64,000 bases of DNA from Promethearchaeota archaeon. Its GTDB lineage: Archaea; Asgardarchaeota; Thorarchaeia; Thorarchaeales; Thorarchaeaceae. Under the pieces are notes generated by a model that was given only the letters and a program-made list of their open reading frames with translations, ran no database searches and had not been told where the DNA came from. Below are positions 1 through 64,000 of this stretch, in pieces. Positions within the stretch are counted from its first letter, which is position 1, and every line of letters begins with the position of its first letter. The position numbers and the translations under genes are program-made. Where the stretch lies: assembly GCA_014728035.1 (NCBI GenBank), contig WJMJ01000079.1, positions 96,001 to 160,000 of the forward strand, in the 5' to 3' direction.

Positions 1-1
1 A

Positions 2-3000
2 AGTGTGTGGACCCAATATTTCGGTATTACATCAGCAATATTCTCTGGGCTTTCTCTATCATCGGAAATCATTGGATCTACTGAGGCGTACTTGAGCACA
101 CAGCAAGCGTCATCCGGTCATTATCGGAACTCCATGATGTTAGATACTCCCTCAATCCAATATAGTATAGCTGCAATCGAAACACTGCATCTTCTGAATT
201 CTCTTGGTACTATTCAATATCGATCAGAACTAGAAAACAAGATCCTTAGTGAATATTCGTCTGGTTTATGGTCTTCCGCGTCATGGACACTGAGACCATT
301 TGCTGGATGTCAGCCTGCAATAGATTATCTTTCCACTCGTGCTGCAGTTAGACTAGAAATTGTAACATCTACAATGGCCGATGAGATTGAAGCAGTTATT
401 ACCTCTCGAATACAATATGATGATTTATGGAAATTGAGTTGTGATGTCGCGACTCTTGCCTTGCTAAATTCTTCAGGATTTAGCGTCAACTTAGAATCTA
501 TTAACTGTACAAAAGTTTTGGAATCTTTGGGATCAAATCCATTTTCAGACGGGTGGTACAATTCTACAGAGTTATGGCAACCTGTTTATACTGCTCAGAT
601 TCTTGAAATGGTATCAATATTGGGAATCAGGACTCAACTTTGGGGCGTGAAAGGATCCATAATTTCTGTGTCTTGTTCACCAACAGTAGATATTAGAGAA
701 TCAATTGAACTCGCTATAGCAATTACGTCTGATATACCCGAAAACAGGTTGGTTGTTCATGCTTTCGGCATTTCACGTAGTTTTGATGATGTGCTATCAA
801 CTGATTCAATTAGCATTCCAATTCCTCAAGAAGCGAATGCTCTAGGCCCAGTCAATATATCTGTCATGGTAGTCAATTGGAATAAGTCACGAGGATTTGA
901 TATCTGTTCAGTTGATGTTCTCGGAAGTATCACGGGAAATTTAGAGGTTCATACACATCAGGTGCTTCCTGGCCAACTAATCAATTCTACTTTGTCATTC
1001 TACTTGGCTGATTCGATTGAACTTGATGATTGTAACATCTCAATAAAAGTTGAGAATTCTACCACCTCTTTTGATTGGTCATATATCGAATCATCTCCAT
1101 TTCAAATACAAACTCCTACTGACGAATTGACATCTGGTTCTTACGATATGATTGTTGAAGTTTCACACGAATTCTGTGATTCCTTATTACTCACTGATAC
1201 TGTGACGATTGAAGCACCCATTGCAACATATATTCAAACAGTCGGAAATCTATCTGTTTTAATAGGTGATAGTGCTACTATCAATTGGTCTCTCTGCTTC
1301 ATGTCTAATGATAGTTTTATCTCAGATCAGAAGGTTTTGCTTTCGATATATGATGATGAAAACCAGATAGTGAAACAGGAAACCATGATTTCAAAATCAA
1401 CTGTTCAAAGCTTTTCATGGAGCCCTGAGGTACGTGGAAACTACACTTATACTTTAGAGTTTGCACAAAATGGGTCTTTCGTTAGTTCAGAATCTACTTC
1501 ATTTATTGAAGTATTTGAACAGACCGAGTTGAGTTGGAAATCCGAAAGTATTGCATTTCAATATGACACTATAGCCTTAACAGGACGACTCACAAATACA
1601 TCTGGATTTGCAATACCCTCATCCGATATCCACGTTCAAGTAACATCTCCAATCTCTACAATTGTTATTGATTCAGTCTATCAAACAAATTCGACTGGGT
1701 ATATCACATTTCCATTGTCTTTGAATTTTAATGGATATTATCTAATACATCTGGAGTATAATGGAGAGTTCTATCGAACTGCAATTGATTTAGATACCTC
1801 ATTGCTTTCATGGACCGATACATCTGTAGATATCTTATCTTTTCCATCCGAAGGTATTGTTGATTCTCAATATTCTATAACTGCGCTACTCTCAGACTCA
1901 GTAGAGAATCCAATTTCTAATCAACCCATCCTTGTGAGAATTACCTATCTACCCTCCTTGATCGTCTATGAAAACACCTTCGTGACAAATGCATCCGGAC
2001 ACATTACGACAGATTGGTCCGGGTCAAGTGCTGGATCATATTATGTAGAAATAATCTTCTCAGGTTCGATAACTTATGGTACTTCGAATTCTTCCCATCA
2101 AATTGAGTTGCGTTTGAATCTCCAAATCAGTTTATATCCTGAAACTAGCTATGATGTTAATAATACTGGAAGTTTTCTAATTGAAGTGCTAGACCAAGAT
2201 GGTTATGAAGTTTCCAACATTCTAGTTCAAATTGCAATATACAATTCATCACATCAATTGGTCTATGAAACCTCTGCGCTTATTGAGTCAGGTTTCTGCG
2301 ATGTTACATGGACTCCTATTATGCGAGGTTGGATGAACTTCAGTGTTACTATTGATCGTCAACATTGGTATGAAAGTGAGTTTGCATGGACCGAAATCGC
2401 AGTGTACGATACTCCACTTCTCTCAGTTTCAGTTTCGGATGAACTAGTAGCTCCTTCAGTTATCAACTCGATTATTTTAGTACAAGATTCTAATCTACAC
2501 CCTATTGGGCTTGTTTCTGTCAATATTGAAGTTCAATTAGATGGGCAAGTAATCGAAACCTACTCAAATCAAACAGACTCGCAAGGTGAAATCATTCTAA
2601 CTATAAATGTTGAAAATCCTGGTGTTCTCTCCATATTCTCAACACTCACTTCTCAAGGATACCTTAGATTTAGGTCAAATGAAACTCAATATGATATACT
2701 TGGAAGTACAACTCTGACTCTTACTACCCCCACTCAACCAATATCTCAGGGAACGACGGTTGTAATTGTAGCAACTTTACTTAATTGGGATTCGAATCCA
2801 TTGGTTGGAAAGAATATTGATATTCGTGTTTCATGGTCTAATGGAACCTTGATCTTCTCAAACATCAAAACAACCAGCTCAGCTGGAAAAGCAAGTACTT
2901 CTTATACATTTTCTGTTGTAGGTGATTACTTGATTGAAGTTAGGTTCAATGGCGACTTGGATAACGCTAAATCAGAAAGTACCAAACCTCAGCGAGTTTA

Positions 3001-5899
3001 TATCACGCCCTCAGTTTATCTTGATGTCACTCAAACTTGCTATTTAGATGAACCCCTTTCCTTATCTATTGGCATCACAGACTATTATGGTAGTTTCATT
3101 CCTGGGAGAACTTTGTTAATTAGAATTCTAGAAGATGGTATTGTAATAAACGAAACACAGGTGGAATCTACATGTGATATATCAACTATCCTTTGGATTC
3201 CGTTGAATAGAGGAGTAATCTCCGTTGTCTTACTGCACGCAGGAGACCTTTACTTCTATTCGAATTCTACCGACGAAACAGTCACGATATACGAATCAAT
3301 ATCTGGTGCTTTAGAGTCTGATACATCCACTGTTGAATTGTTTGACAGCACTGAATTTACATATCAAATCATTGATGCCTCGGAAAATGAAAGTATACTG
3401 ATAGAGTTCCAAGTTCTGGGTGTAGACTTGATACCAGTCTGGATTGCTCAACAGTTAACCAACTCGTCTGGAATGGCATCGGTAAATTATTTGGCTGATG
3501 ATACGCATGGAATCCTAACTATTCGTGCTTTTCCTGTAGAGAGCGAGTTTCTTACTGGTGGAACGAAACAAATCCAGTTGACAGTACGAACCGATTGTTC
3601 ATCCTTTATTGGACTTGCACCTTTCCCTCCTGCTTTGGGTGGATCTGTTAATATTTCTATTCAAGTGCTTGATGAATTCTCAGAACCTTTACAATCTGTT
3701 AGAGTACTGGTCAGTTTAGAAGACCCATATGGTGAACCTGTTCAGTTTGGAATTTATTCCACTAAAATTGTCTATACTAACTCTGAAGGTTATGCTATTG
3801 TTGAATTTACTCCCCAAATTAGTGGTAGCTACAAAATATCATTAAGCTCGGATGGTAGTGATACTGTAAACAGTTTTTCCACCTCTGAGCATAAAACCAT
3901 CTATTGTCCCACCGGAATTTCCTTGCACCTAAATCAATCGGACATTAGAGTGGGTGATGGAATAATCATTTCAGCATGTTTGAATGATTATTTTACTTCA
4001 GCTATTCCTTCTCAGAATCTTACTTTCATTCTTGATGGACCTGGAAGTGCTGGTTTTGGCCCTCTGGATATAATCACTAATAGTTCCGGATATGCTGTAT
4101 TGGAGGTATCAATTCAGGCTGAAGGTCTATGGACCGTAGTAGTAGAATTTGATGGAATTGGAGTATATCTCGGTTCATTATCAAGTTATGAAATAGACGC
4201 AGACTATGGCACCTCTATCCTAATAGATCATGATTCTGACCAACAACCAGTAGCTGAAGTAGAATCTCTGTTTGTAGAGGTGCAACTAGTAGATGATGAT
4301 GATAGAGTATTAGAAGGATTTACAATCAGCTATTTTGTGTATCATGAAATATCTGGTCTTGTAGATTCCAATTCTATTATCCAAGATAGTCAAACTCCTC
4401 TTGGCATTAATATCTCATTCACAACAATGGGAGAACATACTATTGTTTTCAGTTTTTCAGGTACTACCCACTATCATCCATCATCGAACGCTATACTCTG
4501 CTGGGTTCTTGGTACAACATCTGTCAATGTATCTTTGCCATCCAGTATTGACAGGTCGGAGAATCGAAATGTTTCAATTAGAATCTTTGATGAAACTAGC
4601 TCACCCCTTCCTCCCTCTCAATCTTTTATGTTGTTAGAACTTATTTACGAGGAAAGCTCGATTAACATTGAAGACCGGATTTTCTGGCTTGATGACACAG
4701 TTAGGGTGAACATCACTGCACTCTCTATAGGTTTGTATACTCTACGAATAATTATTGAAAGCACCAATGAACGAATAGGATTGACTTCAGAATCCAGTTT
4801 CACAGTAACATCAAATGTAACCATAAATGTGATTGATGAAACCCTATCGGGGATTATAGATGAAGAACACAGCATAACAATTATGCTTCATGATTCACTA
4901 GATGTTGAGGTCCCCAATCTTGAAGTTCAGGTAAGTATTTTCAATCCTAATAACAGAGAGATATTTGGAAATCCTCTCACGTCATATACATTAATTTCAG
5001 TAGAAGCTGGTGGCTATCAGATTTCCTTCACACCGTCTCTATCTGGAAACTATTCAATCGTCATTTCTTTCAATGGGAATCTCTTTTTGAGTTCTGCTAA
5101 TTATGAAAGAACTATACTTGCCCGTGTTCAGACACAATTATCCATTGAGATTTTCAATGATTGGGAATTCGGGGAATCAGTTTCTATTTCAGTAAATCTT
5201 GTCGGGGGTATTTCAAAAATGAAGGATGAATTGATTTTCATATCTATTTATCGTGATAGCACATTCGTATCTGATTATGAAATAAGTACCTCTGCAAATG
5301 GCATTGGCTCGATAGAAATTATGCCAGAACTATCTGGAAATTATGTGGTTATTGCAAAATACCAAGGAACCGATTACTTCGCACCAGCTATGATTGAGAG
5401 TACTTTCCAAATACTTCCTAGACTTTCTATTAGTCAAACTGGATCAACAGGCATTTATGTCGGACTTGATAGCACAATCCATTTTGAAATTAGAGTGGTT
5501 GGTGTTTCAACAGAATGGGTTGGAAATGTCAGTATTGAGATTTTCGATTCGGAAAACAAAAAAGTCGAAGAGAAAACTATCGAGATTAATTCATTTGAAA
5601 TCTTCTCAGTTTCATTCATACCTGAATCAGTAGGAGTATATTTCTTCAAATTTAATGTTAGCACAGTTCCAATTCTTACTAACCTGACACATGAATTTCA
5701 ATTCGAAGCATTCACTGTTCCTATATACATGCATCTTGATGTTGGAACAGTTCCTGTAGTCAGTGGCATTGGGATAATAGTTGTATTTGCTTTGATTTTT
5801 ACGCAGCGACTCAATAATGTTTCAGTAAAGTTACCCTCTGAATGGGGTTACGGGCGTTCTAGAGGTGAAGAGAAAAAGACTGCAATATCTTCAAGATAA
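2..5899 (+). CDS. Giant cell-surface protein (5'-truncated): helical N-terminal region, many ~100-aa Ig-like repeats, C-terminal membrane anchor
   Basis: Frame is open from the window start. Recurrent T-N/D-S-x-G motifs (QTNSTGYI, VTNASGHI, QTDSQGEI, LTNSSGMA, YTNSEGYA, ITNSSGYA) and G-x-Y-x-I...F-x-G motifs typical of Ig-like beta-sandwich repeats; many NxS/T sequons; C-terminal hydrophobic helix VPVVSGIGIIVVFALIF followed by a charged tail. Confidence 0.8.
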   Translation, partial: SVWTQYFGITSAIFSGLSLSSEIIGSTEAYLSTQQASSGHYRNSMMLDTPSIQYSIAAIETLHLLNSLGTIQYRSELENKILSEYSSGLWSSASWTLRPFAGCQPAIDYLSTRAAVRLEIVTSTMADEIEAVITSRIQYDDLWKLSCDVATLALLNSSGFSVNLESINCTKVLESLGSNPFSDGWYNSTELWQPVYTAQILEMVSILGIRTQLWGVKGSIISVSCSPTVDIRESIELAIAITSDIPENRLVVHAFGISRSFDDVLSTDSISIPIPQEANALGPVNISVMVVNWNKSRGFDICSVDVLGSITGNLEVHTHQVLPGQLINSTLSFYLADSIELDDCNISIKVENSTTSFDWSYIESSPFQIQTPTDELTSGSYDMIVEVSHEFCDSLLLTDTVTIEAPIATYIQTVGNLSVLIGDSATINWSLCFMSNDSFISDQKVLLSIYDDENQIVKQETMISKSTVQSFSWSPEVRGNYTYTLEFAQNGSFVSSESTSFIEVFEQTELSWKSESIAFQYDTIALTGRLTNTSGFAIPSSDIHVQVTSPISTIVIDSVYQTNSTGYITFPLSLNFNGYYLIHLEYNGEFYRTAIDLDTSLLSWTDTSVDILSFPSEGIVDSQYSITALLSDSVENPISNQPILVRITYLPSLIVYENTFVTNASGHITTDWSGSSAGSYYVEIIFSGSITYGTSNSSHQIELRLNLQISLYPETSYDVNNTGSFLIEVLDQDGYEVSNILVQIAIYNSSHQLVYETSALIESGFCDVTWTPIMRGWMNFSVTIDRQHWYESEFAWTEIAVYDTPLLSVSVSDELVAPSVINSIILVQDSNLHPIGLVSVNIEVQLDGQVIETYSNQTDSQGEIILTINVENPGVLSIFSTLTSQGYLRFRSNETQYDILGSTTLTLTTPTQPISQGTTVVIVATLLNWDSNPLVGKNIDIRVSWSNGTLIFSNIKTTSSAGKASTSYTFSVVGDYLIEVRFNGDLDNAKSESTKPQRVYITPSVYLDVTQTCYLDEPLSLSIGITDYYGSFIPGRTLLIRILEDGIVINETQVESTCDISTILWIPLNRGVISVVLLHAGDLYFYSNSTDETVTIYESISGALESDTSTVELFDSTEFTYQIIDASENESILIEFQVLGVDLIPVWIAQQLTNSSGMASVNYLADDTHGILTIRAFPVESEFLTGGTKQIQLTVRTDCSSFIGLAPFPPALGGSVNISIQVLDEFSEPLQSVRVLVSLEDPYGEPVQFGIYSTKIVYTNSEGYAIVEFTPQISGSYKISLSSDGSDTVNSFSTSEHKTIYCPTGISLHLNQSDIRVGDGIIISACLNDYFTSAIPSQNLTFILDGPGSAGFGPLDIITNSSGYAVLEVSIQAEGLWTVVVEFDGIGVYLGSLSSYEIDADYGTSILIDHDSDQQPVAEVESLFVEVQLVDDDDRVLEGFTISYFVYHEISGLVDSNSIIQDSQTPLGINISFTTMGEHTIVFSFSGTTHYHPSSNAILCWVLGTTSVNVSLPSSIDRSENRNVSIRIFDETSSPLPPSQSFMLLELIYEESSINIEDRIFWLDDTVRVNITALSIGLYTLRIIIESTNERIGLTSESSFTVTSNVTINVIDETLSGIIDEEHSITIMLHDSLDVEVPNLEVQVSIFNPNNREIFGNPLTSYTLISVEAGGYQISFTPSLSGNYSIVISFNGNLFLSSANYERTILARVQTQLSIEIFNDWEFGESVSISVNLVGGISKMKDELIFISIYRDSTFVSDYEISTSANGIGSIEIMPELSGNYVVIAKYQGTDYFAPAMIESTFQILPRLSISQTGSTGIYVGLDSTIHFEIRVVGVSTEWVGNVSIEIFDSENKKVEEKTIEINSFEIFSVSFIPESVGVYFFKFNVSTVPILTNLTHEFQFEAFTVPIYMHLDVGTVPVVSGIGIIVVFALIFTQRLNNVSVKLPSEWGYGRSRGEEKKTAISSR

Positions 5900-5916
5900 C
5901 TTGGTATTTGTATAAC

Positions 5917-7887
5917 TTAGCTGATTTGACTTAAGAGACCTGATAGATCTTCATCCCACGAACCGTCTTGTCGAAGCAATCGCTGAAATCTATTATTTTT
6001 ATATGATTCAAAACCTCTTACATTATCGATTCTTACCACCATTCCATCATCCAAAGCGATAGCAGGTAATTGTTTCATAAGTTTGTATAGATCGGGTTGA
6101 GGAATTCGAGAAAATGCATAGAGTTTTTCCAAATTCTCAGATACATGAGCTGTTGTGGTTGGAAGGTATTTCAATAAGGCTCTAGTTAATGATAGAATCT
6201 TTGGTTTTGGCCCTTGCGCAATAGTCAGCACACTTGGGATACTATAGAAGGTTGGTCGGTAGAAGTAATCGAGTGCATTTACTCCTTTCAGTTTTTCAAA
6301 TGCAGAAATCATAGACTCGGGTTCAACGTCAAAATGGTTCCAGAATTCTTTTTTCTCGCCTACTGTTAGATATATCCTGTGAGTAGCTAAATCAAGAGCT
6401 TTTGCATCCGATTCTGAGAGTTTGATACTCTTTTTTCCTCTATATCCCGGATATTCGTTGTTTAACCGTCTCAACGTGTAATCCTTTTTCATTGCTTTGA
6501 GAATTTTAGGAACATCCACAAACCAGTCATTCTTTTCTTTATCGAAAATATCAAGATTAGTTTGAAATTTTGACCAACCTATCTCTGTAAACTTCTGGTC
6601 GGTTCTTCTTAGTCGCTCAATGGCGTTCTTTGGCATGTTCATGATCTGAATATATTCAGGTTTCAGAAGTGGATTTCCAAATTGTGCTAGTATTTCTAGG
6701 TGTTTGTGAGGCCATCGATGTGCAGCGCCTATATATACAATCCTAGGCAAGTTTATTGCATTGGTGTGATAAAAGGGGGTTATTCCAACTCCATACTCCA
6801 TGATAATCAGACGTTTTCTCCACAGCTCTTTAGATTTCCTTGCTGTTTCTTCTGATACTGGTGATTCAACTATGACTTTATTTTGTTTCATTAGGTTCTT
6901 GCAAATCTCAATTGCATCCCTGGTCCAATCTGGAAATTCTTCAGCAATCTTCTCCACTGCTAGTTGCCACGGCTCTTGATATCTCATTGCTTCCAAGCTT
7001 CTTTTCGGAAATTTGAGTTGCCCTTTAGCTGCCTGTTCAAATGCTTCTGCATATCTTGGAATGTTTGCATCATCCAACACACATTGGATATGGCCAAACA
7101 TCAGGGTATGCAATATGTATTTATCACCCAGATTTTCGAAGAACCGTGTCGAGTACATCTCATTTTTATCAAATTTGATTAACCATGCGTAGAAGATTCT
7201 TATCTCATTCCGAACACTCAATGGGAAGTCTGAAGGTATGTATCTATCAAGGGCTTCTCTTAATGTCTGTGGTTTGCTAGATGAAGAGATTGACATTTTT
7301 CCTCCCAACTTGGCTAGATCCGACCAAGATGGAGCCCCTTGATTGAGAATTTCGCTAAAATCATTTGATTGAAAAAACAAAGTTTTCATGATTTCTATAG
7401 ATTCATACTCCGTCTTCATGATTAGAAAATTTTTCTCATATTCTTTAATCAAACGAGAAACGAATAGATATCTTGTTTCGGGATCAAGTATTGTCAACCA
7501 ATACTTATTGGCTTCTGATGAATTGTTGATAAGGACAATCATTTCTCGCCCTTCACGATTGATACGGCTAACCCATGAACCATTGGTTTTTGGATACATG
7601 ATGACTGGTTTCATAATAGGACCTAATTGATAGCTTTTTTTCCCGACATATTGCACATGAATATCTACTGCGATTTCTTGAGCAAGTTTTTTTCTCTGAC
7701 TAATTCCAGAGTTATCCGTAAATATTTCATTATTAAAATACAGAATGACATCATTAGATCTATGTGAGAATGATTCAGTATCTGTTTTCACGGTATATCC
7801 GTCTGGAGTATATTCTATTATTGCCCATTCTTTCTGTCCTCCTCTAACAGATACCTTGATTCTAGTTCCTGAAACCTTGCTAGACAT
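5917..7887 (-). CDS. Hypothetical protein, possible C-terminal winged-helix plus Lrp/AsnC-like domain
   Basis: 656-aa ORF; C-terminal LSESDAKALDL...MISAFEKLKGVNAL pattern resembles a wHTH followed by a mixed alpha/beta domain. Function unassigned. Confidence 0.6.
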   Translation of the reverse strand: MSSKVSGTRIKVSVRGGQKEWAIIEYTPDGYTVKTDTESFSHRSNDVILYFNNEIFTDNSGISQRKKLAQEIAVDIHVQYVGKKSYQLGPIMKPVIMYPKTNGSWVSRINREGREMIVLINNSSEANKYWLTILDPETRYLFVSRLIKEYEKNFLIMKTEYESIEIMKTLFFQSNDFSEILNQGAPSWSDLAKLGGKMSISSSSKPQTLREALDRYIPSDFPLSVRNEIRIFYAWLIKFDKNEMYSTRFFENLGDKYILHTLMFGHIQCVLDDANIPRYAEAFEQAAKGQLKFPKRSLEAMRYQEPWQLAVEKIAEEFPDWTRDAIEICKNLMKQNKVIVESPVSEETARKSKELWRKRLIIMEYGVGITPFYHTNAINLPRIVYIGAAHRWPHKHLEILAQFGNPLLKPEYIQIMNMPKNAIERLRRTDQKFTEIGWSKFQTNLDIFDKEKNDWFVDVPKILKAMKKDYTLRRLNNEYPGYRGKKSIKLSESDAKALDLATHRIYLTVGEKKEFWNHFDVEPESMISAFEKLKGVNALDYFYRPTFYSIPSVLTIAQGPKPKILSLTRALLKYLPTTTAHVSENLEKLYAFSRIPQPDLYKLMKQLPAIALDDGMVVRIDNVRGFESYKNNRFQRLLRQDGSWDEDLSGLLSQIS

Positions 7888-7964
7888 GACCTTTACTCGT
7901 CATGAGAGAAGGAGTTGATATATTTAGATTTCCCTACAAGGAAAAACTTGATGAAAGAATTAGT

Positions 7965-7991
7965 ATGAGATGCCCGATGTGAGCATCTCAT
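7965..7991 (-). terminator. Hairpin plus U-rich tract terminator of an unannotated minus-strand transcript
   Basis: Perfect 9-bp stem ATGAGATGC/GCATCTCAT, followed on the minus strand by ACTAATTCTTTC...TTTTTCC. Confidence 0.55.
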
Positions 7992-8097
7992 GGGTTCGGA
8001 ATCTGAGGCTGGTGCTTACCAGGGGCCGTCAGATCCGCGGGGTGGGAATTCATTTGTCTTAGTCATTATTGTTCACTGAATATTAATTCCCTTCCCC
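7965..8097 (-). ncRNA. Candidate structured small RNA (three hairpins), possibly encoding a 16-aa peptide at 8066-8016
   Basis: GC-rich island in an AT-rich intergenic region; stems at 8039-8097, 7997-8037 and 7965-7991; mini-ORF MTKTNEFPPRGSDGPW. Confidence 0.45.
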
Positions 8098-8297
8098 AAT
8101 CGAAAATTCCCTATATCATTAGTAGCTAATCTAGATGCGAAAAATACCACTTACCTATCATAGTAATGCTATATTTCCGGGTAGCTTAAATTGCATCATT
8201 TGCAAATTAGTATGCAGTTGATAGTAGGTGGGAGCGAGTGCATACAGATTCTATACGAAACTCAACCATTAAAATATACAAAAAGAAAAGTAGTAGA

Positions 8298-8318
8298 GGG
8301 TCACATTTTACGTGACCC
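8298..8318 (-). terminator. Hairpin plus U-tract terminator of the tfb pair
   Basis: GGGTCAC-N7-GTGACCC 7 nt past the stop codon, followed on the minus strand by TCTACTACTTTTCTTTTT. Confidence 0.7.
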
Positions 8319-8325
8319 ACGAGTT

Positions 8326-9288
8326 TTACGGTGCCATTGTAATTTCAAGGGCATTAACTAGCTCCTTGTATCTGTTTCGTACAGTCACTTCGGTTACACC
8401 AGCACATGATGCTATCTCTCTTTGAGTGACCCTGTTGTCAACCAGAATTGATGCAATGTAAATGGCTGCTGCTGCGAGGCCTCGAGGGTCTCTCCCAGTG
8501 ATTAAGCCGTGTTGACTCTTTGCCATGTCTATGATTTCTACCGCCTTTGCCTGGACTTCTCCAGGAAGACCGAGTTCAGTGATAAATCGTGGAATGTAAT
8601 TGGTTGGTTCAGAGATTGGCATCTTGATTTTGAGCTTCATCACTAGCATACGATAGTGAGCACCCATTTTCTTTTTGGATACCCTGCTATGTTTAGCGAT
8701 CTCCTCGAGTGACCGCGGTGATTCGCGTAGTCTGCATGCAGCATATATTGCCGCTCCAACTGTTGCATCAATTGACCTGCTTTTAGCGAGTCTTTTGACG
8801 ATCAGTTTTCTGTAAAGCAAAGCTGCTAGCTCCTTGATGCTCTTGGTTAGACCAAGTTGTGATGCTAATCTGTCAAGCTCTGTCATTGCTTGAGCCAGGT
8901 TGCGATCCATTGAACTATGCACACGAGTTCGTATCTGCCACTTACGTAGTCTTGCTATTTGAGCACGTCTGCGAGATGAGAATTGTCTTCCTGACGAATC
9001 TCTATCACGCCAGTCAATCATTGTTGAGAGACCTTTGTCATGTATTGTATACGAACTTGGAGCTCCAGTTCTAGCACGGGAATCACGCTCTTCTGCTGTG
9101 AATGCTCGCCACTCTGGACCTGAGTCTATCCGATGATCGACCAGTACGAGTCCACAAGTAGCACAAATTGTCTCGCCTTTGGCACTGTCTAGAACCATAT
9201 CGGTTCCTCCACATTCCTGGCAAGTAATCTGCCCTGCGTTGTTTTCTTTGTGTGTTTCTTCCATTCTTGAATTGGTTTTGGTGGCCAT
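8326..9288 (-). CDS. tfb: Transcription initiation factor IIB (TFB), paralog 2
   Basis: Zn ribbon CQEC...CATC, B-reader IDSGPEWRAF, HDKGLST, LRKWQ, two cyclin repeats, HTH GVTEVTVRNRYKEL. Confidence 0.97.
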   Translation of the reverse strand: MATKTNSRMEETHKENNAGQITCQECGGTDMVLDSAKGETICATCGLVLVDHRIDSGPEWRAFTAEERDSRARTGAPSSYTIHDKGLSTMIDWRDRDSSGRQFSSRRRAQIARLRKWQIRTRVHSSMDRNLAQAMTELDRLASQLGLTKSIKELAALLYRKLIVKRLAKSRSIDATVGAAIYAACRLRESPRSLEEIAKHSRVSKKKMGAHYRMLVMKLKIKMPISEPTNYIPRFITELGLPGEVQAKAVEIIDMAKSQHGLITGRDPRGLAAAAIYIASILVDNRVTQREIASCAGVTEVTVRNRYKELVNALEITMAP

Positions 9289-9317
9289 GTTTGTTGTTTC
9301 TCTCTCCTGCTAATAGA

Positions 9318-9357
9318 GCTCTTTCGAGATGTCCCATTTGGGTCGTTGTGAAAGAGC
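9318..9357 (-). other. Intergenic stem-loop between the two tfb genes
   Basis: Outer stem GCTCTTTC/GAAAGAGC with an inner CCC/GGG hairpin. Confidence 0.45.
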
Positions 9358-9378
9358 CTTTTGGGATTCCTATTCACC

Positions 9379-10332
9379 TTATGGTGCCATAGTAATACCC
9401 AATTTCTTGACTAGCTCCTTGTAGCGATTGCGCACTGTTACTTCAGTTACTCCAGCTGCCATAGCGATGTCACGTTGTGTGACACGATGATCCATAAGGA
9501 TAGATGCAATGTAAATGGCTGCTGCTGCGAGGCCTCGAGGGTCTCGACCGGTAACAAGACTGCGTTGTTCTTTTGCTTGTTCAAGGATTTCCAATACCTT
9601 TTGTTGAACAATACCTGGTAACTTCAGCTGAGTGATGAACCGGGGCACATAATTCGCCGGGTCAGATATTGGCATCTTTAGTTTCAGTTTCATTACGAGT
9701 AATCTGTAGTGTTGCCCAATCTTCTTCTTTGATACTCTGCTGTGGCGAGATATTTCCTCTAGAGATCTTGGAGCTTCTCTCAATCTGCATGCGGCGTATA
9801 TTGCGGCACCTACCATTGCGTCAATCGATCTGCTTCGAACTAGTCTTCTCACGATGAGTTTTCGATAGAGTAAAGCAGCTAGCTCTTTGATACTTCTATT
9901 CAGACCAAGCTGTGAAGTTAGTCTGTCGAGTTCGGACATAGCCTGCGCTAAGTTTCTATCAACAGAACTATGAACCCGTGTTCGAATCTGCCATTTTCGT
10001 AGCCGATATATTTCAGAACGTTTCTTAGCAGAGAATCGTCTACCTGACGAGTCGTGGTCACGCCAGTCAATCATTGTCGAGAGGCCTTTATCGTGGATTG
10101 CGTAATTCGTTGGTGCTCCTGTTCTTGATCGTGCATCGCGCTCGTCTGATGTGAATGCTCTCCACTCAGGACCTGTATCGATACGATGCTCTGAAATCAC
10201 TAGACCACAAGAGGAACATATTCGTTCTCCTTTTTCTAAATCCTGTACAACTTCGTTACCTCCACATTCTGGGCAGGTAAATCCACTGGATTTTTTGCGG
10301 TCTGTTCTTTTTGCTCGGTCGCTTCTTGACAT
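9379..10332 (-). CDS. tfb: Transcription initiation factor IIB (TFB), paralog 1
   Basis: Same motifs as paralog 2 (CPEC...CSSC, IDTGPEWRAF). Start moved from 10347 to the ATG at 10332, which is preceded by a GAGGTG ribosome-binding site. Confidence 0.97.
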   Translation of the reverse strand: MSRSDRAKRTDRKKSSGFTCPECGGNEVVQDLEKGERICSSCGLVISEHRIDTGPEWRAFTSDERDARSRTGAPTNYAIHDKGLSTMIDWRDHDSSGRRFSAKKRSEIYRLRKWQIRTRVHSSVDRNLAQAMSELDRLTSQLGLNRSIKELAALLYRKLIVRRLVRSRSIDAMVGAAIYAACRLREAPRSLEEISRHSRVSKKKIGQHYRLLVMKLKLKMPISDPANYVPRFITQLKLPGIVQQKVLEILEQAKEQRSLVTGRDPRGLAAAAIYIASILMDHRVTQRDIAMAAGVTEVTVRNRYKELVKKLGITMAP

Positions 10333-10477
10333 GTTGACACCTCTCATTATGACTGGTCCTTTCTAAATCTAATCAAATTAGACCGCGTTTCTCTCTCGAT
10401 AGAGTGGAAAAAACACTCAAAACGCTCATTAAAGGCCCCGTCAGATTCCGCTACACTTATATAGTTGAATGTTTTCC

Positions 10478-10493
10478 TTTATAAATCTTTCGG
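10478..10493 (-). promoter_or_regulatory. BRE-TATA promoter of the tfb operon
   Basis: Minus strand reads CCGAAAGA-TTTATAAA; predicted transcription start near 10455, giving a ~120-nt 5' leader. Confidence 0.7.
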
Positions 10494-10599
10494 TATTATT
10501 TTAGAGTGTGGCATGATATCTAATCATTTTCTCCCCACAAAATGATAGGAAACATTTTGATTTAAAACTTACGGAATCTATTATAATGTACATCTGTGT

Positions 10600-11094
10600 T
10601 CATTGAGGATGGTTTTCTGCTTGTTGTTGACTACATTGTTCAGGAAACTTTCCTGATTCTTGGAACTCCTTGAAACAACTCAACCATTTTGGCATTCTTG
10701 GCCCCTCCCGCATGAACCTCAAAAATTCTGTCAGCACTTCTATTGTTTCAGTATGAGCAACATGTTCGATCTCACAAGCATCTAAGGTTGCAATATCATC
10801 ATTGATACCCAGTAGTTGGAAAAAATCATACAGAACTTGATAACGTTCTTGGATAGAAGATGCTACTCTATAACCATTCTTAGTAAGACGAACATCTTGG
10901 TAGGGCTTGTATCGTACTAAACCGAGGTTGTTCAATCTTCTAAGTGCTGTTGTTACGCTTGGGGCTTTGACATCAAGTGCCTCTGCAATGTCACTAACTG
11001 CAACAGTTCCTCTTTCAGATTCAATAGCGTATATGGTCTTGATATAGTCTTCAAGGGCTTTTGTAATTTTCACTGGATATCCCTCCCAATCCAT
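10600..11094 (-). CDS. DtxR/MntR family metal-dependent repressor
   Basis: EDYIKTIY, SDIAEALDVKAPSVT, DACEIEH motifs; last gene of the feo operon. Confidence 0.93.
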   Translation of the reverse strand: MDWEGYPVKITKALEDYIKTIYAIESERGTVAVSDIAEALDVKAPSVTTALRRLNNLGLVRYKPYQDVRLTKNGYRVASSIQERYQVLYDFFQLLGINDDIATLDACEIEHVAHTETIEVLTEFLRFMREGPRMPKWLSCFKEFQESGKFPEQCSQQQAENHPQ

Positions 11095-11378
11095 CTCATA
11101 CCCTTTTCAGTTACTATAAATGTCGTGACCGGAGAAGAACTCATTCCACAGTGTGTACTGTGTGAACATGAAGCACAAGATTGAGCCTGTCTATCATCAC
11201 ATGTATTTGTCTTGAGATAGCCATTTCTAATGAGCATCTGAATCATATCATTCAAGGTTCCAATTTGGATACCGAGATCATGTGCAATATCTTGGGTATT
11301 AGTTATTTTTCCTTCAATAATTAATTTGATTACTTCTTTCAACACTTTAGATGCCCTCCTTTTTGAAACTCTTTTCAA
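11070..11378 (-). CDS. feoC: FeoC-like winged-helix protein with Cys cluster
   Basis: HTH (TQDIAHDLGI...LIRNGYL) followed by C-x7-CASC-x4-C; located in the feo operon; true start probably near 11345. Confidence 0.75.
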   Translation of the reverse strand: MKRVSKRRASKVLKEVIKLIIEGKITNTQDIAHDLGIQIGTLNDMIQMLIRNGYLKTNTCDDRQAQSCASCSHSTHCGMSSSPVTTFIVTEKGMRWIGRDIQ

Positions 11379-11793
11379 GTGGATCTTTGAATTTGGTGTA
11401 TAATAACAATAGAACGGTTAAGGGGAATAACCATATTGCTGGTGATATATCGTTTGCGAGAGACCAATTAATCCAGTCTTCCAGTTGTAAATACCAGCCC
11501 AAAAGGTTAGTACCGATTACAATCATTTGAAGTAGGAAAAGGAGAGTTGCAAGAATTCCGCCTACAATTACAAATGCGTATCCTTCCATAGACTTCTTCT
11601 GAAGCGGTTTGATACCCCCAATAAAAACAAATCCGACTATAACGAGCAATAAACCTTGGATTGGATCCATTGGAAAGCCGAAGATTGTATTCTGAGTCAC
11701 AAAGAGAGATGTGTGAATAATCCCTACTCCAATATAGACTAATCCTGTTAGTGCTGTTAATACAACTAGCAGCTGAACTTTTACGCTATCCAA
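11347..11793 (-). CDS. Four-TM membrane protein in the feo operon
   Basis: Hydrophobic segments; overlaps both neighbouring genes. Confidence 0.75.
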   Translation of the reverse strand: MDSVKVQLLVVLTALTGLVYIGVGIIHTSLFVTQNTIFGFPMDPIQGLLLVIVGFVFIGGIKPLQKKSMEGYAFVIVGGILATLLFLLQMIVIGTNLLGWYLQLEDWINWSLANDISPAIWLFPLTVLLLLYTKFKDPLEKSFKKEGI

Positions 11794-13105
11794 ACAGAAT
11801 CCCTCCTAATGATATAATGAGCCCAGCCATAAGATAGGCTACAATCATTTGATATGAAACTGCTAGCAATGTCCATTTCCAAGATTCAGTTTCCTTACGG
11901 ATAGCTCCAATCGTAGCGATACATGGCACATATAATAGTACAAACACCATCAGTGCAAAAGCTGTAATCGGAGAAATACTAGCTAATAATGAAGCGGCTA
12001 TTGCGGTGTCACTCTGAACTGAATATATAATTGCCAAAGATTGAACAACAGCTTCCTTTGCCATTAAACCAAATATCAACGCTACTACAATGCGCCAGTC
12101 AAATCCTAGTGGTGCAAATAGTGGCTGAATGAATTGGCCGATTATGCTGATGAATGATTCTTGAACTGGCACTCCAAATCCATTTGGCCCGAATGAAGAA
12201 AGCATCCAAATCACAACACTTCCAGCAAGAAGGTATGTTCCAGCTTGTCTTAGAAAGAGAACTCCGCGTTCCCACATATGATGAATGGCACCGTGAACGG
12301 TGGGAATTTGGTACATGGATAATTCCATTAGCAGAGGTGAGGATTCCTCTCTGAAGAGTGTCTTTTTGAAAATTGTCGCCATTACAACGGCCATAATTAT
12401 TCCAAGTATATACATGAAGAATACTACTGTACCCGCGATAGTTGGAAAGAATATTCCAGCAATCAAAACATAAAGTGGTAGTCTTCCTGCGCATGACATC
12501 AGAGGGCTTACTAAAATCGTTGTGAAACGATTTGCTTTTCCGTCTACTGTCCTTGCAGCCATAACTGCCGCAACACTGCAACCGAATCCAAGTAGAAGTG
12601 GTATGAATGACCTACCATGAAGTCCCATTTTAACCATGACCCGGTCCATTACGAAAGCTGCTCTTGCTAGATATCCTGTATCTTCTAATATTGAGATTGC
12701 CAGGTAAAGAAAGAATACTGGAGGTACAAATGAAAGGATGAATCCCACACCTGCAATTAAGCCATTACTGAGTAATGATGCTAACCACGGTATAGGTATC
12801 TGGGAAGCATATCCTCCTACCCAATCAAAGAAATTCTGTATAATTACCATAAACACTACTGAAGCTTGAAACGTAAAATGAAACATTGACCACATGATAA
12901 CAAGAAATATTGGGATTCCAAGGTATTTATGGAGAAAAACTTTGTCCAACATATCACTTAGTGTCCATTTACCTTCTCCTGGTTGATATGTTTCACATAA
13001 GATATCCCCAATAATCCTGTATCTTTCATCTGCCAAGATTATTTGATTATCCGAATCATCAATGAATTCTTCTTCAAGTTGTATCGTCTGATCGGAACCA
13101 CTCAT
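11786..13105 (-). CDS. feoB: Ferrous iron transporter FeoB, membrane half
   Basis: LEDTGYLARAAF, GFGCSV, MSCAGRLP, LLMEL, GLMAKE, LYVPCIAT gate and core motifs. Confidence 0.95.
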   Translation of the reverse strand: MSGSDQTIQLEEEFIDDSDNQIILADERYRIIGDILCETYQPGEGKWTLSDMLDKVFLHKYLGIPIFLVIMWSMFHFTFQASVVFMVIIQNFFDWVGGYASQIPIPWLASLLSNGLIAGVGFILSFVPPVFFLYLAISILEDTGYLARAAFVMDRVMVKMGLHGRSFIPLLLGFGCSVAAVMAARTVDGKANRFTTILVSPLMSCAGRLPLYVLIAGIFFPTIAGTVVFFMYILGIIMAVVMATIFKKTLFREESSPLLMELSMYQIPTVHGAIHHMWERGVLFLRQAGTYLLAGSVVIWMLSSFGPNGFGVPVQESFISIIGQFIQPLFAPLGFDWRIVVALIFGLMAKEAVVQSLAIIYSVQSDTAIAASLLASISPITAFALMVFVLLYVPCIATIGAIRKETESWKWTLLAVSYQMIVAYLMAGLIISLGGILFG

Positions 13106-13911
13106 AGCACCACCTCAAGAAGGCGATTCTTTAGTGCAGGGTCTTGAATCATAGAAAGAATATCTGGATCTCGTTCGAGAATTCTTAAGGCGAGCCACCT
13201 TGGTGGGAATCTATCTAAAATACTCCTTTCTTCTTCCTCCAACATCGCAACTATTCTTTTGAGTTGTCTTTCTATCGATCGGTCATATTTGATTGCAGGT
13301 GGTCTAAGGCGTTCATATTCTCCATGATGATGGAATCGAGGATGGTAATGTAAGTGGTCATCGGGCTCATCCTCTCCCGGCGGATGCATAATTCCAGACC
13401 CGTCACGTTCTAAAACTTCCACAGGAACTGCTCGAAGAATTTCTTCCTTGAGCTCTTCCATTCCTTTCTTTTTTGTAGCAGTGGTTGATACAATTGGAGC
13501 TCTTAGGATTTCGGAGAGTTTATCTGTGTCAATTCTATCTCCTTTTGCTCTCACCACATCTTGCATGTTTAATACAATAATCAGGTTCAGTTGATACTCT
13601 ATCAATAATAATGTGAGATACAAGTTTCTTTCAAGCTGCCCCGCATTTACAATATCCACCACTATATCTGGTCTGTGGTCTATTAGATACTCTCGTGCCA
13701 CACGTTCATCATCTGAAAGTGCATTTAGGCTATACACTCCGGGAAGGTCAACAACCTCGAACTCATATCCTTTGTAAGTATAATATCCTTCTTTTTTCTC
13801 AACCGTCTTTCCCGGCCAATTTCCTGTGTGCTGTCTTGAACCAGTTAAGTTATTGAAAATTACAGACTTCCCAACATTAGGATTGCCAATAAGTGCCACT
13901 TTAATTTTCAA
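13102..13911 (-). CDS. feoB: FeoB N-terminal GTPase half with His-rich insert
   Basis: G1 GNPNVGKS, GNWPGKTVE, G3 DLPG, G4 NMQD; ATGA overlap with the membrane half. Confidence 0.95.
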   Translation of the reverse strand: MKIKVALIGNPNVGKSVIFNNLTGSRQHTGNWPGKTVEKKEGYYTYKGYEFEVVDLPGVYSLNALSDDERVAREYLIDHRPDIVVDIVNAGQLERNLYLTLLLIEYQLNLIIVLNMQDVVRAKGDRIDTDKLSEILRAPIVSTTATKKKGMEELKEEILRAVPVEVLERDGSGIMHPPGEDEPDDHLHYHPRFHHHGEYERLRPPAIKYDRSIERQLKRIVAMLEEEERSILDRFPPRWLALRILERDPDILSMIQDPALKNRLLEVVL

Positions 13912-13917
13912 GAATCT

Positions 13918-14283
13918 TCACCCCACTTCCTTCACTAATAGACGCCTTGCAAGTCTTTGACCTAGTGCAATACGTGTTCCTCTAACTTCCACCAAGACTG
14001 GGCCTCTCGATCCTCCACTTATTACTTCAAATGAACATCCCTTGGTTAGTCCCAAATCAAGTAACCTCTGCATCATTTGACGGTCTTCTTGATCCAGATT
14101 GCTTTTGTGAGGACAATCTTTTTCTCTATGATGTTTTCTACCAATTCTTCTTTTTCTGCGATGATGACGAAATGGATGTCTTCTTCCTGGCCGATTCATT
14201 ATACCCACTAACTGACATTTTTTTCCAGCTTGAATTTGACTTAATGGTGTACTTTGTGGTTTTGTTGTCCCTTTTTGATCCAT
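13918..14283 (-). CDS. feoA: FeoA with His/Arg-rich insertion
   Basis: RLLDLGL...GPVLVEVRGTRIALG SH3-like FeoA motif. Confidence 0.9.
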   Translation of the reverse strand: MDQKGTTKPQSTPLSQIQAGKKCQLVGIMNRPGRRHPFRHHRRKRRIGRKHHREKDCPHKSNLDQEDRQMMQRLLDLGLTKGCSFEVISGGSRGPVLVEVRGTRIALGQRLARRLLVKEVG

Positions 14284-14327
14284 CTCGAGACCTCCCTTTT
14301 TGGACTTGCGTGTGACTGACGCAAAAA

Positions 14328-14363
14328 GTTAGTCTTGTCTAACATTTGTTAGCTTTGTCTAAC
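14328..14363. promoter_or_regulatory. Tandem DtxR/MntR-type operators of the feo operon
   Basis: Two GTTAG-N6-CTAAC palindromes (14328-14343 and 14348-14363, 20-bp period) immediately downstream of the minus-strand TATA CTTATAAG (14363-14370). Confidence 0.85.
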
Positions 14364-14500
14364 TTATAAGACTTGTTGCTTAGGCCAAGACCTTGATGCA
14401 GTACTGAATGTGAATTTAGGTGAGGTAGTCGTCATCTCATAAACAGACCAAACCGCAATTGTTACATATTCCCTGTTGTTCTGTTAAGGTAGGGAAAAGA

Positions 14501-15898
14501 ATGTCATACCATAAAACACCACTAAAGTATGGCAGTGTAGAGATTGATGAGTTCATTCCATCAAGCCTCACTGATGTAACCGTTTTGAAAATTGGTGAAT
14601 TCAAGCCAGACTTCAATGATTTCATTACAAAGCTGAACGAAGTCTTGGATAATCCAATTGACTCGAAGCCTTTTGACGAATTAGTCGCTGAAGTATACGA
14701 AAAAGGCAATACAATAATGATTATTGTAGACGATAACACTAGGCCAAATGTCCACACCCGAGCAATAATCCCTGTTTTGATGGAACGCCTTCTCTCGCTC
14801 GGTGTTGAAAAGGACGATATCAAAATCATTGTTGCGAGTGGTTCTCATAAACCTCCAACACAAGACCAGATTCGTTCAAAGATTCTTGGTGATGATATCT
14901 ACAATCGTTGGAAAGATAATGTGTTGATCCATAGTTGCGATGAAGGAAATCTTGAGTTCGGAAAAACCAAAATGGGTACTCCTATTCACATTGACAAACG
15001 CGTGCTCGATGCAAGTTTGGTTATTCCCCTTAGTGATAGTGAATATCATTATTTTGCAGGACAAGCTGGCACCGTGAAATTATTTTGTCCTGGTGTGGCA
15101 GGTAGAGAAACTATACGTGTAAACCATCCTAGAATGTTTGACCTTGAAAAGGGGTTTGTTGAGGGCTGTAGACTTGGGAATACAGATGGAAATCCTGTCA
15201 TTCAGGACATGATTGAGATTGCTTCTCTAGTAAAAGAAGAACTACCTATGTTCTGCATTGACACAATCGTACACCATGGGGATATCGTCTACGTTCAGGC
15301 TGGAGACCTCATCTCCTGTCATGAAGCAGCTACAGAACCACTCAGAGAACTGCGTGTCGTTGATGTCGAAGAACCAGGTGACTTAGTATTCGTATCAGTT
15401 GGTGAATTAGGACTCAATCTATATCAAGCAGGAAAGGGAGTACATGCAGCTTGGAATGCGGTTCGTCATGACTTGAAAGGATGGATTGTCTTACTTGCTC
15501 CCTGTGAAGATGGAATTGGTAGTGCAGCTTACGCTGAGGCTATGGAAGCTGCAAAGGATATGATGGTGCGAGATGCCCTCCGATTTGTAATTAAGACATA
15601 TGGTTCTGAGGAAGCCTTCAAAATTGGTAATCAAAAACCCCCAGACCTATTCAGAATTCTACTTGATGTGGCAGAGAAGAATATCAAAGTTGTCACTCAA
15701 CTCAGTCCGGAAGAACTTGAGATCTATAGAATGGAGGCATGCAATCCTAATTCTCCTGATGATAGCCAACGAGTTCTTAGAGAATTAGTCCAGCGATATA
15801 TCGAAGAATCGGGAATTTCTGATCCAAAAATCTATGTTCTTGACGACCCGGGTCTTCTAATTAATGTCGAGAAACAAAAAGAGATAATAAACGTGTAA
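14501..15898 (+). CDS. larA: Lactate racemase (LarA) family nickel-pincer enzyme
   Basis: DDNTRP, ASGSH, HYFAGQAG.VK.F.PGVAG and NLYQ..K motifs; start set at ATG 14501. Confidence 0.85.
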   Translation: MSYHKTPLKYGSVEIDEFIPSSLTDVTVLKIGEFKPDFNDFITKLNEVLDNPIDSKPFDELVAEVYEKGNTIMIIVDDNTRPNVHTRAIIPVLMERLLSLGVEKDDIKIIVASGSHKPPTQDQIRSKILGDDIYNRWKDNVLIHSCDEGNLEFGKTKMGTPIHIDKRVLDASLVIPLSDSEYHYFAGQAGTVKLFCPGVAGRETIRVNHPRMFDLEKGFVEGCRLGNTDGNPVIQDMIEIASLVKEELPMFCIDTIVHHGDIVYVQAGDLISCHEAATEPLRELRVVDVEEPGDLVFVSVGELGLNLYQAGKGVHAAWNAVRHDLKGWIVLLAPCEDGIGSAAYAEAMEAAKDMMVRDALRFVIKTYGSEEAFKIGNQKPPDLFRILLDVAEKNIKVVTQLSPEELEIYRMEACNPNSPDDSQRVLRELVQRYIEESGISDPKIYVLDDPGLLINVEKQKEIINV

Positions 15899-15923
15899 GT
15901 GGGCTATTACCCACCTACCTCTC

Positions 15924-17360
15924 TTATTTTATTTTCCATGTTGGTCCATCTTTTGTATCGTTAATTGTGACACCAAGCTCACCAAGTTGGTCTCGTATCA
16001 TATCTGCAGTATCCCAATCTTTGGATTCTCTAGCTTTTTCACGTAATTCGAGAAGCAACTCGATTGTCCCTTTTAATAGCTCCTTTGACTCGGATTTGTC
16101 AGCACCAGTACTCGTTTCACTGAGATCAATTCCTAGAATGTTTACTAGTGAAATCATTGTTGCAAGAGCTTTTCGAACCACAACAGGTTTGCTTATCTTT
16201 GAGGTGTGGGTATTGACCACCTTAATGAACGTGAAAAGTTCAGCCAGAGCTCCTGGTGTGTTGAAATCATCGTTCATCTCTCGTTCAAATCCCTCTCTAA
16301 GTGTATCTATTGCTTCTGACAGAATTGAGTCCGATTCGGTAGAATCCACCTGCCCTCTCTCCAAAATCAAAAGACGGCCGCGGAGTGTATCTACAGCATT
16401 CCTAATCCTCTCAACGGTTTGAGTCGCCTGATTCAAGGCATCTGTATTATAGTCAAGTGGTTGGCGATAATGTCCTGATACTAGGAATAGACGGACAGCT
16501 TGATGGTCGAAATTATCCAGAACCTCTCGAGCTGTGAAGAAGTTTCCCTCGGACTTGGACATTTTATCTTTATCAATTGTAAGAAATCCATTGTGTAACC
16601 AATATTTTACCGGGGTTTCTACACCGTATGCTCCTGCACTTTGAGCTATCTCGTTCTCATGATGAGGAAAGATCAGGTCTTGTCCACCTCCGTGTATGTC
16701 AAATGGAACTCCTAGGAAATGCTTTCCCATGGCTGAACATTCAGCATGCCACCCTGGCCTACCTTTTCCCCATGGGCTTTCCCAAGATGGTTCTCCTGGC
16801 TTCTCAGCTTTCCAAAGTGCAAAGTCTCGTGGATCTTGTTTCTTTGAATCCACCTCAACACGAGCACCAGATGAGAGCTCGTCTGGAGATATCCCTGAAA
16901 GAATTCCATAACTCTCATACTCGCTGACATCAAAGTAGACATCACCATGTACTGCATATCCAAGTCCATTCTTGATGATCAGTTCAGTCATCTCAATCAT
17001 ATCATCGATATGTTCAGTAGCACGAGGATTGATGGTAGCAGGTTTCAGGTTTAATTCATTTGCTATCTTTCGGTATTCGGTGATGAATTTTGCAGCCAAC
17101 TCGGGAACAGATATTCCCTCGCGATTTGCTCTGTCTATCATTTTGTCATCTACATCCGTGAAGTTTGTAATGTAGGTGACTCTATAACCTGAATATTCTA
17201 GATAACGTCGTATTGTATCAAATACCGCAAATGACCTTGCATTACCAATATGCGGATAATCATACACTGTTGGGCCACACACGTACATTCTTACATGATT
17301 TCCTTCCAGTGGCTCGAATTCTTCTTTCGATCTTGACAGTGTGTTGTATACCTTGAGCAT
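15924..17360 (-). CDS. cysS: Cysteine--tRNA ligase
   Basis: YVCGPTVY, HIGN, PGWHAEC, HGGGQDLIFPHHENE, KMSKS; start set at MLKVYN (17360). Confidence 0.98.
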   Translation of the reverse strand: MLKVYNTLSRSKEEFEPLEGNHVRMYVCGPTVYDYPHIGNARSFAVFDTIRRYLEYSGYRVTYITNFTDVDDKMIDRANREGISVPELAAKFITEYRKIANELNLKPATINPRATEHIDDMIEMTELIIKNGLGYAVHGDVYFDVSEYESYGILSGISPDELSSGARVEVDSKKQDPRDFALWKAEKPGEPSWESPWGKGRPGWHAECSAMGKHFLGVPFDIHGGGQDLIFPHHENEIAQSAGAYGVETPVKYWLHNGFLTIDKDKMSKSEGNFFTAREVLDNFDHQAVRLFLVSGHYRQPLDYNTDALNQATQTVERIRNAVDTLRGRLLILERGQVDSTESDSILSEAIDTLREGFEREMNDDFNTPGALAELFTFIKVVNTHTSKISKPVVVRKALATMISLVNILGIDLSETSTGADKSESKELLKGTIELLLELREKARESKDWDTADMIRDQLGELGVTINDTKDGPTWKIK

Positions 17361-17485
17361 ATCATCTACCCATGTCCTCACAGGATTCTGTGCATAAAAA
17401 GGACTCTGCAAATATTGCCTTGATTACTACTGTTTCCGGATTATTATTAGATAAATATTAAACCATATATACTAAAACAATATAC

Positions 17486-17507
17486 TTTATATACGTATTA
17501 TGTATAT
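17486..17507 (+). promoter_or_regulatory. TATA box overlapped by a palindromic operator (probably bound by the operon's ArsR)
   Basis: TTTATATA at 17486-17493 overlaps ATATAC-N7-GTATAT at 17489-17507. Confidence 0.5.
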
Positions 17508-17535
17508 GTTTTTATTGTAACAAATAGGTGATATT

Positions 17536-18564
17536 ATGAAGACACTAGCAATAGATTGCATTGACTTGGAAAAGGTCTATGAGTCACGTAAATTACAGGG
17601 ACTGATTCCTCCAAAATGGAAAACAAAAAGAGTGACTGCTCTGAATAGCCTCTCTCTACAGGTCAAACGTGGAGAAATTATGGGCTTACTAGGCCCAAAC
17701 GGAGCGGGTAAAACAACTACCATTCAGATCTTAGCGGGTTTATTGGTACCTGATAACGGAGATGCTTACATCCATGGAATTAATGCAATAGCTGAACCAG
17801 AACGCGTGAAAAGAATTGTTGGTGTTGTAGCAGGTGGAGATACTCGACAATTATACAACAAGCTCAATGCGAGAGAGAACTTACGGTATTGGGGACATCT
17901 ACATGGCATGGATGGTCCTTATCTTGAAGAACGCATTGATTTCCTCCTAGAATTAGTTGGTCTTCAAGATCGACAAGATGACGAGTTTGAGAAATTTAGT
18001 CTTGGAATGTCTCAACGGCTTGTTCTTGCTAGAGGTATGATTCATGACCCTGAGGTACTTCTTCTCGATGAGCCAACTCTTGGGTTGGATCCCAAAGCTA
18101 GCAGAGAGATGAGAAGCTTCATCAAAAAGAAGCTAGTGGAAGAACAGGAGAAAACAATTCTACTCACCACTCATGAAATGCATGTTGCAGAAGAGCTCTC
18201 GGATCGGATTGCTATAATCAATCGTGGGTCAATTGTCGCTCTAGATGAACCTTCAAAATTGCGAGAGATGGTTCCAAATGATTTTCGAATTCAGGTTGAT
18301 ATTAGGAACATAACTCCTCAGATACAACAAGCACTTTCATACAATGGTCTAGTTGTTCAAGATCACAAATACCTTGAGCATGAGAATGTAGACCGATTTG
18401 TAATCAGTACTGATGATGAAGAGCGAGCAATCAAACGCGTAATTGATGCAGTTAGACTCTCTGAAGAAGCTCGATTAGTTGGAATAGACCTTAGAGAGGC
18501 AACTCTTGAGGATGCGTTTGTTTTTCTAACAGATGATAATTTGGAGGTTTCAGTCAATGCATAA
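17536..18564 (+). CDS. ABC-2 type exporter ATP-binding subunit
   Basis: GPNGAGKT, FSLGM, LLLDEP, TTH. Confidence 0.95.
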   Translation: MKTLAIDCIDLEKVYESRKLQGLIPPKWKTKRVTALNSLSLQVKRGEIMGLLGPNGAGKTTTIQILAGLLVPDNGDAYIHGINAIAEPERVKRIVGVVAGGDTRQLYNKLNARENLRYWGHLHGMDGPYLEERIDFLLELVGLQDRQDDEFEKFSLGMSQRLVLARGMIHDPEVLLLDEPTLGLDPKASREMRSFIKKKLVEEQEKTILLTTHEMHVAEELSDRIAIINRGSIVALDEPSKLREMVPNDFRIQVDIRNITPQIQQALSYNGLVVQDHKYLEHENVDRFVISTDDEERAIKRVIDAVRLSEEARLVGIDLREATLEDAFVFLTDDNLEVSVNA

Positions 18565-18612
18565 CTTGACCAAATTAAAACCTCAAAGATTTATTCGTAG
18601 GAGGACGGGTAA

Positions 18613-19440
18613 TTGATTTCACAGAGAAAAACCGGAATCAGTCATTGGATTCTTATCGCAAAGGGTACATTTGTGAAAGAGATTTTGATTCAGAAGCGAT
18701 ATACTGGGTGGCTAATTCAGAGTTTGATTCAACCAATAATTTTCATGGTGCTATTTACTCAGATGGGTGCTGGTTTTGGTATTGGTGTTACCGATTCTGG
18801 ATTTGATTTTACAAGCTTTCTCATACTAGGCTCTGTACTCGTGATGCTTTTATCTCAAATGCTTTGGGGTTCTGGGAATGCTTTGAGAAGTGAGCAGTAT
18901 CGTGGAACTTTGGAATCTACTCTTATGACCCCTACAAAAATGTCTGCTATGCTTACCGGATATTCTTTTGTTGATGTTGTACAGTCTATCTATTTGATTT
19001 TCATGGGATTGTTTCTTGGAGTCTTTGTATTTGGATTTCAGATTCAAATCACAGATCCTGTCGCTTTGATTATTGCACTAGGAACAACAATGTATGGTGT
19101 AATGGGATTTGGTTTTATGTTCGCATCTGTGACTCTTCTCATGAAGCAGTCAGGTCCTCTCATCAATATAATGCAGCCAATTTTGTATATCTTATGCGGA
19201 ATATTCTTTCCATTGACTGCACTACCTCCTGCAGTTCAAGCATTCTCTATGTTAATCCCGCTAACTCAAGGCTTTCTAGCAGTACAAAATGTACTACTTG
19301 TTGGTGCTGGGCTTAATACGATCATACCTTTGATTTTGGGTGCATTAACAGGTGGGACAATTTTAGCACTTTTCGGCATAGTTATGCTCAGAAGAACTAT
19401 TGAACACGCAAGGAGAAGAGGTATTATAGGTGCGTTTTAG
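18613..19440 (+). CDS. ABC-2 type exporter permease
   Basis: Six TM segments, EQYRGTLE, GIFFPL..LP. Confidence 0.92.
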   Translation: MISQRKTGISHWILIAKGTFVKEILIQKRYTGWLIQSLIQPIIFMVLFTQMGAGFGIGVTDSGFDFTSFLILGSVLVMLLSQMLWGSGNALRSEQYRGTLESTLMTPTKMSAMLTGYSFVDVVQSIYLIFMGLFLGVFVFGFQIQITDPVALIIALGTTMYGVMGFGFMFASVTLLMKQSGPLINIMQPILYILCGIFFPLTALPPAVQAFSMLIPLTQGFLAVQNVLLVGAGLNTIIPLILGALTGGTILALFGIVMLRRTIEHARRRGIIGAF

Positions 19441-19837
19441 TGTACTATATAGGATACAACCTCAGGTGAACATCGTGACATCGAATGATGAGGAATCTTC
19501 AAAGGAGTTTGATAGGATTGAAACCCTAGAAGAGTTGGCTGATGCATTATCTCTTCTAGGAAATGAGACCCGTCTACGAGTGATTGGTGCCTTGAAAAAG
19601 AAGAAGATGTTCATCCAAGAGATAGCACAGGAACTCAATCTCTCCTATCCTCTCCTTCATCTTCATCTGAAAAATCTTGAGAAGAACGGTGTTGTAAAAT
19701 CTGAGTATAGTGTTGGTGAAGATAAATCAACAAGATATGTAAAACGATATTTCGAGCTAGTCGACTTCAAGTTTGAAATCACTCCTGAACTTGTAGAAAG
19801 ACTAGCAACACAATACGAGGCAAAACAAAATGAGTAA
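19430..19837 (+). CDS. ArsR/SmtB family transcriptional regulator
   Basis: LGNETRLRVI, IQEIAQELNLSYPLLHLHLKNLEKNGVV; real start probably about 15 codons downstream. Confidence 0.9.
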   Translation: MRFSVLYRIQPQVNIVTSNDEESSKEFDRIETLEELADALSLLGNETRLRVIGALKKKKMFIQEIAQELNLSYPLLHLHLKNLEKNGVVKSEYSVGEDKSTRYVKRYFELVDFKFEITPELVERLATQYEAKQNE

Positions 19838-20150
19838 TGGATTCAATAAGTGGATAGCTGCCCTTGCAATAATTTTCATGGGCTTTGCATTTCCCGCTGT
19901 CTTAGTGTATCTCTCAGCCTTTTACGCTTTCAATATCTGGTTCACTGCTATTTTTTCATTTCTATCATTAGGTGGAGCTGTCGGAATCATTTCAATTGTG
20001 ATGGTTGGAACTAATTATATGGGCGGCAGTGATTCTTCTACAGAAAAGCAAAAGATGCTTAGAGCGCAAATGATTGAAACATTGAAAGAAATGGATGAAG
20101 TAATCTTCTATCTCAGCGATATTCGTGACTTCTTGAAAACGGAGGAGTAA
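19830..20150 (+). CDS. Two-TM membrane protein with C-terminal coiled coil
   Basis: Two hydrophobic helices followed by an amphipathic tail. Confidence 0.75.
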   Translation: MSNGFNKWIAALAIIFMGFAFPAVLVYLSAFYAFNIWFTAIFSFLSLGGAVGIISIVMVGTNYMGGSDSSTEKQKMLRAQMIETLKEMDEVIFYLSDIRDFLKTEE

Positions 20151-20152
20151 CC

Positions 20153-20287
20153 TTGGCAGTAAATACTGATTATGAAGAATTGAGTGATAAAGAGCTGATT
20201 AAAGAATCTATCCAGAAGATGGGTGAATTGAAAAGTATCTTGAGAGAGATTCGCCGCTCATTGGGTCGAATAGAAGGATCTGAATAG
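20153..20287 (+). CDS. Unannotated 44-aa coiled-coil protein (MAVNTDYEELSDKELIKESIQKMGELKSILREIRRSLGRIEGSE)
   Basis: TTG start 5 nt after GGAGGAG and 2 nt after the upstream stop; resembles the tail of the upstream protein. Confidence 0.7.
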   Translation: MAVNTDYEELSDKELIKESIQKMGELKSILREIRRSLGRIEGSE

Positions 20288-20352
20288 TCGGAGTTGGTTG
20301 TATAACCGTTGCAATTGAGATTAGCCCAGCTAGCTCGTTTAGTGAGTTTGAA

Positions 20353-21285
20353 ATGATATGGCACAAGTCAATGCAGCATCTTTCTTGGTACTTGGATCCG
20401 AATCCAATGGACTACGATATGAAAGAAGAAATAACAGAATTAGCAGAGAGTTTTTCATCAAATAAACATTATTTTCTGATTGCCAAATCTAAAGGTGAGT
20501 CGGTTGGATGTATCACTTTTGAAACTCGTGATAAATTAGCCCGATTGGGAATAACCATGCCAGGTGTACCATTAAACAAGCGAGGAACAATGATTGGGAA
20601 TAAGTTACTCAATGAATGCATTTCTATTCTAAAATCAAAATCAATTTCCGTTCTCAATTGTACATACAAATATAGAACCAAGGAAGAAATTCAATGGCAT
20701 CTTGACCTGGTTAAATCTCTGGGTTTTGTTTCTCAACCTGAGGGGACTCAATTAATGCGATCTGTTGCTGAAAGCAACAACACAGCTGATGATTCAAGCA
20801 ACCAATTCAAGATTCTACATCGCGAAGATGTATCTCCTCAGTCACTTGCTGAATTAACTTATCAGTCTTTTTTGGGGACAGTCCAAGATCGAGCAATCCA
20901 CGAAAATACTATGCCCATGACATTAGATGGGATTCTGCAATCACATAATAGAATTGCATCAAATTCAATTTTCTTCTCTCCTGCAAATTTATGGTATATT
21001 GCTCAAGTAGATGATGATTTAGCAGGAGTGTTGATTGGTGGAGATATTGGGAAAAGAAATGATTACCGGATAGGAATAATTGGCGAGCTCTGCGTTAGTC
21101 CTTCTTTTCGTAGGAGAGGAATTGCAAGCAAACTAATCTCTAAGTTTCTTTCAGATTCACAGAAGATGAATTTTGACTATGTTTTCGTTGGAACTCCTAG
21201 TAGAAATATCCCTGGAATTAGATTATATGAAAAACATGGTTTCACTCCAACTAATTATACAATTAATCTTTCATTAGCTCTCTAG
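20353..21285 (+). CDS. Tandem GNAT acetyltransferase
   Basis: Two acetyl-CoA motifs (VPLNKRGTMIG; VSPSFRRRGIA) and N.PGIRLYEKHGF. Confidence 0.88.
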   Translation: MIWHKSMQHLSWYLDPNPMDYDMKEEITELAESFSSNKHYFLIAKSKGESVGCITFETRDKLARLGITMPGVPLNKRGTMIGNKLLNECISILKSKSISVLNCTYKYRTKEEIQWHLDLVKSLGFVSQPEGTQLMRSVAESNNTADDSSNQFKILHREDVSPQSLAELTYQSFLGTVQDRAIHENTMPMTLDGILQSHNRIASNSIFFSPANLWYIAQVDDDLAGVLIGGDIGKRNDYRIGIIGELCVSPSFRRRGIASKLISKFLSDSQKMNFDYVFVGTPSRNIPGIRLYEKHGFTPTNYTINLSLAL

Positions 21286-21316
21286 AATGATTCTTTCCAT
21301 TGTTGAGTCGATCTAT

Positions 21317-22396
21317 TCATAGGAGTGTATCTGATTCTTCAATTCGAGGCCCTTCTACAATATCATCAATCCTAGGATGAATGACCCTTTTCCAGAGAGG
21401 CGGAATCAATGCAAGCCATATCATTCCTGCATACCCAGTTGGTAGCTGGGGACTTTTCTCATAGTGACGTAGAGTTTGATATCTTCGTCCAGGCTTATAG
21501 TGATGGTCCGCATGTCTTTGTAGGTTGAACAGAAACCAGTTAGTGAAACGATGACTAGAATTCCAAGAGTGTATGATTTTTACTCGTTCATATCCGTTAT
21601 CAGTTTCTTTTCTTTCTAGACCATAATGCTCAATGTAGTTGATGACCTCAAGCAAGGTGATTGCAACAAATGCTTGTAAAAGAAATAATAGTAACGAAGT
21701 CAATCCAAATATGAAGAAGATACCTACTAGCAACCCGAGCGTATAGAGAAGATGTCTAAGAGTTCTGTTGTGTGGGCTGTATGCTGATTTTTCCTCTCTA
21801 CCTAATCTATTTGCTTCGAATTGAAATGCTGACCTTATTGTCCCAAATACCGTCTGTGGCCAAAATCTATAGAACGATTGGTTTCTTTTTGCGGTAGCTG
21901 GATCTTCTGGTGTTGCAACATGTCTGTGATGGCCTACAACATGTTCGAGACCCCAGTGCAGATACCCTGTTGGCCAGAGAATCAGTCTTGACAAAGCCAT
22001 CTCATATTTGCTCTGTATTCTATGTCCTAATTCGTGGCCTACATTGATTCCCATTACACCGCTATTAATACCAATAGAAATCCCGAGTCCAATGAAAGCA
22101 TGTATTGAAAGATTTACCACTGAAACTATGTATATCCCCCAAAAAACAATACCCAGCACAGTAGGAACACACAACCAAGTGATAATCCTGAATGATTTAC
22201 TGTTCTTCAGCTCTTCTTCTTGATTATCTGGTGGATTTGTTTTGTCTACTCCAATAATCTCGTCAAGGATTGGAACAATGACGAAGACAAAGATGGGAGT
22301 TAAATAATTCCACCACTCTCCTAGAACATACCCTATAATGATAAGAGCTGGCAATATGAACACAAGCGAATATGGGATGGACCGCATAGTGGACAT
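21317..22396 (-). CDS. alkB: Alkane 1-monooxygenase (AlkB family, membrane di-iron)
   Basis: All AlkB histidine boxes present: HELGH, EHVVGHH, NYIEHYG, LQRHADHH; also DPATA and PQLPTGY; six TM segments. Confidence 0.92.
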   Translation of the reverse strand: MSTMRSIPYSLVFILPALIIIGYVLGEWWNYLTPIFVFVIVPILDEIIGVDKTNPPDNQEEELKNSKSFRIITWLCVPTVLGIVFWGIYIVSVVNLSIHAFIGLGISIGINSGVMGINVGHELGHRIQSKYEMALSRLILWPTGYLHWGLEHVVGHHRHVATPEDPATAKRNQSFYRFWPQTVFGTIRSAFQFEANRLGREEKSAYSPHNRTLRHLLYTLGLLVGIFFIFGLTSLLLFLLQAFVAITLLEVINYIEHYGLERKETDNGYERVKIIHSWNSSHRFTNWFLFNLQRHADHHYKPGRRYQTLRHYEKSPQLPTGYAGMIWLALIPPLWKRVIHPRIDDIVEGPRIEESDTLL

Positions 22397-22456
22397 TTAG
22401 TATAAATACAGTATAAGTTTGTCCTTTAGGAAAAACCGATACTTGTAAATTCAAAG

Positions 22457-23239
22457 TTGTATGTAGTAAAGATAATGACATCCAGTATCGAAGCTATTCA
22501 GGAACAGATTCTATCTCTGCTTGCAATTGATGAAGATGAAGAAGCAGAAGAATTACTCCATCCAGCTCTTTCAGAAAATCCTGAAAATCCAAAACTACTA
22601 ACTCTAGAGGCAATCCTAATCCTACGAAAAGGAAAAGAAAATCTCGCAGAATCCAAACTTCAAAAGATTATAAAACAAGATTCAAGTAATGAATTAGCTG
22701 TTTACACTTTAGGACGTATTCTAAATAGTCAGTTACGAGTTGAAGAAGTTGAATCTCTCTACAAGAATACACTAGAGAAGCATCCTGATAGTCATCAGGT
22801 GTTAGATGACTTGTGTAGATTCCTTTATGAAGAAGATAGAGCTGAAGAAGCCTTCAAACTTGCAACAAAGCATTACAAAAAGTTTCCCAGAGTCTATGAA
22901 GCATATGATGCGATTCGTTTTCTAAATCATAGCGTTGAAGATTCTCTAATATCTGATGTTGAGGATACAGATGGGGATGTGGGCTATCTCAAGATGCTGA
23001 TTTCCAACCAGTTGGACCAATTTGACCTTCTTATCAGAATGGAGGAACAAGTTGGTAGAGAAAAACTCGAATCTCTGGAGGTAGCTTGGGAAGTTGATGA
23101 AGACCTCATACGATTAGCTGGTGAACTTGAGCATTATAGACAAGTCGCTAAAGAGGTTGGACTAACACTTCCAGCAAACCTTGATAAGAGAATTGATGAA
23201 GTAATTGAGAATGGGCGATCTCGAAGTGATCTTATCTGA
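22457..23239 (+). CDS. TPR-repeat protein
   Basis: Helical repeats with A...L...P spacing (ALSENPEN, LEKHPDS). Confidence 0.75.
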   Translation: MYVVKIMTSSIEAIQEQILSLLAIDEDEEAEELLHPALSENPENPKLLTLEAILILRKGKENLAESKLQKIIKQDSSNELAVYTLGRILNSQLRVEEVESLYKNTLEKHPDSHQVLDDLCRFLYEEDRAEEAFKLATKHYKKFPRVYEAYDAIRFLNHSVEDSLISDVEDTDGDVGYLKMLISNQLDQFDLLIRMEEQVGREKLESLEVAWEVDEDLIRLAGELEHYRQVAKEVGLTLPANLDKRIDEVIENGRSRSDLI

Positions 23240-23240
23240 A

Positions 23241-23525
23241 TCACTGCCATTGATACCCTTTGTCTTCTTCTGGTAGTTCTTCTTTTCTACTGAAATATAT
23301 TACATGTTGGTCTCCTTCTTTCCATAACCAGATGTGGTAATCACTGCTCTCTAAAGTTGTTAACATATTCCCGCGGTCGCTTTTTTCCATTCCCATCACT
23401 TTTAGAAGACTGAATGTGTTTACCAATCGGTCAATATTCTTCTCTATAGCAGCGAAGATTCTTTTCTTTGAGCCTTCTTCCATTTGAAGAATATCCGAAT
23501 CTCGAAGAACGGTTTTAATTCTCAT
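23241..23525 (-). CDS. Hypothetical protein
   Basis: 94-aa ORF with coding-like composition. Confidence 0.65.
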   Translation of the reverse strand: MRIKTVLRDSDILQMEEGSKKRIFAAIEKNIDRLVNTFSLLKVMGMEKSDRGNMLTTLESSDYHIWLWKEGDQHVIYFSRKEELPEEDKGYQWQ

Positions 23526-23578
23526 TTCCTATCAATCATGAATTGTTTTAGCGAGTTCATAAGCATATTGCTATCTGT

Positions 23579-24478
23579 TTATGAAATTAATATCGCAAAA
23601 ATAGTTGGGTTGATGCTTTTCAAAGAGAGAATCCAACCATGAGCCTGGATTATTCTAGATGCTATTGATAGACCAAATCCAGTATTTTTCTCACTGGTTG
23701 TAAATCCTCGCTCAAATACTCTATCTCTGATAGATTCATCAATTGGTACTCCATCGTTCTGTATGAGAATTTCTATTCTCCCTTCATCATTGATTGCTTT
23801 TTCTATGACTATTTCAGAAGCATCTCCGTGGATAATTGCATTAAGAATGATATTCTGTATTGCCTGGGTCAGTTTTGTAGCATCACAATGGACTTTTGGC
23901 AAGTCTTTGGAAATCACCCGAATCTCATCTGGTACAACGATTGATGCTTCATCAATTATGTCTTCAAATTCTATTTCATCGGTTACTTCTATTAATTTCC
24001 CAGCATCCGCAAGCGTTACAGATCGTGATAACAATGTTTCAATATTATGAACATGCTCTTCAATATCATCTACAATTTGCTCTCTGTAATCTAATCTTAG
24101 AACATCACAACAAGTCAAGATAACATGAAGATGTCCCCGTACATCGTGAGAGAGAGTATGAGCTAATGTGCTCAATTCATCAGAACGTTTTAGAATCATT
24201 GCTTGCATTTCTTCCTTTCTTGTGAAAATCATTCTGAGTCCAAGAGCAAGTACTGTTAGTGTGATTACTGCAAAAATTCGTATAAGATTTGATTCAAGAT
24301 TATTTCCAAATAATGCTAGAGACAATTCATTTTCTTTTTGAAATACAAAGAAATCCAGAAACGTGTCAGTTATCCATATCGAAAGACCAAATATCATTAT
24401 CAGTATGAAGATTCCATTTGGTGAAATCTTGATTCCCTTGAGAGAATTTCGAAATGACACCACATTTCTCTCCTCCAT
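23579..24478 (-). CDS. Membrane sensor histidine kinase (no adjacent response regulator)
   Basis: Two TM segments, H-box SHDVR, N-box NIILNAIIH, G1 NDG, F-box FERGFTT, G2 GFGL. Confidence 0.92.
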   Translation of the reverse strand: MEERNVVSFRNSLKGIKISPNGIFILIMIFGLSIWITDTFLDFFVFQKENELSLALFGNNLESNLIRIFAVITLTVLALGLRMIFTRKEEMQAMILKRSDELSTLAHTLSHDVRGHLHVILTCCDVLRLDYREQIVDDIEEHVHNIETLLSRSVTLADAGKLIEVTDEIEFEDIIDEASIVVPDEIRVISKDLPKVHCDATKLTQAIQNIILNAIIHGDASEIVIEKAINDEGRIEILIQNDGVPIDESIRDRVFERGFTTSEKNTGFGLSIASRIIQAHGWILSLKSINPTIFAILIS

Positions 24479-24633
24479 ACTAAACGCTGCCCCGTCACGA
24501 AATTTACTATCTTTAATATATTTCTATTGAACTATATAAAGGACCATCAATTTATTCAAAAAAATGAGTATGAATAAATTCCTGTTGCATTTGTTTCATA
24601 GTATTAAAATGAGATTATTATTCTTCTTCAACC

Positions 24634-25752
24634 ATGGATGATTACGATAAGTTTCTTAGAGCCATTTCGTTTGTAAAAGGAATGGAACTTTCATCATGTC
24701 TATTTCAGCAAGCTGTCCGACCTATTCTGGATAATGTTTTCCCTAACCTTTCTTATTCTGCTGCTAGATTGGGATATGGGTCAGATGTTTTGGGATTCGA
24801 TACAACTCAATCGCGCGACCACCATTGGGGACCTCGGTTAACCATTTTCATATCAGAAGACTCTCTTGACCAAAAGGAAGCTATTGAAGAAACATTAAGC
24901 AATAAATTACCTCAAAAGATTCTGGGCTATCCTACAGCTTTCCGAGACCTAGATGATTCAGGTGGTTTCATGGATCCATCTCAGAGAGGTGATTTGGTGC
25001 ATCAAGTCATTATTACAACAGTTAACAAATTCTTTTCAGATTATATTGGGCTTGATCCATCGGAGCCAGTATCGGTTCTTGATTGGCTAGTAATTCCCCA
25101 ACAACGTCTAGCGACAATATCTCGTGGAAAATGTTTCTTTGATGGATTAGGTGTTATTGAAGAGATTCGTAAGAAACTTGCATGGTATCCTCATGATGTA
25201 TGGTTGTATCTATTAGCAGGACAATGGACACGAATAGCTCAAGAAGAACCATTTCTGGGACGTACAGGTGACGTAGGGGATGAATTAGGGTCTCGAATAA
25301 TTGCAACTAGATTGGTACATGACATCATGCAGTTATGTTACTTGATGGAAAGAAAATACATTCCATATTCGAAATGGTTTGGCACAGCTTTCAAGGAATT
25401 AAGCTCCTCCGTGTTTTTGACTCCTATTTTTCATGAGATATTCAATAGTAAGAAATGGAAGGAGCGGCAAAAGCATTTTGTTAAGATTCTGGAGTATGCA
25501 GCAGATTTGCATAACCAATTGGGGATAACAAAACATCTTGATCCCAAGACTCGCTTATTTCATACTCGCCCCTATGAAGTGATTGGTGGTGAGAGATTTG
25601 CGGAAAGTCTCTATGAAGTCATTTCTGATGAAACGGTTAGACAGTTACCTCGTGGACTTGGATCTGTTGACCAAATGGTGAAATCGATTGACGTACTTGA
25701 GAATATATCCCGATGTAGGACTCTGAAGAAGCTGTTATTGGATGTGAAATAA
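24634..25752 (+). CDS. DUF4037-type nucleotidyltransferase-fold protein
   Basis: GYGSDVLGFD..SRDHHWGP, YPHDVW, PYSKW. Confidence 0.8.
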   Translation: MDDYDKFLRAISFVKGMELSSCLFQQAVRPILDNVFPNLSYSAARLGYGSDVLGFDTTQSRDHHWGPRLTIFISEDSLDQKEAIEETLSNKLPQKILGYPTAFRDLDDSGGFMDPSQRGDLVHQVIITTVNKFFSDYIGLDPSEPVSVLDWLVIPQQRLATISRGKCFFDGLGVIEEIRKKLAWYPHDVWLYLLAGQWTRIAQEEPFLGRTGDVGDELGSRIIATRLVHDIMQLCYLMERKYIPYSKWFGTAFKELSSSVFLTPIFHEIFNSKKWKERQKHFVKILEYAADLHNQLGITKHLDPKTRLFHTRPYEVIGGERFAESLYEVISDETVRQLPRGLGSVDQMVKSIDVLENISRCRTLKKLLLDVK

Positions 25753-25818
25753 CTCCAAACTAAGGTGAGAGAAACAGAATGCGGATAGGTTCTAATCTCT
25801 CAGCATGAAAAAGCACTG

Positions 25819-26087
25819 TTAAACGAGAGTCCAAATAATTTCCTTTTTCACCTTTGAAATTCTCTTAGAAATTATGCCTTCTTTATCCAAGCTCTTCAAG
25901 GCTTTAGGAATACGGATTTAATATGTTTCTTACATAAAGCGGTCTTGAGAGTTATTTTCCCATGTCCTTCACCGAATTTTGCTTTATATTATTCGTAATC
26001 AGAATAACGAATCCCTAGAAGATTTCTAGCAATATTTTTTGTTTCATTAGTATACTTCTCGAAATCGCAACGCTTGCAACCCCACCG
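25819..26087 (-). pseudogene. Possible degraded gene (CxxC plus wHTH-like end)
   Basis: Broken minus-strand frames: GCKRCDFEKY...YE*YKAKFGEGHGKITLK... then a shifted KALKSLDKEGIISKRISKVKKEIIWTLV*. Confidence 0.3.
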
Positions 26088-26118
26088 AAAAATTAAATAT
26101 AGTTAATTCATTATAATA

Positions 26119-26775
26119 ATGGAGGTATTTACAATGACTACAGAAAATATCCCATCAGGTGGAGAAACTGAAGATGGTCAGTTATTCAAAATGGTTGGAC
26201 ATAGTTATGATAAGATGGGAGAAAGATATCATCGATTTAGAAATAATGAGAAGTTTATTGGTGAACTAGAACAATTTGTGGGATTACTTCCTCCCTCGGG
26301 AGATGTACTTGATGCTGGATGTGGTGTTGGGAAACCGACTTCTGAGTATCTAGCTAAGCAAGGTTTCAAAGTAACAGGTGTGGATATTTCCGGAAGGATG
26401 ATTGAATTAGCAAAACAAAATGTACCCGATGTCAAATTTCATCAGAAAAATATCCTTGAGTTGGACTTTCCCAATAATGCCTTCGATGGAATCATATGCG
26501 TATACACACTCTGGCATATACCTCGAGAACATCATGCAAATATCATAGAGAACTTTCATAGGATGTTGAAAGATGATGGGATTCTAGTACTAAATACAGG
26601 AGTCTACGAGTCTGATGGTATGAGCAGGTTCTTTGGTGAACCAATGCTTTGGAGCACTAACGATCCAAAGAAAACGCTTGGTGTGGTGAAGAGTCTTGGA
26701 TTTGAAATACTGCAGGAGGGAATTCTGAATCTAGGTGGAGAACGTCAATATTGGATTTTTGCCAAGAAAAAGTGA
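26119..26775 (+). CDS. Class I SAM-dependent methyltransferase
   Basis: VLDAGCGVG, GVDIS, FDGI. Confidence 0.92.
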   Translation: MEVFTMTTENIPSGGETEDGQLFKMVGHSYDKMGERYHRFRNNEKFIGELEQFVGLLPPSGDVLDAGCGVGKPTSEYLAKQGFKVTGVDISGRMIELAKQNVPDVKFHQKNILELDFPNNAFDGIICVYTLWHIPREHHANIIENFHRMLKDDGILVLNTGVYESDGMSRFFGEPMLWSTNDPKKTLGVVKSLGFEILQEGILNLGGERQYWIFAKKK

Positions 26776-27103
26776 AGCCATTCTAGAATCACTCTTGAGC
26801 TGATTCAGCCATTTTACATTTGGAAAGTAGAATTACCTGTGCATCTTTCAGATATTCAATAATCTCAATACTTTGTGAACCTTTTTCAATGGAGTTTCTA
26901 CATTCAACACATTCGGTCGTATCCTTTCCTTGTTCCCATTCTAGCAATTGCGAGAGCCCTCTCTCCAGCATAATTGGTTATATCATAGCAGTGCTCTTAT
27001 CTTCGTATAGTTGCTTGTTGATTCCATAATAGAGGTAGATGTCTATATATTCCCTGTAAAGTCTTTCAAGCTGTTGACCTAGATATCTCCCAAAATCTTC
27101 TAT

Positions 27104-27688
27104 TCAATCGCTATCGGTGTAAGCCATCACATAGAGTGTGTTGGTGTGGAGGTTAAGCACGAATATCAGATCATCCCATGCAGTCAAGTAAAACCACTGT
27201 GATATGGATTTCAATTCGAGCGTTTCGTCAGGGATACCAAACCCGCCACTCATATCCATTCCGCGAACATCTTCGATGATAGTATCAAAGATATAGTAGT
27301 CTTCTGAATCTCTCTTGAATTCTGTATCATACTTTGACACAATTTCTAACGCTTCAGTTTCTTGATATGGGGCCCCATCATCCTCACCATATGCTCCTCC
27401 AGTCCTTAATATGTGAAATATACCTTTCAAGAAATCGGTTGATTCCCGATACGGGAATATACTGAAGTCCCATTCCAGAGTTGTCTTCAATTTCCATGCT
27501 TCGTTTTCGCTCTCTGCAAATTGCTTGAAGAATTCTCTATACTTTTTTCTATCGTGGAAATCATACTCTTTCAATGAAACATCTGAATCAATATGATACT
27601 GTGCGAATTCTGTTGAAACAAAACCTAGAACTCTCTCTAATTCTAAGAAGAATCCGTCTTTTTCGACCTCTATGAACTTGAATGACAT
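27104..27688 (-). CDS. Hypothetical acidic protein
   Basis: 194-aa ORF. Confidence 0.7.
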   Translation of the reverse strand: MSFKFIEVEKDGFFLELERVLGFVSTEFAQYHIDSDVSLKEYDFHDRKKYREFFKQFAESENEAWKLKTTLEWDFSIFPYRESTDFLKGIFHILRTGGAYGEDDGAPYQETEALEIVSKYDTEFKRDSEDYYIFDTIIEDVRGMDMSGGFGIPDETLELKSISQWFYLTAWDDLIFVLNLHTNTLYVMAYTDSD

Positions 27689-27792
27689 ACTGATTTCTAT
27701 ATGAATTATCTAATAAATTCTCCAAATATTCCTGGTGTATTACTTAACCTTAGAATCTCAGCTAGATTTTTATCCATTCGTTCAAACGCTTT

Positions 27793-28290
27793 ATGACAGG
27801 TGTTTTTATGAAAAGACCAAAACTTGCCGCGCTAGCAGTAGTTCTTGTTCTAATCGGAGCAGGTTCTGCATTTGCCGCATATATCATACTGTCTAATACA
27901 TATGATTACGATGTGACTGTTGAGGGAGAATACATTACCATCACTGAGGTGTCTGCACCTTCAGGTACACTTGCCAAAGGTACGAATTACACATATCGAA
28001 TCACGGCTACTGTGAACTCAGGTTCTTGGGATGCCTCTCTGTGGTTCAATATTACTTCAAGTGCTATAGAAGATAACACCCATTTATCCGATTATATCAT
28101 TTACGTAAATGGAACAGGCTTAACGAGAATGCACAATCAAGCTATTCCTAATAGATATCAATCACAATATCTTATTGGTACATTTTCAGAAGGTCAGACG
28201 CTTACCTTTGATTGGACAATCAATTTCGATTATGGCTGGCCATCGGGTACATTCAATATTCTTCTATATATCGATGGTCAAGCAAATTAG
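27793..28290 (+). CDS. Small secreted beta-rich protein with signal peptide
   Basis: MKRPK followed by a hydrophobic stretch and AFA-A cleavage site; beta-strand-rich mature region with several N-glycosylation sequons. Confidence 0.75.
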   Translation: MTGVFMKRPKLAALAVVLVLIGAGSAFAAYIILSNTYDYDVTVEGEYITITEVSAPSGTLAKGTNYTYRITATVNSGSWDASLWFNITSSAIEDNTHLSDYIIYVNGTGLTRMHNQAIPNRYQSQYLIGTFSEGQTLTFDWTINFDYGWPSGTFNILLYIDGQAN

Positions 28291-28346
28291 TATTCCAATT
28301 TCAGACAAGGTCACTTCATTGACATGAAGAAATACTATCATCAAAC

Positions 28347-28367
28347 AGAGGAATACTCCATTCCTCT
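28347..28367 (+). terminator. Hairpin plus U-tract terminator
   Basis: AGAGGAAT-N5-ATTCCTCT followed by ACTTTTTT. Confidence 0.65.
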
Positions 28368-28467
28368 ACTTTTTTCTATATCTGCATTTAGGTTTGATTC
28401 TATTAGCACGATATCATCATATGATTGAAGGATTTCAGTGTCTACATTCCATATAAAAAAGAATAGA

Positions 28468-28488
28468 GAGCAATCATATCGATTGCTC
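28468..28488 (-). terminator. Hairpin plus U-tract terminator
   Basis: GAGCAATC-N5-GATTGCTC followed on the minus strand by TCTATTCTTTTTT. Confidence 0.65.
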
Positions 28489-28497
28489 ATGAGAATT

Positions 28498-28854
28498 TCA
28501 CTTGTAAGGTGCTCTTATCGGTGGAAGTATCATTATGAAGATGATCAAAACAGCGAACGTGATGGGAAATGCTTGTAACACTAAAGTTGGTATAATGAAT
28601 ATCGCCATTGGAATGGAAATTATATTCAGTACTAATGCATAGAGCCATCCTTCTTTCTTCACTGGTTTGAGATAAAACCATGAAATTAACATCAATGCTA
28701 GTCCCAGAGCTAGACCGATAGCTGCTTCAATCATTACGAGTATCAAGCCGTACAATGAGAACATCATAAGGAACGCACCGTAGCCAATGTTCAGACCGAA
28801 TACGATCTTATCGGCTATGTTAGCAAATTCTGCAGAAAATTCTGATTCAGACAA
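28498..28854 (-). CDS. Four-TM membrane protein
   Basis: Hydrophobic ORF with an upstream GGAG. Confidence 0.75.
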   Translation of the reverse strand: MSESEFSAEFANIADKIVFGLNIGYGAFLMMFSLYGLILVMIEAAIGLALGLALMLISWFYLKPVKKEGWLYALVLNIISIPMAIFIIPTLVLQAFPITFAVLIIFIMILPPIRAPYK

Positions 28855-28981
28855 TATCTATATCTCCTGTTAAAATCTCCACGCATGATTTGTAAGCGTG
28901 CAGATTTACACCAATTTTCTATGCATTCCGGCTTTTAACAATACAGTTTTATTTGTATATTCAAAAATTTTGTAAATCATA

Positions 28982-29476
28982 ATGTTTTTCTTCACGTTTT
29001 GCGATTCATTTTCGAGAACTATGACTCAGACCTGTGATATCTGCGGTGCAAAATATTCTTCTGAACTCTGGAAACACAGTACAAAAAATATCTGTACATA
29101 TTGTGTTCAGATTCAACTTCTTGAGGAATCCTATGCTGTTTTCTCTCAAGATGCTAGAGAAGCTCTCCAACACATTACAAAGGAAATCGAACGGTTACTT
29201 GATAAACAACAGGAAGAACATACTCTTCCATTAATTAAAAAGGGACTTTCTTTCCTTAATGGTTTTCTGATTCGCGAAGCTGATTTTCGCCTTCTAGAAG
29301 AAGGAATATACTGGTACAATGATTTCCTAAAGAAGGAAGGACGTTTAGAATCAACACGATTTGTGGTGGATCGGACCCATCTTGTTGGAAGTACTAGATT
29401 CATTGTTGTGTTATATCTAAAAGATGGGCATGAGCCAGAGACCTGGAAGTTCTTTACTGGAATGCGGAAGGTCTGA
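28982..29476 (+). CDS. Hypothetical protein with N-terminal Zn finger
   Basis: CDIC-x17-CTYC; probable start ATG 29021. Confidence 0.65.
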   Translation: MFFFTFCDSFSRTMTQTCDICGAKYSSELWKHSTKNICTYCVQIQLLEESYAVFSQDAREALQHITKEIERLLDKQQEEHTLPLIKKGLSFLNGFLIREADFRLLEEGIYWYNDFLKKEGRLESTRFVVDRTHLVGSTRFIVVLYLKDGHEPETWKFFTGMRKV

Positions 29477-29594
29477 ATGAATATTGTTAGGTTTTGCAAC
29501 ACAGGTAGTTCATGTCGGATTGGAGAGAATATCGCTTAACTAGAATTACTTTTTCGATCTTAATTTTGAAATGTAACAATTATTTGTACAACCT

Positions 29595-30140
29595 TTAACT
29601 CTGGAAGAATTCCTCTAAGGTCCGAGCAAATTTCTCCGCATTACTCAGGTCCTCCTCATTAGGTCTGCCCTTATTCATTCCACCAAAGAATCTCATGAAA
29701 CTGTTAGTATTGAAGCCCTTACACTGGAATTCATCTATGATTGTGTATCCCTTCTCTTCCAGTTTCTCCCTCAGAAGAGCATGGTCGTTGTTCATTTTCT
29801 TTTTACTTGTCATCGCACCTGTAGAAAATAGAAACGTATTTCCTCCATTTACTACAGGAATTTGCTCAGCAAGGTCAATGAGCGATTCATGATGTCTAGC
29901 GCTGTAAATCCCTGATCCCCATCCTATCAGATCGTAATCCTGCAATTCCTCAGGATTCATTACTTGTGGTGTTGTGACCTCTGCATTTAGAACGCTTGCA
30001 ATCCTTTTAGCTATCTTTTCTGTGTTCTTGTGATGAAACGAGTAGACGATTATAAGACATCTCACTGAGAAATCCTCCTCTTCTGCAATCATTTCTTTCG
30101 TTTGATCATCTGAATGAGTTTTACTTGCTTTTCTCATCAT
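29595..30140 (-). CDS. Flavodoxin family protein
   Basis: YSFHHKNTEKIA, GWGSGIY, GRPNEEDL; real start probably near 30065. Confidence 0.9.
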   Translation of the reverse strand: MMRKASKTHSDDQTKEMIAEEEDFSVRCLIIVYSFHHKNTEKIAKRIASVLNAEVTTPQVMNPEELQDYDLIGWGSGIYSARHHESLIDLAEQIPVVNGGNTFLFSTGAMTSKKKMNNDHALLREKLEEKGYTIIDEFQCKGFNTNSFMRFFGGMNKGRPNEEDLSNAEKFARTLEEFFQS

Positions 30141-30166
30141 AATTCAAACGAAATCGTTGTATACAT

Positions 30167-30712
30167 CTAGATCGTTGTCAGTTCGGTTATCCATGCACGA
30201 ATTTGATCCCAATTGCGAAAGTCCATCACATCAGGAACCTCTTCTCCTTCATTCAGGGATTTTTTCACAATTCCTTTAACCATACGTCTAACGACAAAGT
30301 TGTATTTTTTGAAATCGAACATACCACCAAACAAACCCGTCGAAACTGGTATAATCTCAGGATATTGAGCTGCGATATTGTCGAGGTACATTTCTTGTGC
30401 CTCATCACATTTAGCTGGGTCTCCAGCGTCTCCACAGACAACAAATAATGCTACTTTCTTTGTTGATAGAATAGATGCATTCTCTTCAATGAATTTTAAG
30501 GGCTCCTTTGCCCATTTCCCAACCTGAATTCCACTTCCAATTGCTATAAGGTCGTAGTCTTCAAGAGGTGCAGGGAGGTTTCCTTCCTTCAAATCTGCTG
30601 CATCAATGGACACTCCAGCTTCTTGTGCGGTTTTTACCATCTCTTGAACAATCTCGGTTGTTGTTCCATAACGTGAGCGATAGCATATTCCGATTCGGTT
30701 CATCACAATCAA
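30167..30712 (-). CDS. Flavodoxin-domain protein (HemG-like)
   Basis: YRSRYGTTTEI, GSGIQVGKW, FGG, DFRNWDQIRAW. Confidence 0.9.
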   Translation of the reverse strand: MIVMNRIGICYRSRYGTTTEIVQEMVKTAQEAGVSIDAADLKEGNLPAPLEDYDLIAIGSGIQVGKWAKEPLKFIEENASILSTKKVALFVVCGDAGDPAKCDEAQEMYLDNIAAQYPEIIPVSTGLFGGMFDFKKYNFVVRRMVKGIVKKSLNEGEEVPDVMDFRNWDQIRAWITELTTI

Positions 30713-30813
30713 TATGCGACATAGGTATTCCTTTAAAAATTGATTTATTCAATGTGACACATTGTATTTACTTGTTACAATATCTAACTAGAAATTTTCA
30801 ACAATATAGAATT

Positions 30814-31931
30814 TTATCGACTCTTACAATATGCCTCAACTACTAAGCGATAAATTTCATCGAACATCGTTGGGGTTTCAGTTTCTTTGTATTTGCCATA
30901 TCTTTGTACCGCAAGAAGGTATGCAGGTTCAGGATTAGCATAATATTCCAACAGAATTTTTATAATTTCATAAAGGTCGGATAAGTTTCTTTCAATTAAC
31001 ATACAATCGGAGATCATGAAAATGACCAAGCCTAGGGGGCTTGTCGGTTGTATAATCGACTGGTCAACTTTTGACACTAAACCGTGTGTCCATGTGTGAT
31101 TTGAGTCTGCTCCATCACGAAGCCATCTTTGTACTTCTACGTCAAGTGCTTTTATCGCTCTGATAAGTGTTTGATTGATACCCTGTTGCTTAGAGAAATC
31201 TCTAACTAATTCTGTAGGAGGTGCAGCAAAGATATCATCAAGGACTCCGTGAAATATTCCCATTTGGTAATCTAGGCTAAATCTACAACATAATAGATTT
31301 TCCAACTTCTCTCTATGTTCTGGAGTCAAATGTTTCAGCATCGATTCCAAATAATTTTGCAGGTTTCCTACTGTTTCAAAAGGTAGCTCTTTGAGTGTAT
31401 CCTTGAATTTCTCAAAGAGAGGAAACTTCTCATACGAATCTGGAATACCAATCGTGAATAGTGTTTCATCTGCTTCGATGTTTATCTCTTCTAATGTGGA
31501 CAAAAGAAGTAGTGGTGTGATATCGACTGTTGATTCTGTTATCTGCATCTCTCTCAGGGCTGTGCATCCACAAGAGGACGAAAATCTGGTGTGTAGATGG
31601 TCTCGTTAAGAACTAGGCAGGTCAAGTTGGGAATCAGTGACAGGGGTGATAGATCAAGGGTTTCAAAACCACAATCAGAAATTGCTAGTGTTTCAAGGGA
31701 AGTGCAATTTGCTAATGGACTCAAATCGATTGAAGAAAGGTAGTGACGTTCAACGAAAATCAGTTCCTGCATTTGCTCAAGCTTGTACAGATTTGATAGG
31801 TCTACAGATCCTAGATACATTGTATCCTCTTTACTGGGAAATTCTCTGAGGTGACAGAATTGCACTCTTGTTTCCAGCTTGCTAAAGGCAAGAGTATCTT
31901 GTGCAGATTGCCTGGGTTTACCTTTTGTCAT
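30814..31931 (-). pseudogene. Leucine-rich repeat protein split by a single-base frameshift near 31569
   Basis: The upstream ORF has LRRs (IDLSPLANCTSLETLAI). Adding one G at CTT GTG GAT GC restores PDFRPLVGCTALREMQI, a further LRR, in frame with the downstream ORF. Confidence 0.8.
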
Positions 31932-32336
31932 GCCCTATATCCATTCAATAGGTATTAGGATGAAATTTTCGTTGTCAGTGTTTTCCTCCTTCACGGTCAT
32001 CCTGTCCTAACCTAACTTCTACCTTCTATATTCTAGTTATAAAGAATCATGCATTGCTCTCTGTCTTGGATATCGTTTAGGGTTAAATAGCATATCAGTG
32101 GAATCGATTAATTGATAGATACTACCAAGATACTTTGATGGAGACCGCACCTCTTCGTTTTGAATATGAGCTAAAAGAACTTGGAAAAGGCTTGAATAGG
32201 ATGCTTTACGAAAAGGCGATGTTCGCAATCAAGTTTGGACTTATCGATAGAAACTATCACTATTTCAGAGGTAGAAATCTCGAAGAAGCATTTGGAAATA
32301 CAAACAAATCAAGATGAATCAAAAGGATGTGTTTCA

Positions 32337-32780
32337 ATGACTGATGCACACAAAAGCCCGTGCGTTGCAAGACAGTTAATGGAGGGAATGAAAGCAACCT
32401 GTTCCCAGGCAATCCTATCCACCTTTGGTCCATACATGAACACAGAACTTGATACTGAAACTTGTATGAAGATTGCATCTGCATTCAGTGGTGGTATTAA
32501 CAATACTGGAAATGTCTGCGGAGCTATTACAGGAGCTCTAATGGCAATTGGTCTTGAATTTAGTAACGGAACCCCAATGGATCCTAAAGTGGCTGAGGTT
32601 TCTACGAAATTCCTCTGGGAATTCAAGGCTATGCATGGGTCGATTCTCTGTCGGGATTTGCTCCAGATTGATGCATCCGAAGAGATGGGACTGCAAGCCG
32701 CTTTTGAGAGTGGAGCCTTCAACAAGTGTATGCAAATTGCCCAAGATGTAGCTGAGTTAATGAAATCCTATCTTGAATGA
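32337..32780 (+). CDS. C-GCAxxG-C-C family redox protein
   Basis: CSQA, FSGG, VCGAITGA, GSILCRDL, terminal C; start set at MTDAH. Confidence 0.9.
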   Translation: MTDAHKSPCVARQLMEGMKATCSQAILSTFGPYMNTELDTETCMKIASAFSGGINNTGNVCGAITGALMAIGLEFSNGTPMDPKVAEVSTKFLWEFKAMHGSILCRDLLQIDASEEMGLQAAFESGAFNKCMQIAQDVAELMKSYLE

Positions 32781-32994
32781 AATTCCTGTTGAAAAGGAAG
32801 GGACGAACAGATTACTAATGTTATTTGTAATCTTCAATTCTTTCCTTGTCAGAATTCTTTTCTCTACTACATAGTGAATTAGTAAAAACAAACGTGACTT
32901 GATTCTCCATATTTTCTTGGATGTATATATAAGAGTTACAAGCTTAATGTGAATAAAATTGAATTACCAGAATTATCATTTGAGGAAGCAATAA

Positions 32995-33423
32995 ATGCAT
33001 AAGCTGAAAGAACTTACACTGATTGGGGGAATCGCGTTCTGGTTGACTACCTTTGTAATTTCTCTAACACCAATTGCTGCTGATTATAGAGCTGCTTTTT
33101 CTATTAATTGGGCTTCGATGATTCTTGTTGAATCTGTGATTGCTGGTATGATTATCGCTGGGATTATCAGCTATGCTTTGATTCGGTATTTTGATAAGAT
33201 TCCAACAAAAAAACCAGTTTTGAAATCACTTTTACTAAGTTTTACTGTCTTTAGTTTTGCTACTATCATGATTCAAGCTGGTTCAGGACTTCTTGTTGAT
33301 GATTCATTGTATTATGGTATCATTGGTGTTATTATCAATATCCCTCGATTTTTATTGCTTGGATTAGGGATTGGCTATCAATATACCCGGTTGAACAAAC
33401 CTGAAGGTTTAGTGACGAAATGA
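32995..33423 (+). CDS. Four-TM membrane protein
   Basis: Hydrophobic ORF with GAGG upstream. Confidence 0.75.
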   Translation: MHKLKELTLIGGIAFWLTTFVISLTPIAADYRAAFSINWASMILVESVIAGMIIAGIISYALIRYFDKIPTKKPVLKSLLLSFTVFSFATIMIQAGSGLLVDDSLYYGIIGVIINIPRFLLLGLGIGYQYTRLNKPEGLVTK

Positions 33424-33697
33424 TTTCTGGGATAAAAGAATTGGTGAGTATTTTCCTATAATGACTAAAAACCACTCCGACCTATTGCGGACGTGCAAAT
33501 ACTCGTAAAATCTTCAGAGTGACATAAGTTGATCTAGGCAATATTTGCAGATTTCTTTATTACATTCTTTCTATCTATTTGAATTGGTCTTGTATACGAA
33601 TTCAATATCTTTATCGAACTTATTAGATACATGCAGAAACCATTAAAAGACCAACAGGACAAGACTCTCTTGTTCACGTCCAAGATGTGAAAATCAA

Positions 33698-33773
33698 GCC
33701 GGTCTGGCGGAGAAGCTTACGCAACAGACTGCAAATCTGTACCACTTGGGTGCAAATCCCAAGGCCGGCTCCA
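33698..33773 (+). tRNA. tRNA-Cys(GCA), intronless, CCA encoded
   Basis: Cloverleaf: acceptor GCCGGTC/GGCCGGC, anticodon arm ACAGA-CTGCAAA-TCTGT (GCA at 33731-33733), T arm TTGGG-TGCAAAT-CCCAA, discriminator U73. Confidence 0.96.
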
Positions 33774-33902
33774 TTCTTTCTTCTCTACCTCTGAATTATA
33801 ATAATGTGGTGGATGATTATATCAAACAATAATGCGAATGATTCAACCATAGTATATTTATACATATTATGATATATTATATCATACTTGAGGATGGACT
33901 AG

Positions 33903-34496
33903 TTGACAGAAGCGGCTTTTATCTACAAAATATGTGTTATTGGAAATGGAGGAGTAGGTAAAACCAGCGCTGTGAAACGCTATTCTCAAGATGTGTTTTC
34001 TGAAGACTATCAAGTAACTGTAGGCGTTCAGCATTCTTCACAGACAATTGAGATTGATGGAGAAGATGGACCTATGAAAGTCAAGACCATCGTGTGGGAC
34101 CTAGGAGGACAAGATAAGTTCAAGTTTGTTCGTCCAATGTTCTATAGAGCAGCTCGAGGACTAGTTCTGATGTTTGACATTACTGATAAGAAGTCTTTTG
34201 AAGACCTGCCAAAATGGATCAAAGAAGCTGAATCAAATATTGGCCAATCGGTTCCTATTATCCTAGTTGCGAATAAGATAGATTTGGATAATCATGCGAT
34301 TGAAATACATGAAATTGAAAGATATGCTGATTTTATTGGAGCACAATATATTCTCGCCTCGGTTAAGACTGGTGAGAATGTAGATAATGTATTCAAGAAG
34401 ATTGGAGAAGCGTTATACAACAATCGTGAACCGAATGTTCAAAATGGCACTGAAAATGTCACATCTATGTCAACAGTTGGACGTGCATCAATCTAG
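33903..34496 (+). CDS. Rab-like small GTPase
   Basis: GNGGVGKT, TVGV, WDLGGQ, KFKFVRPMFYRAA (RabF-like), NKID; no C-terminal Cys. Confidence 0.92.
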   Translation: MTEAAFIYKICVIGNGGVGKTSAVKRYSQDVFSEDYQVTVGVQHSSQTIEIDGEDGPMKVKTIVWDLGGQDKFKFVRPMFYRAARGLVLMFDITDKKSFEDLPKWIKEAESNIGQSVPIILVANKIDLDNHAIEIHEIERYADFIGAQYILASVKTGENVDNVFKKIGEALYNNREPNVQNGTENVTSMSTVGRASI

Positions 34497-34549
34497 TCTG
34501 TCTTCAGTAGATTTTTACTTGATTATTTCTGAAGACATATTGTATTCCC

Positions 34550-36751
34550 TTGAGCTACGAGATTGAGGATATTGCAAAATCCATTCTAAAAGAGATAGGC
34601 GAACCAGTTATTGATGAAATAGTTGTAGAAAGGAATGTAAATAGAGTAACAACAGAATCTATCCGAATTGCTGCCCTTATTCAGTCATTCTCCAAGTTTA
34701 CTGGAATAAATTCTGTCAAAATACTGGAATCGTCCCGATGTCCGTTCTTATCTCTGTCTTATCCTGCTGAACAAAACGATATATCATTGGCCCAAGTCAA
34801 ATCTCTCGTCAGAGATTTAGTGCAACAGGAAGATGATTTTGGTTTTCCTATTTCGACTATGACTACCACTGGATATATTGATTTGATGCATCAAATTCAC
34901 TCGATTGGTGTATTTAATCCACTAATGAGTCATCATGTGAAAAAGAGACGACAAACGGGTGCAATCTATACTCCATTTGTCATGGCTCATTATATCACTA
35001 AGAAAGCTCTTACTCCTGTTCTGAAAGAACACAATAGACATCAGGATGTTGAAAAACTCCTATCCTTCAAGATGGTGGACCCTGCTGCTGGACCTGGAGT
35101 TTTCCTTATTGCTCTACTTTCAGAGATGGTGTCTCATATAGAATCTGTAACCAATAATGCAGAATTGGAAACGGATTATGATATGGTTGCGATAAGAAAA
35201 AGAATTGCAGAAAATATCTATGGAGTTGACTTGGATAGAGCTGCTCTAGATATTGCGGACATCTCTATCAGTCTCTTAAGTGACGAAGATTTTCTAGGGC
35301 CTCCCAAATTCCTTGGTGTGACTTTGAAACAGGGTAATTCTCTTATTTCGTTAAAAGGTATGAGTGGAAAAGAGGACCATCAGCAATTTTTTTCGAATCC
35401 TGAAATACGACTACCTTTTGAATGGAGAATTGAATTTCCAGAAGTATTTCAAACCGAGCATCCCGGTTTTGATTGTGTTGTGATGAACCCTCCATATAAT
35501 CGGCTAAAACCAAATCTTGCAGAATTTCTTCGAGAACGATTAGTAGAAGGTGATCGTGAGATTCGTATGAGCAGCTTTGACGAACATAAAGAAAGACTTT
35601 CAGAAGATGTTTCTTATTTCCGGAAATCCGGAGAGTATCAGCTAGCCAATAGTTATACTATTGACACATATCGATTATTTATCGAGCGTGCTATCCAATT
35701 AGCAAATTCAGAAGGTAGACTTGGTTTTATTGTCCCATCAACACTACTTGGTGATTTATCAGCTAGGAACCTTCGTGAATACTTGCTGAAAGAATCTGCG
35801 ATTGAAGGCGTAGAGGTATATACTGAACAGGCGTATCTGTTTGATGGTGTTACACAATCTGTATGCATCGTTACAACAAAACTTGGTCTTGAGAGTGATG
35901 ATATTGATTTCAGGTTTGGTGGAACGGGATTAGGAGCTTTCTCCCCCAACAAATCACTCACATTACAAAAATCTGAACTAGAACAGGTATCTGGGTCTTC
36001 GATAGTATTCCCACAAGTTACCCGACGTGGTCTTGATATTTTGCAAAAGCTTCATAGGCATTCTACTCTCAGCTCAATGGATTGGTTAGTCATTTATCGG
36101 GGAGAATTGGACCTAACACAGAATTCATCATTCATTCAAGATGATAGAAAACATGCGTTACTTATTCGTGGTGCAAACATAAGACGATTTAGAATTGAGA
36201 AGTCATCCATTCAGCAATCAGTTCCTCTTGAGAAATTCATAGAGCATCTGAGCAGTTCTCGAAGGCAACCACATATCATGCAAAATCGGATTGCGTGCCA
36301 ACAAATATCGAACAGGTCTCAAAGATGGAGATTGAAATTTACTAGGATTGCTCCTAATACTATATTGGCTAATTCATGCAATTATATTGCAATTTCAAAT
36401 TCTCATTCTGATATATACCTTGATTATTTGTTAGGTGTTCTTAATTCAAGTCTTCTAAATTGGAGATTTTCACTCACAAACACGAATAATCACGTTTCAA
36501 ATCGCGAATTAGCAAGTCTTCCAATTGTTGATCCGGATATTGCAAAATATGAACAGAAGCAGGTAATTCAGAATATAATCAACATTGTACAGAATCTCTC
36601 TTTGAACGATTACAATACAATTCCTCTTGATATTGAGGTTTTCAGGTTATTCGGATTTGATGCTTCTGAGGCTAGAGAAGTGTTATTCCAGCAAAAGGCG
36701 GAGGCGTTTGAGATCAGTGAAATATGTTCTGCTTTGGACTATAACTCATAG
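34550..36751 (+). CDS. N6-adenine DNA methyltransferase, Alw26I/Eco31I/Esp3I-like
   Basis: GAIYTP, DPAAGPG.F (motif I), MNPPY (motif IV); C-terminal CQQI.N...NSCNYI...NNHV pattern recalled from this family. Confidence 0.88.
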   Translation: MSYEIEDIAKSILKEIGEPVIDEIVVERNVNRVTTESIRIAALIQSFSKFTGINSVKILESSRCPFLSLSYPAEQNDISLAQVKSLVRDLVQQEDDFGFPISTMTTTGYIDLMHQIHSIGVFNPLMSHHVKKRRQTGAIYTPFVMAHYITKKALTPVLKEHNRHQDVEKLLSFKMVDPAAGPGVFLIALLSEMVSHIESVTNNAELETDYDMVAIRKRIAENIYGVDLDRAALDIADISISLLSDEDFLGPPKFLGVTLKQGNSLISLKGMSGKEDHQQFFSNPEIRLPFEWRIEFPEVFQTEHPGFDCVVMNPPYNRLKPNLAEFLRERLVEGDREIRMSSFDEHKERLSEDVSYFRKSGEYQLANSYTIDTYRLFIERAIQLANSEGRLGFIVPSTLLGDLSARNLREYLLKESAIEGVEVYTEQAYLFDGVTQSVCIVTTKLGLESDDIDFRFGGTGLGAFSPNKSLTLQKSELEQVSGSSIVFPQVTRRGLDILQKLHRHSTLSSMDWLVIYRGELDLTQNSSFIQDDRKHALLIRGANIRRFRIEKSSIQQSVPLEKFIEHLSSSRRQPHIMQNRIACQQISNRSQRWRLKFTRIAPNTILANSCNYIAISNSHSDIYLDYLLGVLNSSLLNWRFSLTNTNNHVSNRELASLPIVDPDIAKYEQKQVIQNIINIVQNLSLNDYNTIPLDIEVFRLFGFDASEAREVLFQQKAEAFEISEICSALDYNS

Positions 36752-36804
36752 ACTAATTACATGAACATAACCTTTTCATAGAGTAAAATCTACTATTGCT
36801 TTGA

Positions 36805-38034
36805 ATGGGTATGGTCCTGGTTCAAGCGGAACAGGTGCGTCCACATGTTTCAGTGGATTCACTATTCAATCATGTATCAGCAACTCTTAGTCAGTTGGAT
36901 ATGGAAATGGTATATTCTGTTCCCCCCGGAGGGAACTGGCAAGACATTCCCCTTGAAGTGGCGAAGAAATCAAAACGATTAATGCAAATCAGAGAATCTG
37001 GTGGTCGAACCACATACTATGGCCGTATGCATCCTAACCATCCAAGTTATACAATAAGCACATATTTTAATCGTCCGGGAAATGGTACTTTTATCCATCC
37101 ATTTCAAGATAGACTCATCTCCCTTCGTGAAGGCGCTCGTCTTCAGTCCTTCTCCGATTCTTATAGGTTCCTTGGCTCTCAATCTTCAATGTATAAACAG
37201 ATTGGAAATGCAGTCCCTCCATTACTAGCAAGATCTATCGGAAATAGTATTCCTAGGGGATTAGTTGTAGACGTATTTGCGGGAGCAGGGGGTCTCTCAG
37301 AAGGATTAGTTCAATCTGGTCATCAAGTGATTGTTGCTGGAGACAATAATCGAAATATGTGTATGACATATGCATATAATCATCCAGAAACAAAGACATC
37401 TCTATCAGACCTAACAAACCCCGAAGAATTTCAATCTTTTTGCAAGCTAGTTGAAGATGAATTGCATGGCCGAACACTGCAACTAATCGTGGGTGGACCG
37501 CCTTGTCAAGGATTTTCTACTGCAGGAAAGTGGGATAGTACTGATTCTAGAAACTCATTAGTTGTTCCTATGCTCAGAATGATTCAAAGATTTCTACCTG
37601 AATATGTTTTGATTGAAAATGTTTTGGGTTTGAAATGGATGAAAAATGGAGATATTCTTGAAAGAATTATAGCAATTCTTGAAAATATAGGGTATAACAC
37701 TAGCTGGTTTAAAATCAAAGCTGAATCTTATGGTGTACCTCAACGAAGAAGAAGGATATTTGTTATTGGCTCAAGGTCAGATCAATATGATTTTCCAGAA
37801 CCACAATTTGCTTCAATAAAAACGTCAAGAAATAGATCCATAGTCACATATTCTAGTAGTTGTCTTCCAGTTCCCATCTCGGTCGGTTCGGCAATCTTTG
37901 ATTTACCTGAAATAGAACCTGGTACTAGCTCACATATACAATCATATGACATGAAAAACATTGATTCGATGTATCAGAAGTATATGCGGGGAAAGACATC
38001 TTATGAAACTTTTCTCAAATCTCATAATTCGTGA
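36805..38034 (+). CDS. Circularly permuted C5-cytosine DNA methyltransferase
   Basis: Motif order TRD, IX (REGARLQSF), X (QIGNAVPP), I (FAGAGG), IV (GPPCQGFS), VI (ENV), VIII (PQRRRR). Confidence 0.92.
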   Translation: MGMVLVQAEQVRPHVSVDSLFNHVSATLSQLDMEMVYSVPPGGNWQDIPLEVAKKSKRLMQIRESGGRTTYYGRMHPNHPSYTISTYFNRPGNGTFIHPFQDRLISLREGARLQSFSDSYRFLGSQSSMYKQIGNAVPPLLARSIGNSIPRGLVVDVFAGAGGLSEGLVQSGHQVIVAGDNNRNMCMTYAYNHPETKTSLSDLTNPEEFQSFCKLVEDELHGRTLQLIVGGPPCQGFSTAGKWDSTDSRNSLVVPMLRMIQRFLPEYVLIENVLGLKWMKNGDILERIIAILENIGYNTSWFKIKAESYGVPQRRRRIFVIGSRSDQYDFPEPQFASIKTSRNRSIVTYSSSCLPVPISVGSAIFDLPEIEPGTSSHIQSYDMKNIDSMYQKYMRGKTSYETFLKSHNS

Positions 38035-38104
38035 TTTGCGGATAGTTTTTCCATAGAAGTCTTTTACCTTATCACCTTTGAATTTACACGATGGAGTAAT
38101 AATC

Positions 38105-39793
38105 TTGATAGCGTATGCGGCTTTGGTCGATTTGCTTGGTGGTCGAGTTATCTGTGAACTCAATCTTGTTGGAGATGATACACAACAAGAACAAATTGAC
38201 ATGGCTGTCGATAGCTATTTCGCATTATTACAAGCAGGTCTAAAAAATGAATGTAATCCAGCTGAAATTTCAGGAAAGGCAACTGCACTCTGTAAGATTA
38301 ATGATATCACCCTACTTGTATGCTTTGGCGAGAGTATTTCATTTGAACCGGAAGAGTTTGGAAAGATTGAATCTTTGATGTCTGAAATTAAATCAAGACT
38401 TGGAGAAAAATCAGCTAGAAATGTTCGTGGGATTTTTCCTGACATTGCACTTAAACACCTTCAACAATCTGTGAATGTGTTCTTCATTTCTCATAATAAA
38501 CCTAGAAGAGATAATTCTTCTGGAAAAGCAATAGTGAAGATATTTCAAAGCAGAATTGACAAAGATAAAGGTTCTATTCATGTTGGTCCTTTTCTTATTT
38601 TCACTAACAAGGCATCAGCTGAAGAGATTGATGTAGAGGAAATAGAGAATATTGAGAATTATGATATCTTTGTGTTTGTTATATCTTCACCGATTTGGCC
38701 CGAGTCACTAATTAAAAATTTGATAAACGATATCCGTAAATCAACAGGTGCGAGAATTCTTGTGGTTCCTGGATCTGATGAGTATCTTGAAATCGCACGG
38801 AAGTACGAAGAAAAATACGAGATTTTGCTTTGCGATTCTGTTTCGTCTGATCCTCAGCAATTACTTGTAGCAGTTTTGGCCTATAGTGGTTTTTCCCATA
38901 TTCAACCAGAAATCGCTTTGGAAAATTGGACTATTGATGTTATTGAACAGCCCAGTGAATCGGATGAAGACGAATTGGAAGAAGTAGAATCCTTGGGTCA
39001 TCAAGCATTTTTTGTTGTGGATAAACTGACTGGTAATCCTGTATATACTTATTTTTATGACCAGCAATCTGTGCTTCTTGATAGAATCCCTAATGTCGTA
39101 GCTGCTATTTCTGCACTTTCTGTCGATCCAACTGCTAGTACTACAACATCTGTTGTGCGAACAGGAAATCTAAATTATGCAATTATTGAACGAAATGACC
39201 TGATTTTCACACTAATAACCGGTGTTAGTGAGGATGCAGATGCTATCAGGTCTAAATTTGCATTTCTACCGGACTTGTATTTTGATGAGGCTCCTGAAGG
39301 AATAATTGAGCATTCCTCTCCCTATTCTAGTCCTCCTTTCACATTAAAACTACTTGCAACACTTCCCCCTGATAATCTACCTGGTAGACTTATTCCTGTG
39401 AGAAAAAATGAACCAAAATGGGAGAAATTCAAGGAGGAATCAGTAAAGGATTTCATCCATGCTATTTGGAATACGATTGATGGCTCAAATCAAATTTCTA
39501 GAATGGCAGTAGGAGAAGGACCTTTACTTGTTATAGGTGCATTGCATCTTCTGAAATCTTTGGATGCTATTGATTTCAAAGTGAAGATTGAACAAGGAGA
39601 TATTCCCATCCTTAAAACACGAGACCTTACTGGTATTCAATTACCTTATTCCAATATCAATTCAGTATTGGATTTTATTGATGGGTCAACATCTCTAGGT
39701 GAGATTAGTGAGAGCACAAAAATTGATGTTGCTGTTCTTAGGACAGTTTTTCGAACACTCTATATGAAAGGAGTAATTGAATTCGTTCGGTAG
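38105..39793 (+). CDS. Longin - pseudo-GTPase - longin - tandem winged-helix (NPRL2-like) protein
   Basis: Colinear with the downstream paralog, but G1, G3 and G4 motifs are lost; C-terminal FIDGSTSLGEISESTKIDVAVLRTVFRTLYMKGVI; start set at TTG 38105 after GGAG. Confidence 0.75.
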   Translation: MIAYAALVDLLGGRVICELNLVGDDTQQEQIDMAVDSYFALLQAGLKNECNPAEISGKATALCKINDITLLVCFGESISFEPEEFGKIESLMSEIKSRLGEKSARNVRGIFPDIALKHLQQSVNVFFISHNKPRRDNSSGKAIVKIFQSRIDKDKGSIHVGPFLIFTNKASAEEIDVEEIENIENYDIFVFVISSPIWPESLIKNLINDIRKSTGARILVVPGSDEYLEIARKYEEKYEILLCDSVSSDPQQLLVAVLAYSGFSHIQPEIALENWTIDVIEQPSESDEDELEEVESLGHQAFFVVDKLTGNPVYTYFYDQQSVLLDRIPNVVAAISALSVDPTASTTTSVVRTGNLNYAIIERNDLIFTLITGVSEDADAIRSKFAFLPDLYFDEAPEGIIEHSSPYSSPPFTLKLLATLPPDNLPGRLIPVRKNEPKWEKFKEESVKDFIHAIWNTIDGSNQISRMAVGEGPLLVIGALHLLKSLDAIDFKVKIEQGDIPILKTRDLTGIQLPYSNINSVLDFIDGSTSLGEISESTKIDVAVLRTVFRTLYMKGVIEFVR

Positions 39794-39954
39794 TGTATAT
39801 AATTATGGAGATACTGACTGACCTAGATGATCATGATTCTACTGTTTGTCTTGTATGTTATAGATACTTTATTCAAGCAATTATACAAAAACAAGACGTG
39901 AATGATATACAATTGAGTTTATGTCGCACTTTATCCCATGGAGGTTTCAGCTAA

Positions 39955-41823
39955 TTGATTCATAATGTTCTATTGGTGAAAAAAACAGATGGTGAAGTCG
40001 TCACCCGTACGCGATTTTGGCGAATTGATTTCACCGAATCAGATATTCAGGATTTCATAATTGGTTATCGTGATGTACTGAATACTGAAGGTCTGGCACC
40101 AGACACACCTGTTTTTGTTGGGACTCATAAAATCTTCCATGGTGATGTTGATGATGATATGATTCTCATGTTTGTCACTGATGGACGTGATGAGGACCGT
40201 ACAATTAAGACAAAAGTTCGTAAAGGTGCAAAGGAGATATCTACTGCACGACGAGGTAATTCTATTGGTTATATCCGTGATAATTTAGAAGACATTCTTG
40301 GCGATCTTATCTTCACACGTTTCAAAGTATCCTTTGTAGGAAGTGGTGGTGTTGGAAAAAGCACACTTCTCAGACTTCTATTTGGTAAAGAACCTGCTCC
40401 TGGTGGCTATACACCCACTATCAATGTTGCTGTGGATAGTAGTGAAACAGTGCAGTTTGGTACTTTCTTAATTACGCTATGGGATTTTGCAGGACAGGCT
40501 GTTTTCCAAGATTTATGGGAGTTTTATTTCTCAGGAACTGACGTAATATTTCTCATCTGTGATAGTAGCTTCCGAAATGTCATGCAGACGAAGACTTTGC
40601 TCAGGAATATTAGAAAAGAAGCTCCTGGTGTTCCATTGTATATTATTGCTAACAAACAAGACCTACCAGAATCTATGCGTGCTGATAAGATTCAGAGGTT
40701 ATTGGGTGCTTCAACCTTTCCAATGATAGCAGTAGACAAAGAGCGGAGATTACAATTTATCCGGTTCATGTTAGAAGTGACGACAAAGACTGTCGGTGTT
40801 GAACTTCCAGATAGACCTGTGTCTGAAATGATTACAGTTCGGCGAGAAACTGAACCAGAGCACGAACCTCCGGGACCCGATAAAAAGAAAGACCAAAAAG
40901 ATCCTAAAACTACAACAGACAAAACTTCTGATGAAAAAGAAGAAGACATTCCTGATGTTCCTACCAAAATACTGCAGCTATTGTTCATTGTACAGAATCA
41001 AAATATGTACGAAATATCAATCCATCTGAATTATACTCAGGAAGAGGTTGATCCAAGTTCAATTACATCATTGATTAATGCACTTGATATGTTTAAGGGG
41101 ATGGGGGATGAGGGTTTAGACCCATCAAAACAAACTGATGCTCTAAAAACAATTGAACATGATGGAAAAGCAGGTAATCATACTTGGGTAGAAAAGACAG
41201 ATCATTTTATCCTAGCTGCCATAGTAGATAGTAAACGAGATGAGGACGAAATTCGAGTTATTATGAGGGCACTTCTATCTGAAGCAGAATCACGTTTCGA
41301 ACAAGAATTGAATACAAGAAACGAAAGTGAACCTCTAGATATCTCCATGTTTGAACCACTAGTCTTTGAAATCTTAACACACTATCCGCTAAGAAAGCTG
41401 GGCTTGAACTACTTGGTTAGAACTAGAGAGGTTGGAAAACCCCTTCCATTTGATAATCGCGAAGTGGGACATGCGGTCGTCGCAGTGAAATCCGCCATTG
41501 ATGGGACAACTACGGTAGGAGGTCTCGTAAGATCTCTTGACCTACCAAGAGAAAAAGTCATGGGTGCTTTGCAAATCATGGAAAAGTATGGATGGATTGA
41601 TTTCAAGGTTGATATTGGGCCAGACTCCGTTCTACTGAAAATTGCAGAACCCGATCCTGAAATCGGAGACATTTATGGTCCTGTGATGCTTGAACTGATC
41701 AATCGTTGTGATGGAAAAACGGCTCTAAAGGATATCGTCAAACAATTGAAGATTTCTTTGCCCCCAGTGATTTTCGTAGTAACCAAACTCGTTCTTGATG
41801 GAGTTCTTGAAGTAGTGGCATGA
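39955..41823 (+). CDS. Longin - Arf-like GTPase - longin - tandem winged-helix (NPRL2-like) protein
   Basis: N-terminal longin (MIHNVLLVKK..G); G1 GSGGVGKST, G2 PTI, G3 WDFAGQ, LWEFYF, G4 ANKQDLP; second longin; two IDG/CDG...L...G.I helix-turn-helix repeats. Confidence 0.88.
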   Translation: MIHNVLLVKKTDGEVVTRTRFWRIDFTESDIQDFIIGYRDVLNTEGLAPDTPVFVGTHKIFHGDVDDDMILMFVTDGRDEDRTIKTKVRKGAKEISTARRGNSIGYIRDNLEDILGDLIFTRFKVSFVGSGGVGKSTLLRLLFGKEPAPGGYTPTINVAVDSSETVQFGTFLITLWDFAGQAVFQDLWEFYFSGTDVIFLICDSSFRNVMQTKTLLRNIRKEAPGVPLYIIANKQDLPESMRADKIQRLLGASTFPMIAVDKERRLQFIRFMLEVTTKTVGVELPDRPVSEMITVRRETEPEHEPPGPDKKKDQKDPKTTTDKTSDEKEEDIPDVPTKILQLLFIVQNQNMYEISIHLNYTQEEVDPSSITSLINALDMFKGMGDEGLDPSKQTDALKTIEHDGKAGNHTWVEKTDHFILAAIVDSKRDEDEIRVIMRALLSEAESRFEQELNTRNESEPLDISMFEPLVFEILTHYPLRKLGLNYLVRTREVGKPLPFDNREVGHAVVAVKSAIDGTTTVGGLVRSLDLPREKVMGALQIMEKYGWIDFKVDIGPDSVLLKIAEPDPEIGDIYGPVMLELINRCDGKTALKDIVKQLKISLPPVIFVVTKLVLDGVLEVVA

Positions 41824-43962
41824 TTACTTCACAGGTAGAACAATACGTTCTCTGTAGTTTGGAATTTTCACCCCATCTATATTGCTTTCAAATGGAGTAT
41901 GGACCATGATACGTTTTCCAGTACATGACCTAATGTATGTTTCAAGATTTGAAGCAGAAGAGTGTGCACTCAATCTAGCATACTCTACTTTGCATTCATG
42001 AGGTTCATATCCATTGATTAAATTCCAACCTGGTGTTCGTGTTGCTAAATATCCACACATGATAATTGCTGCATTTGGATTATTTCTATGTTCATTGAAG
42101 TGATGCCTTGCTAAACCTCCTGACATCATTCCTCCACCAGCAACAAGGATATCATCTTGCTCAAGGTACACCTTATTCTTCTTCATACTTTCCCATTTCC
42201 CTGTATAGCCTGTAAGTTTTGTAATTTTTTCAGCTAATCCAGCAACCATGACGTTTTTACTCTCGGTGATTCCTGTATTTTCAAGAAGCATCAGCATCTC
42301 CTGTGTTCTTCCGACCGCAAAGCTTGGAATGACTATGGGCCCATATGAGCCTGTTATGTTTAGAATTTGATTTGTAACAATATCGCGGCTGAAATCCTCT
42401 CGTCCCCAATAAGTGCCATCAAATATTACCGCATCGCAATCCGTGGGCAGATTTGCACCTTCAAAGAGAACAGACTTGTCAATATTGAAGTCTCCCGTGT
42501 AGAGGATTTTTACTCCTTCGATGTCAATGATATATGCTGCACTACCAGGGATATGACAAGCATCAATTGGTGTAGTAAGAATTCCTGGACCAATTTCTTG
42601 AGTCTTACCATACTCCAGAATAACATGGTTCTTGAAAACACTTTCAATATTTTTCTGAGTGAATTTCGATATCAAGTCATGTTTGTCGTACTTTCGAGGT
42701 GGAAGGGGCGTTCCTACATGCATTGCGTCCTCCAATAAGAATTTTCCAATTCCTCCGGTTATTCCCACTGAACACCATTTTCCATCAAACGAGTCATAAA
42801 GGATGGGAAGCCCACCAAGATGGTCAAGATGAGAATGGCTAACTAAAACCGTATCAATCATTTCAAGTTCAGGTATCCATTCCGGAATCCTCTGATTTGC
42901 AACCGACATACCAAAATCAAGAAGGATTCCTCCGGTATCAGTCTTAATCAATATCCCACTTCTTCCTATTCGTGGCCCTCCTAAAAAGATGATTTCAACT
43001 GTCTTTGTAGTTTTGGAATATGCTACGGAAGGGAGAAGTTTCTTTCTCATTTTTTCAGGAATAAGTTCGAAAATTACAGGATCGATTGCTTCAGGGGGTG
43101 GAGGAGATGGAAGTTCATGAACTCTGATTGGTAATTGGTACTTTCCATTAGTGAATCCAGTTGTTTGAAAGAATTCTTTGAGGATATCAAAAGCAGAATC
43201 TACAGACATAGTGGATTCAATTCTCTCTTGTGCATTCTCATAAGCAGTTGCCTTCAAAATCTTAAATGACTGCACCATCATTCCATCAGGTAGCCAATCA
43301 TGTGATTCTTTGATTACCTCACTAAGAGTTCTATGTTGCAAAGCTTCTTTGAGATACTGTGGGTGTCGAACTACAGAATCAACAAATCGCATTCCATCGG
43401 TTTCTATGACCGATTCAATACTCTCTCCAAATTCTTCAATTATTTGTACAAAATCCCGGTGCTTCCATAGCGGTGAGCCAAGGAATCTGATCCATTCTCT
43501 GATCTGTTCCAATAATGCATCCTTGTGATAATCGTTTGCTAATACAATTACAACTATTGCTTTTTTCAGCCATGTATTAATTGGTTTTTGATCTCTGATA
43601 TTGTATAGTGAATACCTGTATGCATATCGAAATTCTTCATCGTTGTGTATTCCTAAGATAAATTTGTATAGAAGTAAAGTCATTGCTTCAAGATATTCAT
43701 CTGTCTTAATTTTCAAATGAGTATCTCTAAGTATTCCATCCATTGTTTTGGCAACTTGTTTCGCATGTTCCAGATTTTCAGGTTCGATACCTGAAGCTTT
43801 TATCATTGCCCATACTATCAACTCGGGATTTTCATCAAATAGATCCTTTTTGGCAGAAATAGACTTTCCTTTGATTGTTTCCTTTGCATCTTCGAGACCG
43901 CTTTCAAAGAAATCGGACAAAATTTTGTTTGTGGTTTTTGGAACTTCTGTACTTATTTTCAT
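41824..43962 (-). CDS. Beta-CASP metallo-beta-lactamase ribonuclease (aCPSF2-like) with ~320-aa unknown N-terminal domain
   Basis: LLDFG, SHSHLDH, HIPGS, YTGDF, DGTY, FAVGRTQE, GMMSGG, LSAH, MVH. Confidence 0.9.
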   Translation of the reverse strand: MKISTEVPKTTNKILSDFFESGLEDAKETIKGKSISAKKDLFDENPELIVWAMIKASGIEPENLEHAKQVAKTMDGILRDTHLKIKTDEYLEAMTLLLYKFILGIHNDEEFRYAYRYSLYNIRDQKPINTWLKKAIVVIVLANDYHKDALLEQIREWIRFLGSPLWKHRDFVQIIEEFGESIESVIETDGMRFVDSVVRHPQYLKEALQHRTLSEVIKESHDWLPDGMMVQSFKILKATAYENAQERIESTMSVDSAFDILKEFFQTTGFTNGKYQLPIRVHELPSPPPPEAIDPVIFELIPEKMRKKLLPSVAYSKTTKTVEIIFLGGPRIGRSGILIKTDTGGILLDFGMSVANQRIPEWIPELEMIDTVLVSHSHLDHLGGLPILYDSFDGKWCSVGITGGIGKFLLEDAMHVGTPLPPRKYDKHDLISKFTQKNIESVFKNHVILEYGKTQEIGPGILTTPIDACHIPGSAAYIIDIEGVKILYTGDFNIDKSVLFEGANLPTDCDAVIFDGTYWGREDFSRDIVTNQILNITGSYGPIVIPSFAVGRTQEMLMLLENTGITESKNVMVAGLAEKITKLTGYTGKWESMKKNKVYLEQDDILVAGGGMMSGGLARHHFNEHRNNPNAAIIMCGYLATRTPGWNLINGYEPHECKVEYARLSAHSSASNLETYIRSCTGKRIMVHTPFESNIDGVKIPNYRERIVLPVK

Positions 43963-43967
43963 CTTTT

Positions 43968-45062
43968 CTACCTCTTTTCACTTTGTTCGTTTACTCGATA
44001 TATTCCCTGTCTACTATCTCTCAGTGATATTCTCTTTGTTACCAAACCTTCCGATATTAAAATTGAGAGGGCATATCGTGCGGTTCGAGGTGGAAGTATT
44101 GACTCTGTTATTATTTCCTTTTGAGTTAGTGGTCCCTTGTATTCAAGTACTTTTAGGACTAGTTTTGCACTTGGAGGTAAATCTTGTGCTAAATCATCGA
44201 ATTCTTCTGTCTTTCTGGAAAGCTTTCCTCTAAGGTCAGCAATTTTCTCTTTACTAAGTTGGACAAAAATAACATCATTTTCAGCCTTTTTTATCGTAAT
44301 TGTGCCTTGTTTGACTTTTTTCCGTAATTGCCCGTCAAGAATGGCTTCAACAGTTACTGAACAACTAATGTTTCGAATTTCAATCTCTGTGTCATTAGAT
44401 ACTATCGTTGGGCGATTAGCTGGATTAATGCTGTTTACTGGAATGATTGATATTACTGCGGCTGGACTTAATACTACTGGGCCTCCCACACTCAGTGAGT
44501 AAGCAGTACTACCTGTGGGCGTTGAAACAATAATTCCATCACTTCCGTCTTTCAAAAACTGTTCTCCATTAAGGAATAAAGAATATCTGATTAGGGTAGC
44601 ACTTTTTCTAGCGAAAATACCTACGTCGTTTAATGCTGTCGGGCCTTTTTGCCCATCAATTTCTATGCTAAGTCGTGATCGGGGCTCTCTACCCCAATTA
44701 CCTGAAATTATGTCTTCAATTAAATAATCGAAGTCTGAAACCGTTATATCAAATAGAAAATCTGGTTGGCCTTTTGACGCTATGGGAAGTATTGGAGTAT
44801 CGGTATCTTCGAATTCAAGAAGTCTAGATAGAAGAGATTTATCTGATCCTATCACCATTAGGATATCTGCGTCTACGTTTTTTATAGAACGATATTTCCA
44901 CTTGAGGGATTTAGCTGTTTCATCCTCCAGGTAGACATCAACTCCTGCATTTTGTAATATTTGAATAATTTCTTTTGTGTCTTCAAGAACTGATACCTCT
45001 GAACTAGCTGAGAGAAATATCTTCATAATCTGTTCCTCACTGAGGGATTTCAATTTGTACAC
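43968..45062 (-). CDS. NAD kinase family protein fused to a C-terminal winged-helix DNA-binding domain
   Basis: ALND and DGIIVSTPTGSTAYSLSVGG intact; GGDG motif altered to GSDK; C-terminal LPPSAKLVLKVLEY.GPLTQKEI...RTARYAL..L...GLV wHTH. Confidence 0.9.
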   Translation of the reverse strand: MYKLKSLSEEQIMKIFLSASSEVSVLEDTKEIIQILQNAGVDVYLEDETAKSLKWKYRSIKNVDADILMVIGSDKSLLSRLLEFEDTDTPILPIASKGQPDFLFDITVSDFDYLIEDIISGNWGREPRSRLSIEIDGQKGPTALNDVGIFARKSATLIRYSLFLNGEQFLKDGSDGIIVSTPTGSTAYSLSVGGPVVLSPAAVISIIPVNSINPANRPTIVSNDTEIEIRNISCSVTVEAILDGQLRKKVKQGTITIKKAENDVIFVQLSKEKIADLRGKLSRKTEEFDDLAQDLPPSAKLVLKVLEYKGPLTQKEIITESILPPRTARYALSILISEGLVTKRISLRDSRQGIYRVNEQSEKR

Positions 45063-45117
45063 TGTTATGTAACTCTTAAATAGAGCTGATACTCGTTTTA
45101 ACTCTCGAATCCGAGGT

Positions 45118-45132
45118 AGGCAATACTTGCCT
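45118..45132. promoter_or_regulatory. Candidate operator between the NAD kinase-wHTH gene and nadA
   Basis: Perfect inverted repeat AGGCAA-TAC-TTGCCT; extra half-site ATTGCC at 45155-45160. Confidence 0.45.
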
Positions 45133-45203
45133 TTGGAGGTATTCTTCGGAAAACATTGCCGATTGTGATTCTGTTAATAAGCCATTGACAAATTGATATG
45201 TAG

Positions 45204-46175
45204 GTGAACCTAGTGGAGAATGAACTCACCGACCTTCAAAAAAGAGTACTTGAGTTAAAAAAAGAACGTAACGCATTAATTTTAGCTCATAATTACCAAA
45301 CCATGGATATCCAAGAGGTTGCTGATTTCGTTGGTGACTCTTTGGAATTAGCAAGGAAATCCGCTGAAGTAGAAGGATACGACTTGGTTATTTTTGCTGG
45401 TGTCAAATTTATGGCCGAAATGGCAGCAGTTTTGTCTAAAGATATTCCGGTCTACATTCCAGCACCAAAAGCACTTTGCCCCCTAGCTGCTTTTGTAGAT
45501 AGTGAAAAGGTACTTGAGATGAAGAAACAACATCCTGATACCCCTGTTATTGTGTATGTAAATACTACTGCTGACACAAAATCCGAATCCGATATGCTCT
45601 GTACCTCCGGTAATGCTCCAGAAATTGTCGAATCATTAGGTGTCGACAAGGTTCTTTTCGGACCTGATAGTAACCTTGCTGAATATGTTCGTAGAAGAAC
45701 AGGTATTGAGATTATTGACATTGAACCACGAGGGCATTGTTATGTTCATAATCAATTTGATATAGCTCAAATTGAACTACTTCGTGAAGAACATCCTGAT
45801 GCTGTTGTAATCGCTCACCCAGAATGTCCTCCTGAGGTTCAGGATGCTGCAGATATGGTTGGATCTACTAGTATGATGGCTAGAACAGTTGCAAATTCAC
45901 CCAAGAAGAAGTTCATAATTGCTACAGAAATGGGTTTGGTTCACCAGATGCAGAAACGAAATCCGGAGAAGATTGTTATCCCTGCTTATGAAGGAGCAGT
46001 TTGCAGACAGATGAAAAAGAATACTCTAGAAAAAATTCTATACATTCTTGAAGATTTACCAGAAGACCATTTAGTAACCGTACCCGAGCATATGGTTGCT
46101 CATGTTCGAAAAATTCTTGAACAGATGAACAAAGCACCATCAACTGTTGAAGTCTTGGTCGCAAAAACATCTTGA
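45204..46175 (+). CDS. nadA: Quinolinate synthase
   Basis: LAHNYQ, VGDSLEL, GVKFMAE, YVNT, CTSGNA, CYVH, AHPEC, GST, CRQMK; start may be GTG 45213. Confidence 0.97.
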   Translation: MNLVENELTDLQKRVLELKKERNALILAHNYQTMDIQEVADFVGDSLELARKSAEVEGYDLVIFAGVKFMAEMAAVLSKDIPVYIPAPKALCPLAAFVDSEKVLEMKKQHPDTPVIVYVNTTADTKSESDMLCTSGNAPEIVESLGVDKVLFGPDSNLAEYVRRRTGIEIIDIEPRGHCYVHNQFDIAQIELLREEHPDAVVIAHPECPPEVQDAADMVGSTSMMARTVANSPKKKFIIATEMGLVHQMQKRNPEKIVIPAYEGAVCRQMKKNTLEKILYILEDLPEDHLVTVPEHMVAHVRKILEQMNKAPSTVEVLVAKTS

Positions 46176-46194
46176 CATTAGAGATTATTACGAG

Positions 46195-46806
46195 TCAGAC
46201 GAAGTAGATTACACTTCGTCCCTCTATTTTTCTTCCTGCTTTTCCCATCACTACAAGCTGTTCAAGAAGATTACTTGCACTCTTGACACTTATCCCCAAC
46301 TCCCTTGCACCCTTTTGTGCAGTCATTTGCCGTTCTCTTACAAGAAGCATTGCGATATCTTTCAATTTTTTTGGTAATTCTACAATTGCTAACGCATCAA
46401 GAGGCAATCTTGGTTTAACACTGTCAGTATATTGCAAGTCTTTTGGAATAATTTTGTCAAGTACCTCTGTAAACTTGTCAAAGATTGGGAGATTCTGTCT
46501 TCCTTCTTGGATATCTTTTCCATATCTACTGATGAAATTCAGCCCGATATAATCAATCAGATTTGCAGTTACCTCTGTTGGTCCATCTGCAATTACTACC
46601 GTTGTTACCTGCTTATGGTCCGCGACAAAAATGAATCTTCCATCAGATTCAATTCCACGCAGGTCATCACCCATTGCTTCTTTGCTAAAACTTGACATAG
46701 CTGATACAAAGCTACTGAGAAGATATGGGTCTGCTAGTTCGGGATCGTAGGACCTACTAAAAACACATACTCCTCCAGAAACAAGCACATAAACAGCTCG
46801 AATCAT
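46195..46806 (-). CDS. Longin-domain protein with C-terminal wHTH
   Basis: MIRAVYVLVSGGVCVFSRSY...DPYLLSSFVSAM..F longin pattern; C-terminal MTAQKGARELGIS...LEQLVVMGK; start set at ATG 46806 after GGTGA. Confidence 0.8.
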   Translation of the reverse strand: MIRAVYVLVSGGVCVFSRSYDPELADPYLLSSFVSAMSSFSKEAMGDDLRGIESDGRFIFVADHKQVTTVVIADGPTEVTANLIDYIGLNFISRYGKDIQEGRQNLPIFDKFTEVLDKIIPKDLQYTDSVKPRLPLDALAIVELPKKLKDIAMLLVRERQMTAQKGARELGISVKSASNLLEQLVVMGKAGRKIEGRSVIYFV

Positions 46807-46807
46807 T

Positions 46808-47596
46808 CTATTCACCTGGAAATTCAGCATTTTCGATTTTCTGTTCAATCTCTGAGAGCTGTTTTATGAACGGTAAATCTGGTTGAGTTAATGCTAACAC
46901 TTCGCTTCCCATGCCTAATGGCACATTGCAATAACATGGTAGAAATCCTAAGAGTTGGGTTTTATTTTCGAACATTTCCTTCACCATATCAATCATACCA
47001 GAGGAGGAAGAAGACTCTAGAAGATTTGGAACTACTTTGTTAAATAGTAGCATGGTGTTTTTGTTAAGTGGTCCATAAAGCTCATCTAGTAGGTGTGCTG
47101 TTCCATCGAAATCGAAATTGTCGATTTTGGCAACTATGATTGTAAAATCTGAAACCACAATGGTGTTTACACTGCTATAGTGTACACCTGGCGCAGAATC
47201 AAGAATAAAATAATCAAATCCTTCTTTCTCTAACTTTTGCTTCAGTACAAGTAATTGCGAGATAGCTTGCATGTGCCATTTTCTATCTTTAGCTAGTTGC
47301 TCACGGATAGCTTCTACATTCGGATCTGAGAATCCAACAAGTAATTGACCACTTAAATCAAATGACGAACCTATGTCCGTAAGAATCTCTGTGTGTTTGA
47401 CTTTTTCACTGAGAAAATCATTGATATATGCAGACCTAGCTGCTATCCCAAAAAGTGTATGAAGGCTTGGTGCCTGAAAATCTGTATCAAGAATTGCTAC
47501 ATCATGTCCTTTCTTTGCCATGATTGCAGCTAAATTAGCAGCAAGTGTGGTTTTTCCTGTTCCTCCTTTGTAAGAATGAATGGCAAAGGTCCGCAT
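46808..47596 (-). CDS. MinD/ParA family ATPase
   Basis: Deviant Walker A SYKGGTGKT, LDTD, ILDSAPG, NKV. Confidence 0.92.
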   Translation of the reverse strand: MRTFAIHSYKGGTGKTTLAANLAAIMAKKGHDVAILDTDFQAPSLHTLFGIAARSAYINDFLSEKVKHTEILTDIGSSFDLSGQLLVGFSDPNVEAIREQLAKDRKWHMQAISQLLVLKQKLEKEGFDYFILDSAPGVHYSSVNTIVVSDFTIIVAKIDNFDFDGTAHLLDELYGPLNKNTMLLFNKVVPNLLESSSSSGMIDMVKEMFENKTQLLGFLPCYCNVPLGMGSEVLALTQPDLPFIKQLSEIEQKIENAEFPGE

Positions 47597-47668
47597 CTAT
47601 TTCTCCTCTCAATTGTCCTTAATCTGTCACAATCTTCTTGTAAACAATCTCACAATTATACCTTGATA

Positions 47669-48328
47669 TTATGTATACTTGGGTTTCAATAGGGGTGGTA
47701 TCTGTTTAAGACTATCTACAAGATACCCTTTATGTCCCTCTTTCCTGAAAGCTTCTTCATTAAACATTCCTAGGATTCCAATGAAATGGCAGAAACCTAT
47801 GGAGCGTTCGTAATCCTTTAACGAATCACCCACAAATACAGCATAGTGCATATTCTGATTATGCTTTTTAGCAACATAATTGAAATGATCTGCCCCTTTC
47901 TCAAATCCTGGTCTATACCCTAGAATTTCACTGAAATAATGTGTCAGGTTTCTCCTGTCAAAATATTCTTTGATAGTTGATTGAAATGTTGAAGATGATA
48001 CATAGATGTCTAGACCCATCTTATCCAGGATTTCCAAAGTTTCAACAGTATCTGGAAACAATTCTTGTTCAAATATCCTCTCAATCTTAAGGGATTCGAA
48101 TTCTTCTATTGCTTCTTCGTTTTTGGGGTTTTCTGGAAAATTCATCTTAATCTGATGCTCGTATGGTAGTCCTGTAGTAGACTGATATCGCTGCCGGGCA
48201 TCGTCCTCCGGCACATTGTAATATTTCATCATAATCTCAATACCAATCTTTGCTAGAAATGGCATACTGTCTGCCAGAGTTCCATCGAAATCAAAAATTA
48301 TTGCACTGCACTCTATATTTTCGGTCAT
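47669..48328 (-). CDS. HAD-family hydrolase
   Basis: FDFDGTL, SS, K, VGDS..D. Confidence 0.92.
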   Translation of the reverse strand: MTENIECSAIIFDFDGTLADSMPFLAKIGIEIMMKYYNVPEDDARQRYQSTTGLPYEHQIKMNFPENPKNEEAIEEFESLKIERIFEQELFPDTVETLEILDKMGLDIYVSSSTFQSTIKEYFDRRNLTHYFSEILGYRPGFEKGADHFNYVAKKHNQNMHYAVFVGDSLKDYERSIGFCHFIGILGMFNEEAFRKEGHKGYLVDSLKQIPPLLKPKYT

Positions 48329-48392
48329 GGAGCTTCACTTAACCTTGTCCCTATTCTTGTCGAAGTTCAGCTCCTTTAGATGCTTTTGGTCT

Positions 48393-48818
48393 TTAGATTG
48401 TTATTCGATAACATTTCTCTGATGCGACTTTTTCTTCTACAATGTGATCTGTTCTAATCAATTGGCCAAGAATTTCAATTAGTCGATTTTCTTTAAAACC
48501 TGTATCGTCAAGAAGAGTGTCAAAAGATATTGATTCCTTTCTCCCGATGAGAGAAAATACATATTGTACCTCAGGAGAGAGTACCTTTACTGGTTTCTCA
48601 CGTGGGTATACAGGATTTCCGGTCATGAAACCAGTTAATGCGATTATTGGATTACCTATTTCAACTCCTTCTTTGGATATCTCAAATTTCCGAATAATTT
48701 TACTGTGAAATGAACCTCTGGATTTCAGAACGTTAATTGCTCTTCCAATAGCTCCCGCATATTCAATGTAGCGTAGTAGTATAAGATTATCAGCAATGAA
48801 AGATACCTTATTGCTCAT
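48393..48818 (-). CDS. C-terminal fragment of a KaiC-like ATPase fused to a wHTH (possibly a gene remnant)
   Basis: SFIADNLILLRY.E...I.VLKSRGS.H...R.FEI...G...G.P; no Walker A or B motif. Confidence 0.7.
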   Translation of the reverse strand: MSNKVSFIADNLILLRYIEYAGAIGRAINVLKSRGSFHSKIIRKFEISKEGVEIGNPIIALTGFMTGNPVYPREKPVKVLSPEVQYVFSLIGRKESISFDTLLDDTGFKENRLIEILGQLIRTDHIVEEKVASEKCYRITI

Positions 48819-48905
48819 ATCAATCCCTGTAACCTAAATCGCTTTTTGTTTGATTTGTGTAAGTTCCAATAATAAAAACTTCCAGCATTGACTCTCATAA
48901 CATCT

Positions 48906-51900
48906 CTATGTATCTATATATTTTTGAATGAGTTTGCCAATTCTCGATAATCTAAGAGGTTTTTGTGCCCAAGATACTAGTCCAAGGCCCTTTAATTCTT
49001 CAATTTTTGACCCAAGGGGATATCCAGTCATAAGGATAACTTTAGCTGAAGGATTGATTACCGCTAGCTGTTTTACAAGCTCTATTCCATCCATATCTGG
49101 CATCATCATATCTGTCAAAATTATATCGATATTATCTCTCTCTTTTTGGTAGATCTCCAGTGCTTTCCTTCCATTAGTTGCAGTATATGTTCTACAACCC
49201 AAACGTTCAAGCATTCTTGAAAGCGCTTCTAGAACAATGGGTTCATCATCAACTACCAATATAGAAACTCCATCATAGTCTGTTGTCTTGGTGGAAACGA
49301 CCTTTTTCTCAACAGTTTCTTTATGATGGACGGGTAGGTAAATGGTGAAATTAGTTCCTTTTCCGAGTTCAGTTTTCACTGTTATTGTACCATTATGCTG
49401 CTGTACAATCCCATAGACCTGAGCTAGTCCAAGCCCAGACCCTTCTGTTCTGTCTTTAGTCGTGAAAAACGGCTCGAAAATGTGTGGAAGCACAGAATCC
49501 TCAATCCCTGTTCCAGTATCAATAATTTCCAATTGAATCCATTCATCTGCCGTGTGATTGGTTTCTTCCGGATTTTGCTCACTATTACTGAGTCTGATTA
49601 TTAATTTTCCACCATCTAACATGGCATCTCTTGCGTTTATTGAAAGATTCATGAGAATTTGATGTATCTGTGTTGGATCTGCTAAGACTTGATAATTTCC
49701 GACTTCAAATTCAGTTAGTACTCTGATATTACTGGGAATCGATGTCTTTAGCAAATTCAATATTTCGTCAACTACTTCTCGCAGGTTAACTATTCGTTTT
49801 TCTGAAACCGATTGTCTACTGAAGTCAAGTAGTTGCTTCGTTAAGTCAGAACCCTTTTCTGCAAGTGATTGAATTGACGAGAGATCTTTCGTTATGGGTT
49901 CAGATAGAGATTGATTCATTTGTAGCAATTCAGCAAATCCCATAATACCTTGGAGTATATTTGAGAAATCGTGAGCTAGTCCCGCAGCTAATTGCCCTAC
50001 AGAAGCAAGACGTTCTTGAGTATTTACTCTTTCTTGAATTTCTCGCATAATAGTTACATCTTCAATTACTAAAGCCCATCCTCCCTTTTGTGGTCCTGTC
50101 TTAATTGATGTAGCTACTACTTCGAATATCTTTTCAGAATCTGGTTTCTTAATTTCGATTATTCTATCATCATTAAAACTGAGAATGTCTTGAATTGGAG
50201 TTTCACCAAGTGCTGATAGTGAACTATCTTCTCTAATTGTGCCAATATCATCAAGGTATTCTCTTGCAGTATTATTTTGGACTAGTATTCTTTCATCTGC
50301 GTCTATTAGGATAACGCCTTCAGGAAGATGTTCGATTAAACTTGCTAAACGTTCTTTTTCTGCAGTTCTTAAAGCCTGAAGCTTCTGCAAAACCATTGAG
50401 GTCTGGTTCATGCTTGTAAATAGTAATCGAATATCCTCTTCAGAAAATTTACCTTTTTGTTCAGCTGCTAGAAGAACTAATCCAATAACATCTCTTGACT
50501 CTGGAAATATTATTGGACTACTGATGAGTGAACGTAAATCCGATATTGTTTCTTTTTTCTCAAATAGTGGAGGATTCATACGAATATGGGCAAATGGTTT
50601 CTCTGGAAGTTCTTCACCAATTTCATCTCGAAATTTCAGATAGTTCTCTCTGAGAATTCTTTTTATTTTCTGTTCCACTTCTGATGATATAGGGTGAATT
50701 GGATTTATCATCATGAATTGTTGATCTTCGAGAATAAACAAAGATGCTGATATATCATGTGGAAATGCTCGATTTATATGTCTATGAACAATAGGCATTA
50801 CCTCATCATAGCTTACTGTTTTACTCACTTCTTGAGAGAGACTGTATAACATTTGCAATTCAGAAGATCTTCTTTGCAGTGATTTGTTGGTTTTTTCCAA
50901 AGCATTCAATGTTTTCATTCGCTCTAACGCAATTGCTGCTAAATTAGCGAAAGTTAATCCCTTCTCAACATCATCTTTTGTAAACTCTCCTGGTTTATTA
51001 CCTAGTGCTATAATTCCTTGGGTTTCACCCTCGAGGATAACAGGGATAATTAGTACGTTTTCCAATTCTGCACATTTAACAAGAAATGATTCATTGTATT
51101 CTGAATTTTGGAGGTTGTTTTCATAGATTGCTTCTTGTTGAATGTATAATTTCTTCCTGACTTTTTCTATTTTGATGAATTTCTCAAAAGATATAATGGA
51201 TGTATTCTCACCTCTCCGAACAAGGTATCTATCTTTTTTCATCGATTCCTCTACAGATAACATAACATTTCCCAACATTGCACCAGTTACTACTTTGCAT
51301 GCTTCAAATATTACCTGTGCAATTGATTCGAAATCAGAATGTTCAAGAACACTGTTTGCTGCCAGGAAAAGTTGATCAGAAAATAACTTCTTCTCTTTCA
51401 GTTCATCATCAGCTTTCTTCCGATCTGTAATGTTTCTTGCAATTCCCTCTATTCCGATTAGATTTCCAGATTCATCATAAATTGGAGAATTATTTTGTTC
51501 AATCCAAATGACCTTTCCATTTTTATGAATCCATCTGATAATTAATGGATCAAAGGGAACCTCTTTTGCGAGTCTTTCAAGTTTATCTCTATCTTCAGGA
51601 TGTACTATTTCCATCCCAAGCATTGGATTATCGTAATGGTCTTGAGGTGTGTATCCAACCATTTCTGTTGATGATGGACTTACATATTCAAATTTCATCT
51701 CTGGGACTAGTCTAATACGATAAATGAGATCCTGTGCATTTTCAGCGATGAGTTGTAATTGACTCTCTGATTCTTGCAAGGCATCTTGACTTCTACGAAT
51801 CTCTCTTCTTGAGTTTAATATTGGTGCAATCATATCTGCGAACTTTGTGAGTAAATGAATGTCATATTCTGAATAGTCCGTAGATTTGTTAGCTACGGTG

Positions 51901-52634
51901 ATTTGTCCAATTACCTCATCATGGAATATTATTGGAACCGCAACAGAACGCTTCATAGGAAGGTGCCCATCTGGAATTGAATTCTCCTCATTCTTCACTA
52001 TAACTTTCTTTTCAAGCAGTGAATCTTTCCAAATTCCTCCCCACTGTTCTTGATGAAAAATTATTTTCTTATCTGGCACCTCACATCTATTCCAGATGTT
52101 TCTTGTCATTGAGGGACAAACTAGCGACCCATCGTCATCAATATACCCGAAATATCCAAACTCGCTGTTAGTAGTACTTAGAATGATATCGAGCACATCT
52201 GCAAATACTTCTTCCTCATTCTCTTCTTTTGTAAGAAAAACTTGTAAAATTTGATTTCTTTTCTCAATCTCAAAAAATGATTTCTCTGAATCTATCACAT
52301 CTGTTTTCCTTTCAAATTCAGGAATACAATCAATAGTAATCGTTTCAGTTTTTTCTGTTGGTGATTTATTTACAAGAATAAGAAATGATTCATACCTTCC
52401 GTTTGCATGTAGTAACCTTATTGAAGTCCCAGTAGGTCTTTCATCTAGTGAATTAAGAAATCGTTCCACTCTATGCTTCTCGGACAACGGAATCATCAAT
52501 TCTGAAAATTTCTGACCCTTGACATCTTCCAGTTTATATCCAAGATGAGAGAGAACTTTGTCATTGATTCCGACAATGAAACCACTATCGATATCAATCT
52601 CAAAGCTTAGAAAACTTTCAGTACTCTCTCTCAT
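48906..52634 (-). CDS. Cytoplasmic hybrid histidine kinase (PAS/GAF array, HisKA, HATPase, REC)
   Basis: LAAGLAHDFSN, NLSINARDA, DTGTG, FEPFFTTK, GLGL, VVDDE, TDMMMP.MDG, KP. Confidence 0.95.
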   Translation of the reverse strand: MRESTESFLSFEIDIDSGFIVGINDKVLSHLGYKLEDVKGQKFSELMIPLSEKHRVERFLNSLDERPTGTSIRLLHANGRYESFLILVNKSPTEKTETITIDCIPEFERKTDVIDSEKSFFEIEKRNQILQVFLTKEENEEEVFADVLDIILSTTNSEFGYFGYIDDDGSLVCPSMTRNIWNRCEVPDKKIIFHQEQWGGIWKDSLLEKKVIVKNEENSIPDGHLPMKRSVAVPIIFHDEVIGQITVANKSTDYSEYDIHLLTKFADMIAPILNSRREIRRSQDALQESESQLQLIAENAQDLIYRIRLVPEMKFEYVSPSSTEMVGYTPQDHYDNPMLGMEIVHPEDRDKLERLAKEVPFDPLIIRWIHKNGKVIWIEQNNSPIYDESGNLIGIEGIARNITDRKKADDELKEKKLFSDQLFLAANSVLEHSDFESIAQVIFEACKVVTGAMLGNVMLSVEESMKKDRYLVRRGENTSIISFEKFIKIEKVRKKLYIQQEAIYENNLQNSEYNESFLVKCAELENVLIIPVILEGETQGIIALGNKPGEFTKDDVEKGLTFANLAAIALERMKTLNALEKTNKSLQRRSSELQMLYSLSQEVSKTVSYDEVMPIVHRHINRAFPHDISASLFILEDQQFMMINPIHPISSEVEQKIKRILRENYLKFRDEIGEELPEKPFAHIRMNPPLFEKKETISDLRSLISSPIIFPESRDVIGLVLLAAEQKGKFSEEDIRLLFTSMNQTSMVLQKLQALRTAEKERLASLIEHLPEGVILIDADERILVQNNTAREYLDDIGTIREDSSLSALGETPIQDILSFNDDRIIEIKKPDSEKIFEVVATSIKTGPQKGGWALVIEDVTIMREIQERVNTQERLASVGQLAAGLAHDFSNILQGIMGFAELLQMNQSLSEPITKDLSSIQSLAEKGSDLTKQLLDFSRQSVSEKRIVNLREVVDEILNLLKTSIPSNIRVLTEFEVGNYQVLADPTQIHQILMNLSINARDAMLDGGKLIIRLSNSEQNPEETNHTADEWIQLEIIDTGTGIEDSVLPHIFEPFFTTKDRTEGSGLGLAQVYGIVQQHNGTITVKTELGKGTNFTIYLPVHHKETVEKKVVSTKTTDYDGVSILVVDDEPIVLEALSRMLERLGCRTYTATNGRKALEIYQKERDNIDIILTDMMMPDMDGIELVKQLAVINPSAKVILMTGYPLGSKIEELKGLGLVSWAQKPLRLSRIGKLIQKYIDT

Positions 52635-52736
52635 ACTGTGACACCTTTTGAGTTCTCTTATGTAACAACTTTAGTGTCACGGGATTGTATAAAATATCCA
52701 TTGTGTGTGTATTGTTTGCTGAAAATCTGTAGCTTC

Positions 52737-53264
52737 TCATTCATCTAACTGGTTCTCATAATCATTCATACATCTCTTGATTGTCTGATATGCATCGGCT
52801 AATTCCCTAAAGCGTTTGATTTCAGTGTGACCCCCTTCTTGGATCTTATATGTGTCGTAAAAATGCTTCAATTCTTCAATCTGACTTCGGGGAATGTCTA
52901 CAATACTTTTGACATCACGGTAGTACGGTTCTTTAATTGGAACCGCAATGATTTTGTCATCGATATGTCCCATATCATCCATTTCCATAATTCCTATGGG
53001 TCTTGCATGAACCAAACAAGAAGTGAATGTAGGTTGATTGATCATAAGAATAACATCCAAGGGGTCACCATCAGCATCTAGCGTTCGTGGAATAAACCCA
53101 TAATCAAAAGGAGCAAACGTATAGAGAACCCTATCTAATTTGAATACATTGAATTCTGTATCATACTCGTACTTATTCTTGCTAGCTCTAGTTAGCTCGA
53201 TTATGACATATATTTCACTTGGTGGATTCGGACCAGCAGGTATGTCATGGAGGTAATTCGTCAT
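52737..53264 (-). CDS. ppa: Soluble inorganic pyrophosphatase (family I)
   Basis: KYEYD, LDRVL, YGFIP.T...DGDPLD, DDKI. Confidence 0.96.
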   Translation of the reverse strand: MTNYLHDIPAGPNPPSEIYVIIELTRASKNKYEYDTEFNVFKLDRVLYTFAPFDYGFIPRTLDADGDPLDVILMINQPTFTSCLVHARPIGIMEMDDMGHIDDKIIAVPIKEPYYRDVKSIVDIPRSQIEELKHFYDTYKIQEGGHTEIKRFRELADAYQTIKRCMNDYENQLDE

Positions 53265-53400
53265 GTGTTTAACTCCTATTCGAAAAATAAATGAAGTTCC
53301 TATAGAGTTTTCCTAATAGTTACATATTGAACCGACAAGCATTTCTTTATGAGCTGCTTTCATTAGTATGCGTCTAAAGTAAAATTGAGAGGATATTGGA

Positions 53401-53979
53401 ATGAGTCCCGACAGTACTGAATCGACAAGTGATATAGCTAAAGAAGAGCCCTTTGATGTTGGTGGACTCTTTCGTGGAACAGCGACATTCACCTTTGTAA
53501 TTGAGATAATAAGCATGATTATGATACTGGGTTCTGGGGTCGCTTACATTTTGAGTAGATCTGGTACTATTGAAAACTTAAATCCCGATTTCGCAATTCT
53601 GTTATTATTAGCTGGTGCCATGATAACTCTCTTTTTCTTTATGGGCACTATCAGTTTCTTTATCCGATTTAACCGGAGAATTACCAATCTCGTTATTGGG
53701 GTAGGAATCGGAGAAGTAGATTTGAATCGTGGAAGAGTGAAATCTGTAATTTTTCTCTATGTGCTTGCCATCGGTCTTATCCTAATAATGGGGATGTACA
53801 GCTATTGGCTCGTCTTCAGATATTACTTGATTGACTTTGTAGCTAACTCTCTTAGTGCATTTGGGTTGGTTTTATCTTTCGGAATATTTCTGTTAGCCTT
53901 CTTACTCCAAGTAGTAGTTATTGCTTTAGGAAGAACTGCAACTAAAGTTGTTAAAGCTGTATTAGATGAGGATGTCTAA
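53401..53979 (+). CDS. Four-TM membrane protein
   Basis: Hydrophobic helices. Confidence 0.75.
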   Translation: MSPDSTESTSDIAKEEPFDVGGLFRGTATFTFVIEIISMIMILGSGVAYILSRSGTIENLNPDFAILLLLAGAMITLFFFMGTISFFIRFNRRITNLVIGVGIGEVDLNRGRVKSVIFLYVLAIGLILIMGMYSYWLVFRYYLIDFVANSLSAFGLVLSFGIFLLAFLLQVVVIALGRTATKVVKAVLDEDV

Positions 53980-54041
53980 TATCGTAATAACTAGAGTGCA
54001 CTAGATGGATAATTGACATTCACATCTGTATTGATGTATCA

Positions 54042-54260
54042 CTATATGATTTCTATTTTCATTATATATTGGATAATGAAATAGGAGTCAGGATTTTCGT
54101 TATTAGCTGTAGATAGAGCAACAATACCATTTCCTACAAAAACGATTTTTCCTTCTATAGGAGGATTTCCGTATATTCCAGATATGCGTATTCTTTCTCC
54201 CTTCTCGGCAATTTTGAGAAGGATTGTTCGAATGGTTTCTGTTTTCTCAAAATCGGACAT
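54042..54260 (-). CDS. Small beta-barrel protein (Sm/SH3-like pattern)
   Basis: Helix followed by beta strands: RIRIS...IEGKIVFVG...Y..IQYIMKIEII. Confidence 0.6.
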   Translation of the reverse strand: MSDFEKTETIRTILLKIAEKGERIRISGIYGNPPIEGKIVFVGNGIVALSTANNENPDSYFIIQYIMKIEII

Positions 54261-54377
54261 GTATTAACAATAAGTATTCATATGAAATAAGGTTTGGCAC
54301 AAATTAATTGAGCTGAACAAATACATATCCAGCAGATTTAATTATCTTGAGGAAAAGCAAATCCGAGAGGCAAAGCA

Positions 54378-55544
54378 ATGAAATTGAAACTCTGGCAAAT
54401 CTCATATGGTGTCGGTCTTAGTATTGTCTTGAGTCTTTTTGGACTTGATGCTATTGGACTCCATTTGGCTGAGAATGTTGTTGCATGGGTCGAATTAATT
54501 GGTGGCGTACTGCTTATTGCAGGTTCATGTGAAGCATTTGTTCTTTCTGTTGAAGGTATATCACATAACATGAATATGACCGATTACGTTTCAGGAATCT
54601 ATGCTAGTCTTGCTAGTCTCATTCCTGAATTATGTGTCATTGTATTTCTCCTTCTTGATGGAGATTATGAAATGGCTTGGGTACTAGCTCTAGCAACAAT
54701 TTTCATGAATTCTTTAGTCTTTGCTATCTATACACTTGTATTGCCAAAAGACAAGGAGGGCAACTTCAAATTACCGGATGCTATCATGTGGGTAGGTTCG
54801 GACCTTCTTAGCATGGGCTCTATGATTAGTGTTTCAGTTGGACTCTCAATGTTTATGGTCTTTGTTTTCTCTCTCGAGAATCCATTACTACCCAGATACC
54901 TTGATGCAAGAGAGCTGTTTGTCTTTGGAGGTGCACTCATTGGAGTGTTCATTGCATATCTCTATTGGATAACCAAATATTATGGCAAATGTGACCCAGA
55001 AGCCGATGATCCGCATATGTCTTGTGAAATTCGTCATGAAACCCTTTCGATGCAGAAACTTGGTATATACTTGTTCTTTGCTTCACTTGGTGCTCTTCTC
55101 GGTGGAGAAGCCCTTTCAGGTTTCGCTAATTTTGCTACTGAAACATTGCATCTAAGTTTCATTCATGCTGCTCTCTTACTAGTAATATTCGGTGGTACAC
55201 CTGAATACATAATTGTTGCAAGTAGTCATAGAAAGAAAGAGCTTGAGATTGCATTATCAAACGCATTTGGAGGAATTGTGCAGGTATTCTTTGTAATATT
55301 CGGCTTTACTCTAATTTGTGCAGGATTAATTTCAACGAGTTATGGTGTCATGAATGTTATTCCAATTGACCTCTTTTCAGTACTATTGGTGTTCTTTGCG
55401 TTTCCATCAATGTTCATCTTAAGAATAATGATAGCAGATGACCAGAAGGTTAACGCATTAGAGAGTGTCGCGATGATTGCAGTATTCATCATGATGTTGT
55501 ACATTCTTCTTGCTTATGGTGTATATCCTCTTGTACCTCCCTAG
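54378..55544 (+). CDS. Ca2+/cation exchanger (CaCA) family protein
   Basis: About 10 TM segments; alpha-repeats ASLIPE and GGTPE, ALSNAFG. Confidence 0.85.
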   Translation: MKLKLWQISYGVGLSIVLSLFGLDAIGLHLAENVVAWVELIGGVLLIAGSCEAFVLSVEGISHNMNMTDYVSGIYASLASLIPELCVIVFLLLDGDYEMAWVLALATIFMNSLVFAIYTLVLPKDKEGNFKLPDAIMWVGSDLLSMGSMISVSVGLSMFMVFVFSLENPLLPRYLDARELFVFGGALIGVFIAYLYWITKYYGKCDPEADDPHMSCEIRHETLSMQKLGIYLFFASLGALLGGEALSGFANFATETLHLSFIHAALLLVIFGGTPEYIIVASSHRKKELEIALSNAFGGIVQVFFVIFGFTLICAGLISTSYGVMNVIPIDLFSVLLVFFAFPSMFILRIMIADDQKVNALESVAMIAVFIMMLYILLAYGVYPLVPP

Positions 55545-55545
55545 T

Positions 55546-55579
55546 GTCTGAAGGGGAATTTGTTTTCCCCTTCTCAGAC
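55546..55579 (+). terminator. Hairpin plus U-tract terminator
   Basis: GTCTGAAGGGGAA...TTCCCCTTCTCAGAC followed by TTCTTTATT. Confidence 0.7.
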
Positions 55580-55619
55580 TTCTTTATTCTGAATAATAAG
55601 CTAAAATAAAAACAGAAAG

Positions 55620-55648
55620 TCCTCCAGAGCTTGAAAAGCTCCAGAGGA
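55620..55648 (-). terminator. Hairpin plus U-tract terminator of kbl
   Basis: 13-bp stem with two G.U pairs that form only on the minus strand, followed by CTTTCTGTTTTTATTTT. Confidence 0.75.
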
Positions 55649-55662
55649 GAACATCTTTAGAA

Positions 55663-56853
55663 CTAGATAATATCTAGCTTTTTACCTACCTTTTCGTAGG
55701 CCGATAGAGCAACATCTAGTTGTTCTTTGGAAAGACCAGAATTCATCATATTTCTGATTCTTGCCTTATCACGAGCTACCATTGGGAATACAATTGGCAG
55801 AGCGAGGATACCTTCTTCGTAGAGGCCTTCACTGAGAGCTACTGCTTTCGAACTCTCTCCGCACATTGCTGGAATAATTGGAGTTTGACTGTTGCCAGTA
55901 TCAAAACCCATGTCTTCAAGCCCTTTGATGAAATACTCTCTGTTGTCCCAAAGATTGTTGACATGCTCTTCCTCAGTTTCAAGAACATCAATAGCTGCAA
56001 TACATGCTGCTGCAGTTGCTGGTGGGTGTGATGCACTAAGGAGCCAAGAGCGACTCTTATTGTATGCATAATTGACCATATCTCGAGAGCCTGATACATG
56101 ACCTCCCATTACACCAAATGCTTTGCTAAACGTACCCATTTCAAAGTGCACATCATCATGAGTTAGATCGAAGTGTGATACGATTCCACGGCCTCCTTTT
56201 CCAAGCACGGCTTCTCCGTGAGCATCATCAACGTAAATCATAGCACCATGTTCTTTTCCAAGCTTGACAATCTCGTCGAGAGGAGCAATATCTCCATCCA
56301 TGCTAAATACACCATCAGTGATGATGAGTATTTTTCCTGGTTCGTCTTTTTCAGCCTCTTTAAGCACTCTTTCGAGGTCTGCCATGTCACTGTGTTTGTA
56401 AACAAAGCGGGTTGCTTTGGTCAATCTAACCCCATCAATGATACTTCCATGGTTCAACTCATCTGAAATGATTGCGTCACCTCTACCTACAAGCTGAGGA
56501 ATAAGACCCTCATTTGTAGTGAATCCAGCACTGTATGTTAGAGCTGCTTCAGCTCCTTTGAATTTAGCTAGTCTTCGCTCAAGTTCAAGATGTACATCCA
56601 TTGTTCCTGCAATGGCACGAACAGAGCCAGAGCCAGCACCGTGTGTTTTAATTGCTTCAATAGCTGCTTCTTTCAGTTTTGGGTGATTGCTAAGGTTCAG
56701 ATAGTTGTTACTACAGAGCATAATAACCTCGTCACCATCAACTGTGGCTTTAGGGGTACTTGGTCCCTGTAACTCGCGAATTTTCCAATCAAGATTCTGT
56801 TCAACGAGCTTCTGATATTCTTCTTTCATCCATCCAATTGGGTCTCGTTTCAT
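55663..56853 (-). CDS. kbl: Glycine C-acetyltransferase / 8-amino-7-oxononanoate synthase family PLP enzyme
   Basis: CSNNYL, SDELNHGSIIDG, DGVFSMDG, DDAH, GTFSKAFG. Confidence 0.9.
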   Translation of the reverse strand: MKRDPIGWMKEEYQKLVEQNLDWKIRELQGPSTPKATVDGDEVIMLCSNNYLNLSNHPKLKEAAIEAIKTHGAGSGSVRAIAGTMDVHLELERRLAKFKGAEAALTYSAGFTTNEGLIPQLVGRGDAIISDELNHGSIIDGVRLTKATRFVYKHSDMADLERVLKEAEKDEPGKILIITDGVFSMDGDIAPLDEIVKLGKEHGAMIYVDDAHGEAVLGKGGRGIVSHFDLTHDDVHFEMGTFSKAFGVMGGHVSGSRDMVNYAYNKSRSWLLSASHPPATAAACIAAIDVLETEEEHVNNLWDNREYFIKGLEDMGFDTGNSQTPIIPAMCGESSKAVALSEGLYEEGILALPIVFPMVARDKARIRNMMNSGLSKEQLDVALSAYEKVGKKLDII

Positions 56854-56968
56854 AACTTTTCACCGAAATTATCGTACGCTCAAAGGCTAAGATATCGTAC
56901 GGGGTGGCCAGAAAAAATGAGGTATATATGGGCTTCGCTCACGGATATATATTTCAAAATAAAGATAG

Positions 56969-56995
56969 AAGAGGTTCTTAAAAGAAGAACCTCTT
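56969..56995 (-). terminator. Hairpin plus U-tract terminator
   Basis: AAGAGGTTCTT-N5-AAGAACCTCTT followed on the minus strand by CTATCTTTATTTT. Confidence 0.7.
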
Positions 56996-57003
56996 AATTC
57001 AAG

Positions 57004-57654
57004 TTACTTAGTGTGACTCTTGGCCTCTTCAATCCATTTCTTTACCATTTCTAGATTGAATGTATAGCCCCGTGGTACTTGTACATGGCCAAGGTCTACT
57101 GCTCGTTTGATATCTTCAAGCAATTCTTCAGGGTTGGCAATTGCTAATTCGCCAAGTCCTAGGATTCCTCCACCATAGACGATTGCTTCAGCATCTTCCT
57201 CTGAAACTGATTTAAGCCATGCAAATTTACTCATTGCAATCCAACGAGATGCAACATCAATCCCCACATCGCAAATCTTAGCCACATCTTCTGCATTTGA
57301 TTTCATCAGATCATAGACAGTACTAATTCCAGCGTTTCTCAAATCTTCACCATAAGCTTTTCCAATTCCTTCAATGGTTTCAATTGGCAATGATTCAAGA
57401 ACTGCATCTGGAATCTCTACTTCGGGTACATATTCTTCAATAGGATGAACTTCCTTCTTAGCTACTGCTCTGGACTCTACTATTTCTCCAGCTGTTGAAT
57501 CCTTGCTACATACAACACCAATTAGTCCTGTAGCAGAAATCATCAATAATGTAACTACTGAAAAAGTATTACTTGATGCAATTAGCAATAAAAGAGCAAT
57601 TCCTGAGAACACAATAGTTCCTACTACTGCTCCTTTTTTCTCCACGCTATTCAT
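57004..57654 (-). CDS. Membrane-anchored DUF4332-type helix-hairpin-helix protein
   Basis: Two N-terminal TM segments; IETIEGIG..Y...L..AGI; V.KWIEEAK. Confidence 0.8.
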   Translation of the reverse strand: MNSVEKKGAVVGTIVFSGIALLLLIASSNTFSVVTLLMISATGLIGVVCSKDSTAGEIVESRAVAKKEVHPIEEYVPEVEIPDAVLESLPIETIEGIGKAYGEDLRNAGISTVYDLMKSNAEDVAKICDVGIDVASRWIAMSKFAWLKSVSEEDAEAIVYGGGILGLGELAIANPEELLEDIKRAVDLGHVQVPRGYTFNLEMVKKWIEEAKSHTK

Positions 57655-57720
57655 ATAATCAAAATCCTAATACACTTACACAAATTACTTGGATACTTCC
57701 ATTTTGAATCTTTTCTACAT

Positions 57721-59829
57721 TTAAGTGCCATCGATTATTGTTATGTACAATGAATGCCAATTGAAGTCTTTAATTGAAAATGAACTTATACGATTTGCTT
57801 GGTTTGTGAGCAAATTAGTATGATATATGTGATTTTTCAATTCTAGGTAGTAATTGCCATAATCATCAATAACTCCGCAGTTTCTTGGATCTTCTTTTCC
57901 ATTAGAGTAATATCCATTATGCCATTTGAACCAATGCGCTCCTACTGTGAATGGAAGAGCGAATAATTGACTTATGAGGTTTTGATATGCAATCCCTCTC
58001 TGTATCTGGGTATTGACAGTTTTTTGCCTCCATCTCTCGATAGGTACATCTGTGTCAGCAGCAGCTACACCAAATTCGCCAATTATTATTGGGCGCTTAG
58101 TGGTTTTGTAAAATGTGTCTTCTAGGTCCAGAAGGTATTCTCTGATGTAATGCGTTCTCATTCTGTTATAGTCTGGATATGCATTAATACCGATAATATC
58201 AAAATCTGAAAAGAGATCCATCACTCGTTTTAGGCACTTGGAGTAATAACCTGGTCCATCGTATGCAATACGATTTGATATAATCAGCTTGTGTGGAGTG
58301 TTATGTGCATCTTCTGCAGTTTTGACTGCATGAATCACATGATAGCAGTATGCTCGATAGATCTCTCGTTCGAATGCATACATGTCCTGCATAACTCTAG
58401 TATCGTTCCATCCGCGGATTCGAACCGGATCATTTCTTGATTGAAGGTTCTGCCAAGAAGAATACGAGTATGTGTGCCAATTGCTAGACCATGCTAAATT
58501 CAATTCCCCAATCGTTTCATATACTCCATTTGGTGGTATTTTTGCCCCACTTACTAGACTGGTTAAATTTCCCTGTAACCATTCTGTTAGGACTCTACTA
58601 CACGCTTCGCTGTAGACATATTTGTAAACTGGGCCATATGCCATTTCATTGTCGGTCCAATATCCCAGAAAGTCTTCTCTCTCAAGTAACCACTCAGGCA
58701 TGCTATTATTTGCTAATTGATAAACATAGTCTTGCCAAGCTGCATCAAATGGGTCTGGAAATTGATGAGCTCCATTAGCACCGAATGTAGTACCGATATG
58801 GTCTTGTAGAACCCAATTTGGTGTTTCTTCTTCAATAGTAACTTCAGTTCCGAAGTTCAGCCATTGGATATAGTTACGTGTTGGACCATTCACAGTATCG
58901 CGATATCCCGTATTACAGGCTAAATCCTTCTTGAGCATGAGTCTTGCTAAACCACGATAGGTTTCAATCTCCTGACTATTTGGCTCACCTAGATTTTCCC
59001 ATAGGTATGGATTTGATTCTGGATTCAGTCCTGCACTAACAACACTTGTAGACCAAAAACAATGTCCTGTTTTATTTACTAGCCACCACGAACCAGCAAT
59101 CTTCTCAAGATGAGTTGTTTCTCCTGATGAACCAGTTGGTTTATCCCCCCCTAGACTTGGAGGTTCAAAACGACCTAAGGTTGATACACTGTTGTATTGT
59201 GTGTCAGATAGTTCTACGAGAAATATATCATCAAACCAAACCGTTCCCGGTGAATTATCTAATTGTATGTCAACTCTAATTGATGTGGTCCCGGACGGAA
59301 TAGTTTCAATGACAAATGAGTTAGGTATCCACGCAGTTTCATTTGAACAACGGAATAAATCAATATCCAATGTTTCTTCTAGACTGTTATATTTCACTTT
59401 TGTTTCAATTGATCCGAAATCTACGTTTTCTGATTTTGTATACAGATGCAATAGAAATCTTCTCTCTTCTACATTTGAACTAGAGAATTGGACATTAGTA
59501 TATAGAATTGGTCGATTCTCCCAGCCTTCTTCATTCCATGAATTACTTAGCATTAAACAACGATTTCCAGAATGAGCTATTTGTTCATCATGGATCCATG
59601 AGTATTCAGCGTTTCCAGCGTCATAATGCCATTCTTCAGGCACACCATCATCTGAATATACACCTTCTTCAAAACTTGGATTCCTAATAAGATTCTCTAA
59701 ATTTGAAATATTAAGTACATTTCCGTTAATTGAATCATGTGGAGATTCATAGAAAGTGATAAAGAGCAACGTCCCCAACAATCCGATGATAGCAAGAGAA
59801 ATTATCATTTTGCCTTTTCGTGATGGCAT
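57721..59829 (-). CDS. Membrane-anchored glycoside hydrolase (GH50/beta-agarase-like, clan GH-A) with N-terminal carbohydrate-binding module
   Basis: N-terminal TM; NLIRNPSFE...VWFDDI CBM; FPDPFD, GYWTDNE (acid/base), IIGEF (nucleophile), VGAHWF. Confidence 0.8.
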   Translation of the reverse strand: MPSRKGKMIISLAIIGLLGTLLFITFYESPHDSINGNVLNISNLENLIRNPSFEEGVYSDDGVPEEWHYDAGNAEYSWIHDEQIAHSGNRCLMLSNSWNEEGWENRPILYTNVQFSSSNVEERRFLLHLYTKSENVDFGSIETKVKYNSLEETLDIDLFRCSNETAWIPNSFVIETIPSGTTSIRVDIQLDNSPGTVWFDDIFLVELSDTQYNSVSTLGRFEPPSLGGDKPTGSSGETTHLEKIAGSWWLVNKTGHCFWSTSVVSAGLNPESNPYLWENLGEPNSQEIETYRGLARLMLKKDLACNTGYRDTVNGPTRNYIQWLNFGTEVTIEEETPNWVLQDHIGTTFGANGAHQFPDPFDAAWQDYVYQLANNSMPEWLLEREDFLGYWTDNEMAYGPVYKYVYSEACSRVLTEWLQGNLTSLVSGAKIPPNGVYETIGELNLAWSSNWHTYSYSSWQNLQSRNDPVRIRGWNDTRVMQDMYAFEREIYRAYCYHVIHAVKTAEDAHNTPHKLIISNRIAYDGPGYYSKCLKRVMDLFSDFDIIGINAYPDYNRMRTHYIREYLLDLEDTFYKTTKRPIIIGEFGVAAADTDVPIERWRQKTVNTQIQRGIAYQNLISQLFALPFTVGAHWFKWHNGYYSNGKEDPRNCGVIDDYGNYYLELKNHIYHTNLLTNQANRISSFSIKDFNWHSLYITIIDGT

Positions 59830-59865
59830 GATTTATCGTCATTGAATCTGCTCCAAAAAGGATTA

Positions 59866-61200
59866 TTATGATAGCTCCGTTGATTCTGACAATTCTCGTT
59901 GTCTTTTTCTTTCTTCTACAATTTGTTTATTTCTTCTAACAGCTAAATACATGGGAATTACACAGAACGGATACAGCATGAAAGCAATTGGGAAGAAGAA
60001 CCTTCCAAATGGCACAATCCCACCCATTATACCGATTCCCAAAAGATATGAAGTAAGAAGCGTTCCTGTTTGTCTTGGAAAGGTCCACATGACTCTTGTG
60101 AGCGCGAGAGACCTCGCTCTACGCTCAGAGGAAATTTCGCCCATGAACAGTGAATTTGATGCAGGTCTCGCCATATTTGCAACTGCCATTCTTACAACAT
60201 AGAATCCGACCATCACAAGAAAAATCGGAATGTACACCATTCCTATTGTCAGTAAGGGTGTCATCAGATACAATAGAAGAATCATTTTGATTTTTCCCAC
60301 CCGTTCACTCTGAAGTCCTACAAATAGAGTTCCAGATGCCAAAGTAAGATTTGCTACTGCTGGCACAGATCCGAGAATAACTGGGTCTGGTGTATATGCT
60401 GCATTTATCCAGGGAATCAGATAAGGAACTACCATTCCACTGCTAATTCCCATCATTGCTTGACTAATCCCAAATAGAATAGCAGTGATCAAGTCATCAC
60501 GAGATTCACCATTGAGTTCCTGTGAATCCTCCTCCTCCTTTTCGATTTCTTCTTCTATAGCAGGTGTGATGTCTGGATTTGCGTGAAGCCATCTTTCTGT
60601 GAAGAATCCAAAGATACCTGCAGATAATCGAGCTCCTCCCATGATATAGAATAGAATTGCGTATCTGAATAACGGATCTCCAGCTAATGGAAATGCTACA
60701 GGGTCGATAATGAATCCTGCTAGAAACGGACCTGATGCTGCGGCAAGCGTTGCAACTGCAATTGTGATTCCGTATGATTTGGTACGTTCATCTCCCTTTT
60801 TTGTGTGATCTGCAATCAGAGAATCTAGTGATGTTCTGGTGAACCCAGAACCGATTCCAGTAAGTGCATATACGAGGATTATCATTAGCGAGTCTGTTAC
60901 AAATGGAAGATAGAATAAACAAGCACCATTAATAATTCCACCAAATAGGATTGCTGAACCTCTACCTTTTCTGTCGCTTAGAGTACCTGCTGGAAATAAG
61001 GCAATTGCTTGAACATATCCCGCTGCAGCTACCATTACTCCATAAAATGCTTCATCCTGACCAATGGCGAGAGCGAATAATGGGAGTGCGATTGAATTGA
61101 GCGCAAAACCAAAACGGTTGAAAAGACTTAGCAAAGATAGTCTTGCAATCTTCTCAGTCTTTTTGTCTTTAGCACGTGATGTTAAGCTCTCTACACCCAT
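59866..61200 (-). CDS. MFS transporter
   Basis: Twelve TM segments; motif A GTLSDRKGR. Confidence 0.93.
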   Translation of the reverse strand: MGVESLTSRAKDKKTEKIARLSLLSLFNRFGFALNSIALPLFALAIGQDEAFYGVMVAAAGYVQAIALFPAGTLSDRKGRGSAILFGGIINGACLFYLPFVTDSLMIILVYALTGIGSGFTRTSLDSLIADHTKKGDERTKSYGITIAVATLAAASGPFLAGFIIDPVAFPLAGDPLFRYAILFYIMGGARLSAGIFGFFTERWLHANPDITPAIEEEIEKEEEDSQELNGESRDDLITAILFGISQAMMGISSGMVVPYLIPWINAAYTPDPVILGSVPAVANLTLASGTLFVGLQSERVGKIKMILLLYLMTPLLTIGMVYIPIFLVMVGFYVVRMAVANMARPASNSLFMGEISSERRARSLALTRVMWTFPRQTGTLLTSYLLGIGIMGGIVPFGRFFFPIAFMLYPFCVIPMYLAVRRNKQIVEERKRQRELSESTELS

Positions 61201-61388
61201 GTAAATCTCTCTTAACTCGTTCTAAGATGGTGGTTCTAGATTTGTCTGGCTATTGGCAAAATAAATGAATCCAATGCGGATATTGATTTGTCCATCAATG
61301 TACAATCAGCGCCCTATTATAATATCTACTCAACATTCATAATGGATTGAGTTCATGAAAATACAAGAATTCCAAGGGGACTAGATTA

Positions 61389-62996
61389 ATGGATAATGAT
61401 GATATATTTGAAGAAGATTTTGACGAAGGCATGTATCTTGAGATACTTCGTGATAATCCCCCATTGAAACGATATGTGTCTCGTGGTGACACTCCAGATG
61501 ATGTGGATATTTCAGGTCCACACGAAGATGCTGACGCTGCAATATCTAGGGTTATACGCTTTACAAAGAGTGATGGCACCCCACGTTTCCTCCCGGTTTT
61601 GGGTAGTGCTGGTATGGGGAAGACACATCTTTTCTGGGTAACTAAAGATCGAGAAGAATACATGACACCTGGGCCTTTTCTTACGGTTTATGTGCCCTCA
61701 CCACCCTCACCCATTCGAGTCCCTTTACATTTCTACGCATGTCTGGTAGACGAGGCTGGTGACAACATTTTCAAAACCACTGCAAGAATGCTATTAGAAA
61801 AATTTGGTGAGAAGAAGGGAGTATTCAGACAGCATTACGATTTTACTGATGTTATGAATGAAGCAGCTAGGGAATATCCTGGACTTGCGGCTGACGTAGT
61901 AAAGGTGATTCTTAGATATGAGCTAGATGAAAAGAAGCGACCATTGGCTAGAAGGTGGTTATTGGCAGACGCTCTCAGTGATGAAGAGCTTGATGAATTA
62001 GATGTTCGAACTATTCTTGAAGAAGACGATATAGTCATTATCGCCTTCAAATTGCTAGCTGAAGGTTCTGAGAGGCCTCTTGTACTGTTTGTTGATGAAA
62101 TGGAAGGACCTTACAATACACATGGAGAAGAAGGCGAAAGGCAATTCTTGGAGGTAATCAAGAGACTCTACAATGAATGTCAGAACTTGGTACTTATTGC
62201 ATCTTGTCTTAGCGAAATTTGGGCAAGGGTCTATGATATTGCAGATGCTCCGATGAAATCTAGAATGGAAACACCTGTTCAACTACGACATTTCACTCGT
62301 GATGATGTAGAAGAGTTCGTCAAAGAAACAATGATTCGTTATTGGGAAGAACAGAATATCGATTCACCAACTGAAGGAATCTTTCCAATGAATGCAGAAG
62401 ATATTGATGCAGCGTTCAAAGCCTCTAATGGTGTTCCACGGGAAGCTATTCGCCAGGTCATTACCCGCCTTGATTCCATATTATTTGGAACGAAAGCAGA
62501 ACCAGAACTACCTGTACAAGATGACTATGTCGTTAAGCTAACAGCGAATGTGGTTGTTGGAGCTATCATCAAGGGTCTAAAACTTGCTGCTACTTCAAAA
62601 GGAGTTGAAGTAAACCTTCATGTTGCAAGTGGTAATGTTGGAAAACAAGCTACTGCTATTGTTGTTGTTAAACAAGGCGATACAGAACATTTCATTGGTA
62701 TCGATGTACCAAATGTTAAGGATTGGAATAGAAGTGGTGGTGTTGGTGCATACTATTCTGCAAAACGGTTGAAAGATTTGATTGCTAGTGGAGACTGTGA
62801 AAAGGCAATTATGGCCGTTCCAGAAGAAACATCCGGAGCAAAATTCGAATCTCTGAGTGAGGAGTTAGGTGAAGACCTCTTTACACTTTTGTTGGATGAA
62901 GAGTCTGCTACTGCTCTGGTGAAGATTACTAATATGGACCAACTCACTCCAAACCTTGAGAAATTCTTCAGTCACATTGTCGATAAACTCTTCTAA
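61389..62996 (+). CDS. AAA+ P-loop ATPase (BrxD/DUF2791-like) with C-terminal alpha/beta domain
   Basis: GSAGMGKT, LFVDEME, ARRWL, Arg finger MKSR, GVPRE. Confidence 0.8.
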   Translation: MDNDDIFEEDFDEGMYLEILRDNPPLKRYVSRGDTPDDVDISGPHEDADAAISRVIRFTKSDGTPRFLPVLGSAGMGKTHLFWVTKDREEYMTPGPFLTVYVPSPPSPIRVPLHFYACLVDEAGDNIFKTTARMLLEKFGEKKGVFRQHYDFTDVMNEAAREYPGLAADVVKVILRYELDEKKRPLARRWLLADALSDEELDELDVRTILEEDDIVIIAFKLLAEGSERPLVLFVDEMEGPYNTHGEEGERQFLEVIKRLYNECQNLVLIASCLSEIWARVYDIADAPMKSRMETPVQLRHFTRDDVEEFVKETMIRYWEEQNIDSPTEGIFPMNAEDIDAAFKASNGVPREAIRQVITRLDSILFGTKAEPELPVQDDYVVKLTANVVVGAIIKGLKLAATSKGVEVNLHVASGNVGKQATAIVVVKQGDTEHFIGIDVPNVKDWNRSGGVGAYYSAKRLKDLIASGDCEKAIMAVPEETSGAKFESLSEELGEDLFTLLLDEESATALVKITNMDQLTPNLEKFFSHIVDKLF

Positions 62997-63003
62997 AAAT
63001 CTA

Positions 63004-63029
63004 ATACACCCGTTTCGTGACGGGTGTAT
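63004..63029. terminator. Bidirectional hairpin terminator
   Basis: ATACACCCGT-N6-ACGGGTGTAT between convergent genes, with T-runs on both strands. Confidence 0.75.
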
Positions 63030-63036
63030 GCTTTTT

Positions 63037-63999
63037 CTAGTAATATCTGCGTTTCAAGTAAAACAAGGTGAATATACCGCCAGCACCTGCAGCACCAATT
63101 CCTAACCACATCATGGTCACGTTGCGATTCAATCTGTTGAATTCCACCCATGGATCTTCCAAGGAATACCGTATCGATATTTGTCCATCAGGATTCTCTG
63201 CAAACAGATCGTTATTGTAGTTAAGAGAACTCTCTCCCAGTGTATCAAATATAATGAATAGATCTGGAACTTCAGTAAGAGAACCTCTATCTATCCAGAG
63301 TGAATATCGATGGTCTTTTTCACAGGTGAATGTGGTGTAGACTGAATCGTTTGAGATGGTATATAGATAGGTTGCTTTGTTATTGTCCCCATAGTCTTCA
63401 AAATCGATGATGTAAGCTGTAACATAAGGATGGTCATCGTAGTATGGAATGCCAAGTAGTCCAATTAGAAGCTCACATGTTTCACCTTTGTTGTATATGA
63501 AAAAGTAAGCTTCTTCTTCCTCTAACATTCCTATCCATTCGATCCAAATTCGACTCTCAGAACCAGATTGTCGAAATATGTAGGGATTTGCTTCACTAAA
63601 ATAAGTGATGGATATAGTGTTAGCATCCTGATAATCAATGTCTAGTTCATAAGATTCAGTATATTGAAAATCAATATCTTCAGGAGAATGTATTGATAGA
63701 TTGTAAACAGCATCATCAAGTGGGTCTCTATTTGTAACGGCAATAGTATACAATGATGCAGCTTCTGCGTTAAATTGACATCTACAGGTGTAGTTCTCAA
63801 AATTATTACAAGTCGCTATTGCATTCTCTGAATAATTCCAGTTCTCAAACTCATAAATCGCAATTCCTAATTGAGGCCATCCAGTAGAACCCACGAACTC
63901 TAATACAGTGGCATTGACTGTGATTGGATAATCAGTCGCCCCTCTAACCCAGAGAACAAAAAATTGTGTGGTGTCTGCTTTAATTCCTTCATGTTCATA
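63037..63999 (-). CDS. Extracellular protein with C-terminal membrane anchor (5'-truncated)
   Basis: Frame stays open past 63894 to the window end; C-terminal TM followed by a KRR stop-transfer signal. Confidence 0.8.
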   Translation of the reverse strand, partial: YEHEGIKADTTQFFVLWVRGATDYPITVNATVLEFVGSTGWPQLGIAIYEFENWNYSENAIATCNNFENYTCRCQFNAEAASLYTIAVTNRDPLDDAVYNLSIHSPEDIDFQYTESYELDIDYQDANTISITYFSEANPYIFRQSGSESRIWIEWIGMLEEEEAYFFIYNKGETCELLIGLLGIPYYDDHPYVTAYIIDFEDYGDNNKATYLYTISNDSVYTTFTCEKDHRYSLWIDRGSLTEVPDLFIIFDTLGESSLNYNNDLFAENPDGQISIRYSLEDPWVEFNRLNRNVTMMWLGIGAAGAGGIFTLFYLKRRYY

Positions 64000-64000
64000 G

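Follow-up and report, generated by a model that had tools for sequence, protein, structure and literature searches.

Why does a gene for an NAD kinase-like protein, with a degenerate catalytic motif and a DNA-binding domain at its C-terminus, stand head-to-head with nadA, the gene for quinolinate synthase, in a Thorarchaeal genome? We addressed this question for a window of 64,000 nucleotides of contig WJMJ01000079.1 from a Promethearchaeota archaeon, together with related loci of other archaea. Very probably, the fusion protein is a transcription factor that has not been described so far and adjusts NAD synthesis to the cellular NAD(P) pool. More specifically, it is likely to be a one-component factor that arose from a duplicated NAD kinase, senses NAD or NADP(H), and controls nadA via two palindromes.

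The fusion gene (P0001) occupies positions 43968-45026 on the minus strand and encodes a protein of 352 amino acids, as judged from the open reading frame and the N-termini of homologues. The longest reading frame (43968-45062, minus strand) opens with a GTG, but the start is probably the ATG at 45026 rather than the GTG at 45062. The latter was dropped because homologues begin at the equivalent MKIG/MRIG and because the transcription start to be expected from the TATA-like sequence at 45075-45081 would leave it upstream. The spacer between the fusion gene and nadA measures 141 bp counted from the GTG, in line with the 140 bp of an initial, sequence-only reading of this locus, and 177 bp from the likelier ATG, for which that length does not hold.

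Residues 1-256 (44259-45026, minus strand) are assigned to the NAD kinase (NadK) fold by a PDB profile search, AF2, Foldseek and NCBIfam. The profile search matched this domain to NADKs at 5e-44, and the best Foldseek match of the AF2 model (pLDDT 86 for this domain) was the NADK 7qvs (E 7e-27, target-normalised TM 0.82); both searches recover the two-domain NadK fold. Pfam NAD_kinase_C (PF20143, 1.3e-19) was the sole NadK family model above cut-off; the N-domain model NAD_kinase (PF01513) remained below it, at 21.5 bits against 25.5, and every NCBIfam NadK cut-off was missed, with the best model scoring 147.9 bits against 326. A linker helix (aa 259-280; 44187-44252, minus strand), which AF2 predicts with low pLDDT at 267-278, connects this domain to a winged helix-turn-helix (wHTH) at the C-terminus (aa 283-345; 43992-44180, minus strand). 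The AF2 model of the latter consists of helices 285-297, 302-309 and 313-325 and wing strands 329-333 and 341-345, which is the three-helix and beta-hairpin fold of MarR-type wHTH domains; the block-mean pLDDT is 82-92 for residues 281-330 and drops to 73-77 for residues 331-350, where the wing strands lie. PDB wHTH regulators match the C-terminal domain at 4e-4 in the profile search, and the Pfam MarR_2/HTH_24 matches on the last ~60 residues are weak and below cut-offs. In the family alignments, the wHTH is the best-conserved region of the fusion protein, and its LPPSAKLVLKVLEY...RTVRYAL segment is kept across the whole family.

The NAD-binding motifs of the kinase-like domain are intact. 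The LND tripeptide of the NE/D motif (aa 132-134; 44625-44633, minus strand) contains an Asn133 that is invariant in alignments A2-A4, and the glycine-rich NAD-binding motif TPTGSTAY (aa 169-176; 44499-44522, minus strand) is conserved in the same three alignments, with T169, G172 and S173 invariant in all of them, T174 invariant in A2 and A3 and near-invariant in A4, and Y176 invariant in A4 and near-invariant in A2 and A3. In a set of 81 proteins whose identity falls as low as 28%, N133, T169, G172, S173 and T174 do not vary, and D163-G164, the remainder of T169-Y176 and D231-G232 vary little or not at all. These motifs and the fused wHTH had both been noticed in the sequence-only reading, which is borne out on these points by the alignments and by the AF2 helices and hairpin. 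A homodimer was predicted with a score of 0.45, compared to 0.00 for the best control. Of 30 proteins solved as pairs, 20 came up to the mark, as did one of 23 solved as single chains; contacts agreed among the runs by at least 67%, and partner pLDDT was at least 77. The predicted interface spans residues 170-213 and includes residues 170 and 173 of the TPTGSTAY motif. NadK dimers have already been solved, and the homodimer score may mirror likeness to them.

In the window, nadA lies at 45204-46175 on the plus strand (PF02445, 1.5e-104; NF006878, 363 bits, over cut-off), and the divergent arrangement recurs in 27 of the 28 Thorarchaeal species loci that were sampled and include upstream DNA, as well as in three further Asgard families, f2, f15 and f5 (Heimdallarchaeaceae by source names), facing nadA-nadC. 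Other neighbours are an NaPRTase-like gene in family f20 and NfnAB-like genes in f8; no NAD-gene neighbour was found in families f16 and f22 or in Vulcanisaeta. On its other side, 5 nt downstream, the fusion gene is followed by a gene for a beta-CASP metallo-beta-lactamase nuclease (41824-43962, minus strand; Pfam Lactamase_B and Beta-Casp). This gene comes after the fusion gene in 29 of 30 Thorarchaeal loci and also in loci L041 and L045, and is a probable operon partner.

Conceivably, the pocket of a nadA regulator could respond to something other than the size of the NAD(P) pool; candidates would be the NADH/NAD+ redox ratio (by Rex-like logic), a pathway intermediate, ATP and polyphosphate. 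The NfnAB-like NADH/NADPH transhydrogenase genes next to one clade would fit such a role, and several clades carry Lys or Arg as the fourth residue of GGDG, which might contact a phosphate. We nevertheless consider this unlikely, given that the targets are genes of NAD synthesis and salvage rather than redox genes, and that the conserved pocket residues of the fusion family are those which we take to hold NAD in NadK structures.

The catalytic motifs present a different picture. At residues 60-63 (44838-44849, minus strand), direct reading of the sequence gives GSDK where GGDG, the phosphoryl-transfer motif, would be expected, in agreement with the degeneracy first noted. This position reads GSD[KR] throughout the Thorarchaeota members and different strings in other clades, so that the decay is clade-specific (GSD[KR], GDTG, GGAA, GRDR, GTDR); in the family alignments, the Asp itself is lost in the Heimdall and f16 relatives. 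The G.N.G..GFL motif of the N-domain is altered alongside GGDG. In the Thorarchaeota, the GGDG Asp is retained, and residual catalysis is possible.

The same genome encodes a second NAD kinase, with a canonical GGDGT, on another contig (C44), which answers a question posed by the sequence-only reading. In the tree, this protein clusters with other Thorarchaeal NadKs, and the kinase-like domains of the fusions form one branch separate from the canonical enzymes (support 100/97); by this topology, the fused kinase-like domain is of single origin. Among Thorarchaeal genomes, carriers of the fusion mostly contain two NadK-type matches; genomes that lack it contain one.

These observations bear on the suggestion, made at the outset from the retained Asp, that the protein might be bifunctional: an NAD kinase and regulator resembling RbkR, an archaeal regulator that joins a riboflavin kinase to a wHTH (Rodionova et al. 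2017, PMC5397151). Such a fusion protein would still phosphorylate NAD, and its DNA binding would depend on whether substrate or product fills the working active site. The conservation of D62, the Asp of GGDG, in at least 90% of the family, the full GGDGT in one relative (L044) and the RbkR precedent itself speak for this possibility. However, RbkR is the sole orthologue and keeps its catalytic residues (PMC5397151), unlike the fusion protein. Bifunctionality is quite unlikely in view of the degeneration of both N-domain motifs, in a domain that falls under its Pfam cut-off, the loss of the Asp in the Heimdall and f16 members, and the co-existing housekeeping NadK. The kinase domain of the fusion protein has probably been remodelled into an inactive form.

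The perfect palindrome AGGCAA-TAC-TTGCCT reported in the spacer at 45118-45132 is there exactly as described, and its core, GGCAA-TAC-TTGCC (45119-45131), is putative operator site 1. This core is present with at most one mismatch in all 28 species spacers and is perfect in 24. The half-site reported at 45155-45160 does contain ATTGCC, but is no isolated half: it is the right half of a second putative operator, site 2, the imperfect palindrome GGAAA-ACA-TTGCC (45148-45160), one mismatch away from the core. In 25 of the 28 spacers, this weaker site recurs at a distance of 29-30 bp from site 1. The half-sites carry 2 bits of information, the flanks and the 16-bp linker ~0.2 bits, and both sites stand at a constant spacing, upstream, from the nadA TATA box amid unconserved flanks. 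Genome-wide, perfect GGCAA-N3-TTGCC occurs twice against 2.2 expected occurrences, so a lone 5-N3-5 palindrome is not above chance; what places the palindrome far beyond chance is its conservation in 28 of 28 spacers with decayed flanks, together with the pair of sites 29 bp apart, which occurs once in the genome.

Next to the operators, the spacer contains conserved promoter elements. The putative nadA TATA box, TTAATAA (45174-45180, plus strand), belongs to a conserved TTAAAAG/TTAATAA element whose distance to site 1 is constant at 56 bp, and a conserved GGTG ~30 nt past it, at the GTG start, suggests a leaderless nadA mRNA. Between site 2 and this box, partly overlapping the former, lies a promoter-proximal element, TTGCCGATTGTGATTCTG (45156-45173, plus strand; 1.2-2 bits per position), which is kept in the absence of the fusion gene. 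On the minus strand, ATTTAAG (45075-45081) is the putative TATA box of the fusion/beta-CASP unit; the corresponding CTTAAAT is conserved in the spacers and stays where the fusion gene is deleted and replaced by the beta-CASP gene.

Natural losses of the fusion gene are informative with respect to the operators. Site 1 has decayed in 10 of 13 nadA loci of relatives lacking the fusion gene, one of which (G155) retains a decayed wHTH remnant, and the left half of site 2 likewise decays. In the fusion-less genomes, the search for a stand-alone wHTH replacement returned only generic wHTH paralogues at 35-45%. Conversely, the palindrome motif tracks the fusion family into Heimdallarchaeaceae and Vulcanisaeta, and in two Vulcanisaeta genomes related sites lie upstream of an unlinked nadA. 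Nothing convincing emerged as a common palindrome upstream of the f20, f16, f8 and f22 members. That the palindromes belong to a different factor, with the fusion protein only a conserved neighbour whose wHTH contacts protein or RNA, or which works with the downstream beta-CASP nuclease, is highly improbable: the proximal TTGCCG.TTG.GATT element overlapping site 2 does outlast the fusion protein, so that the footprint is partly due to something else, and the beta-CASP gene is tightly linked, but loss of the gene goes with decay of site 1 and of site 2's left half, the motif travels with the protein family, and no part of the protein is better conserved than the wHTH.

The second perfect site of this genome (C152:9968) falls within a coding frame and was rejected as part of a wider regulon; the 96 one-mismatch sites are not seen to be enriched at NAD genes; no sites were found at nadC and three nadB-like loci; and an aspartate dehydrogenase gene was not found in this genome. 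The predicted regulon here is nadA and the fusion gene itself, only.

Starting from the computed features, namely the fold, the motif pattern, the separate canonical NadK, the linkage, the operator footprint and the decay of the operator after gene loss, we infer DNA binding, ligand and regulatory sign. Linkage, footprint and the second NadK all support the original proposal of a regulator of de novo NAD synthesis, with NAD(P) as its presumed ligand. An NAD kinase would have been duplicated, and one copy would have lost the phosphoryl-transfer motifs while retaining the NAD pocket at the dimer interface. The kinase-fold domain would thus be a sensor of NAD or NADP(H), joined by a helix to the winged helix, and dimers, or a NadK-like dimer of dimers, would occupy the two GGCAA-N3-TTGCC palindromes, the centres of which lie ~50 and ~79 bp upstream of the nadA start, presumably a leaderless one. 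The conserved palindromes and the predicted homodimer would both be in keeping with the way a MarR-type dimer recognises a palindrome close to its target promoter. Whether the pocket holds ligand would alter DNA binding, such that quinolinate synthase output tracks the pyridine-nucleotide pool; the fusion-gene promoter shares site 1, which makes autoregulation likely.

With regard to the sign of regulation, repression seems about an even bet, activation has a slightly smaller chance, and dual action takes the small remainder. Both operators are located upstream of the BRE/TATA of nadA, and in archaea such a location usually signifies activation, as with TrmBL1, SurR and Ptr2. The repeated loss of the fusion gene with the core promoter unchanged points to repression, as does every known NAD regulator.

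Among the bacterial NAD regulators, NadR combines HTH, NMNAT and RNK domains, NiaR combines an HTH with a 3H domain, and NrtR, whose effector domain is largely inactive, binds ADP-ribose. The proposed mode of action resembles that of NadR and NiaR, which place nadA/nadB and salvage genes under feedback control by a pyridine nucleotide or niacin (PMC2330245). Both, however, are bacterial, and their effector domains were not found in the fusion protein: NMNAT/RNK, 3H and, for NrtR, Nudix domains are absent among Pfam and NCBIfam matches with E up to 0.01. NrtR (Rodionov et al. 2008, PMC2330246) shares with the fusion protein an enzyme-derived effector with a C-terminal wHTH and the control of NAD synthesis genes, often adjacent ones; it differs in being a bacterial family with a Nudix effector, for which Pfam gives no match here. 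RbkR is likewise an archaeal one-component vitamin/cofactor regulator made of a pathway kinase and a MarR-type wHTH; its operators, also palindromes, lie upstream of biosynthesis genes as well as of its own gene, and it too was first predicted by comparative genomics (PMC5397151). Its CTP-dependent RibK fold is unrelated to the NadK fold, and Pfam and NCBIfam detect only NadK domains, and no RibK kinase domain, in the fusion protein; moreover, RbkR has an N-terminal wHTH and an active enzyme that is the sole orthologue, whereas the fusion has a C-terminal wHTH, a degenerate motif and a separate NadK alongside. Compared with canonical NadKs (P. aeruginosa 7qvs, A. fulgidus 1suw), the fusion protein shares the two-domain fold, the NAD-binding motifs and the predicted C-terminal-domain dimer, and is set apart by GSDK, the altered N-domain motif, ~95 added residues of linker and wHTH, and its separate group in the tree.

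Literature searches brought up no account of a regulator built as a NadK-wHTH fusion, and full-text searches none of a transcriptional regulator of NAD metabolism in Archaea. NadR, NiaR and NrtR are all bacterial, so the fusion would add a fourth, independently evolved solution. The proposal lends itself unusually well to testing: the operator is specified base by base, there is a single target gene, the natural deletions provide matched promoters with and without the regulator, and members of the family occur not only in Heimdallarchaeaceae but also in cultured Vulcanisaeta species. The fusion proteins are currently annotated as 'NAD kinase' or 'sugar kinase'; if our reading is true, these annotations need correcting and could mislead metabolic reconstructions of Asgard archaea. 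The fusion would also show clearly how a metabolic enzyme can become a ligand sensor once duplicated, and would be an NAD regulator built on an NAD-consuming enzyme. On balance, we lean towards the broader view that these pseudo-NAD-kinase transcription factors form a family that is ancient, arose once and is spread over Asgard archaea (Thorarchaeia, Heimdallarchaeaceae and others) and Thermoproteota (Vulcanisaeta), which may be the missing regulator of archaeal NAD(P) homeostasis, reading NADP(H) or NAD via what was once the active site, at the interface of the dimer, and controlling genes of de novo synthesis (nadA, nadA-nadC), salvage (NaPRTase-like) and transhydrogenation (NfnAB-like).

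The fusion gene (longest frame 43968-45062, minus strand, GTG start) lies in a window (G000:C45:96001-160000) from a Thorarchaeota (Asgard) bin of 4.33 Mb, with completeness of 98% and contamination of 8.5%; the source names of close homologues agree with this taxon. The start codon of its product, P0001, is most likely the ATG at 45026, yielding 352 aa, because homologue N-termini fall at the equivalent MKIG/MRIG and because, judged from a conserved TATA-like CTTAAAT at 45075-45081, transcription would begin past the GTG. P0001 matches the Pfam family NAD_kinase_C (1.3e-19) and, weakly, MarR_2/HTH_24 at the C-terminus; the NadK N-domain scores 21.5 bits, under its 25.5-bit cut-off, and the NCBIfam NadK equivalogs at most 148 bits against cut-offs of 211-493. 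Solved NAD kinases are matched at 5e-44 with a profile built from 81 family members. In the AF2 model (mean pLDDT 86), aa 1-256 are predicted to adopt the NadK fold and aa 285-345 a winged helix, with a long helix (aa 259-280) between them; the top Foldseek match of the model is 7qvs, a Pseudomonas aeruginosa NADK-NADP structure (E 7e-27). The motifs named in the sequence-only reading, GSDK in place of GGDG, LND and TPTGSTAY, are all found in the sequence.

P0001 is not the NAD kinase of the cell. The second, canonical NAD kinase that the sequence-only reading had proposed to look for is present on contig C44 of the same genome, with the motifs ITIGGDGTILYT, NEV and ATPTGSTAY and 23% identity to P0001. 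In the tree it clusters with canonical NadKs of other Thorarchaeota and is therefore not a contaminant. The fusion occurs in 49 of 76 sampled family-mates, most of which also give a second NadK-type match; the 27 family-mates lacking it give one such match or none.

Opposite the fusion gene is an unambiguous nadA (45204-46175, plus strand; PF02445, 1.5e-104), and conservation of this linkage in relatives favours the sequence-only reading. Of the 28 Thorarchaeal species loci with upstream DNA, 27 show the divergent arrangement (spacer 147-188 bp; L025 is the exception, and L028 lies at a contig end), which extends to L041 and to further Asgard families: f15 (L042, L043), f2 (L045) and six of seven Heimdall loci, where the partner is a nadA-nadC operon. 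In f20, a same-direction ORF of 414-439 aa follows the fusion gene (L046:666-3052, L047:2914-5272, L048:1694-4080); the L046 copy contains QRPTase_N and QRPTase_C and looks like a NaPRTase, which ties the fusion family to NAD salvage. In f8, the fusion gene is divergent from NfnAB-like genes (a DHODB Fe-S subunit and a GltD-like subunit). No NAD gene was found next to the fusion gene in f16, f22, one Heimdall locus or Vulcanisaeta. On the other side, a metallo-beta-lactamase/beta-CASP nuclease gene (41824-43962, minus strand; 712 aa) begins 5 nt past the fusion gene's stop and follows the fusion gene in 29 of 30 Thorarchaeal loci; the N-terminal ~320 aa of the nuclease match no Pfam family. 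Beyond nadA, the minus strand encodes, at 46195-47596, a 217-aa protein with a weak Fuz_longin_1 longin-domain match and the ParA/MinD-type ATPase whose gene end it overlaps. Further on, the translation of a 1242-aa ORF (48906-52634) resembles a multi-sensor hybrid histidine kinase that has its receiver domain at the C-terminus.

The spacer contains two candidate operators. Across 28 Thorarchaeal spacers aligned on the palindrome and scored by information content per column, with offset 0 at the start of site 1, this site (GGCAA-N3-TTGCC, 0 to +12) carries 1.6-2 bits per half-site position and is perfect in 24, with at most one mismatch in all 28, so that the palindrome first noticed in one genome proves to be shared by its relatives. 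The linker (+14 to +28) and outer flanks carry ~0.2 bits. Site 2, G(T/G)(C/A)AA-N3-TTGCC, follows at +29 or +30 (at most two mismatches in 25 of 28), then a conserved proximal run, CG.TTG.GATT (+41 to +52), whose C is the final base of site 2, and the conserved nadA TATA (TTAAAAG/TTAATAA, +55 to +61), a constant 56 bp from site 1. Conserved GGTG at the nadA GTG start (about +84) hints that the nadA mRNA is leaderless, in which case the two sites would be centred near -50 and -79. The TATA of the fusion gene itself lies 3 to 45 bp from site 1, depending on the species; the geometry is thus tied to nadA and not to the regulator gene. Perfect GGCAA-N3-TTGCC occurs twice in the genome (2.2 expected), the second copy within a coding frame; a pair of sites spaced 28-31 bp, with no more than three mismatches across both, occurs genome-wide only at this locus.

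Families f15 and f2 have one-mismatch palindromes with that same spacing, and Heimdall spacers contain AGG(C/T)AA-N3-TTGCTTCA. In four Heimdallarchaeaceae nadA spacers of 420-700 bp (L052, L056, L057, L058), AGGCAA-N3-TTGCTTCA is accompanied by a second conserved palindrome, TGTATTG-N-CAATACA, both distant from either start codon. Two Vulcanisaeta genomes, in which nadA is unlinked, have GGCAC-TTC-TTGCC or GGCAT-TTT-TTGCA ahead of this gene, ~40 nt upstream of a proximal TTTGCC(G/T)(G/A)GTGGAGAAT; with just two sequences, the likeness is at most suggestive.

Natural deletions provide the strongest evidence for the palindrome as the putative operator of P0001. Among the 27 fusion-less Thorarchaeal genomes, 16 keep nadA, in most cases opposite the beta-CASP gene with both TATA boxes retained; G155 preserves a decayed wHTH remnant between the two. 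Of the 13 informative loci, 10 have no match left to the GGCAA-N3-TTGCC core with one mismatch or fewer; because a single deletion is common to four species of genus g5, this amounts to at least 7 out of roughly 10 independent events. Decay also affects the left half of site 2. TTGCCG.TTGAGATT..TATA is kept in the informative loci of g5 and g2 and in most of those of g9; in g10, g6 and L074 it is altered. This retention shows that the proximal element would work without the fusion protein. The element, TTGCCG.TTG.GATT (45156-45173), resembles TTTGCCGGGTGGAGAAT ahead of nadA in Vulcanisaeta, and may either be recognised by another factor or be a promoter element specific to the gene.

Whether P0001 represses nadA is about an even call. 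Several points favour repression: the fusion gene has been lost repeatedly while the core promoter stayed unchanged; site 2 overlaps a proximal element that functions independently; in some species site 1 lies 3-6 bp from the TATA of the fusion gene itself; and NadR, NiaR, NrtR and RbkR set a precedent. Activation is only slightly less probable: both candidate operators lie upstream of BRE/TATA, a position that in TrmBL1, SurR and Ptr2 points to activation.

The predicted P0001 homodimer scores 0.45 (best control 0.00), with at least 67% contact agreement between runs and partner pLDDT of at least 77, passing a mark also reached, among proteins of solved structure, by 20 of 30 pairs and 1 of 23 single chains; this pass may merely reflect likeness to solved NadK dimers. 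The predicted interface comprises residues 152 and 170-213, including the TPTGSTAY/GGP loop. NadKs commonly form tetramers in which the NAD site lies at subunit boundaries; by inference from this, a dimer of dimers could span the two operators, and ligand could reshape wHTH spacing. The residues retained in the fusion family are those of the NAD pocket. Speculatively, the K/R that three clades have as the fourth residue of GGDG might contact a 2'-phosphate, which would favour NADP(H).

In logic, the closest analogue is RbkR (PMC5397151), although its fold and domain order differ and it is an active sole-copy enzyme; as an enzyme-derived sensor for NAD genes, NrtR is closest, but it is Nudix-based and bacterial (PMC2330246). 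Our literature search found no NadK-based regulator and no archaeal NAD regulator.

The fusion architecture is common to more than 120 clusters (51-70% identity), whose annotations vary between NAD kinase, sugar kinase and MarR/wHTH regulator. Within the protein, conservation is highest in the wHTH segment (LPPSAKLVLKVLEY...PPRTVRYALSLL...SLRDSRQG). Eight further Asgard families, f5 (Heimdallarchaeaceae by source names) among them, have full-length matches that include the wHTH, and the same architecture is found in Thermoproteota (Vulcanisaeta souniana, V. distributa and Vulcanisaeta bins) and one bin named Parvarchaeota. All fusion clades keep N133, D163-G164, T169-Y176, G181-G182 and D231-G232 invariant or nearly so. 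The GGDG position reads GSD[KR] in Thorarchaeal fusions (where the second N-domain motif, G.N.G..GFL, reads ASKGQPDFL), GDTG or GDSG in Heimdallarchaeaceae, GGAA in f16, GRDR, GRDG or GSDR in f20, GTDR or GTDK in Vulcanisaeta, and GDDN, GSDS and others in unassigned metagenome sequences. The sole member with intact GGDGT is the f8 fusion L044:2965-4005 (plus strand), opposite the NfnAB-like genes at L044:379-2626 (minus strand); it may be a still bifunctional form. In a maximum-likelihood tree of the kinase-like domains alone (37 fusions and 16 canonical Asgard NadKs; L060, the truncated P0172 and bacterial sequences set aside), a single branch divides fusions from canonical NadKs (support 100/97), and L044 is sister to the Thorarchaeal fusion clade. 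This topology points to a fusion that arose once, with the phosphoryl-transfer motif decaying afterwards, several times independently, as would be expected if an enzyme domain was retained for ligand sensing.
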